A stretch of DNA of 64,000 nt from Escherichia coli (GCF_044324785.1 NZ_CP172127.1); one strand, 5' to 3'. Numbered from the stretch's first letter, positions 1 through 64,000 are shown. Translations and numbers: made by a program. Notes: a model not told the origin generated them from the sequence alone.

Positions 1-496
1 ACGAGGCAATCCCGGCAGTGCCCAGAATAATCATCGTCATGAGCGGCCCGGACTCCAATGACATCAACACAAATGCCCCAGCTTCTTCTTTTGTGCCGTA
101 CTGCTGCATGATGGAAGCGTAAAGTCCGCCGTTGGTCATATCCATCGCCGCCACCAGCGCCAGCGTTGAAAGTCCGGCAAAGAATCCAACTTCAACACCA
201 TGTTCCGGAATAATGCGCGAGGCAATTGCCGCAACCACCCACGCGACGGCAATTTTTGTTACCACCAGCGTACCGGATTTACGCAATACCGTTCCCGTCG
301 CGCTTAATTTTATTGACGCCCCCATGCAAAAAAACCACACCGCCAGAATGGGCACCGTACCGGTAATCATCCCGTTGGTGAATGATCCAAAATATTTCCC
401 CGCCTCCGGCGAGAAGGTGTGGCACAGTGCGCCAAGGAATAGCGGGACGAGCATCATCCCCCCCGGGATTTTCTCAATCGAGCGTTTTATCTGCAT
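1..496 (-). CDS. kdgT: 2-keto-3-deoxygluconate permease, 3' end cut by window edge
   Basis: Reverse-strand translation from ATG at 496 reads [46 protein letters not shown]..., open to the window start; expected K-12 neighbour of sodA. Confidence 0.85.
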
Positions 497-755
497 TTCC
501 ATCACCTGTCGGCATATTTTTAAGGGCTGATGCGTAATTCCTCAATGGAGCATCAGTGTTGATGGAAACGAAGATAGACATTCATTTAATCAATAAAAGT
601 GATCAAAATCACATCAATTGAAACACTGTTTTATTTTTATCGGATCATTGTTTTTATTTTGAAATTGATCACAAAAAAACCACCGCCGTTGGCGATGGTT
701 CATTTTTTAAGCTGATATGCGGCGTAAACGCCTCATTGCAGCAGGCGGCAAATGA

Positions 756-1376
756 TTATTTTTTCGCCGCGAAACGTGCCGCTGCTTCGTCCCAGTTCAC
801 CACGTTCCAGAACTCTTTGATGTAGTCCGGACGGCGGTTCTGGAATTTCAGGTAGTAAGCATGTTCCCACACATCCAGGCCCAGAATCGGGAAGCCGGAA
901 GCGCCAGAAATAGCTTCACCCATCAGCGGGGAGTCCTGGTTAGCAGTAGAAACCACCGCCAGTTTATCGCCTTTCAGCACCAGCCATGCCCAGCCGGAAC
1001 CAAAGCGGGAAGCTGCCGCTTTCTCAAATTCTGCTTTGAAGTTATCAACGGAGCCGAAGTCACGTTCGATAGCCGCTTTCAGGTCACCCTGCAGGGTGGT
1101 GCCTTTTTTCAGACCTTTCCAGAACAGGCTGTGGTTAGCGTGACCGCCAGCGTTGTTGCGCAGTACGGTTTTCTTGTCTGCTGGCAGCTGGTCCAGTTTG
1201 GTGATCAGCTCTTCAACCGGCAGGTTGGCAAATTCTGGCAGGCTTTCCAGCGCCGCGTTGGCGTTGTTGACGTAGGTCTGATGGTGTTTGGTGTGGTGGA
1301 TTTCCATGGTCTGCTTATCGAAGTGCGGTTCCAGGGCATCGTAAGCATACGGCAGGGATGGCAGGGTATAGCTCAT
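756..1376 (-). CDS. sodA: Mn superoxide dismutase
   Basis: ORF 756..1382; product [32 protein letters not shown]... matches SodA; start set at second Met to give the 206-aa form. Confidence 0.95.
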
Positions 1377-1446
1377 ATTCATCTCCAGTATTGTCGGGCG
1401 GCCGATTGTTAATGCCGCGTAAGCAGTTGGTTCATTATAGTTAATT

Positions 1447-1472
1447 AAATGATATTGAAAATGATTATCAAT
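1447..1472 (-). promoter_or_regulatory. Fur-box-like AT-rich palindrome in sodA promoter region
   Basis: aaatgatattgaaaatgattatcaat lies about 70-95 bp upstream of the sodA start; resembles the Fur consensus (GATAATGATAATCATTATC). Confidence 0.45.
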
Positions 1473-1660
1473 GCCGTACTTTTCGTAAGGGTATGGTTTT
1501 GCAGGAAAATGCCCGAGATGTGAAGCAAATCACCCACTTAATGCCGTGATTGCCAGTAAATCGACAACGGCGGCAACAGGCGAAAGGTTAATCGACAGCA
1601 CGATTTTTACACTCATCTCGTCGGAGATGTGACGCGACGAAAAATGATGAGGATAAGAAG

Positions 1661-2695
1661 ATGAGTAACGCGATTACGATGGGGATATTTTGGCATTTGA
1701 TCGGCGCGGCCAGTGCAGCCTGTTTTTACGCTCCGTTCAAAAAAGTAAAAAAATGGTCATGGGAAACCATGTGGTCAGTCGGTGGGATTGTTTCGTGGAT
1801 TATTCTGCCGTGGGCCATCAGCGCCCTGTTACTGCCGAATTTCTGGGCGTATTACAGCTCGTTTAGTCTCTCTACGCTGCTGCCTGTTTTTCTGTTCGGC
1901 GCTATGTGGGGGATCGGTAATATCAACTACGGCCTGACCATGCGTTATCTCGGCATGTCGATGGGAATTGGCATCGCCATTGGCATTACGTTGATTGTCG
2001 GTACGCTGATGACGCCAATTATCAACGGCAATTTCGATGTTCTGATTAATACCGAAGGCGGACGCATGACGTTGCTCGGCGTTCTGGTGGCGCTGATTGG
2101 CGTAGGGATTGTAACTCGCGCCGGGCAGTTGAAAGAGCGCAAGATGGGCATTAAAGCCGAAGAGTTCAACCTGAAAAAAGGGCTGGTGCTGGCGGTGATG
2201 TGCGGCATTTTCTCTGCCGGGATGTCCTTTGCGATGAACGCCGCAAAACCGATGCATGAAGCCGCTGCTGCACTGGGCGTCGATCCACTGTATGTCGCTC
2301 TGCCAAGCTATGTTGTCATCATGGGCGGCGGCGCGATCATCAACCTCGGTTTCTGCTTCATTCGTCTGGCAAAAGTGAAGGATTTGTCGCTAAAAGCCGA
2401 CTTCTCGCTGGCAAAACCGCTGATCATTCACAACGTGTTACTCTCGGCACTGGGCGGGTTGATGTGGTATCTGCAATTCTTTTTCTATGCCTGGGGCCAC
2501 GCCCGCATTCCGGCGCAGTATGACTACATCAGTTGGATGCTGCATATGAGTTTCTATGTATTGTGCGGCGGTATCGTCGGGCTGGTGCTGAAAGAGTGGA
2601 ACAATGCAGGACGCCGTCCGGTAACGGTGTTGAGCCTCGGTTGTGTGGTGATTATTGTTGCCGCCAACATCGTCGGCATGGGCATGGCGAATTAA
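1661..2695 (+). CDS. rhaT: L-rhamnose-proton symporter
   Basis: 344-aa ORF, multi-TM hydrophobic protein, position and length match RhaT. Confidence 0.93.
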
Positions 2696-3540
2696 TCTTT
2701 CTGCGAATTGAGATGACGCCACTGGCTGGGCGTCATCCCGGTTTCCCGGGTAAACACCACCGAAAAATAGTTACTATCTTCAAAGCCACATTCGGTTGAA
2801 ATATCACTGATTAACAGGCGGCTATGCTGGAGAAGATATTGCGCATGACACACTCTGACCTGCCGCAGATATTGATTGATGGTCATGCCAGTCTGCTGGC
2901 GAAATTGCTGACGCAAAACGCGCTCACTGCACGATGCCTCATCACAAAATTTATCCAGCGCAAAGGGACTTTTCAGGCTGGCCGCCAGCCGGGTAATCAG
3001 CTTATCCAGCAATGTTTCGCTGGATGTTGGCGGCAACGAATCACTGGTGTAACGATGGCGATTCAGCAACATCACCAACTGCCCGAACAGCAACTCTGCC
3101 ATTTCGTTAGCAAACGGCACATGCTGACTACTTTCATGCTCAAGCTGACCGATAACCTGCCGCGCCTGCGCCATCCCAACGCTACCTAAGCGCCAGTGTG
3201 GTTGCCCTGCGCTGGCGCTAAATCCCGGAATCGCCCCCTGCCAGTCAAGATTCAGCTTCAGCCGCTCCGGGCAATAAATAATATTCTGCAAAACCAGATC
3301 GTTAACGGAAGCGTAGGAGTGTTTATCGTCAGCATGAATGTAAAAGAGATCGCCACGGGTAATGCGATAAGGGCGATCGTTGAGTACATGCAGACCATTA
3401 CCGCGCCAGACAATTACCAGCTCACAAAAATCATGTGTATGTTCGGCAAAGACATCTTGCGGATAACGGTCAGCCACAGCGACTGCCTGCTGATCGCTGG
3501 CAAAAAAATCATCTTTGAGAAGTTTTAACTGATGCGCCAC
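2692..3540 (-). CDS. rhaR: AraC-family transcriptional activator RhaR
   Basis: ORF 2692..3651; C-terminal AraC HTH; start placed at the GTG (plus-strand cac at 3538..3540) giving [13 protein letters not shown]..., the 282-aa form; longer in-frame starts are possible. Confidence 0.85.
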
Positions 3541-3613
3541 CGTGGCTACCTCGGCCAGAGAACGAAGTTGATTATTCGCAATATGGCGTACAAATACGTT
3601 GAGAAGATTCGCG

Positions 3614-4450
3614 TTATTGCAGAAAGCCATCCCGTCCCTGGCGAATATCACGCGGTGACCAGTTAAACTCTCGGCGAAAAAGCGTCGAAAAGTGGTTACT
3701 GTCGCTAAATCCGCAGCGATAGGCGATGTCAGTAACGCTGGCTTCGCTGTGGCGTAGTAGATGTCGGGCTTTCATCAGTCGCAGGCGGTTCAGGTAACGC
3801 TGAGGCGTCAGTCCCGTTTTCTGCTTAAGCTGCCGATGTAGCGTACGCAGCGAAAGAGAAAATTGATCCGCCACGGCATCCCAATTTACCTCATCGGCAA
3901 AATGGTCCTCCAGCCAGGCCAGAAGCAAGTTGAGACGTGACGCGCTGTTTTCCAGGTTCTCCTGCAAACTGCTTTTACGCAGCAAGAGCAGTAATTGCAT
4001 AAATAAGATCTCGCGACTGGCGGTCGAGGGTAAATCATTTTCCTCTTCCTGCTGTTCCATCTGTGCAACCAGCTGTCGCACCTGCTGCAACACGCTGTGG
4101 TTAACGCGCCAGTGGGAAGGATACTGTCCGTCCTGCTCTTGTGGCAGCAACTGATTCAGCCCGGCGAGAAACTGAAATCGATCCGGCGAGCGATACAGCA
4201 CATTAGTCAGACACAGATTATCGGTATGTTCATACAGATGCCGATCATGATCGCGTACGAAACAGACCGTCCCACCGGTGATGGTATAGGGCTGCCCATT
4301 AAACACATGAATACCCGTGCCATGTTCGACAATCACAATTTCATGAAAATCATGATGATGTTCAGGAAAATCCGCCTGCGGGAGCCGGGGTTCTATCGCC
4401 ACGGACGCGTTACCAGACGGAAAAAAATCCACACTATGTAATACGGTCAT
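3614..4450 (-). CDS. rhaS: AraC-family transcriptional activator RhaS
   Basis: 278-aa [47 protein letters not shown]..., cupin plus AraC HTH; divergent from rhaB. Confidence 0.93.
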
Positions 4451-7464
<3,014 letters not shown>

Positions 7465-7469
7465 ACACT

Positions 7470-7680
7470 GCCGGATGCGGCGCGAGCGCCTTATTCGGCC
7501 TACGGGTCGAATGTCCATGCGGGCTGTCACCCTCACCCCGGCCCTCTCCCTGAAAGGGCGAGGGAGAAAAACATAGCCTCGTTCAGCAACGGAGCTGAGC
7601 ACCGCTCCGGACAGTCCCCTCGCCCCTACGGGGAGAGGGTTAGGGTGAGGGGAACAAGCCGCACCATGTCTAAACAAGGC
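7470..7680. repeat. Intergenic palindromic repeat cluster (REP/BIME-like) between rhaA and rhaD
   Basis: Imperfect long inverted repeat gtcaccctcaccccggccctctccc (7527..7550) versus ggggagagggttagggtgaggg (7630..7651), plus internal hairpin ctccctgaaagggcgagggag. Confidence 0.7.
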
Positions 7681-7705
7681 AACCTAATTTACAGGAACAC
7701 AGAAC

Positions 7706-8530
7706 ATGCAAAACATTACCCAGTCCTGGTTTGTCCAGGGAATGATCAAAGCCACCACCGACGCCTGGCTGAAAGGCTGGGACGAGCGCAATGGTGGTAA
7801 CCTGACGCTGCGCCTGGATGACGCCGATATCGCGCCTTATCACGGCAACTTTCATGCACAACCGCGCTATATTCCGCTCAGCCAGCCCATGCCTTTACTG
7901 GCAAATACACCGTTTATTGTCACCGGCTCCGGCAAATTCTTCCGCAACGTCCAGCTTGATCCTGCGGCTAACTTAGGCGTCGTAAAAGTCGACAGCGACG
8001 GCGCGGGCTACCACATTCTCTGGGGGCTAACTCACGAAGCCGTTCCAACCTCTGAACTTCCGGCGCACTTCCTCTCTCATTGCGAACGCATTAAAGCCAC
8101 CAACGGTAAAGATCGGGTGATCATGCACTGCCATGCCACCAACCTGATCGCCCTTACCTACGTACTGGAAAACGACACCGCGGTCTTCACTCGCCAACTG
8201 TGGGAAGGCAGCACCGAATGTCTGGTAGTGTTCCCGGATGGCGTCGGCATTTTGCCGTGGATGGTGCCCGGCACCGACGAAATCGGCCAGGCGACCGCAC
8301 AGGAAATGCAAAAACATTCGCTGGTGTTGTGGCCCTTCCACGGCGTCTTCGGCAGCGGTCCGACACTGGATGAAACATTCGGTTTAATCGACACCGCAGA
8401 AAAATCAGCACAAGTATTAGTGAAGGTTTATTCGATGGGCGGCATGAAACAGACCATCAGTCGTGAAGAGCTGATAGCGCTCGGCCAGCGTTTCGGCGTT
8501 ACACCACTCGCCAGTGCGCTGGCGCTGTAA
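7706..8530 (+). CDS. rhaD: Rhamnulose-1-phosphate aldolase
   Basis: 274-aa [40 protein letters not shown]..., class II aldolase. Confidence 0.95.
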
Positions 8531-8539
8531 GGAGCAAAC

Positions 8540-8854
8540 ATGATCCGCAAAGCCTTTGTCATGCAGGTTAACCCCGACGCCCACGAAGAGTATCAGCGTC
8601 GGCATAATCCAATCTGGCCGGAACTGGAAGCAGTGTTGAAATCTCACGGTGCGCATAACTACGCCATTTACCTCGACAAAGCGCGTAATCTGCTGTTTGC
8701 CACGGTAGAGATTGAATCTGAAGAACGGTGGAATGCGGTAGCCAGTACTGATGTTTGCCAACGTTGGTGGAAATATATGACCGACGTTATGCCAGCTAAC
8801 CCGGATAACAGCCCAGTCAGTAGCGAGCTGCAAGAAGTGTTTTACCTGCCTTAA
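8540..8854 (+). CDS. rhaM: L-rhamnose mutarotase
   Basis: 104-aa [49 protein letters not shown]..., immediately downstream of rhaD. Confidence 0.92.
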
Positions 8855-8894
8855 TGAGTTGCGGTGCCGGAAAATATCCAGCACCGCGCCTTCA

Positions 8895-10289
8895 TCAGAA
8901 GAAGTATTTAAAGCGAACGCGTGCGCCGTAACGGTCATCAGTATCATCACCGTGTTTTTTATCACCGTCGCTATCCAGAATGGAGTAATACGTCCCGAGG
9001 TAAATATTAAAGTTCTCCATATCCATCACATTAGCGAACTGATAAGACGCATGAATGGTGTGAATGGTGTACGTCCCTTCATCATCAATCCAGCAGTCGT
9101 TATCACAAACTACACCGCTGAATTCATCAATCTTATTGTGCGCGTAGATATAACCCAGCTCGAAACGTTTCCACAGCGCGTTAATCCCGGCAGTGAAATC
9201 TTTCTCATTATTAGCATCTAAATAGGCGGTATTAAGATTAACCACGACACCATTTTCCGGATCCGTTTTTAGGCCATTCCAGGTCATGCTCATACCATAG
9301 CCGGTACGATCGGACTGATCGACAAAATTACCCTTGCTATCGGTATAACCATAAGCATTATTTACCACGTTCGCTTCCATCGCTGCGGAAACGGTAAATT
9401 CTTCCGTCGGCGACCAGGCAATTACCGGACGCAGATAAGCAACATTTTTCTGCTGCTCCATATCGCGTCCATGATAATTACCGTCATTATATAAAGATGT
9501 TCCGTCTTCAAGTAACGTGTTTAATTCAAAATACCAGTTATCGAGTTGTTTGCTGACGAGGAAATTACCGCCAGCGTTAGAGCGCCCGCGGCCCTCTTTC
9601 ATCATATAGATATAACCGCTGCCATCGTCATAAAGATCGTTCGCAGTATTACCGGAATGTTCAACAAAGGTATCCTGATTCAGCGGGAACATATCGTAGG
9701 CTTCAAAACGGCCTACTTTGACCTTCCAGTCGTTTTCTTTGCCAAAGAAGAATACCGCATCATCGATATTTACTGAACCGTGCATGTCCCCCAGCGGTTG
9801 TGCGGAGAACCCGGCGAAATAACCATTATCCAGTTTTCGCATACCATCAAAACCTAACAGAATACGACCATTGAGATTCCACTGTTCATTAGTGGGATCG
9901 CTATTCACATCAGCGTTGGTCATTGCCAGCAGGCCATGATTACTTTCTGCATCCATATTAAATTCTACGTCGCCGTAGATTTTTAAATCGCCATAACCTG
10001 AGAGCAAAAGATTAGGTGAGGTGGAATTTTTCTTTGCAGATTCCGCCGTTGCCTGTCCATTTACCGGCGTATTGCCCTGGGCAGCCTTAATTTCGCGGAT
10101 CTCAGCGGCTTGTTGTGTCTGCAGCTGTTTAACCTGGCTCTCTGCTTTTGCTGCCCGCATTTCTGCCGCTTCCAGGCGTTCTTCCAGCAATGCCATGCGT
10201 TGTTCCAGCGTTAAATGCTGTGTTTTTGCCATTCCGGTACTACATGCCAATAATAAACCGATGGCTAAAGATAATGTCGATTTTTTCAT
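8895..10289 (-). CDS. Outer-membrane carbohydrate-type porin with N-terminal coiled-coil extension (ScrY/LamB-like)
   Basis: 464-aa ORF; signal peptide MKKSTLSLAIGLLLACSTGMA; about 60 residues of heptad-like helix (LEQRMALLEERLEAAEMRAAKAESQVKQLQ); aromatic/Gly-rich beta-strand-like body; C-terminal RFKYFF typical of OMPs; AT-rich upstream region 10290..10640. Confidence 0.7.
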   Translation of the reverse strand: MKKSTLSLAIGLLLACSTGMAKTQHLTLEQRMALLEERLEAAEMRAAKAESQVKQLQTQQAAEIREIKAAQGNTPVNGQATAESAKKNSTSPNLLLSGYGDLKIYGDVEFNMDAESNHGLLAMTNADVNSDPTNEQWNLNGRILLGFDGMRKLDNGYFAGFSAQPLGDMHGSVNIDDAVFFFGKENDWKVKVGRFEAYDMFPLNQDTFVEHSGNTANDLYDDGSGYIYMMKEGRGRSNAGGNFLVSKQLDNWYFELNTLLEDGTSLYNDGNYHGRDMEQQKNVAYLRPVIAWSPTEEFTVSAAMEANVVNNAYGYTDSKGNFVDQSDRTGYGMSMTWNGLKTDPENGVVVNLNTAYLDANNEKDFTAGINALWKRFELGYIYAHNKIDEFSGVVCDNDCWIDDEGTYTIHTIHASYQFANVMDMENFNIYLGTYYSILDSDGDKKHGDDTDDRYGARVRFKYFF

Positions 10290-10765
10290 TATTTACGTTC
10301 CCTGAAATAAAGGAGACCCTACGCTTTCCAAAAGGAATACATATATAGGGAAATATAAGGTGTGCACTTTCGAATTTTTAATCCAACTTCAGCAGACCGA
10401 TGGATAGTATCCCGCCATATAATATGAGTAAATCCGCTGATTTCCTGGAACGTGAGGAATATAACAATAGTGCCGTTTTTAACTAAATATCGTAAAAAAT
10501 ATTAGATATGATTCACGCTGACTCATAAGCCACAAATATAAATAACCTTGCTGCAAAACATGTGCGGCAGTTAAACATTCACAACATCATTAAATAATGA
10601 TTTTTTATTCACTGCATTTATTTTGTCCATCAATATGTGCCTTACACCGCAAAATTTATCCTTCACTCTGCCTTATATTGTCACGACTTCACGACATATC
10701 CGCGCTCATCACAAAACCGCCCCGCCGTTACAATTAACTATAATATTTTTTCATGGAGTCCAATA

Positions 10766-11276
10766 ATGGCAGCACTTACTGCAAGCTGTATTGACCTGAA
10801 TATTCAGGGCAATGGCACTTATTCCGTTCTGAAGCAGTTGGCGACAATGGCGTTACAAAACGGTTTTATCACCGACTCACACCAGTTCCTGCAAACTCTG
10901 CTGCTGCGCGAAAAAATGCACTCCACCGGTTTTGGTTCCGGCATCGCCGTGCCGCACGGTAAAAGCGCCTGCGTTAAACAACCGTTCGTGTTATTCGCCC
11001 GCAAAGCGCAGGCCATTGACTGGCAGGCCAGCGATGGCGAAATTGCTGGAGCGAACAGGAACGACGTTTTCGTGGATTTTTTATTACCCTCGCCCAACCG
11101 GTTGAGGTGAATAACGAAGTCGTTAACCATGTGCTGATCGCCTGTGCCGCCGCCGATGCGCGTCATGAGCTAAAAATATTTAGCTATCTGGCAAGCGTAT
11201 TGTGTCAGCATCCGGCAGAGGTTATTGCCGGGTTAACAGAATATGAGGCATTTATGGAGTTACTTCACAGGGGGTG
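10766..11276 (+). pseudogene. frvA: PTS EIIA (fructose-like) component FrvA, apparently frame-disrupted
   Basis: N-terminal EIIA-2 region MAALTASCIDLNIQGNG...GSGIAVPHGKSAC...WQASDGE runs to a stop at 11110; the expected C-terminal EIIA segment VNNEVVNHVLIACAAADARHELKIFSYLASVL... is in a different frame (stop 11276). No frvB/frvX/frvR follow. Confidence 0.6.
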
Positions 11277-11280
11277 AACG

Positions 11281-11305
11281 GTGTCGGATGCGCCGCATCC
11301 GACAC
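11281..11305. other. Perfect 25-bp hairpin (REP-like) at frvA / yiiG junction
   Basis: gtgtcggatgcgccgcatccgacac is a perfect inverted repeat; no flanking T-run on the plus strand. Confidence 0.5.
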
Positions 11306-11332
11306 TGCATTTATCACCACAATCAAAAACGT

Positions 11333-12388
11333 TTAACGCAAGCTATTATAGTCATCGACCATTTCGTTGTACTCGCGTAACGCTCGCGGAAATGAGTCGT
11401 CGACCATCCAGCTTGTGTTTGCATCCTGAAGATGCTCTTTATCCCAGTCAGAGTACGGAACTTTATCTCTGACGCGGCGAACATATTTTTTAGCCTCGAG
11501 TTGATACTGGTCTGCCGAATTAATGAACGAGAAATTCATACCGCCTTTATCCGCTTCTTTGGCCTGCGCCACCAGCGTTTCCAGTTCAGAGACTTTCTTC
11601 ATTGCCGCATCAACATCAAACTTCTCTTGCGAAATCAGGTTATTAATTTGTTTCGCTGAAATCATGACTGCCAGAGAGTAGTAGTGGAATGTTTTCCCTT
11701 CTCTTTGTTCAATATTTTTCAGTTCCGCAAGCTGGCGCTTATCGTTAATTTCCTGAATCGCCGCATGATAAGATTCTGCTACAGGTTCAAAGGCTTCAAG
11801 ATTTTTTAAGAATGTCTGGTGCAGCGTTTTCCCTTTCGCAAACGCATCGTCTTTATAATTTTCCTGGGTGTAATATTTATCCATTTCGTTAATGGTATTA
11901 CCCAACGCCACGGCAGCATCAATATAACTCACCGCCACGCCATCAATAGGTTGCAGCGCAGGCGTTAACGCCACGACTCTTTTTATTCCTTTTTGACACT
12001 CAGAGAGATTGGATTCACTAATGCCATAGATGCCATAAACAAGGCTCTCTTTACCCGTTGGCCCCTGTTTAAAATCTTTCAGCCAGTCAGCGTAACGCGC
12101 CAGACTGTTCTGTACAGGGATCTGTAACTTGTTGTAGCACTTGATATAGACATCCATTTTTTCGTCGAAGACCGCTTGTTCATCGACCACCGGTTGCGCA
12201 GGCGTTTCAGGTTTAACTTCTGCTTTTGCAACGGGAGCTTCAGTAGGTTTCGCTTCAGGAGCTGGTGCGGCAGGTTGACTATTGGCAGGCGGGGGCGTTT
12301 CTGTTTCGGCTTTTTTATCATCACAACCCGTGAGACCGAGGGCCATGATGGCGACTATAATAGCGGAAGATAATAAATTCCTTTTCAT
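11333..12388 (-). CDS. yiiG: Lipoprotein YiiG (DUF3829 family)
   Basis: 351-aa ORF with lipoprotein signal MKRNLLSSAIIVAIMALGLTGC and Pro/Ala/Glu-rich linker. Confidence 0.85.
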   Translation of the reverse strand: MKRNLLSSAIIVAIMALGLTGCDDKKAETETPPPANSQPAAPAPEAKPTEAPVAKAEVKPETPAQPVVDEQAVFDEKMDVYIKCYNKLQIPVQNSLARYADWLKDFKQGPTGKESLVYGIYGISESNLSECQKGIKRVVALTPALQPIDGVAVSYIDAAVALGNTINEMDKYYTQENYKDDAFAKGKTLHQTFLKNLEAFEPVAESYHAAIQEINDKRQLAELKNIEQREGKTFHYYSLAVMISAKQINNLISQEKFDVDAAMKKVSELETLVAQAKEADKGGMNFSFINSADQYQLEAKKYVRRVRDKVPYSDWDKEHLQDANTSWMVDDSFPRALREYNEMVDDYNSLR

Positions 12389-12582
12389 TTAATTGCCTTA
12401 TAAATATATAGATAAGAGAGATAATATTTTAAATGAAAAAATGATCCGTCACTATACACATTTTGCTTATAAACAAACCGAAATCATTCACACCCCGAAT
12501 AATTCCTGCGACTTAAAATATAAATCGCAGGAAGCTATTTTAATTACCCGCTCTACCACTGGCGCAGGATATAAACTCTCAC

Positions 12583-14889
12583 CTACATTCCATAACGTTC
12601 AGAAATAGCAGCATGCTTCTCTTCATTCGCCCCGGCTTCTTTGGCAAGACGCCACCAGCACAACGGATGTTCCCAGTCAGCGGTCAATTCGTGCAAGGTC
12701 TTATCGATATCACCTTTAGAAACTGAACGCGGCGCGCTGATAACAAAGTAGAACGCGGGCAGCGGCTGTGCATCTTCTCCCTGCTGGCTGTCCGTTAACG
12801 TATAGTCCTCGTTACTGTTGCTCCAGTAGTACCAGTTTCGTTCACGGAGCGCCTCACGGAAGACATTAAACTGTTCTTCCCCAGGCATGACACCTTCACA
12901 GAACCAGGACTCGCCGTACTCAGTCGGGATAATGGTTTGCAGGCAGGCATAAAGTGGCGTGAAATTCTTCCGTTCTTCCTCATCCTCTGGTTGGGTGTTC
13001 AACATTTCTGCATCGAATACCACAACTTCATCAACATGTTGCGGATAATCGGTCCGGTAAGTTGGCTCAATGATCCTTGCTGTTACCGGCCCAATACGTT
13101 GAGCATAGTAATAGCGGTATTCATAATTTTCCCGGAAGCGAATGTTTAGCAGCCCCCATTTTTCGTCGATAAAACCTTCACCTTCCGTAAGTTCGATTTC
13201 CAGTTCAGCAGCAATAGCACGAACCAAATCCCATTGTTGCAGGATGCTGGCGGTCGCCATGATATCCCACTGGAGATTTCGAATATCTTCTTCACGGCTA
13301 ATCATCAGTTGCTGCAATTGTTGTAAATAATCCAGCTGTCGATCCCAGGCTTCCTGTTTTTGTGCTGCCCAGGAGCACATGCGATAAACGCCAACCCATT
13401 CACGCCCTTTTTCGTTTTGCAGCAACTGTTGCCCAATCGACTCCAGTTCACTCCAGTCTTCCTGTTGGTTGATCACTCGCGCACGGAACCACAAGGCCAT
13501 ATGTAGCAGCCCCGCCTGTTCATACTGCTTCGCCAGGTGCTCAATGGTTTGCAGATCGTCACGGTGGAGCAATAAATCCAACAGATCGAAGCAGAGATTG
13601 TTATCTTCCTGGAGGTGGCTTTCGACGTAGCGTTGCAGAAGTTCAATCGACTCATCAATCGCATTACAGGCATTTAACGCATTGACCAGTTTGCCCAGCA
13701 ATTCCGCATCATCTGGCGCGTTCAGGTAAGCGCGGCGGAATGTTTCGACGTCTTTTTCTGGATCTGGCTGCGTTTCTTCGTCGCTATTTTCAGGTACTTC
13801 TACAACCGGACGAGCAAGCAACTCCGCCTCTTTGGCGGCGATTTTTTCACTCAGTTCGAGAAACTCGCGATCAACCCCCAGTAACGCGCGTAATTTTGGC
13901 ATGTGTCGCTGGGCCAGTTTCATCGCTATTTTGGCAACCCAGACGGATTCACGCTCCAGCGCCAGGGTGATTTGCAGTTTTGCCAGATTAACCACTTTGC
14001 GATGCGCCCCGGCCTGTGAACGTTGCTCCAGCATTTTCTGGATGATGCGCGCCAGTTGCCAGTTGTTTCTTTGTGGATGACGGGGAAGTAACACAGTAAT
14101 GATTTTCAGCCATGACCCCCATGAATGGGGAGTCAGATCTGACCAACGCGGTAATTCCTCCCAGACTTCTTCGTCCTGCCCGCATAACGCCATGATGTAC
14201 AGTTTTTTGAGGTGATTACTAATGCGGTCGCGGCCCCAGTAATCATTGGCTTCTGTCAGCTCATCAATCAGTATGCGTGCTTCATCATAACGCTGAAGTT
14301 CAATCAGAATATCGGCACGAGTATAAAGTAATGCATCAATATCATCTTCCCCGGCTGCTTTAACTGCGTCGATTTGTCGATCCAGATAAGCCAGTGCCTC
14401 CTCTATTCTTTTGGAATCTATCAGTGCACTGGCATATTCAGTGGACAAACACTGAAAACAGCTCCAGGTCGGATCAATCCGCGCGATGGTTTCTTCACAT
14501 ACCGCCATGCGTTCATTCGCCCAGCCAGGTGCATCAATATTTTCGTAGCAGGCGGATAAATCCTGGGTAACGCAGATAGATTGTGGGCAATCTTTTGTCT
14601 CTTCCCGGTGCGCTTTTTCAAACAGCGCCACCACGTCTGGCAGTACTTTTTCGCCTTCTTCGCGGTTAGTGAGACGATGGCGCATTTCCCAATGACCAAT
14701 AAAAATCTCCAGCCACGGATTTTTTGCCACCTGGGTAAGTGCTTTTACTTCAGGTAACAGCGAATCGCACTTTTCCATTTGCAGGTGCATAACGCCTTCC
14801 GAATAATCATCGATAAGTTGCGGAATATACTCCTGCCCGGCATCGCGTAACTCCTTAGTATATTTGTGATACCACTCCCATATATCCAT
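12583..14889 (-). CDS. Large acidic helical-repeat protein of unknown function, operon partner of the GHKL ATPase
   Basis: 768-aa ORF, start 1 bp downstream of the preceding gene's stop (translational coupling); Trp/Glu/Leu-rich, predicted alpha-helical (TPR/HEAT-like by eye); no catalytic motif recognised. Confidence 0.6.
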   Translation of the reverse strand: MDIWEWYHKYTKELRDAGQEYIPQLIDDYSEGVMHLQMEKCDSLLPEVKALTQVAKNPWLEIFIGHWEMRHRLTNREEGEKVLPDVVALFEKAHREETKDCPQSICVTQDLSACYENIDAPGWANERMAVCEETIARIDPTWSCFQCLSTEYASALIDSKRIEEALAYLDRQIDAVKAAGEDDIDALLYTRADILIELQRYDEARILIDELTEANDYWGRDRISNHLKKLYIMALCGQDEEVWEELPRWSDLTPHSWGSWLKIITVLLPRHPQRNNWQLARIIQKMLEQRSQAGAHRKVVNLAKLQITLALERESVWVAKIAMKLAQRHMPKLRALLGVDREFLELSEKIAAKEAELLARPVVEVPENSDEETQPDPEKDVETFRRAYLNAPDDAELLGKLVNALNACNAIDESIELLQRYVESHLQEDNNLCFDLLDLLLHRDDLQTIEHLAKQYEQAGLLHMALWFRARVINQQEDWSELESIGQQLLQNEKGREWVGVYRMCSWAAQKQEAWDRQLDYLQQLQQLMISREEDIRNLQWDIMATASILQQWDLVRAIAAELEIELTEGEGFIDEKWGLLNIRFRENYEYRYYYAQRIGPVTARIIEPTYRTDYPQHVDEVVVFDAEMLNTQPEDEEERKNFTPLYACLQTIIPTEYGESWFCEGVMPGEEQFNVFREALRERNWYYWSNSNEDYTLTDSQQGEDAQPLPAFYFVISAPRSVSKGDIDKTLHELTADWEHPLCWWRLAKEAGANEEKHAAISERYGM

Positions 14890-14890
14890 T

Positions 14891-16726
14891 TTATTTTCCT
14901 TGATTAATTAAGACAGGAATAACCTGAGTAAAATCTTCCAGTGCCTGATGTAAATCCCACTGCTGTTCTTTATTACCGCTGGAGCACAGAATCACTTTCA
15001 GCGATTTTAATAACCGTAATGCTGCCGCTGGCTGTTGATGGTGTTGTAATGCCGTCACCAGTTGCATGACACAGGGGTTATTAAGGTTGATATAGAGACT
15101 TGAAGTTTTAGATTTTTGGATTTGCGAGGTAAATTGCCGCGCCAGCATTAATGCAGCGGTACTGATGCGTTTATCTGCGTCATCCTGTTCGAGAATTTGT
15201 TTTAATTCTGCTTCGCGGTCTGGCGTGACCACGAGCGGTAAAACCGCTGGTTCGAAGCGGGAGATAATTAATTGCTCGCCATCACAGAGATGCTCTTCCA
15301 GATATGCAACCTGCTCTTCGGGTAATTCTGCCAGGCTGAACAACTGCTCATTACCCGTTTGCGTACCGACTTCGATAATCCGGCAGTGATATAACAGCGC
15401 CCAACGACGTAAAAATGGCACCACCGCATAACGATCGCCACGGGCTACGGGCCGTTGCAGAATATGAAACAACATCTCTTCAAAACCGCCGTCGCGGCTT
15501 AACAGAATATGAATACTGTTATTAACGCGTAAATCCTTCGCCAGCAGCGCACCTTTTGACGTTGGCACCTGCAGGCGGTCTTTGAGTAAATCAAACAGAC
15601 GATCATCACACAAGGCCGCACCCAGCAACGCTTCGTTGTGGCGCATTAATACACGCCGCCAGATTTCTGGCTGGTTTTGTGCGAGATCGGACAAACCTGA
15701 AATCAGCGCCTCTTTTAGCGCCTCCTGTACCGCAACCCAGGTTTCATCCCGCTGGAGATCTTCCCGGCTCGCCGTCGGCGTCAGTTTCGATGACTCAATC
15801 ACGCCGCCAATAAATCCGGCCCAGGGCGGTAACAACTCACGCGCTTCATCATCCAGTAACATACCGCGCAAAAACAACGACAGGTTGCGGTTATCGCTGG
15901 TGCCGTAGGTTGCGCCATCCTGAATCCATAAAATCCCGACCGCATCGCTCATCCCCGCAGGTACTACCGGAATGGTGCAAATCGGTTCGAAGGAGGATTC
16001 AAACTGGGCGGCAAAGGCGAGATTTTTACGCTGCACCAGCGCGCGGTGCATGGTTACGCCTTCGGGGGCAACTTCACGCCACGGTGGTTGAAGTTTATTT
16101 ACCGGCTCGCCGGCATCGCCGACATAGACCGGTTCGTGCAGCAATATGCAGTAGCGGGAAAGAACGCGGTTCAGCAAATTGTTACTCGCCAGATGGCTAT
16201 ACTCTTCTTTGAGCGTCAGAATCACCTGCGTTCCCGTTTCCGAGGACTCATACGGCGTAACGGTATATTTTTGCCCGTCAGTAGAGTGGTATTTCCAGCG
16301 CTGATCCGGCGTTTGCCAGGATGTGGTCAACACCGTAACCTCTTTTGCCAGCACAAAGGCCGACAAAAAACCGAGGCCGAACATACCAATTAAACCGGTG
16401 TTGTCATCCTGCTGGCGCAACATTCGGGTATAACCCACGCCCACTGTCGCCAGGAAGCCGTGAATTTCACTTTCTGTCAGTCCCGCACCGGTATCGGTAA
16501 TGGTGATGATGGACTTCGCCACGTCTGCCACCACACGAATCGCGTTATCCTTTGGCGCATCGGGCTGCTCAATCCTGCGGCGAACGATCGCATCATGGCC
16601 GTTCTGCACCAGCTCGCGCACGGCAACCACGGGAGTGGAGTAAAGATGCTTACTAAGCACCTCAATTAAACCGTTTAAATTAACTTCTGTAGAATATGAA
16701 CTGCCAGGTAACTGTAATGTACTCAT
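14891..16726 (-). CDS. Hsp90/MORC-type GHKL ATPase paralog (HtpG-like, not housekeeping htpG)
   Basis: 611-aa ORF with Bergerat-fold motifs in order: ELVQNGHDA (motif I, cf. Hsp90 ELISNASDA), DTGAGLT (motif II, cf. DNGIGMT), GMFGLGFLSAF (G-loop, cf. GQFGVGFYSAF); AT-rich promoter region 16727..17037. Confidence 0.7.
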   Translation of the reverse strand: MSTLQLPGSSYSTEVNLNGLIEVLSKHLYSTPVVAVRELVQNGHDAIVRRRIEQPDAPKDNAIRVVADVAKSIITITDTGAGLTESEIHGFLATVGVGYTRMLRQQDDNTGLIGMFGLGFLSAFVLAKEVTVLTTSWQTPDQRWKYHSTDGQKYTVTPYESSETGTQVILTLKEEYSHLASNNLLNRVLSRYCILLHEPVYVGDAGEPVNKLQPPWREVAPEGVTMHRALVQRKNLAFAAQFESSFEPICTIPVVPAGMSDAVGILWIQDGATYGTSDNRNLSLFLRGMLLDDEARELLPPWAGFIGGVIESSKLTPTASREDLQRDETWVAVQEALKEALISGLSDLAQNQPEIWRRVLMRHNEALLGAALCDDRLFDLLKDRLQVPTSKGALLAKDLRVNNSIHILLSRDGGFEEMLFHILQRPVARGDRYAVVPFLRRWALLYHCRIIEVGTQTGNEQLFSLAELPEEQVAYLEEHLCDGEQLIISRFEPAVLPLVVTPDREAELKQILEQDDADKRISTAALMLARQFTSQIQKSKTSSLYINLNNPCVMQLVTALQHHQQPAAALRLLKSLKVILCSSGNKEQQWDLHQALEDFTQVIPVLINQGK

Positions 16727-17002
16727 TTTTCAATACTCATAATCCATCACCCACTATTGAAAATACATTGCTGTTTTTACAACCGGTGCAAGGTTTGTTA
16801 TTTTCATTCACGCATCGGAAACATTTATTTATTGACGCGATGATTAAAACAAAATGTCTTATATAAATAATGATTAATTCTTAATAGGATTAATGCGACT
16901 GGAGTATATCGATATAAACCGGAGTTAACGAGATAATTTCTTGTGGTGAAATTATTATTTAAATGCTGAATAATATATTGAGGATTATTTAATAGAAAAA
17001 TA

Positions 17003-17036
17003 AAACCGCAATCCAGAATCAGAATTGCGGTATTTC
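17003..17036 (-). terminator. Hairpin terminator downstream of fdhD
   Basis: accgcaatccagaatcagaattgcggt hairpin directly after the fdhD stop, followed by a T-run on the minus strand. Confidence 0.55.
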
Positions 17037-17037
17037 T

Positions 17038-17874
17038 TTAATTATGAATCAAACGCTGCGGATGGGTATAAACCGTTGCCCGACCCAGTTTACAAAAGCC
17101 CACCAGCGTCAAATTACAGCGTTCAGCCACTTCTACAGCAAGCGTGGTCGCGGCAGACACCGCAAACAAAATCTCTACGCCACACATCGCCGACTTTTGC
17201 ACCATTTCATAACTGGCACGGCTGGAAACCAGCACCGCACCTTGCTGCCAGCTTTCCCCTTCTTGTGACCGGCGGCCTAACAGTTTGTCCAGCGCCACAT
17301 GGCGACCCACGTCTTCATGCCCGCCGACCAGTTCGCCAGATGGCAACATCCATGCAGCGGCGTGAGTACAACCGGTCAGTTGCCCCACTGGCTGGAAATC
17401 ATTGAGATGACGTAATGCATCATCCAGTTTGTTGAGATCAAACGTCTGGGTGAACGGCAGCGGCTGCACCGGTTTTCCGATATCGTTAAGCTGTTCCACG
17501 CCGCACACGCCGCAGCCTGTACGCCCGGCCAGCGCCCGGCGACGTTCCTTCAACCCCATAAAGCGGCGGCTGGAAAGCTCAATTTGAACTTCAAGACCAT
17601 TACAGGAAGGAGCGACATCCATGCCGAAGATATCGCGCGGACTTTCTATTATCCCCTCGGAAAGCGAAAAACCGAGCGCAAAGTACTCAAGGTCTTTGGG
17701 CGACGCCATCATCACCACATGCGAAATGCCGTTGTAGACCAGCGCAACGGGAACTTCTTCCGCGACCTCATCTAACCGTGGGTGTTGTAAATCATCACGC
17801 CGCCATAACTCAATTTGACGAACACCTGTGATATTTGTCACATTTTCGATTTCTTTTTGCTGTGTTTTTTTCAC
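17038..17874 (-). CDS. fdhD: Formate dehydrogenase accessory sulfurtransferase
   Basis: 278-aa [62 protein letters not shown]...; divergent from fdoG. Confidence 0.92.
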
Positions 17875-18067
17875 TTTCTCTTAACCAGATAAGAACACAC
17901 ACACCAACATTATGGTATTCTGTTACAAACCCTTCCTGGATGGAGGGAAATTGAGCCAATTCTGGACCTTTGCGGCCCCTTCCGCAAAGAAAAATAACTC
18001 CCACTCCCTGCACACGCAGCAAGCGAATGTAAATGGGACGTGACAATGTCGAAACAAGGAGCAATCC

Positions 18068-21000
18068 ATGCAGGTCAGCAGAAGGCAGTTCTTTAAGATC
18101 TGCGCTGGCGGTATGGCAGGCACCACGGCAGCGGCACTGGGTTTTGCACCCAGCGTAGCACTCGCGGAAACTCGGCAGTATAAACTGCTGCGCACCCGCG
18201 AAACCCGTAATACCTGCACCTATTGTTCCGTAGGCTGTGGGCTGTTGATGTACAGCCTCGGTGACGGAGCAAAAAACGCCAAAGCATCTATCTTCCATAT
18301 CGAAGGCGATCCGGATCACCCGGTCAACCGCGGTGCACTTTGTCCGAAAGGCGCTGGCCTGGTGGATTTCATCCACTCCGAAAGCCGTCTGAAGTTTCCG
18401 GAATACCGTGCGCCAGGTTCTGATAAATGGCAGCAAATCAGTTGGGAAGAGGCGTTTGATCGCATCGCCAAACTGATGAAAGAAGACCGCGATGCTAACT
18501 ACATTGCGCAAAACGCCGAAGGCGTGACTGTTAACCGCTGGCTCTCCACCGGGATGCTGTGTGCTTCCGCGTCGAGTAACGAAACCGGCTATTTAACGCA
18601 AAAATTCTCCCGCGCGCTGGGTATGCTCGCGGTCGACAACCAGGCGCGTGTCTGACACGGACCAACGGTAGCAAGTCTTGCTCCAACATTTGGTCGCGGT
18701 GCGATGACCAACCACTGGGTCGACATCAAGAACGCCAACCTCGTCGTGGTGATGGGCGGTAACGCCGCTGAAGCTCACCCGGTCGGGTTCCGCTGGGCGA
18801 TGGAAGCCAAAATTCACAATGGCGCGAAGCTGATTGTGATCGATCCTCGCTTTACGCGTACGGCTGCGGTGGCTGACTACTATGCCCCTATTCGTTCCGG
18901 TACTGACATTGCTTTCCTGTCAGGCGTATTGCTGTACCTGCTGAACAATGAAAAATTCAACCGCGAATATACCGAAGCCTATACCAACGCCAGCCTTATC
19001 GTGCGTGAGGATTACGGCTTTGAAGATGGCCTGTTCACCGGCTACGACGCGGAAAAACGCAAGTACGATAAATCCTCCTGGACTTACGAACTGGACGAAA
19101 ACGGCTTCGCCAAACGCGATACCACGCTGCAACATCCGCGCTGCGTGTGGAACTTGCTGAAACAGCACGTTTCCCGCTACACGCCAGATGTGGTTGAAAA
19201 CATCTGTGGTACGCCAAAAGACGCGTTCCTGAAAGTCTGCGAATACATCGCCGAAACCAGTGCTCACGATAAAACTGCTTCGTTCCTGTATGCCCTCGGC
19301 TGGACGCAACACTCTGTTGGTGCGCAAAACATTCGTACGATGGCGATGATCCAGTTGCTGCTCGGCAATATGGGGATGGCAGGCGGCGGCGTTAACGCCC
19401 TGCGTGGTCACTCCAATATTCAGGGGCTGACGGACCTGGGGCTACTGTCGCAGAGCCTGCCGGGTTACATGACGCTGCCGAGCGAGAAGCAGACCGATCT
19501 GCAAACCTACCTTACCGCCAACACGCCAAAACCGCTGCTGGAAGGCCAGGTAAACTACTGGGGCAACTACCCGAAATTCTTCGTCTCCATGATGAAGGCC
19601 TTCTTTGGTGATAAAGCGACGGCGGAAAATAGCTGGGGCTTTGACTGGTTGCCGAAGTGGGATAAAGGCTACGACGTCCTGCAATACTTCGAGATGATGA
19701 AAGAAGGCAAGGTCAATGGCTATATCTGCCAGGGCTTTAACCCTGTTGCCTCATTCCCGAACAAAAACAAAGTGATCGGTTGTCTGTCGAAACTGAAGTT
19801 CCTCGTCACCATCGACCCGCTGAACACTGAAACCTCTAACTTCTGGCAGAACCACGGTGAGCTGAACGAAGTTGACTCGTCGAAGATCCAGACCGAAGTG
19901 TTCCGTCTGCCATCGACCTGCTTCGCGGAAGAGAACGGTTCTATCGTTAACTCCGGTCGCTGGTTGCAGTGGCACTGGAAAGGTGCGGACGCCCCGGGGA
20001 TTGCGCTGACAGATGGCGAGATCCTCTCCGGTATCTTCCTGCGCTTGCGCAAGATGTATGCCGAACAGGGTGGCGCAAACCCGGATCAGGTGCTGAACAT
20101 GACCTGGAACTACGCCATTCCGCATGAGCCGAAGTCGGAAGAAGTAGCGATGGAGAGCAACGGTAAGGCGCTGGCCGATATTACCGATCCGGCAACCGGT
20201 GCGGTTATCGTCAAGAAAGGCCAACAACTTAGCTCGTTCGCCCAACTGCGCGATGACGGTACGACCTCCTGTGGCTGCTGGATTTTCGCCGGTAGCTGGA
20301 CGCCAGAAGGTAACCAGATGGCGCGCCGTGATAACGCCGATCCGTCTGGCCTCGGTAACACGCTGGGCTGGGCATGGGCATGGCCGCTTAACCGCCGCAT
20401 TCTGTATAACCGCGCCTCCGCAGATCCGCAGGGTAACCCGTGGGATCCGAAGCGTCAGTTGCTGAAATGGGACGGCACCAAATGGACCGGCTGGGATATT
20501 CCGGACTACAGCGCAGCGCCTCCGGGCAGTGGCGTTGGGCCGTTTATCATGCAGCAGGAAGGCATGGGGCGTCTGTTTGCCCTCGATAAGATGGCGGAAG
20601 GTCCGTTCCCGGAACACTACGAGCCGTTTGAAACGCCGCTGGGAACTAACCCGCTGCATCCAAACGTTATCTCGAACCCGGCTGCACGTATCTTTAAAGA
20701 CGACGCCGAAGCGTTGGGTAAAGCCGATAAGTTCCCGTATGTCGGAACCACCTATCGTCTGACCGAGCACTTCCACTACTGGACCAAACACGCGCTGTTG
20801 AACGCGATTTTGCAACCAGAGCAGTTTGTGGAAATCGGGGAGTCGCTGGCGAATAAACTTGGCATTGCCCAGGGCGATACCGTGAAAGTCTCCTCCAACC
20901 GTGGCTATATCAAAGCCAAAGCGGTGGTGACCAAACGTATTCGCACGCTGAAAGCGAACGGCAAAGATATCGATACCATCGGTATTCCGATTCACTGGGG

Positions 21001-21127
21001 CTATGAAGGTGTTGCGAAAAAAGGCTTTATTGCCAATACGTTAACGCCATTCGTTGGTGATGCGAACACGCAGACGCCAGAGTTTAAATCCTTCCTCGTG
21101 AATGTGGAAAAGGTGGATACCCAATAG
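18068..21127 (+). CDS. fdoG: Formate dehydrogenase-O major subunit; selenoprotein with in-frame UGA at 18653..18655
   Basis: Two same-frame ORFs (18068..18655 and 18704..21127) separated only by TGA; Tat signal MQVSRRQFFKICAGGMAGTTAAALGFAPSVALA; conserved ...AVDNQARV-U-HGPTVASLAPTFGRGAMTNHW context. Confidence 0.93.
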
Positions 21128-21253
21128 ATTTCAGATTGCAGGGAGCTGGCGACGCCATGAAGACCGGGAGCATAGAAACACTATGTGACCGGGATGAATA
21201 AGGAAGCCAGCGAACCTGCAAGCTGAAAGATGAAGGGTAAACGGAGACGAAAT

Positions 21254-22156
21254 ATGGCTTACCAATCTCAAGATATCATTCGTCGTTCCGCGACTAACGG
21301 TCTGACCCCCGCGCCTCAGGCGCGGGACTTCCAGGAAGAAGTGGCGAAACTCATCGACGTCACCACCTGTATCGGCTGTAAAGCCTGTCAGGTGGCGTGT
21401 TCAGAGTGGAACGACATTCGCGATACCGTCGGCAATAACATTGGGGTGTACGACAACCCCAATGATTTAAGTGCCAAATCGTGGACGGTGATGCGATTCT
21501 CGGAAGTGGAGCAGAACGACAAACTGGAATGGCTGATCCGCAAAGACGGCTGTATGCACTGTTCCGATCCAGGCTGCCTGAAAGCGTGCCCGGCGGAAGG
21601 GGCAATTATTCAGTATGCCAACGGTATCGTCGACTTCCAGTCCGAGCAGTGCATTGGCTGCGGTTATTGCATTGCGGGCTGTCCGTTCGACATTCCGCGC
21701 CTCAACCCGGAAGACAACCGCGTCTACAAATGTACGCTGTGCGTTGACCGCGTGGTGGTTGGGCAAGAACCGGCCTGCGTGAAGACCTGCCCAACGGGCG
21801 CGATTCACTTCGGTACGAAAGAGTCGATGAAAACGCTGGCGAGCGAGCGCGTGGCGGAGCTGAAAACCCGCGGTTACGACAATGCGGGTTTGTACGACCC
21901 GGCAGGCGTTGGTGGTACACACGTTATGTACGTGCTGCACCATGCTGACAAGCCAAATCTGTATCATGGCTTGCCGGAGAACCCGGAAATCAGCGAAACC
22001 GTGAAATTCTGGAAAGGCATCTGGAAACCGCTCGCAGCTGTTGGCTTTGCGGCTACCTTCGCGGCCAGTATCTTCCACTACGTGGGTGTCGGTCCGAACC
22101 GTGCGGATGAGGAAGAGAATAATCTGCACGAAGAGAAAGACGAGGAGCGCAAATGA
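21254..22156 (+). CDS. fdoH: Formate dehydrogenase-O iron-sulfur subunit
   Basis: ORF 21230..22156; start set at [22 protein letters not shown] (300 aa); multiple CxxCxxC ferredoxin motifs. Confidence 0.92.
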
Positions 22157-22788
22157 AACGACGTGACACCATCGTGCGCTACACCGCGCCGGAACGTATC
22201 AACCACTGGATCACCGCCTTCTGCTTCATCCTGGCGGCGGTGAGCGGGCTTGGCTTTTTGTTCCCGTCCTTCAACTGGTTGATGCAAATCATGGGCACAC
22301 CGCAGCTGGCGCGAATTCTGCACCCGTTTGTCGGCGTGGTTATGTTTGCCTCGTTCATCATCATGTTTTTCCGTTACTGGCATCACAACCTAATCAATCG
22401 GGATGATATCTTTTGGGCGAAGAATATTCGTAAGATCGTCGTCAACGAGGAAGTAGGTGACACCGGGCGTTATAACTTCGGTCAGAAATGCGTTTTCTGG
22501 GCGGCGATTATTTTCCTGGTTCTGCTGCTGGTGAGCGGCGTGATTATCTGGCGTCCTTATTTTGCGCCTGCTTTCTCAATCCCGGTGATCCGATTCGCGT
22601 TAATGCTGCATTCATTTGCCGCAGTGGCGTTAATTGTGGTTATCATGGTGCATATCTACGCCGCCCTTTGGGTGAAAGGCACGATTACCGCCATGGTGGA
22701 AGGATGGGTTACCAGCGCCTGGGCGAAGAAACATCACCCGCGCTGGTACCGTGAGGTCCGCAAGACAACGGAAAAGAAAGCTGAATGA
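22153..22788 (+). CDS. fdoI: Formate dehydrogenase-O cytochrome b556 subunit
   Basis: 211-aa membrane protein [38 protein letters not shown]...; overlaps fdoH stop. Confidence 0.92.
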
Positions 22789-23714
22789 GTATTCGCATAA
22801 TCCCGCAAGATGAGCTGGGTTCGAGCGAGAAACGTACGGCGGATATGATTCCGCCGTTATTGTTCCCTCGGCTCAAGAATTTATACAACCGCCGCGCCGA
22901 GCGTCTGCGCGAGCTGGCAGAAAATAATCCGTTGGGTGATTATCTGCGCTTTGCTGCGCTTATCGCCCACGCCCAGGAAGTGGTGCTGTACGACCATCCG
23001 CTGGAAATGGATTTGACCGCACGCATTAAAGAAGCCAGCGCACAAGGCAAGCCCCCGCTGGATATTCACGTTCTGCCGCGTGATAAGCACTGGCAAAAGC
23101 TGCTGATGGCGCTAATTGCTGAGCTGAAACCTGAAATGAGCGGCCCGGCGCTGGCAGTGATTGAGAATCTGGAGAAGGCATCGACTCAGGAGCTGGAAGA
23201 TATGGCCAGCGCACTGTTTGCCTCTGATTTCTCGTCCGTCAGCAGCGATAAAGCGCCGTTTATCTGGGCTGCGCTGTCGCTCTACTGGGCGCAGATGGCT
23301 AATCTGATCCCCGGCAAAGCCCGCGCTGAATACGGCGAACAACGTCAATATTGCCCGGTATGTGGCTCTATGCCGGTGTCCAGCATGGTGCAAATTGGCA
23401 CCACTCAGGGGCTGCGTTACCTGCACTGCAACCTGTGTGAAACCGAATGGCACGTGGTGCGCGTAAAATGCAGCAACTGTGAACAGAGCGGCAAACTGCA
23501 TTACTGGTCGCTGGATGACGAACAGGCCGCGATTAAAGCCGAAAGCTGCGATGACTGCGGCACTTACCTGAAGATTCTTTATCAGGAAAAAGATCCAAAA
23601 ATCGAAGCCGTAGCAGATGACCTCGCCTCTCTGGTACTGGATGCGCGAATGGAGCAAGAAGGCTACGCCCGTAGTTCCATCAACCCGTTCCTGTTTCCGG
23701 GTGAAGGGGAGTAA
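22785..23714 (+). CDS. fdhE: Formate dehydrogenase formation protein FdhE
   Basis: 309-aa ORF with CxxC clusters ([28 protein letters not shown]); overlaps fdoI stop. Confidence 0.92.
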
Positions 23715-23895
23715 TCTCTGACGTTTTCCGGGTGGCGCAGGTCGCCCGGATTACAGTTCATAGGGTGTGACGACACCATCTCTCTTATTCCGCGTTACCA
23801 CCTCAAGCTATGCTGCCAGTGCCTGTTTTGCCTCAATTTTCACACTGAACAAATCGATAACAATATCGATATCAAATAGCCAAATCTTTTTGCCA

Positions 23896-24114
23896 TTACC
23901 ATTCCTCGCGCAGCTTACGCTGGTATTCGACACCATCTTCCTCACTCCCTTGCCAGATGCCAAAAGCACTGGCTCTTGCTGTTTGCGATTGATTTACCAG
24001 GTATTGATCTACCGCTTCCCGTAATAGCTCCGCACGAGGAAGATTACGCTGCACCTCGAGATCATCAAGTTGCTTAAACAACTCATTCGATAAATCGAGT
24101 AAAATTCTGCCCAT
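23896..24114 (-). CDS. yiiF: Small ribbon-helix-helix (CopG/MetJ-like) protein YiiF
   Basis: ORF 23896..24138; start set at [39 protein letters not shown] (72 aa). Confidence 0.8.
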
Positions 24115-24356
24115 ATCTATACCTGCCAGAGAGTTCATAAATATCTCGCCAATATCATTTTTGAATCTATGGAGAGAAAAGTACCCTTGCCGAATCTTTA
24201 AAGAAAGCTCATTTACGCATCATTTTTTATTTTTGCGAGGCGTTTTCCAGATATGATGTAACAGTTGCAGTTATTATAAGTTCAAGTAAAACAGCCTTGT
24301 ATTAATACCAGAATAAGGGCATCTGTTTTTTTATATTCAAGAATGAAAAATTTTTG

Positions 24357-35487: not shown

Positions 35488-36390
35488 ATGCAAATCACCA
35501 ACATGCATTGCAGTGGACAGACCGTTTCACTTGCCGCGGGGGATTATCACGCGACTATCGTGACGGTTGGTGCTGGTCTGGCTGAATTAACCTTTCAGGG
35601 TTGTCATTTAGTCATCCCGCACAAACCCGAAGAGATGCCGCTGGCGCATCTGGGTAAAGTGCTTATTCCGTGGCCGAACCGGATCGCCAACGGCTGTTAC
35701 CGCTATCAGGGGCAGGACTATCAGTTACCCATTAATGAACATAGTTCAAAAGCCGCTATTCACGGGCTGCTTGCCTGGCGTGACTGGCAAATTAGCGAAT
35801 TAACCGCCACCAGCGTTACCCTGACAGCTTTTCTGCCGCCCAGTTACGGCTATCCGTTTATGCTGGCTTCACAAGTTGTTTATTCGCTCAATGCTCGCAC
35901 GGGCCTTTCCGTTGAGATCGCAAGCCAGAATATTGGTACTGTGACCGCACCTTATGGTGTGGGTATTCATCCTTATTTAACCTGTGACTTAACGCCTGTT
36001 GATGACTATCTTTTCCAGCTTCCGGCAGAACAGGTTTATGCCGTCGATGAGCACGCAAATCCGACAACGCTTCACCACGTTGATGAGCTGAATTTAAATT
36101 TCACGCGGGCGACAAAAATAGCCGCGACAAAAATCGACCACACCTTTAAAACCGCTAATGATCTGTGGGAAATGACCATTACCCATCCACAGCATTTGCT
36201 TTCGGTGAGCCTCTGTTCCGATCAACCCTGGGTGCAGGTTTATAGCGGTGAAAAATTACAGCGTCAGGGACTGGCAGTTGAACCTATGAGTTGCCCGCCT
36301 GATGCGTTTAATTCAGGTATCGACTTATTATTACTGGAACCAGGAAAAACGCACCGCCTGTTTTTTAATATTCACGGGCAGCACAATTAA
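35488..36390 (+). CDS. yihR: Aldose-1-epimerase-family protein (sulfoquinovose mutarotase candidate)
   Basis: 300-aa ORF at the expected position in the yih cluster. Confidence 0.8.
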   Translation: MQITNMHCSGQTVSLAAGDYHATIVTVGAGLAELTFQGCHLVIPHKPEEMPLAHLGKVLIPWPNRIANGCYRYQGQDYQLPINEHSSKAAIHGLLAWRDWQISELTATSVTLTAFLPPSYGYPFMLASQVVYSLNARTGLSVEIASQNIGTVTAPYGVGIHPYLTCDLTPVDDYLFQLPAEQVYAVDEHANPTTLHHVDELNLNFTRATKIAATKIDHTFKTANDLWEMTITHPQHLLSVSLCSDQPWVQVYSGEKLQRQGLAVEPMSCPPDAFNSGIDLLLLEPGKTHRLFFNIHGQHN

Positions 36391-36450
36391 TTTTATTAAG
36401 AAAAGAACGAGATCATTGTTTAGGGTTGTATTTACACAACAGGAAAGATT

Positions 36451-37326
36451 ATGGACTTTTTTACATTATTTACGCCGGACGGGGCCATGGTGGAAACAAG
36501 CGTGGTATGTATCGTTATCGCGTTAATGTTTCTTTATACCTTTGTGGGGATATGCGCGGGATTTGGCGGTGGTTTAACCACTATGCCGCTCGTCACGTTA
36601 ATGCTCCCCGTAAAAATGGCAACTCCGCTCTCGGTGATTGTCGGCACCGCAACCGCCTTGTACGCCACCTGGCTGTCACGTAAAGAAACGGATTGGCGAT
36701 CGGCAATGGTACTGATTATTTTCTCGTTTCTGGGAATACCCGTCGGTTTATATGCGCTGTCGTATTTACCCGACCATTTTATGAAAGTGGGCTTAGGCGG
36801 ATTCCTTATCCTTTACTCGTTTTACAGCATGTTTATTCCTCGCCTGCCGATTTATGACCGTAACTGGATCGCCGCACCTATCGGCGCAGTAGCTGGTGCA
36901 TTAGGTGCGGCGTTCTCAACCAACGGACCGCCGATGGTTATCTACGGTATGCTGCGTAACTTAGGCCCGGCGGCATTTCGCGGCACTTTGAACGCTTTCT
37001 TCACCGCAAACAACATCGCGGTGATCGGCGGGCTGGCAACCAGCGGAATTTTGACTGTCTCTATCTTTAAACTGGTGTTGTTTTGTATTCCCACCATGAT
37101 CCTCGGTTCACTGGTTGGACAATATGTGCATAAACGCATTTCGGTCAAAGTGTTCCGTGTGATGGTCTTTTTATTGCTGATTGCCTCCGGTTCTATGTTG
37201 ATAAAAGGCGCGCTGGGAATTCCCGCCGCTGCCGCACTTCTGCCTCCGTTTACCTTGTTAGTTATACTGCAACTGGCATTCGGTAAAAAAGTGGCGGCAA
37301 TCCGCCGGGCTGAAGAAAGTAAATAA
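36451..37326 (+). CDS. TauE/SafE-family (DUF81) anion exporter
   Basis: 291-aa ORF, about 8 TM segments in two halves, each with a Gly-rich motif (ICAGFGGGLTTMP and GAVAGALGAAFSTNGPPMVIYG) typical of TauE/SafE sulfite/sulfonate exporters; lies between yihR and yihQ. Confidence 0.7.
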   Translation: MDFFTLFTPDGAMVETSVVCIVIALMFLYTFVGICAGFGGGLTTMPLVTLMLPVKMATPLSVIVGTATALYATWLSRKETDWRSAMVLIIFSFLGIPVGLYALSYLPDHFMKVGLGGFLILYSFYSMFIPRLPIYDRNWIAAPIGAVAGALGAAFSTNGPPMVIYGMLRNLGPAAFRGTLNAFFTANNIAVIGGLATSGILTVSIFKLVLFCIPTMILGSLVGQYVHKRISVKVFRVMVFLLLIASGSMLIKGALGIPAAAALLPPFTLLVILQLAFGKKVAAIRRAEESK

Positions 37327-37431
37327 TCATTATGCGGGTTTTAATTTATACCCGCACACATTCTTTAATTAATGAAACCTGTAATAACAGGATGGCATGA
37401 AATATTAGCTTTATATCTATGGAGATTATTT

Positions 37432-39468
37432 ATGGATACGCCACGCCCACAGTTACCAGATTTTAAATTTCATCATAATAACGACCGTTTTACCCTACGT
37501 TTTCAGGGCCGTCTTATTTTATCCCATAGTAAAGATAATCCTTGTTTATCGATTGGCTCAGGTATTGCGGATATTGATATGTTCCGTGGCAATTTCAGCA
37601 TTAAAGATAAATTGCAGGAGAAGATTGCGCTTACCGACGCTACCGTCAGCCAGTCACCGGATGGCTGGTTAATCCATTTCAGCCGTGGTTCTGACATTAG
37701 CGCCACGCTGAATATCTCTGCCGACGATCAGGGCCGTTTATTGCTGGAACTACAAAACGACAACCATCACCACAACCGCATCTGGCTGCGCCTTGCCGCT
37801 CAACCAGAGGACCATATCTACGGCTGCGGTGAACAATTCTCCTACTTTGATCTGCGCGGCAAACCGTTCCCGCTATGGACCAGTGAACAAGGCGTTGGTC
37901 GCAACAAGCAAACCTATGTCACCTGGCAGGCCGACTGCAAAGAGAACGCGGGCGGCGACTATTACTGGACTTTCTTCCCGCAGCCTACGTTTGTCAGCAC
38001 GCAGAAGTATTACTGCCATGTTGATAACAGTTGCTACATGAACTTCGACTTTAGTGCCCCGGATTACCACGAACTGGCGCTGTGGGAAGACAAAGCAACG
38101 CTGCGTTTTGAATGTGCTGATACATACATCTCCCTGCTGGAAAAATTAACTGCCCTGCTGGGACGCCAGCCAGAACTGCCCGACTGGATTTATGACGGGG
38201 TAACGCTCGGCATTCAGGGCGGGACGGAAGTGTGTCAGAAGAAACTGGACACCATGCGTAACGCGGGCGTGAAGGTTAACGGCATCTGGGCGCAGGACTG
38301 GTCCGGGATCCGTATGACCTCTTTTGGCAAACGCGTGATGTGGAACTGGAAGTGGAACAGCGAAAACTATCCGCAACTGGACTCACGTATTAAGCAGTGG
38401 AACAAAGAGGGCGTTCAGTTCCTTGCCTATATCAACCCGTATGTCGCCAGTGATAAAGACCTCTGTGCCGAAGCAGCAAAACACGGCTATCTGGCAAAAG
38501 ATGCCTGTGGCGGTGACTATCTGGTGGAATTCGGCGAGTTCTACGGCGGCGTTGTCGATCTCACTAATCCGGAAGCCTACGCCTGGTTCAAGGAAGTGAT
38601 CAAAAAGAACATGATTGAACTCGGCTGCGGCGGCTGGATGGCTGACTTCGGCGAGTATCTGCCCACCGACACTTACCTGCATAACGGCGTTAGCGCCGAA
38701 ATTATGCATAACGCCTGGCCCGCACTGTGGGCGAAGTGTAACTACGAAGCCCTTGAAGAAACGGGCAAGCTCGGCGAGATCCTTTTCTTTATGCGCGCCG
38801 GTTCTACCGGTAGCCAGAAATACTCCACCATGATGTGGGCGGGCGACCAGAACGTCGACTGGAGTCTGGACGATGGCCTGGCGTCGGTCGTCCCGGCGGC
38901 GCTGTCGCTGGCAATGACCGGACATGGCCTGCATCACAGTGACATTGGCGGTTATACCACCCTGTTTGAGATGAAGCGCAGCAAAGAGCTGCTGCTGCGC
39001 TGGTGCGATTTCAGCGCCTTCACGCCGATGATGCGCACCCACGAAGGCAACCGCCCCGGTGACAACTGGCAGTTTGACGGCGACGCGGAAACTATCGCCC
39101 ATTTTGCCCGTATGACCACCGTCTTCACCACCCTGAAACCTTACCTGAAAGAGGCCGTCGCGCTGAATGCGAAATCCGGCCTGCCAGTTATGCGCCCGCT
39201 GTTCCTGCATTACGAAGACGACGCGCAGACCTACACCCTGAAATATCAGTACCTGTTAGGCCGCGACATTCTGGTCGCTCCGGTGCATGAAGAAGGCCGT
39301 AGCGACTGGACGCTCTATCTGCCGGAGGATAACTGGGTCCATGCCTGGACGGGAGAAACCTTCCACGGGGGAGAAATAACCGTTGAAGCGCCCATCGGCA
39401 AGCCGCCGGTCTTTTATCGCGCCGATAGCGAATGGGCGGCACTGTTCGCGTCGTTAAAAAGCATCTAA
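37432..39468 (+). CDS. yihQ: Sulfoquinovosidase (GH31 alpha-glycosidase)
   Basis: ORF 37372..39468; start set at MDTPRPQLPDFKFHHNNDRFTL (678 aa). Confidence 0.9.
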   Translation: MDTPRPQLPDFKFHHNNDRFTLRFQGRLILSHSKDNPCLSIGSGIADIDMFRGNFSIKDKLQEKIALTDATVSQSPDGWLIHFSRGSDISATLNISADDQGRLLLELQNDNHHHNRIWLRLAAQPEDHIYGCGEQFSYFDLRGKPFPLWTSEQGVGRNKQTYVTWQADCKENAGGDYYWTFFPQPTFVSTQKYYCHVDNSCYMNFDFSAPDYHELALWEDKATLRFECADTYISLLEKLTALLGRQPELPDWIYDGVTLGIQGGTEVCQKKLDTMRNAGVKVNGIWAQDWSGIRMTSFGKRVMWNWKWNSENYPQLDSRIKQWNKEGVQFLAYINPYVASDKDLCAEAAKHGYLAKDACGGDYLVEFGEFYGGVVDLTNPEAYAWFKEVIKKNMIELGCGGWMADFGEYLPTDTYLHNGVSAEIMHNAWPALWAKCNYEALEETGKLGEILFFMRAGSTGSQKYSTMMWAGDQNVDWSLDDGLASVVPAALSLAMTGHGLHHSDIGGYTTLFEMKRSKELLLRWCDFSAFTPMMRTHEGNRPGDNWQFDGDAETIAHFARMTTVFTTLKPYLKEAVALNAKSGLPVMRPLFLHYEDDAQTYTLKYQYLLGRDILVAPVHEEGRSDWTLYLPEDNWVHAWTGETFHGGEITVEAPIGKPPVFYRADSEWAALFASLKSI

Positions 39469-39513
39469 TCACGTCCGCCCGTGGGGAAACTCACGGGCAA
39501 AGGGAGAACAACG

Positions 39514-40899
39514 ATGAGTCACATCACAACGGAAGATCCGGCTACTTTACGTCTGCCCTTTAAAGAGAAACTCTCTTACGGTATCGGCGATCTGGCCTCT
39601 AACATCCTGCTGGATATCGGCACGCTTTATCTTTTGAAGTTTTATACCGACGTTCTGGGGCTGCCCGGCACCTATGGCGGCATTATCTTTTTGATTTCAA
39701 AGTTCTTTACCGCCTTTACCGATATGGGTACCGGCATTATGTTGGATTCCCGACGCAAGATCGGTCCAAAAGGCAAATTCCGCCCTTTTATTCTGTATGC
39801 ATCATTCCCGGTCACCCTGTTGGCGATCGCCAACTTTATCGGCACACCGTTTGATGTCACCGGTAAAACGGTGATGGCCACCATCCTGTTTATGCTTTAC
39901 GGACTGTTTTTCAGCATGATGAACTGCTCCTACGGCGCAATGGTCCCCGCTATTACTAAAAACCCCAACGAACGTGCATCGCTGGCAGCATGGCGTCAGG
40001 GTGGCGCTACATTGGGCCTGCTGCTGTGTACGGTGGGATTCGTGCCGGTTATGAATCTTATCGAAGGTAATCAGCAACTTGGCTATATCTTCGCCGCCAC
40101 GCTGTTTTCACTGTTCGGCCTGCTGTTTATGTGGATCTGCTACTCGGGCGTGAAAGAGCGTTATGTCGAAACCCAACCTGCAAATCCGGCGCAAAAGCCT
40201 GGCCTGCTGCAGTCTTTCCGCGCGATTGCTGGTAACCGCCCACTATTCATTCTGTGTATTGCCAACCTCTGCACTTTAGGGGCGTTTAACGTCAAGCTCG
40301 CCATTCAGGTCTATTACACGCAGTACGTGCTTAACGATCCCATCCTGTTGTCGTATATGGGATTTTTCAGCATGGGCTGTATTTTCATCGGCGTGTTCCT
40401 GATGCCTGGTGCAGTCAGACGTTTTGGTAAGAAGAAGGTCTATATCGGCGGCCTGCTGATTTGGGTGCTGGGCGATCTGCTCAACTATTTCTTTGGCGGC
40501 GGCTCGGTCAGCTTTGTGGCGTTCTCCTGCCTGGCGTTCTTCGGCTCAGCGTTTGTTAACAGCCTGAACTGGGCGCTGGTTTCTGACACCGTCGAGTACG
40601 GCGAGTGGCGCACCGGTGTGCGTTCGGAAGGTACGGTCTACACCGGCTTCACTTTCTTTCGCAAAGTGTCTCAGGCGCTGGCTGGTTTCTTCCCCGGCTG
40701 GATGCTGACGCAAATCGGCTATGTGCCAAACGTGGCGCAGGCTGACCATACCATCGAAGGTTTACGCCAGCTGATCTTCATCTACCCAAGCGCACTGGCG
40801 GTAGTCACCATTGTGGCGATGGGTTGCTTCTACAGTCTGAACGAGAAAATGTACGTCCGCATTGTTGAAGAAATAGAAGCCCGTAAACGCACGGCATAA
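39514..40899 (+). CDS. yihP: GPH-family sugar:cation symporter
   Basis: ORF 39481..40899; start uncertain (MGKLTG... at 39481 or MSHITTEDP... at 39514); multi-TM; paralogous to yihO. Confidence 0.85.
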   Translation: MSHITTEDPATLRLPFKEKLSYGIGDLASNILLDIGTLYLLKFYTDVLGLPGTYGGIIFLISKFFTAFTDMGTGIMLDSRRKIGPKGKFRPFILYASFPVTLLAIANFIGTPFDVTGKTVMATILFMLYGLFFSMMNCSYGAMVPAITKNPNERASLAAWRQGGATLGLLLCTVGFVPVMNLIEGNQQLGYIFAATLFSLFGLLFMWICYSGVKERYVETQPANPAQKPGLLQSFRAIAGNRPLFILCIANLCTLGAFNVKLAIQVYYTQYVLNDPILLSYMGFFSMGCIFIGVFLMPGAVRRFGKKKVYIGGLLIWVLGDLLNYFFGGGSVSFVAFSCLAFFGSAFVNSLNWALVSDTVEYGEWRTGVRSEGTVYTGFTFFRKVSQALAGFFPGWMLTQIGYVPNVAQADHTIEGLRQLIFIYPSALAVVTIVAMGCFYSLNEKMYVRIVEEIEARKRTA

Positions 40900-42202
40900 A
40901 TAATAAACAACGCCCTGCGGGGCGTTATAAGGAGTGATTATGTCTGACCATAATCCACTGACATTAAGACTGAATCTGCGGGAAAAAATCGCCTATGGCA
41001 TGGGCGACGTCGGTTCGAATTTAATGCTTAGCATCGGCACTCTGTATCTCCTCAAATTTTATACCGATGAATTAGGGATGCCTGCTTACTATGGCGGGAT
41101 TATCTTTCTGGTAGCGAAGTTTTTTACCGCGTTTACCGATATGCTCACCGGATTTTTACTCGACTCGCGGAAAAATATTGGGCCTAAAGGCAAATTTCGT
41201 CCCTTTATTTTATATGCAGCGGTTCCGGCGGCGTTAATTGCAACGCTCCAGTTTATCGCCACCACTTTTAGTTTGCCGGTTAAAACGACGATTGCCACCG
41301 CGCTGTTTATGATGTTTGGACTTTCATACAGTCTGATGAACTGCTCGTATGGCGCGATGATCCCGGCAATTACCAAAAACCCCAATGAGCGCGCGCAGCT
41401 TGCGGCTTACCGCCAGGGTGGTGCAACCATAGGGCTATTGATTTGTACCGTGGCGTTTATTCCGTTGCAGTCGCTTTTTTCTGACTCCACCGTCGGTTAT
41501 GCCTGTGCGGCACTTATGTTCTCCATTGGCGGCTTTATTTTTATGATGCTGTGCTACAGAGGCGTCAAAGAGCATTATGTGGACACAACGCCAACCGGAC
41601 ATAAAGCCAGTATTCTCAAATCATTTTGCGCGATATTTCGGAATCCGCCATTGCTGGTTTTGTGCATTGCTAACCTGTGTACCCTGGCGGCATTTAATAT
41701 CAAACTGGCGATTCAGGTCTATTACACCCAGTATGTGCTGAATGATATTAACTTATTGTCGTGGATGGGATTCTTCAGTATGGGATGCATCCTCATCGGC
41801 GTATTGCTGGTGCCATTAAGCGTAAAATGTTTTGGTAAAAAACAGGTTTATTTAGCTGGCATGGTGCTGTGGGCGGTGGGGGATATCCTGAATTATTTCT
41901 GGGGAAGTAACTCTTTCACTTTCGTCATGTTCTCTTGTATCGCCTTTTTTGGCACGGCCTTTGTAAACAGCCTGAACTGGGCACTGGTGCCAGATACCGT
42001 AGATTACGGTGAATGGAAAACCGGTATTCGTGCCGAAGGTTCTGTTTATACCGGTTATACCTTCTTTCGTAAAATTTCTGCCGCACTTGCTGGCTTCTTG
42101 CCAGGCATTATGCTGACGCAAATCGGTTATATTCCCAACATCGCGCAGGTGATGCTGCCAACTTACTGATTTAGTGTATGATGGTGTTTTTGAGGTGCTC
42201 CA

Positions 42203-42478
42203 GTGGCTTCTGTTTCTATCAGCTGTCCCTCCTGTTCAGCTACTGACGGGGTGGTGCGTAACGGCAAAAGCACCGCCGGACATCAGCGCTATCTCTGCTC
42301 TCACTGCCGTAAAACATGGCAACTGCAGTTCACTTACACCGCTTCTCAACCCGGTACGCACCAGAAAATCATTGATATGGCCATGAATGGCGTTGGATGC
42401 CGGGCAACTGCCCGCATTATGGGCGTTGGCCTCAACACGATTTTACGTCACTTAAAAAACTCAGGCCGCAGTCGGTAA
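42203..42478 (+). CDS. insA: IS1 protein InsA
   Basis: 91-aa [46 protein letters not shown]... Confidence 0.95.
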
Positions 42479-42900
42479 CCTCGCGCATACAGCCGGGCAG
42501 TGACGTCATCGTCTGCGCGGAAATGGACGAACAGTGGGGCTATGTCGGGGCTAAATCGCGCCAGCGCTGGCTGTTTTACGCGTATGACAGTCTCCGGAAG
42601 ACGGTTGTTGCGCACGTATTCGGTGAACGCACTATGGCGACGCTGGGGCGTCTTATGAGCCTGCTGTCACCCTTTGACGTGGTGATATGGATGACGGATG
42701 GCTGGCCGCTGTATGAATCCCGCCTGAAGGGAAAGCTGCACGTAATCAGCAAGCGATATACGCAGCGAATTGAGCGGCATAACCTGAATCTGAGGCAGCA
42801 CCTGGCACGGCTGGGACGGAAGTCGCTGTCGTTTTCAAAATCGGTGGAGCTGCATGACAAAGTCATCGGGCATTATCTGAACATAAAACACTATCAATAA
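42397..42900 (+). CDS. insB: IS1 transposase InsB frame (expressed as InsAB' fusion by -1 frameshift)
   Basis: 167-aa ORF overlapping the insA 3' end in the -1 frame. Confidence 0.9.
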
Positions 42901-43186
42901 GTTGGAGTCATTACCCATCGCGCAAAGTGATGCGACATTACAGGGTTTGCGTCAGCTCATTTTTATCTGGCCTTGTGCACTGGCAATTATTGCTGCATTG
43001 ACGATGGGATTCTTTTACACACTCAATGAAAAACGGTTTGCGTTGATTATTGAGGAAATCAACCAACGCAAAAATAAAGAGATGGCGACAGAAGAAAAAA
43101 CGGCTTCCGTAACGTTATAAATGTCAATAGCCGCTATTTCCATCCTGGTGGGTGGCGGCCTCCCTACGTTTAAAAATGGACTTATT

Positions 43187-43879
43187 ATGAAAAATATTAA
43201 TGCAATAATTTTATTATCTTCTCTGACCTCTGCCTCAGTATTCGCTGGCGCATACGTCGAAAACAGGGAGGCATATAATCTCGCCTCCGATCAGGGCGAG
43301 GTTATGCTACGTGTGGGTTATAACTTCGATATGGGCGCGGGTATTATGTTAACCAATACCTACACCTTTCAGCGAGAAGATGAACTAAAACATGGATATA
43401 ACGAAATTGAAGGTTGGTATCCTTTATTTAAACCAACCGATAAATTAACCATCCAGCCCGGTGGCTTAATTAATGACAAGAGTATCGGTTCGGGTGGTGC
43501 CGTTTATCTGGATGTTAACTACAAATTTACTCCGTGGTTTAACCTGACGGTGCGTAATCGCTATAACCATAATAATTACAGCTCTACAGATTTGAACGGC
43601 GAATTGGATAATAACGACACCTATGAAGTTGGCACCTACTGGAACTTTAAAATAACAGAAAAATTTTCCTATACATTTGAACCACATTACTTCATGCGAG
43701 TGAATGACTTTAATAGTAGCAACGGGAAAGATCATCATTGGGAAATCACTAACACCTTCCGTTACCGTATTAATGAACACTGGCTTCCTTATTTCGAATT
43801 GCGCTGGTTAGACCGCAACGTCGAACCGTACCACCGCGAGCAAAACCAGATCCGTATCGGGACGAAGTATTTCTTCTGA
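43187..43879 (+). CDS. ompL: KdgM/OmpL-family small outer-membrane porin
   Basis: ORF 43121..43879; start set at MKNINAIILLSSLTSASVFA (signal peptide, 230 aa); C-terminal ...IRIGTKYFF. Confidence 0.88.
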   Translation: MKNINAIILLSSLTSASVFAGAYVENREAYNLASDQGEVMLRVGYNFDMGAGIMLTNTYTFQREDELKHGYNEIEGWYPLFKPTDKLTIQPGGLINDKSIGSGGAVYLDVNYKFTPWFNLTVRNRYNHNNYSSTDLNGELDNNDTYEVGTYWNFKITEKFSYTFEPHYFMRVNDFNSSNGKDHHWEITNTFRYRINEHWLPYFELRWLDRNVEPYHREQNQIRIGTKYFF

Positions 43880-43886
43880 TGTGAAA

Positions 43887-43965
<79 letters not shown>

Positions 43966-43969
43966 CTAA

Positions 43970-45235
43970 TTAAGCTTCAGCCGCCAGCATCTCTTTCTTA
44001 CGTTGGCTAATACGCTTAACCAGCATTACGGAAACCACCGCACCACAGAATGCGAAGCAGGCCATAATGCCAAACACGATTTTGTAGCCAATAATCCCCG
44101 GATTTAAATCCAGAATGTAGCCATACAGACTGAAGCAGAACATCGCCGGGGCGTAACCAATAAAGCTACCCAACGCCATCGCCGCGCCTGTTTTATTTTC
44201 AGCAATTTTTGCTTCGCCGATAGGTGCAAAAAATACGGCTCGCTGTGTAAAGACTATCGCGCCAAAGCCCAGCGTACATGCCATCCCTAAATAGACCGGC
44301 ATACTTTCGTGCGGCAGCATAATCAACAGTACGAGCGCAGCGGTACTGATGATAAAGGTGTAACATAGATATTTACTCGGCGATTTCAGGATCTTATCTG
44401 AAATCATGCCACCAATCGGTCCACCAATCATTTTCAGACAGTATTGGTTAATGATGCCGTAAGCCCCCACCAGCGCAACGGGCAATAGATAGATGTTTTT
44501 CAGGAATGGAATGAAGAATGTCAGGCCACAGTAAACCGCGTAAACGAAGAAGACGTTGAAAGCGATAAGCCAGATAGTTTTGTCTTTCAGCACCGAGGTC
44601 ATACTGGTGTTTTTCGATGCTCCGTCTTCTTTTTTCACCTCAACGGACGGTGCCTCTTCTTTGTCATTCAGAACAAAGAAAATGATAATGCCTACGGCAA
44701 TCACAATAAGGGAATAGAACCAGATGCCTGCTTTAAAACCCAATAAGCCACTGCCAAACCAGGTAAATACTGCCAACGCAGAAAATGCCACCACGGTATC
44801 GACAATGCCACGCCCTGTTTCGAAGAAGCCAAACAACCGACCTTGTTGTTCGCTATTGCCTAATCGACTTACCGACTTGAGCAAGACCGGCCAGTTCATC
44901 ATGTCGCAAGTAACGCCAAATAGCGCCCAGACAAAGAGGATGCCCCAATACCCCGGCATTGTCGTCAAATAAACACCCAGTAATCCTGTCGCAATGAGTG
45001 AGAATGACATGGTGTATCTGCGCGGTAGTTTATCGGCAAAATAAATAGACAGAAAAAAGCCCACTGTCGTGACAAATGAGTTTACCGACATAGCATTACC
45101 AATTTGACCATTGGTCAAATGGAAATATTCCTGCATCGGGATATAAAACGCATCTTTCAGCGACGGTAATTTATAAATTGTACCGCCACACAATGTTAAT
45201 AGACTAAATAACGCCCATTTCTTTTTCGTGAGCAT
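43970..45235 (-). CDS. yihN: MFS-family transporter
   Basis: 421-aa multi-TM ORF MLTKKKWALFSLLTLCGGTIYKLPSLKDAFYIPMQEYFHL... Confidence 0.88.
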   Translation of the reverse strand: MLTKKKWALFSLLTLCGGTIYKLPSLKDAFYIPMQEYFHLTNGQIGNAMSVNSFVTTVGFFLSIYFADKLPRRYTMSFSLIATGLLGVYLTTMPGYWGILFVWALFGVTCDMMNWPVLLKSVSRLGNSEQQGRLFGFFETGRGIVDTVVAFSALAVFTWFGSGLLGFKAGIWFYSLIVIAVGIIIFFVLNDKEEAPSVEVKKEDGASKNTSMTSVLKDKTIWLIAFNVFFVYAVYCGLTFFIPFLKNIYLLPVALVGAYGIINQYCLKMIGGPIGGMISDKILKSPSKYLCYTFIISTAALVLLIMLPHESMPVYLGMACTLGFGAIVFTQRAVFFAPIGEAKIAENKTGAAMALGSFIGYAPAMFCFSLYGYILDLNPGIIGYKIVFGIMACFAFCGAVVSVMLVKRISQRKKEMLAAEA

Positions 45236-45336
45236 AACATCCCCTAAGCGATTTTTAAAATCACTGTTTTAAAGGCAATAAGATACCGACCATTCATATC
45301 GAATGGTTTTATTAACTGCGTATGAGTTAAAACTTA

Positions 45337-46317
45337 TTAGTGGTTCAGAAGATGGTTTGCCTCTTGTTTGATTTGTTGTAGTACGTTACGCACATGATTT
45401 ATCTGATTAATTGCATCTTCTTTTTCTTTACGTAACCGCGCATCCAGTAAATGATTTTCTGGCAATGGTGTTTCACTCATCTGGCGATAAGGGATCCACG
45501 GATTATCATCTTCGTCTTCAAAGCGGAACGCCGGCGCATAGTAATCAACCTCTTCTTCCAGGCCATATGCCGTCACCTGCGGCTCATCATCACCAAGGCA
45601 GATAAGGTGCGTTAATAACGCTTTGAACGGCATATCACCCTGACCTGAAATACAGGCTTTATGACCCAGGCCACCCTGTTCTTTAACGATCAAGGCATCT
45701 TTAATATGGACCTGGGTAATATGCGGTGCCATCGTTTTTAAGGCGTCGATGGGATGCTCATTTGCATTGATCATGTTCGCAAAATCAAACAGTAAGGAAA
45801 GAGACTCCATCTCACTTTCTTTGACCAGCGACACCAGCTCATGACTTTTTAAATCTTCATGCTGCTCAATCGTAAAAGTCAGGCCGCTGTCCTGATACGT
45901 TTCCCGTACATAGGCAATGTCGTTAGCGATAATCGATAATACGTCGCGCAAATTACCTTCATAACGTGGATAAAAACGTACGGACGATGCCCCAGTTTTC
46001 AACGCAATGGCGACGGCTTCGTCAATAGATGCCTTATCTGAAGCGCTGGTTTCAATATGAATATCAAGGTTCAGACGGCGGGCTTTATCCCCAAAGGCAG
46101 AGAGTTCTTTATCGTCCATATTACCAAGAGAAAAACGCTCGCCATCCAGAACATGGATTTTGACGCCACGTAGATTATTTTCACTTGCGATATCAAGTAA
46201 ATCAGCAGGCAACACTCTTTCCAGCCGCATATTTAAATGAAAGGCATAAGCATGTAAATAAAGAGGAAGAGTGTCGACACGTTGTAGAATCTTTCTTGCG
46301 TTATTTATTGTCACCAT
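45337..46317 (-). CDS. yihM: Sugar-phosphate isomerase/epimerase (TIM-barrel) family protein
   Basis: 326-aa ORF at the expected position. Confidence 0.85.
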   Translation of the reverse strand: MVTINNARKILQRVDTLPLYLHAYAFHLNMRLERVLPADLLDIASENNLRGVKIHVLDGERFSLGNMDDKELSAFGDKARRLNLDIHIETSASDKASIDEAVAIALKTGASSVRFYPRYEGNLRDVLSIIANDIAYVRETYQDSGLTFTIEQHEDLKSHELVSLVKESEMESLSLLFDFANMINANEHPIDALKTMAPHITQVHIKDALIVKEQGGLGHKACISGQGDMPFKALLTHLICLGDDEPQVTAYGLEEEVDYYAPAFRFEDEDDNPWIPYRQMSETPLPENHLLDARLRKEKEDAINQINHVRNVLQQIKQEANHLLNH

Positions 46318-46324
46318 AAAACAC

Positions 46325-47035
46325 CTACAGATTAATGATGAGGTCTACGGCCTCAAATCGCCAATATTCAATATCTATCTGGACAATATTGCCTTGCTGG
46401 TCGGCGCGATGCTTTTCAATTAAGATCGCTGGCATACCCGCAGAACCGCCAAGATACTTGCTGATATCGCCCGGCATTCTGACGGGTTTGAAAATCAATT
46501 TTTTTACTACCGTCTCTTTTTGGTAGCACTTTTCCCAGACTGCAGAAAATGAGTGGTTTTCAAGTTGTTCAATAAAACCCGGAGCAACTTCAGGATTAAT
46601 ATATGTTTCGTGATAGAAAACTTTATGTCCTTCCAGCGCCCCCCAGCCGGTGATGCGATAGAGTTCAGTTGATGGTGTCACTGCAATCAGTGGCGCGAGC
46701 GTCTCGGGAATATCGCTGGTACGGTTTTTCTCGGTAAACCCCCAGGAAGGCTCTCGTCTTTGCTCAATTGCGGCCCGCTGAAAGCTCGCTGACAGCTCCG
46801 GACTGTAATTAAATCGCGGCTGGGTCACGAACCACCCCTTACGATCCTTACGGAAGATTTTGGATTCTGCCTCGAGGTTCAACAACGCCTGGCGCAGCGT
46901 CATACGTTTAATGCCCAGCAGTTCTCCCAGCTCTCTTTCTGAAGGGAGTTTTCCACCCGGCGTGGTGATGCCATCTTTCAACCACCGATCCAGTTTCTCT
47001 TTTGCATTTTCTACGGTGGATTGATTCTCCGCCAT
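46325..47035 (-). CDS. yihL: GntR-family transcriptional regulator
   Basis: 236-aa ORF with N-terminal wHTH (LPSERELGELLGIKRMTLRQAL). Confidence 0.85.
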   Translation of the reverse strand: MAENQSTVENAKEKLDRWLKDGITTPGGKLPSERELGELLGIKRMTLRQALLNLEAESKIFRKDRKGWFVTQPRFNYSPELSASFQRAAIEQRREPSWGFTEKNRTSDIPETLAPLIAVTPSTELYRITGWGALEGHKVFYHETYINPEVAPGFIEQLENHSFSAVWEKCYQKETVVKKLIFKPVRMPGDISKYLGGSAGMPAILIEKHRADQQGNIVQIDIEYWRFEAVDLIINL

Positions 47036-47250
47036 TGTTTAATCCTTTTGGTTTAAACCAGATGAAGCATCTTACGCTTACGCCAAAAAAGAAAGCAATT
47101 AACGGTGTATGACTTTGCAGATAATTGTGACAAAGCTCTCTATTGACGTAATCACAGACTTATAAGGGAGATACTCGCATTGGTGTGCGCTCACGACAGG
47201 TAAAAAAAACCTGCCAGCGATGGCAGGTTTTTTATGACTGAAAAGCGAAA

Positions 47251-49074
47251 TTAATCGTCTTTCGGTGCGCGGTTGGCGCGACGACGATCGTTTTCCGTCA
47301 GGTGACGTTTACGAATACGGATAGAGGTCGGAGTCACTTCTACCAGTTCGTCATCATCGATGAACTCCAGAGCTTGTTCCAGAGTCATGCGGATAGGCGG
47401 AACCAGAACAACGGCTTCGTCAGTACCGGAAGCACGCATGTTGGTCAGTTTCTTACCGGTCAGGCAGTTTACAGTCAGGTCGTTAGAGCGGCTGTGAATA
47501 CCGATAATTTGACCTTCGTAAACTTCTGCACCGTGACCGAGGAACAGCTTACCGCGATCCTGCAGACCGAACAGCGCGAACGCTACCGCTTTACCCTGAC
47601 CGTTAGAGATCAGTACACCGTTCTGACGCTGACCCACTTCGCCCGGACGTACGTCGTCGTAGTGGCTGAAGGTGGAGTACAGCAGACCAGTACCGGAAGT
47701 CATGGTCATGAACTCAGAACGGAAGCCAATCAGACCACGGCTTGGGATCACGTAGTCGAGACGTACGCGGCCTTTACCGTCTGGATTCATGTTTTTCAGG
47801 TCGCCTTTACGTTCGCCCAGCGCCTGCATCACAGAACCCTGATGCTGTTCTTCAACGTCCAGCGTCACGTTTTCATACGGCTCTTGTTTACGACCGTCGA
47901 TTTCACGGAAGATTACTTTCGGACGGGATACCGCCAGTTCGAAACCTTCACGACGCATGTTTTCGATAAGAACAGACAGGTGCAGTTCGCCACGACCAGA
48001 AACGCGGAACGCATCGGCGTCTTCGGTTTCTTCTACGCGCAGCGCAACGTTGTGTACCAGTTCTTTGTTCAGACGATCCAGGATCTGACGAGACGTTACG
48101 AACTTACCTTCTTTACCGCAGAACGGCGAGGTGTTAACGCAGAAGAACATAGAAACGGTCGGCTCATCAACGGAGAGTGCCGGCAGCGCTTCAACGTTTT
48201 GCGTGTCGCAAACGGTGTCAGAAATGTTCAGTTCGCCCAGGCCCGTGATCGCCACGATATCGCCAGCTTCCGCCAGATCGGTTTCAATACGTTCCAGACC
48301 GAGGTGGCCCAGCACTTTACCGACTTTCGCGTTACGGGTTTTGCCTTCGCTATCGATGATAGTGACCTGTTGGTTCGGCTTCACTTTACCGCGCTTGATG
48401 CGGCCAATGCCGATAACGCCAACATAGCTGTTGTAATCGAGCTGAGAAATCTGCATCTGGAACGGACCGTCAAGGTCAACGTCCGGCGCAGGAACGTGGT
48501 CAACAATCGCCTGGTACAGCGGAGTCATGTCTTCCGCCATATCTTCGTGGTCCAGACCCGCGATACCGTTCAGCGCAGAAGCGTAAACGATCGGGAAGTC
48601 CAGCTGCTCGTCGGTCGCGTCGAGGTTAACGAACAGATCGAATACCTGATCCACAACCCAGTCAGGACGCGCGCCAGGGCGGTCAACTTTGTTGATAACA
48701 ACAATCGGCTTCAGGCCGTAAGCAAACGCTTTTTTGGTTACGAAGCGCGTTTGCGGCATCGGGCCGTCAAATGCGTCAACCACCAGCAGCACTGAGTCTA
48801 CCATGGACATTACACGTTCAACTTCACCACCGAAGTCGGCGTGCCCCGGGGTATCAACGATGTTGATACGGTAATCATTCCATTTGATAGCGGTGTTTTT
48901 CGCGAGGATGGTAATCCCACGCTCTTTCTCCAAATCGTTGGAGTCCATCACGCGCTCTTGGGTTTCGGCACGAGAGTCGAACGTACCGGATTGTTGGAGC
49001 AGCTTGTCTACCAGGGTGGTTTTACCATGGTCTACGTGCGCGATGATGGCGATATTACGCAATTTTTCGATCAC
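47251..49074 (-). CDS. typA: Ribosome-associated translational GTPase TypA/BipA
   Basis: 607-aa [59 protein letters not shown]..., EF-G-like G domain. Confidence 0.95.
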
Positions 49075-49225
49075 AACTTTGCCTCAGGCATTAGAAATAG
49101 CGCGTTATTGTACACGGATTAATCGCACTACAAAACAGGATCACAAACATCCTCCGCAAACAAGTATTGCAGAGTCCCTTTGTGATCGCTTTCACGGAGC
49201 ATAAAAAGGGTTATCCAAAGGTCAT

Positions 49226-49363
49226 TGCACCAATATGGTGCTTAATGTTTCCATTGAAGCACTATATTGGTGCAACATTCACATCATGGTGCAGCCCTTT
49301 TGCACGATGTTAAGCATGATAACGCCTTTTAGGGGCAATTTAAAAGTTGGCACAGTTTTCGCT
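49226..49363 (+). promoter_or_regulatory. glnA control region: NtrC-binding palindromes and sigma-54 promoter
   Basis: NtrC-type sites tgcaccaatatggtgct (49226..49242) and gcactatattggtgcaa (49259..49275); sigma-54 -24/-12 element TGGCACagttTTCGCT at 49348..49363. Confidence 0.8.
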
Positions 49364-49446
49364 TTATCTTTTTTACGGCGACACGGCCAAAATAATTGCA
49401 GATTTCGTTACCACGACGACCATGACCAATCCAGGAGAGTTAAAGT

Positions 49447-50856
49447 ATGTCCGCTGAACACGTACTGACGATGCTGAACGAGCACGAAGTGAAGTTTGTT
49501 GATTTGCGCTTCACCGATACCAAAGGTAAAGAACAGCACGTCACTATCCCTGCTCATCAGGTGAATGCTGAATTCTTCGAAGAAGGCAAAATGTTTGACG
49601 GCTCCTCGATTGGCGGCTGGAAAGGCATTAACGAATCCGACATGGTGCTGATGCCAGACGCATCCACCGCAGTGATTGACCCGTTCTTCGCCGATTCTAC
49701 CCTGATTATCCGTTGCGACATCCTTGAACCTGGCACCCTGCAAGGCTATGACCGTGACCCGCGCTCCATCGCGAAGCGCGCCGAAGATTACCTGCGTTCT
49801 ACTGGCATTGCCGACACCGTACTGTTCGGGCCAGAACCTGAATTCTTCCTGTTCGATGACATCCGTTTCGGATCTTCTATCTCCGGTTCCCACGTTGCTA
49901 TCGACGATATCGAAGGCGCATGGAACTCCTCCACCCAATACGAAGGTGGTAACAAAGGTCACCGTCCGGCAGTGAAAGGCGGTTACTTCCCGGTTCCGCC
50001 GGTAGACTCTGCTCAGGATATTCGTTCTGAAATGTGTCTGGTGATGGAACAGATGGGTCTGGTGGTTGAAGCCCATCACCACGAAGTAGCGACTGCTGGT
50101 CAGAACGAAGTGGCTACCCGCTTCAATACCATGACCAAAAAAGCTGACGAAATTCAGATCTACAAATACGTTGTGCACAACGTAGCGCACCGCTTCGGTA
50201 AAACCGCGACCTTTATGCCAAAACCGATGTTCGGTGATAACGGCTCCGGTATGCACTGCCACATGTCACTGTCTAAAAACGGCGTCAACCTGTTCGCGGG
50301 TGACAAATATGCAGGTCTGTCTGAACAGGCGCTGTACTACATTGGCGGCGTAATCAAACACGCTAAAGCGATTAACGCCCTGGCAAACCCGACCACCAAC
50401 TCTTACAAGCGTCTGGTGCCGGGCTACGAAGCACCGGTAATGCTGGCTTACTCTGCGCGTAACCGTTCTGCGTCTATCCGTATTCCGGTGGTTTCTTCTC
50501 CGAAAGCACGTCGTATCGAAGTACGTTTCCCGGATCCGGCGGCTAACCCGTACCTGTGCTTTGCTGCCCTGCTGATGGCCGGTCTTGATGGTATCAAGAA
50601 CAAGATCCATCCGGGCGAAGCCATGGACAAAAACCTGTATGACCTGCCGCCAGAAGAAGCGAAAGAGATCCCACAAGTTGCAGGCTCTCTGGAAGAAGCA
50701 CTGAACGAGCTGGATCTGGACCGCGAGTTCCTGAAAGCCGGTGGCGTGTTCACGGATGAAGCGATCGATGCGTACATCGCTCTGCGTCGCGAAGAAGATG
50801 ACCGCGTACGTATGACTCCGCATCCGGTAGAGTTTGAGCTGTACTACAGCGTCTAA
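49447..50856 (+). CDS. glnA: Glutamine synthetase
   Basis: 469-aa [41 protein letters not shown]... Confidence 0.97.
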
Positions 50857-50916
50857 TAGTTGAAGTTGTACTACCCGGCGCAACAACGCCGGGATTTAGT
50901 TGCCGTGGAAACTTTC

Positions 50917-50942
50917 AGCCCATCTCTGCATGGGCTTTTTTC
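50917..50942 (+). terminator. Rho-independent terminator after glnA
   Basis: Hairpin agccca-tctctgca-tgggct followed by tttttt; a second hairpin cccggcgcaacaacgccggg lies just upstream (about 50873..50893). Confidence 0.7.
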
Positions 50943-51029
50943 TCCGTCAATTCTCTGATGCTTCGCGCTTTTTATCCGTAAAAAGCTATAATGCACTAAA
51001 ATGGTGCAACCTGTTCAGGAGACTGCTTT

Positions 51030-52079
51030 ATGGCAACAGGCACGCAGCCCGATGCTGGGCAGATCCTCAACTCGCTGATTAACAGTATTTTGTTAATCGA
51101 TGACAACCTGGCGATCCATTACGCCAACCCCGCCGCGCAACAACTGCTCGCCCAAAGCTCCCGCAAATTGTTTGGTACACCGTTACCGGAACTGTTGAGC
51201 TACTTCTCATTAAATATCGAGCTGATGCAAGAAAGTCTGGAGGCGGGGCAAGGTTTTACCGATAACGAAGTGACGCTGGTCATCGACGGGCGCTCGCATA
51301 TCCTTTCTGTGACGGCCCAGCGTATGCCGGACGGCATGATCCTGCTGGAGATGGCACCGATGGATAACCAGCGCCGCTTAAGTCAGGAACAGCTACAGCA
51401 CGCCCAGCAGGTTGCTGCCCGTGATTTAGTGCGCGGCCTGGCACATGAGATTAAAAATCCGCTTGGCGGTTTACGTGGCGCGGCGCAGCTACTCAGCAAA
51501 GCATTACCTGACCCGTCACTACTGGAATATACCAAAGTGATTATCGAACAGGCGGACCGGCTGCGAAATCTGGTCGACCGTCTGTTGGGGCCGCAGCTGC
51601 CCGGTACGCGCGTTACCGAAAGTATTCACAAAGTAGCTGAACGCGTGGTAACGCTGGTGTCGATGGAACTGCCGGACAACGTGCGGTTGATTCGTGATTA
51701 CGATCCCAGCCTGCCGGAACTGGCGCACGACCCGGATCAAATTGAACAGGTCTTGCTGAATATTGTGCGCAATGCGCTACAGGCGCTGGGGCCGGAAGGC
51801 GGTGAAATCATTCTGCGTACCCGCACCGCGTTTCAACTGACCTTACACGGCGAACGCTACCGGCTGGCGGCGCGGATTGATGTGGAAGATAACGGGCCAG
51901 GCATTCCGCCTCATTTGCAGGATACGCTGTTTTATCCGATGGTCAGTGGCCGCGAAGGTGGCACCGGGCTTGGCTTATCCATCGCCCGTAATTTGATTGA
52001 TCAGCATTCAGGCAAAATTGAATTTACCAGTTGGCCAGGTCATACCGAGTTCTCGGTTTACCTGCCTATCAGGAAATAA
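51030..52079 (+). CDS. glnL: Nitrogen-regulation sensor histidine kinase NtrB
   Basis: 349-aa ORF with H-box [11 protein letters not shown] and HATPase domain. Confidence 0.95.
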
Positions 52080-52090
52080 AGGTGACGTTT

Positions 52091-53500
52091 ATGCAACGAG
52101 GGATAGTCTGGGTAGTCGATGACGATAGTTCCATCCGTTGGGTGCTTGAACGTGCGCTCGCTGGAGCGGGTTTAACCTGTACGACATTTGAGAACGGCGC
52201 GGAAGTACTGGAGGCGCTGGCGAGCAAAACGCCGGATGTGCTGCTTTCAGATATCCGTATGCCGGGAATGGACGGGCTGGCGCTGCTCAAGCAGATTAAA
52301 CAGCGCCATCCGATGCTTCCGGTCATCATTATGACCGCACATTCCGATCTGGATGCTGCCGTCAGCGCCTATCAACAAGGGGCATTTGATTATCTGCCCA
52401 AACCGTTTGATATCGACGAAGCCGTGGCGCTGGTTGAGCGCGCCATCAGTCATTACCAGGAACAGCAGCAGCCGCGTAATGTTCAGCTTAACGGCCCAAC
52501 GACCGATATCATCGGCGAAGCGCCAGCCATGCAGGACGTGTTCCGGATTATCGGTCGGCTTTCACGTTCTTCTATTAGCGTGCTGATTAACGGCGAGTCC
52601 GGCACCGGTAAAGAACTGGTCGCTCATGCCCTTCATCGCCACAGTCCGCGAGCCAAAGCGCCATTTATCGCGCTCAATATGGCGGCTATCCCGAAGGATT
52701 TGATCGAATCCGAACTGTTTGGTCACGAGAAAGGCGCGTTTACCGGCGCGAATACCATTCGTCAGGGGCGTTTTGAACAGGCTGATGGTGGCACATTATT
52801 CCTCGATGAAATTGGCGATATGCCGCTGGATGTGCAGACGCGTTTGCTGCGCGTGCTGGCAGACGGTCAGTTTTATCGCGTTGGCGGCTATGCGCCGGTG
52901 AAAGTGGATGTGCGGATTATCGCTGCCACTCACCAGAATCTTGAACAGCGGGTGCAGGAAGGTAAGTTCCGTGAGGATCTGTTCCACCGCCTGAACGTTA
53001 TCCGCGTTCATCTGCCGCCATTGCGTGAGCGTCGGGAAGATATTCCCCGCCTGGCACGCCATTTTTTACAGGTTGCCGCGCGTGAACTGGGCGTAGAAGC
53101 GAAGTTACTGCATCCGGAAACCGAAGCCGCGCTGACGCGTCTGGCGTGGCCAGGCAACGTGCGCCAGCTGGAAAACACCTGTCGCTGGCTAACGGTGATG
53201 GCCGCCGGGCAGGAAGTGTTGATTCAGGATTTGCCCGGTGAACTGTTTGAATCAACGGTTGCGGAGAGTACTTCTCAAATGCAACCGGACAGTTGGGCGA
53301 CACTTTTAGCGCAGTGGGCAGACAGAGCGCTGCGTTCCGGTCATCAAAACCTGCTTTCCGAAGCGCAGCCTGAGCTGGAGCGGACGTTACTGACGACCGC
53401 GTTGCGACATACGCAGGGGCATAAACAGGAAGCGGCGCGGCTACTCGGCTGGGGGCGTAACACTCTGACGCGGAAGTTAAAAGAGCTGGGGATGGAGTGA
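52091..53500 (+). CDS. glnG: Nitrogen-regulation response regulator NtrC (sigma-54 activator)
   Basis: ORF 52031..53500; start set at [25 protein letters not shown] (469 aa); receiver, AAA+ ([14 protein letters not shown]) and C-terminal HTH. Confidence 0.95.
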
Positions 53501-53611
53501 TTCACGGCTTGTGTGTAAAGATTGATTATTGAGCGCAAATTGCTGGTATTTTGCGCTTTACTGTTCCGATAAGTTCAGTATGATCTTGCCCGGAAAACGG
53601 GGAGAGTCATT

Positions 53612-53722
53612 ATGCTGGAATCAATAATTAATCTGGTATCGAGTGGCGCAGTTGACAGCCACACACCGCAAACTGCCGTTGCTGCCGTGCTGTGTGCCGC
53701 GATGATTGGGCTGTTTAGTTGA
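53612..53722 (+). CDS. yshB: Small 36-aa membrane protein YshB
   Basis: ATG at 53612 preceded by ggagag RBS; MLESIINLVSSGAVDSHTPQTAVAAVLCAAMIGLFS; below the ORF-track length cutoff. Confidence 0.6.
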   Translation: MLESIINLVSSGAVDSHTPQTAVAAVLCAAMIGLFS

Positions 53723-53754
53723 GTTTCAGATTGCTGATGAAGTGCTCTTTGTTC

Positions 53755-53846
53755 ATGCCGGATGCGGCGTGAACGCCTTATCCGGTCTACAAAAGCAATA
53801 TTTTCAACAGGTTTTGTAGGCCTGATAAGCGTAGCGCATCAGGCAA
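53755..53846. repeat. REP elements between glnG/yshB and hemN
   Basis: gccggatgcggcgtgaacgccttatccggtctac and gtaggcctgataagcgtagcgcatcaggc. Confidence 0.8.
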
Positions 53847-53911
53847 TCTTGTTCTCAGCACATTGATGGCGCTTTCGTTTTCTACTTTGTAAACGAAGCG
53901 CCATTCACTAT

Positions 53912-55285
53912 TTAAATCACCCGAGAGAACTGCTGCATCCGCGCTTTCTGGCGCAGATAGGTATCAAAGCACATGCAAATGTTGCGGATCAGCAAGCGAC
54001 CTTTCGCCGTCACCTGTATTCCCTTCTCATCCACATCCACCAGCCCATCTTTTGCTAACGGGGCGAGCAGCTTGAGATCTTCCGCAAAGTAATCAGCGAA
54101 GTGCAAATCCCACTGTTTCTCAATAGGGGCGTAATCCAGACGGAAGTTGCAGATGAGCGACTTAATCACATCGCGGCGAATACAGTCATCACGCGTTAGC
54201 GCAATACCACGCCACAGCGCATTGCCTTGTTCATCCACTTGCTGATAGTACTGCTTCAACTCTTTCTGGTTCTGCGCGTAGCAGTCGCCAATCATGCTGA
54301 TGGCGGAAACGCCCATCCCCAGCAGATCGGTATCGCCCTGAGTGGTGTAGCCCTGGAAGTTACGGTGCAGCACGCCTTCACGCTGGGCCACCGCCAGCTC
54401 GTCATCCGGACGGGCAAAGTGATCCATACCGATAAACTGATAGCCCGATTGCGTCAGGAAGGCGATGGTTTCCTGCAGGATATCGAGTTTTTGCTGCGGA
54501 CTCGGCAGGTCAGCATCTTTGATTTTGCGCTGAGCAGCAAAAATGGTCGGCAGATGCGCGTAGTTAAAGACACTCAGACGATCGGGGTTCAGCTCCGCCA
54601 CGCGTTTCAGGGTAAAAGCGAAACTCTCCGGCGTCTGTTTCGGCAGGCCGTAAATCAGGTCGATGTTGGTGGAGGTAAAACCAATCTCACGCGCATGGTT
54701 AAGCAGTGCAAAGATGAACTCTTCATCCTGCTCGCGGTTAACCAGACGTTGCACTTCTTTGTTGAAGTCCTGCACGCCCATGCTCAGGCGATTAAAGCCC
54801 TCGGCGCGTAAATGATCGAGTACATCCAGTTCGATTTCGCGCGGATCGACTTCGATCGAAATCTCCGCATCGGCATTGAACTGGAAGTTTTCGCGCAGCA
54901 GCTTCATCAGACGGCTGATTTGCGCTTTGTTCAGATACGTCGGCGTACCACCGCCCCAGTGCAGCTGGCTCACCTTGCGCCCGGCAAAAAGCGGTGCACG
55001 ATGGACGATTTCTTGCTCCAGCGCGTCCAGATACTGATCGGCCTTGTGCTGCTGGCGAGTAACAATCTTATTGCAACCGCAGAAGTAACAAAGCTTATGG
55101 CAGAACGGAATATGTACGTAGAGAGATAATGGACGCTCAGGATAGCGCGCCACGGCTTGTAAAAACGCCTGTTCGCCGAAGTCTTCTGAAAACTCCAGCG
55201 CGGTCGGGTACGAGGTGTATCGTGGCCCGGAATAGTTATATTTCTGGATCAGGGCCAGATCCCAGTCGATTTGCTGTACAGACAT
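53912..55285 (-). CDS. hemN: Oxygen-independent coproporphyrinogen III oxidase (radical SAM)
   Basis: ORF 53912..55291; MSVQQIDWDLALIQKYNYSGPRYTSYPTALEF...; radical-SAM CxxxCxxC (CHKLCYFCGC). Confidence 0.95.
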   Translation of the reverse strand: MSVQQIDWDLALIQKYNYSGPRYTSYPTALEFSEDFGEQAFLQAVARYPERPLSLYVHIPFCHKLCYFCGCNKIVTRQQHKADQYLDALEQEIVHRAPLFAGRKVSQLHWGGGTPTYLNKAQISRLMKLLRENFQFNADAEISIEVDPREIELDVLDHLRAEGFNRLSMGVQDFNKEVQRLVNREQDEEFIFALLNHAREIGFTSTNIDLIYGLPKQTPESFAFTLKRVAELNPDRLSVFNYAHLPTIFAAQRKIKDADLPSPQQKLDILQETIAFLTQSGYQFIGMDHFARPDDELAVAQREGVLHRNFQGYTTQGDTDLLGMGVSAISMIGDCYAQNQKELKQYYQQVDEQGNALWRGIALTRDDCIRRDVIKSLICNFRLDYAPIEKQWDLHFADYFAEDLKLLAPLAKDGLVDVDEKGIQVTAKGRLLIRNICMCFDTYLRQKARMQQFSRVI

Positions 55286-55474
55286 GCTCACTCCTTCCGA
55301 TGGCGTCTCTGGCGGCTACGGCGTACCGGCGAATGCCCGTTTCGGGTCATCAACCGGTTGCGCAGCCACTTTTGTCGCCGCGACAACCGCTGTAGTTTAA
55401 CGAATAACCACACCAGATAACATATAACCGGAAGGGTTATCAGCAGAACGGGAAGGCCCACGGCGGCAATTCCG

Positions 55475-55984
55475 TTAGTTGCCCCGCAGCAGACGCATCA
55501 TGTCTTCTTGCTTCTCGTCTTCTTCCTCTTCTTCGTCATCGTCATAAGAGAGGCCGAGTTTCTGCATCAACTCATCAATACGATCCAGTTTGGCATCCAC
55601 CCAGGATTGCTCTTCGGCACTCAGGGTTTCGCCTGCTTCCAGACGTTCCAGCAGCGCATCCAGACGCTCATCCGTTTCCAGTAATTCCAACTCCGCCTGC
55701 GGTGAAAGCATAGGTTTCTCACTCTTCGGTTTGTGCTGTTTGGTGACTTTTTCAGTCACGCCCAATGGAATAGGGGTTTTACTGCCAATACGTGGATCTT
55801 TCGGTGCGTTCTGGCCTTTGCTGCCTGACGTGGTGTTACCGCCCGCTGCGCGGCTGCCCGGCGCATGACCTCGACGTTTTTTCTGACGCTTACGGTCACG
55901 AGCTTCCTGATCCAGCTCCTCGCGTGTTTTTCGACGCGCTTTTGCATGACCTTTGCTGCGTGAGTTTGAAGATGATGGTTTCAT
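55475..55984 (-). CDS. yihI: Der GTPase-activating protein YihI
   Basis: ORF 55475..56047; start set at [23 protein letters not shown] (169 aa); basic N-terminus, acidic C-terminus. Confidence 0.88.
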
Positions 55985-56049
55985 AATGGTTCGTCTTTTA
56001 GCCGTTTTATTCAGTATAGATTTGCGGCGGAATCTAACAGAAAGCAAGC

Positions 56050-56296
56050 AAAGAAAAAAGGCGACAGATTACTCTGTCGCCTTTTTTCCTGACTCATAAC
56101 CCTTAACGGGTCTTACAATCCTTGCAGGCCGCCAACACACCCTGTTTTTCCATTAGCCGGAACAATCCGTGTTGATTCCATTTCCGTTTAATTACGTCTC
56201 CGGACGTTTGTCTTCCTGACAATCCTCTGTCTTCGCCTCCTGGCGCTCCTGACCCTCATCCTGAGTCATTGTTCCTGTTAGCGTCCTCGCTCTATG
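56050..56296 (-). ncRNA. csrC: CsrC small RNA (CsrA-sequestering)
   Basis: Minus-strand sequence starts ATAGAGCGAGGACGCTAACAGGAACAATGACTCAGGATGAGGGTCAGGAGCGCCAGGAGGCG... with many GGA motifs and ends in terminator ggcgacagagtaatctgtcgcc + T-run; lies in the yihI-engB intergenic region; ends approximate. Confidence 0.85.
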
Positions 56297-56565
56297 GGTG
56301 CTACTTTACGCCTTTGCTTTAAACAAACAATCAACCGCCATCAGTATTTGCACATTTTCAGAGTTTTATATAAAAGCAATTAACTGATTTATATAGCTTA
56401 TTTGACATGCATCGCAGAATTTTCTCTGCTATTTCGCATAAAGACTATCGGCAATGTCTCACAAAGCGTATGGCTTTTACTTACAACGCTCACGCCGAAA
56501 AATCCGCCTTTTATTATGGTTCAGGTATAATCGCCGCAAAGCTTTGACTGACGGAGACGACCGCT

Positions 56566-57198
56566 TTGACTAATTTGAATTATCAACAGACGCATTTTGT
56601 GATGAGTGCGCCTGATATTCGCCACTTACCTTCCGATACCGGAATTGAAGTGGCTTTTGCAGGCCGTTCCAACGCAGGTAAATCCAGCGCGCTGAACACG
56701 CTGACTAACCAGAAAAGCCTGGCTCGTACCTCAAAAACCCCAGGGCGCACCCAGCTTATCAACCTGTTTGAAGTGGCTGACGGCAAGCGTCTGGTTGACC
56801 TGCCCGGCTATGGCTACGCGGAAGTCCCGGAAGAGATGAAGCGCAAATGGCAACGCGCGCTCGGCGAATACCTCGAAAAACGTCAGAGCCTGCAAGGTCT
56901 GGTGGTGCTAATGGATATTCGCCATCCGCTGAAAGATTTGGATCAACAGATGATTGAGTGGGCGGTAGACAGCAATATCGCCGTGCTGGTGCTACTGACC
57001 AAAGCGGACAAACTGGCAAGCGGCGCACGTAAAGCGCAATTGAATATGGTGCGTGAAGCGGTGCTGGCGTTTAACGGTGATGTGCAGGTTGAAACGTTCT
57101 CTTCACTGAAGAAACAAGGCGTGGACAAGCTGCGGCAGAAACTGGATACCTGGTTTAACGAGATGCAGCCTGTAGAAGAAACGCAGGACGGCGAATAA
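56566..57198 (+). CDS. engB: Ribosome-biogenesis GTP-binding protein EngB/YsxC
   Basis: 210-aa ORF from a TTG start; [46 protein letters not shown]... Confidence 0.92.
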
Positions 57199-57218
57199 TT
57201 TTCTTGCCTTAATGCTTG

Positions 57219-57300
57219 TGCCGGATGTGGCGTATCCGGCCCGTAAATTCAATAGATTACACTTCTACCGTTGGCCTGATAAACATGGCGCATCAGGCAT
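57219..57300. repeat. REP elements between engB and spf
   Basis: gccggatgtggcgtatccggc and ggcctgataaacatggcgcatcaggc palindromic units. Confidence 0.75.
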
Positions 57301-57323
57301 TACGGATCTTTTCTTTCGCCCAA

Positions 57324-57432
57324 TAAAAAACGCCCCAGTCATTACTGACTGGGGCGGCTAAAATATTCAGCCAAATCCGATTACGTGAAGTAAAAGGTCT
57401 GAAAGATAGAACATCTTACCTCTGTACCCTAC
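57324..57432 (-). ncRNA. spf: Spot 42 small RNA
   Basis: Minus strand reads GTAGGGTACAGAGGTAAGATGTTCTATCTTTCAGACCTTTTACTTCACGTAATCGGATTTGGCTGAATATTTTAGCCGCCCCAGTCAGTAATGACTGGGGCGTTTTTTA (109 nt), including its intrinsic terminator. Confidence 0.95.
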
Positions 57433-57579
57433 GCGACTAACTTTACTCTTTTTTGTTCAGTTCAGAAAGCACTTTTTGTAATTTTTTTTCAGTTGTTGCA
57501 TAGGAATTTCTAATAGCCATCACAAAACGTGACAGCTTATGTTGCTTACTTACGAAAAAAGGGCATGTTCAGGTGAATC

Positions 57580-60366
57580 TTAGTGCGCCTGATCCCAGTT
57601 TTCGCCACTCCCCACTTCCACCAGCAGCGGCACATCCAGACGGGTACAGTTTTCCATCAGTTGATGAATCTGCTTCGCGACGGCATCGACATCATCTTTA
57701 TGAACTTCAAATACCAGTTCATCGTGTACCTGCATGATCATACGCACACGCGGTTGCTCAGCCTGTAGCCACGCATCAACGGCAATCATCGCCCGTTTGA
57801 TAATGTCGGCGGCGGTTCCCTGCATTGGCGCGTTAATGGCTGCACGTTCAGCCGCTGCACGACGAGCCCCATTGCTGGATTTGATATCCGGCAGATACAG
57901 ACGGCGTCCGTCCAGCGTTTCAACGTAGCCCTGCTCTTTCGCCTGAGCACGGGTGCGTTCCATATACTCCAGCACGCCAGGGTAGCGTTCGAAGTAAAGG
58001 TCCATGTACTTCTGCGCTTCTTTACGTGGAATGTTCAATTGCCGCGCCAGACCGAAAGCACTCATGCCATAAATCAGACCAAAGTTGATCGCTTTCGCGC
58101 TACGGCGTTGCTCGCTGGTTACGGTTTCCAGTGGCAAACCAAACACTTCTGCCGCCGTAGCCCGGTGGATATCTTTTCCTTCCGCGAATGCGGTCAGCAA
58201 GCCTTTGTCACGCGAGAGATGCGCCATAATGCGCAGTTCAATCTGCGAGTAGTCCGCTGAGACAATCACATAATCCTCTGGCGCAATAAACGCCTGGCGG
58301 ATACGACGACCTTCTTCGTTACGCACCGGAATGTTTTGCAGGTTAGGATCGGTTGACGATAAACGTCCCGTTGCAGTTACTGCCTGGTGATAAGAGGTAT
58401 GCACACGCCCGGTTTTCGGGTTGATCATCAGCGGCAGCTTGTCGGTGTAAGTCGATTTCAGCTTCGCCAGACCACGATACTCCAGAATCACTTTTGGCAA
58501 CGGATAGTCCAGCGCCAGTTCTTCCAGTACCTCTTCCGACGTTGACGGCGCGCCACCCGGCGTTTTCTTCAGCGGTTTAATTCCCTGTTTTTCAAACAGA
58601 ATGGTTTGCAACTGCTTGGTGGAGGAAAGGTTAAATTCTTCACCTGCAATTTCATGCGCTTTCTTTTCCAGCTCAGCCAGACGAAGAGTGAGCTCTTCAG
58701 AATGATTGTGCAGCACTTTCGGATCGATCTTCACACCGTTACGTTCAATGCGTGAAAGCACCGGCACTAGCGGCATTTCGATATTCTCGAAGACGTTCAA
58801 CGGCCCTTTGTGTTTTTGCAGATCCGGCCACATTTTCAGATGCAACTGCAAGGTGACATCTGCATCTTCGGCGGCGTAACGTCCGGCCTCTTCGAGAGCA
58901 ATCTGGTTAAAGGTCAGTTGATTTTTGCCTTTACCCGCAATCTCTTCAAAAGTGATGGTTTTGTGCTTCAACCAACGTTCCGCGAGGCTGTCCATATCGT
59001 GACGCCCGGCAACGCTATTGAGAATGTAGGACTCCAGCATGGTATCAAACGCAATCCCACGCAGCTCAATGCCGTAATTCGCCAGAATACCGCGATCGTA
59101 TTTCAGGTTTTGCCCAACCTTCAGCGCCTTTTCATCTTCCAGCAGCGGTTTTAGCAACTCGAGTGCACGCTCGCGAGAGATTTGATCGGGCGCATCAAGA
59201 TAATCATGAGCAACCGGAATATATGCCGCTACGCCTGGCTCGATAGCAAAAGAAAGCCCGACCAGGTTAGCAGAGATGTTATCAAGGCTGTCGGTTTCGG
59301 TATCAAATGCAAATACCGGCGCTTTTTCCAGCTTCGCAATCCACGCTTTCAGTGTTTCTTCATCAAGGATGGTGACGTAGTTGTCATAAGAAATCACCGT
59401 TGCCGTCACTTCTGGTGCTTCGTCTGCAACACTGGTTTCCTGTGGCTTCGCGGCTGGTTTTGCCCCTTTGGCCTGTAACCATTTGCCCGCTTCGACATCA
59501 GCAGTCCAGCGTTTGAACTCATACTTTTTGAACAGCCCCAACAACTCTTCCGCTGCCGGTTGCTGCACTTCCAGTTGTTCACAGGTCAGCTCCAGTTCAA
59601 CGTCGGTTTTAATCGTCGCCAGCTGGTATGAGAGATAAGCAACTTCTTTGTTTTGCTCGAGCTTCGCTGCCATTGTTTTCGCGCCACGGAAGCTCAACCC
59701 AGCAATTTTTTCTGGCTCGGCATACAGCGTATCCAGGCCGCCAAGACCTTGCAGCAATGCCTGCGCGGTTTTTTCACCGACGCCCGGTACGCCAGGAATG
59801 TTATCAGAGGAGTCACCCATCAGCGCCAGGAAATCGATGATCAGTTCTGGCGGCACGCCGTACTTATTCACCACCTCTTCCGGTCCGAGGATGGTATTCG
59901 TCATGGTATTGATAAGCGTAATATTTGGCGTCACCAGCTGCGCCATATCTTTATCGCCAGTGCTGATCAGCACCGGACGCCCGGCTTTTTCGGCTTCGCG
60001 CGCCAGAGTACCGATAACGTCGTCCGCTTCTACGCCAGAAACCGCCAGCAGCGGCAGTCCCATCGCTTTAACCATCGCGTGCAAGGGTTCGATTTGTGCA
60101 CGCAGATCGTCCGGCATTGGTGGGCGATGTGATTTGTAATGTTCAAACAGTTCATCACGAAAGGTTTTTCCCTTGGCGTCAAAGACCACCGCTGCATGCG
60201 TCGGTTTATATTGCATGATCAGACTGCGCAGCATGTTGAGGACACCATACATCGCACCGGTCGGCTCGCCTGCGCTGTTAGTCAGCGGGGGAAACGCGTG
60301 ATATGCGCGATAAAGATAAGATGAACCATCTACAAGGATAAGTGGATTTTGGGGGATCTGAACCAT
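57580..60366 (-). CDS. polA: DNA polymerase I
   Basis: 928-aa [49 protein letters not shown]... Confidence 0.97.
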
Positions 60367-60729
60367 AATGTCCGTGCCTGTTTATCAGATTATGGGTAAA
60401 GGATGCCACAGACAGGATGAAAACATGAGTTTTTCACCGCTTTTCGTGAAAATCTTTTGTAGATCTTCTGGATCGCTCGCAAATCGTCATGTGGATAACT
60501 TTGTGCATAAATTATTTACATCGCTTTTAATTTATTATCATGCTTTTTACAGCATGATGTTTGTCTTTGTTTTTCATGAAGTTAAAAATAAGACCATCCC
60601 TAATAATTGAGATAATGGGATTTTTTCTAATGTGGATAGATATGAATTATTTTTCTCCTTAAGGATCATCCGTTATTTGGGTCGTTTTCTGCTAAAATCT
60701 GCGCCTTGCGCTTCTTTAGCGCACTGTCT

Positions 60730-61662
60730 ATGGCTAACCTTTTGAATAAATTCATTATGACGAGAATACTCGCTGCGATAACCCTTTTGCTGAGTATCGT
60801 ATTGACCATTTTGGTCACTATTTTTTGCTCCGTCCCGATCATCATTGCCGGGATTGTAAAACTATTGCTCCCTGTGCCAGTCATTTGGCGAAAGGTTTCG
60901 CGGTTTTGTGATTTTATGATGTATTGCTGGTGTGAAGGTCTGGCGGTATTACTGCATCTGAACCCACACCTGCAATGGGAAGTTCACGGGCTGGAAGGGT
61001 TAAGTAAGAAGAACTGGTATCTGCTTATTTGTAACCACCGTAGTTGGGCAGATATTGTCGTACTGTGCGTGCTGTTTCGTAAGCACATTCCGATGAATAA
61101 ATATTTCCTCAAGCAACAGCTGGCCTGGGTGCCATTTCTTGGCCTAGCATGCTGGGCGCTGGATATGCCGTTTATGAAGCGTTATTCCCGCGCTTATTTA
61201 TTACGTCATCCGGAGAGACGTGGTAAAGATGTTGAAACTACTCGGCGTTCTTGTGAAAAGTTTCGCCTGCATCCCACCACCATTGTCAATTTCGTTGAAG
61301 GCTCCCGTTTCACGCAAGAAAAACATCAGCAAACGCACTCCACTTTTCAAAACTTGTTGCCACCAAAGGCGGCAGGCATTGCGATGGCGCTAAATGTACT
61401 GGGTAAACAATTCGATAAACTGCTTAATGTTACGCTGTGTTATCCGGACAATAACCGTCAGCCGTTCTTAGATATGTTAAGCGGTAAACTGACGCGAATT
61501 GTCGTACATGTGGATTTACAGCCTATTGCCGATGAGTTACATGGCGACTACATCAATGACAAAAGCTTTAAGCGCCATTTTCAGCAATGGCTGAACTCAC
61601 TGTGGCAGGAAAAAGACCGACTTCTGACGTCTCTCATGTCATCACAGCGTCAGAATAAGTAA
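60730..61662 (+). CDS. yihG: Acyltransferase (PlsC/LPLAT family) YihG
   Basis: ORF 60706..61662; start set at [21 protein letters not shown] (310 aa); acyltransferase HX4D-like NHRSWADI motif. Confidence 0.88.
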
Positions 61663-61702
61663 GTTTTACTCGCCTCTGAATGAGCAGAGGCGAGTGAGTA
61701 TT

Positions 61703-63133
61703 TTAATGAACAAAACGTCCGGCACGAGACATAAATTCTTCTTCGCTCATTTCCTGTCCGTTAAAAACAACTTTACCCGGTGTATAACGCAGTTGCAGCG
61801 AGGCGGTATTGTTGTCAATCGTGATTAACTGAAACATCTGACCTAATGTCATCATCCCGCTGATTTGTTTATCAGCCCGCTTTTGCGCTTTTTCAGCATC
61901 CATTCCTTCAGATAAATTAAGCTGTTTTGCGGTTTCTGTGACGACATTAAGCGGTAACTTCACATCAAAATTGAGCGATTTAATATCTTTGTTTGTGGAT
62001 GATGAGGATTTGGCTGGGTCGGCAATACTGATATCCAGATTGGCATTTAGTTCGCCGAGTGCATTCTTCCATCTTACCGGTTGTTTAATGGTCGGCTCAC
62101 TTTTTTGTAATAACGGTAAATACTCTTTGAACAATGCAGCATTCACTTCTTGCAGAGCAACTTCATCGTTTGCTAACTCAGGGTGTGCAGCAAGCTGCTT
62201 CTGCATCGCAATGTTATACTGGATGACAAATTGGCGCACCGCTGAGGGATCAATAGATTCAGCAATCAATGACCACTCACCACTACCGAGTTGCTGATTC
62301 CCTTTTGTTAACTTATCAAGTTCGTAGGTCAGATTGACATTGATATAATCTTTGTCTTTAACGCGATCCAGCCTGGTTTTTGCAACGAAAGCATCGATTT
62401 GGGCAACGTCTTCCCCGTGATTGATAATGTTAATCTGGTTAAATTTCGACTCGCTTTCGCCAACCGGAAATTTCTTTTCTTCTAATCGCGTTAGAGAATC
62501 AATGGTAAAACTTTTCGCCGTTACTTTGTTCAATGGCGATAGTTCTAAAACAATATCTTCGACTTTGCCTTCAATATCCAGGTTAGATAATGAACTACCA
62601 TCACCATTAAAAGTAAACTGGCCCTTACCAAAGGAAAACTTTCCATACTCTGCAGGGGCAACATCTAATGTCGTGGAGAATGAGCTACCAAACGCGAATC
62701 GCAATGTCGCTTCCACGGGCGATTTATTTTTTGCGGCGATAAATAGCGGTTGTGTCAGTTCATTATTCACAAAGTTCACTTTTGCCGCTGCCAGTGCGGG
62801 GATGACATTACCACGCATTAACATTGTGATGGGCAACGGACCGTGCTCAACATCCACATCAAATGCAACTTTCTGGCCTGGCTTGATATTGAGATCGGGT
62901 GCACCGTTATCAAATGTTATTTGCATTTGAAAATGAGAATTAAAAAAGCCTTTGTCAAAGTTTTTATAACTTAACGTCATATCGTAGGCATGTTCACCTT
63001 TCTTTTTAGCATCGTTAAAATCTTTAATAAATTTTTCGACACCAGGCTGAATTTGCGTACCTGTGTACCATGTGCCACCACCCCAGATTACGGCTAACGC
63101 AACAATAACACCTGTAGCTGACTTACGTATCAT
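61703..63133 (-). CDS. yihF: DUF945-family protein YihF
   Basis: ORF 61703..63175; start set at MIRKSATGVIVALAVIWGGGTWYTG (476 aa). Confidence 0.85.
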   Translation of the reverse strand: MIRKSATGVIVALAVIWGGGTWYTGTQIQPGVEKFIKDFNDAKKKGEHAYDMTLSYKNFDKGFFNSHFQMQITFDNGAPDLNIKPGQKVAFDVDVEHGPLPITMLMRGNVIPALAAAKVNFVNNELTQPLFIAAKNKSPVEATLRFAFGSSFSTTLDVAPAEYGKFSFGKGQFTFNGDGSSLSNLDIEGKVEDIVLELSPLNKVTAKSFTIDSLTRLEEKKFPVGESESKFNQINIINHGEDVAQIDAFVAKTRLDRVKDKDYINVNLTYELDKLTKGNQQLGSGEWSLIAESIDPSAVRQFVIQYNIAMQKQLAAHPELANDEVALQEVNAALFKEYLPLLQKSEPTIKQPVRWKNALGELNANLDISIADPAKSSSSTNKDIKSLNFDVKLPLNVVTETAKQLNLSEGMDAEKAQKRADKQISGMMTLGQMFQLITIDNNTASLQLRYTPGKVVFNGQEMSEEEFMSRAGRFVH

Positions 63134-63240
63134 ATAAATATTCCCTGATAAAACAGCAAAACTTTGAATATCCACTTATGCTGAAATAATGTCCAGCGGC
63201 AGGATGCATTATCAGAATGTATTTATATTTATTAAATAAT

Positions 63241-63270
63241 AAAAAAGCCCGTGAATATTCACGGGCTTTA
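63241..63270 (-). terminator. Rho-independent terminator downstream of dsbA
   Basis: Hairpin agcccgtgaatattcacgggct with A-run on the plus strand (T-run on the minus strand). Confidence 0.7.
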
Positions 63271-63286
63271 TGTAATTTACATTGAA

Positions 63287-63913
63287 TTATTTTTTCTCGG
63301 ACAGATATTTCACTGTATCAGCATACTGCTGAACAAAAACATCCATATTGCTGGTATCCATACCCTGCGGATTCAGCTGATATTTACCGTTAACAAACAT
63401 CGCCGGAACACCACGCAATTGCACGTCAGCTGCAGCTTTTTCCTGCTGAGCGACCAGAGATTTCACCACGAAGCTGTTCCACGCCGCGTCGTACTCTTCA
63501 CCTTTAATACCTGCGTTGATAAATACATCGCGGATATCAGATGCTGAACGAATGGTCTGGGTTTTCTGTACGCCTTCAAACAGCGGAACAGTCACTTTGT
63601 CTTCCACGCCCAGCGCCATCGCCACAGCCCATGCCTGAGTCAGATCTTTGCCCAGGTCACCACCCATGAAGTTGACGTGGTATTTAGTCATCTTCACGCC
63701 TTCCGGCAGTTTTTTCTTCACATTATCAGAAATATGCAGAACTTCTTCAAACTGATAGCAGTGCGGGCAGAAGAAAGAGAAAAACTCCAGCACTTGCGGC
63801 GCGCCAGCTACCGGTTTTTCCAGGGTAGTGTACTGTTTACCATCTTCATACTGCGCCGCCGATGCGCTAAACGCTAAAACTAAACCAGCCAGCGCCAGCC
63901 AAATCTTTTTCAT
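63287..63913 (-). CDS. dsbA: Periplasmic thiol:disulfide oxidoreductase DsbA
   Basis: 208-aa [61 protein letters not shown]..., CPHC active site. Confidence 0.97.
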
Positions 63914-64000
63914 GATCTACTCTCTCCGATTAATACATAGGTGTTAATTGCAAAGGGGGTTCTTGTAGAACTTTTGCCTGTTCTATAAAAGTCGCCGTCT

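Follow-up and report, generated by a model that had tools for sequence, protein, structure and literature searches.

The closest described counterparts of the two small RNAs considered here are CsrC and Spot 42 of Escherichia coli K-12. CsrC (b4457) of K-12 is attributed to Weilbacher et al. 2003, as cited in PMC7652899, which also summarizes the sequestration of CsrA by this RNA and its CsrD-dependent decay. Its larger paralogue, CsrB, carries 22 GGA motifs and, like CsrC, is a multi-site CsrA decoy that depends on UvrY for activation through a distal inverted repeat and is turned over by way of CsrD and RNase E (PMC4682653, PMC7652899). Unlike CsrB, CsrC has a different locus and sequence and is shorter, with 14 GGA motifs; in addition, its UvrY repeat is less symmetric and IHF is not needed (PMC4682653). 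The UvrY (BarA-UvrY) site of csrC, TGTGAGACATTGCCGATA, together with a TGTAAG half-site, has been defined by ChIP-exo and DNase footprinting (PMC4682653). For Spot 42 (spf, b3864), a CRP operator sequence is quoted in PMC3295665 from Polayes et al. 1988. The same RNA encodes the small protein SpfP (b4837), whose translation and binding to CRP have been demonstrated and which blocks activation of galETKM and other operons, with His10 being critical. The base-pairing and coding activities of Spot 42 are separable and both real, and repression of GalK persists in Spot 42-STOP constructs (PMC8916003).

We analyzed a 64,000-nucleotide stretch of E. coli DNA (NZ_CP172127.1; hereafter, the window), in which a preliminary description had recognized the CsrC and Spot 42 genes on the minus strand, flanking engB. 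When the whole window was scanned with Rfam at gathering thresholds, four matches were obtained, two of them in the csrC/spf region. Both families scored far above threshold in this covariance-model check (4.5-fold for CsrC and 1.5-fold for Spot 42), and both matches lay on the minus strand at the places described. Together with the K-12 annotation and the identity of the ORF between them as yihA/engB, these matches bear out the proposed arrangement. Boundaries were set by alignment with the annotated locus of K-12 MG1655, and the two ends of the region as first described, 56050 and 57432, coincide to the base with the ends annotated there for csrC (3') and spf (5'). The features of the locus, in window coordinates, are as follows:

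55984, minus strand: start codon of yihI (ORF list, RefSeq annotation)
56295..56050, minus strand: csrC, encoding the CsrC sRNA, 246 nt as in the K-12 annotation, +1 at 56295 (Rfam, K-12 b4457)
56566..57198, plus strand: yihA/engB, 210 aa (ORF list, RefSeq annotation of near-identical genomes)
57220-57240, no strand assigned: hairpin GCCGGAT..ATCCGGC (inverted-repeat search)
57274-57298, no strand assigned: hairpin GCCTGAT..ATCAGGC (inverted-repeat search)
57432..57324, minus strand: spf, encoding the 109-nt Spot 42 RNA, +1 at 57432 (Rfam, exact string match, K-12 b3864)
57414..57367, minus strand: spfP, a 15-codon ORF (MFYLSDLLLHVIGFG) followed by a UGA stop (translation, K-12 b4837)
57580..60366, minus strand: polA (ORF list, RefSeq annotation)

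The product of yihA/engB is a ribosome-biogenesis GTPase, and the direction of its transcription diverges from that of csrC and converges on that of spf. The csrC gene has yihA on one side and yihI on the other, and spf lies downstream of polA and converges on yihA, which are the positions expected of the CsrC family and of Spot 42, respectively; hemN is also among the neighbors of the region. In the gap where yihA and spf converge with their 3' ends, the inverted-repeat search detected the two hairpins at 57220..57298, which we take to be REP-like from their similarity to the E. coli REP consensus and which are conserved with K-12 except for two substitutions. Compared to K-12 b4457, b3864, and b4837, the window shows 1, 0, and 0 differences, respectively. 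Of 5426 complete E. coli genomes, 5425 contain the region (best identity, 99.7%). Both csrC and spf are present in 5424 of the 5426, nearly all at an identity of at least 99%. Nothing in the sequence contradicts the canonical reading, and we are as good as certain that this is the polA-spf-yihA-csrC-yihI locus canonical for E. coli, reversed in the window and holding two independent functional sRNA genes. Both copies are intact and reference-like, so that the original finding is correct, already known, and ordinary; the two RNAs are textbook E. coli regulators, and biologically nothing new is added.

The match to the CsrC family (RF00084; 56295..56042, minus strand) scored 277.9 bits against a gathering threshold of 61 (E 1.2e-87) and spanned positions 1-255 of the 255-position model. 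CsrC was also the best match of the region within the CsrB/RsmB clan (CL00106) in a low-threshold Rfam search; other matches from that search (Thr_leader, miRNA families, and others) were sub-threshold terminator look-alikes and were dismissed as chance, and a sub-threshold CsrC match on the plus strand appeared because the terminator is symmetric. The locus, the 246-nt length, the terminator, the UvrY repeat and half-site, and the GGA layout are all shared with K-12 CsrC, to which the RNA is identical at 245 of 246 bases (99.6%). The single substitution is a U in place of the K-12 A at RNA position 144 (56152), immediately 5' of a GGA motif. This alignment column is variable among genera (G/A/U/C), and an exact 65-mer carrying U144 was found in 2514 of 5422 complete E. 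coli genomes (~46%). The idea of an unusual CsrC allele was therefore rejected: U144 is a common allele. Across E. coli as a whole, csrC is at least 99% identical in 5359 of 5424 genomes.

The repeated GGA motifs reported earlier for CsrC proved to be 14 in number, compared to 8.6 ± 2.0 in dinucleotide shuffles. No 254-nt segment on either strand of the 64-kb window has a higher count, the mean being 3.2. In the Rfam consensus structure, 11 of the 14 motifs are fully unpaired; among 23 genus-level sequences, every one of the first 13 recurs in 16-23 and the 14th in 10. The minimum free energy fold of the RNA has a z-score of -6.98 relative to shuffles. RNAalifold recovered only about half of the helices from the CsrC alignment, and the Rfam consensus structure was therefore used on the same alignment instead. 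With this consensus projected onto the structure-blind MAFFT alignment of the 23 genus-level sequences, 85% of cells in the helices were paired, compared to 39-49% when the partners were slid, and compensatory changes were seen at 14 pairs.

The terminator originally noted for CsrC was likewise recovered, and a terminator scan placed a G+C-rich stem-loop followed by a run of T at the end of each RNA gene:

56090..56051, minus strand: csrC intrinsic terminator, a near-palindrome, A6-GGCGACAGAG-UAAU-CUGUCGCC-U6
57356..57331, minus strand: spf intrinsic terminator, CGCCCCAGUCA-GUAA-UGACUGGGGCG plus U6

The csrC terminator forms a 16-bp helix in the Rfam consensus, with 98.6% pairing and four compensatory pairs among the 23 genus-level sequences. 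For the spf terminator, compensatory changes were found in 8 of 10 pairs among 113 sequences.

Spot 42 had been called a 109-nt RNA by direct identity, and an exact match indeed runs from 57432 to 57324; the K-12 RefSeq annotation gives spf as 111 nt, extending to 57322 (57432..57322). The family match (RF00021; 57442..57324, minus strand) scored 122.8 bits against a gathering threshold of 80 (E 3.6e-24) and covered positions 1-115 of the 115-position model. Spot 42 and ~130 bp upstream are 100% identical to K-12, and the comparison with K-12 spf and spfP, taking in the RNA, the ORF, the CRP site, the upstream sequence, and the position between polA and yihA, detected no difference. In E. coli, spf is at least 99% identical in 5423 of 5424 genomes. 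The RNA folds into a three-hairpin structure ending in the intrinsic terminator (minimum free energy z-score of -5.08 relative to shuffles). Among 113 distinct sequences, 99.6% of helix cells were paired, compared to 39-52% with partners slid, and nine pairs showed compensatory changes, eight of which belong to the terminator; no variation occurs in the 5' half and almost none in helices 1-2, so that these parts are uninformative on structure.

Upstream of the two genes, the following elements were located:

56308..56303, minus strand: candidate csrC -10 hexamer TAAAGT, -13..-8 (read from the sequence)
56463..56446, minus strand: UvrY inverted repeat, 18 nt and imperfect, TGTGAGACATTGCCGATA, -168..-151 (exact match to the published site)
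56485..56480, minus strand: UvrY half-site TGTAAG, 16 bp upstream of the repeat (exact match to the published site)
57445..57440, minus strand: -10-like hexamer TAAAGT of spf, -13..-8 (read from the sequence)
57527..57506, minus strand: putative cAMP-CRP operator of spf, TTTTGTGATGGCTATTAGAAAT, 22 nt, -95..-74 (exact match to the published site)

The UvrY repeat with its half-site gave a single exact match in the window, where none was expected, and a UvrY-like site is found at about -166..-149 in most CsrC-bearing genera. One difference from K-12 lies ~87 bp upstream of csrC, between the UvrY repeat and the -10 hexamer. A scan of 55900..57650 for consensus sigma-70 promoters at a threshold of 9 of 12 positions returned no sites, so that the promoters of csrC and spf would be non-canonical, and their placement follows from K-12 identity, position, and conservation across genera. 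In the case of csrC, GTAAAG(T) is kept at the -10 position in nearly all of 22 CsrC loci from other genera, which is consistent with TAAAGT at 56303..56308 being a promoter element; the hexamer at 57440..57445 is likewise a putative -10 element of spf. That TAAAGT occupies exactly -13..-8 in both csrC and spf was noted as a side observation and may be a coincidence. The published spf CRP operator also had a single exact match in the window. A generic CRP consensus (TGTGA-N6-TCACA, at most two mismatches) yielded 22 sites in the window compared to 26 expected, which is not above chance; we accepted the spf site because it matches the published operator exactly, the site itself being weak against the consensus.

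Binding of CsrA, Hfq, and CRP, and the regulation and turnover of the two RNAs, are suggested here by the literature on identical sequences. On this basis, the GGA motifs of CsrC, held in short hairpin loops and single-stranded linkers, would bind CsrA dimers and so titrate CsrA off its mRNA targets. Phosphorylated UvrY of the BarA-UvrY system, acting on the inverted repeat ~160 bp upstream, would activate csrC, and in the presence of glucose, which dephosphorylates EIIA-Glc, the RNA would undergo CsrD-dependent decay by RNase E and PNPase. As for spf, cAMP-CRP is predicted to repress it from the -95..-74 site, so that Spot 42 would be made when glucose is available and cAMP-CRP is low. With Hfq, Spot 42 would then base-pair with galK and other mRNAs for the use of secondary carbon sources, whose genes are located outside the window, and repress them. 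The transcript may double as the mRNA for the 15-aa SpfP, which would bind CRP and block its activation of some promoters, an action expected to reinforce the same feed-forward loop as Spot 42 itself.

We also surveyed the distribution of both RNAs in other species. Scanning for a 25-nt core of Spot 42, with one genome per species, produced 120 loci, distributed over Enterobacterales, Vibrionales, Aeromonadales, and two genera of Alteromonadales. Synteny of polA-spf-yihA, an arrangement already reported (PMC3295665), was seen in most of the 120, and Rfam identified Spot 42 in all 26 loci tested. For CsrC, a single-sequence nhmmer search of the 120 loci missed or barely detected the Erwiniaceae copies, and Rfam was therefore used. 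CsrC scored strongly in the yihA-yihI interval of Enterobacteriaceae, among them Salmonella, Citrobacter, Klebsiella, Enterobacter, Kosakonia, and Cedecea. Among 12 loci with weak nhmmer matches, Rfam reported CsrC in four, two of them borderline; the borderline scores in some Erwiniaceae were 61.1 and 66.2 bits (gathering threshold, 61). No CsrC match was reported in any of 14 loci from Yersiniaceae, Pectobacteriaceae, Hafniaceae, Morganellaceae, Vibrionales, Aeromonadales, and two Pantoea; by genus, CsrC was not found at threshold in the loci tested from Serratia, Rahnella, Chimaeribacter, Pectobacterium, Brenneria, Edwardsiella, Photorhabdus, Morganella, Plesiomonas, Vibrio, Photobacterium, and Aeromonas. 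CsrC between yihA and yihI is thus confined to Enterobacteriaceae, with borderline cases in Erwiniaceae. In Pectobacterium and Brenneria, a separate element, the Rfam family Fwd6_3p_UTR of soft-rot Enterobacteriaceae, was observed directly upstream of spf, in the polA 3' region:

L072 6588-6703, no strand assigned: Fwd6_3p_UTR (Rfam)
L100 10220-10335, no strand assigned: Fwd6_3p_UTR (Rfam)

The polA-spf spacer of that lineage therefore holds another conserved RNA element.

On the other side of csrC, the 65-nt spacer that separates it from yihI (55985-56049) is nearly invariant in 23 Enterobacteriaceae sequences, a degree of conservation that much of CsrC itself does not reach, and it contains one motif of particular constancy:

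56018..56013, minus strand: TATACT in the csrC-yihI spacer (invariant in the 23-sequence alignment, flanking bases nearly so)

This TATACT is probably the -10 element of a yihI promoter, and the presence of such a promoter in the spacer would also explain why the Rfam CsrC model continues 8 nt past the annotated 3' end of the RNA. Read-through from csrC as the sole source of yihI transcription was judged unlikely, given the invariant TATACT in the spacer. In 20 of 22 other genera, csrC and yihI lie 57-69 nt apart. In Pectobacterium, Brenneria, Lonsdalea, and similar genera, yihA and yihI are separated by only ~200-290 nt, with no CsrC between them. A further-reaching reading of the locus takes csrC for a module specific to its lineage (Enterobacteriaceae, borderline in Erwiniaceae) that came to lie between the divergent yihA and yihI genes, at a constant distance of ~64 nt upstream of yihI, and that arose from the yihI leader/promoter or is still transcriptionally coupled to it, for example by terminator read-through or promoter occlusion. 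If true, such coupling would tie the Csr system to the flanking genes for the ribosome-assembly GTPases, Der/YihI and YihA. We consider this improbable, and retain the reading of two independent sRNA genes in a canonical locus.

The preliminary description had further held that no six-frame ORF explains these intergenic regions, and this statement did not stand: spfP is intact inside Spot 42 (57414..57367), and the ORF list has four more ORFs, 42-49 aa long, that overlap the intergenic sequence (55953..56099, 56402..56530, 56407..56547, and 57212..57361). Since it carries spfP, Spot 42 is not purely non-coding. The Shine-Dalgarno sequence, AUG, 15 codons, UGA, and His10 are all in place and identical to K-12 b4837. 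In other species, with residues 1-6 of SpfP fixed by the search pattern, 114 of 118 loci, one per species, retain a frame of 15 codons, and all variants of 15 or 13 residues (116 of 118 loci) have His10. Such persistence would be expected if the Spot 42 locus were mainly a tiny mRNA for SpfP, with the conservation of the RNA reflecting coding constraint only. Against this, conservation extends beyond the ORF, with the 5' 18 nt invariant and hairpin 3, past the stop codon, kept by compensatory change, and the pairing activity is real and separable from the coding activity (PMC8916003). Conservation of the SpfP frame is, for its part, inseparable from conservation of the RNA itself. We regard a role mainly as an mRNA as very unlikely, and the coding evidence fits within the picture of a dual-function RNA instead of competing with it.

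Protein-coding readings of csrC itself have an origin in genome annotation. PGAP places a pseudo 'hypothetical protein', frameshifted and with an internal stop, over csrC (window ~56102-56268, minus strand; RefSeq record L001, 2203-2369), and a 'hypothetical protein' lies under the csrC match in every sampled record. Taken at face value, this would make the csrC region a decayed protein-coding gene; alternatively, one of the four short ORFs listed above would be the real feature. The pseudo-CDS, however, requires both a frameshift and an internal stop, whereas the same DNA fits an RNA covariance model at E 1e-87, keeps its helices by compensatory changes, and has a terminator at its end; what is conserved in it is the GGA triplets, not a reading frame. 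K-12 curators, moreover, list csrC as an ncRNA and annotate none of the four short ORFs as a gene. A protein-coding reading can hardly be credited; we rejected the pseudo-CDS as an annotation artifact and regard the four short ORFs as mechanical. In the sampled RefSeq E. coli records, spf is without a feature in most, and spfP ('small protein SpfP') is annotated in only some. Pipelines that rely on PGAP annotation in RefSeq will thus miss or mislabel csrC, spf, and spfP.

That csrC and spf might be recognizable but no longer expressed relics in this strain, as the lack of a consensus promoter in the promoter scan of the region could suggest, is scarcely conceivable given promoter regions identical to K-12 from the transcription start sites to beyond the CRP site and UvrY repeat (except for the one substitution ~87 bp upstream of csrC), two intact terminators, and a near-invariance over 5424 genomes that indicates purifying selection.

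Several observations were made elsewhere in the 64-kb window. The glnA-bipA intergenic region contains an Rfam match to the ES222 sRNA (49156-49263, minus strand; 133 bits compared to a gathering threshold of 62), within which lie the palindrome GCACCAUAUUGGUGC, which we take to resemble an NtrC site, and a CRP-like site at 49181-49196. The ES222 model may partly capture enhancer/promoter DNA of glnA. The region of the GlnZ sRNA in the glnA 3' UTR (50690-50960, plus strand), in which Rfam reported no family, is a short variant compared to K-12: ~48 nt take the place of ~160 nt that in K-12 include a REP-like element. The stretch TTTAGTTGCCGTGGAAACTTT and the terminator are kept.

Other segments differ from K-12 in gene content. 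Between yiiG and fdhD, 12577-17036 is absent from K-12 at that position and constitutes a two-gene accessory cassette with two minus-strand ORFs; the adjoining K-12 frvRXB genes are missing. In the yih (sulfoquinovose) cluster, ~1 kb (36382-37377) is without a K-12 match, and its 291-aa ORF (36451..37326, plus strand) had no match in NCBIfam or PADLOC. An IS1 insertion relative to K-12 (42148-42915) lies near the ompL/yihO end of the same cluster. A 637-aa ORF (25270-27183, minus strand), for which no Pfam, NCBIfam, or PADLOC match was obtained, falls in a ~2-kb segment absent from K-12 (24973-27022). The ORFs of the cassette and of the insertion are:

12583..14889, minus strand: ORF of 768 aa, with TPR_19 as its only match
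14891..16726, minus strand: ORF of 611 aa, HSP90-family/HATPase_c_3 (NCBIfam NF010683 at 284.7 bits, below the cutoff of 455; otherwise only a weak PADLOC TmtA match)
42397..42900, no strand assigned: IS1 transposase ORF (NCBIfam IS1 family, 143.7 bits)

Finally, a SECIS_3 element was detected at 18650-18708 on the plus strand (84.3 bits compared to a gathering threshold of 63), where the selenocysteine codon of fdoG (formate dehydrogenase O) calls for one.
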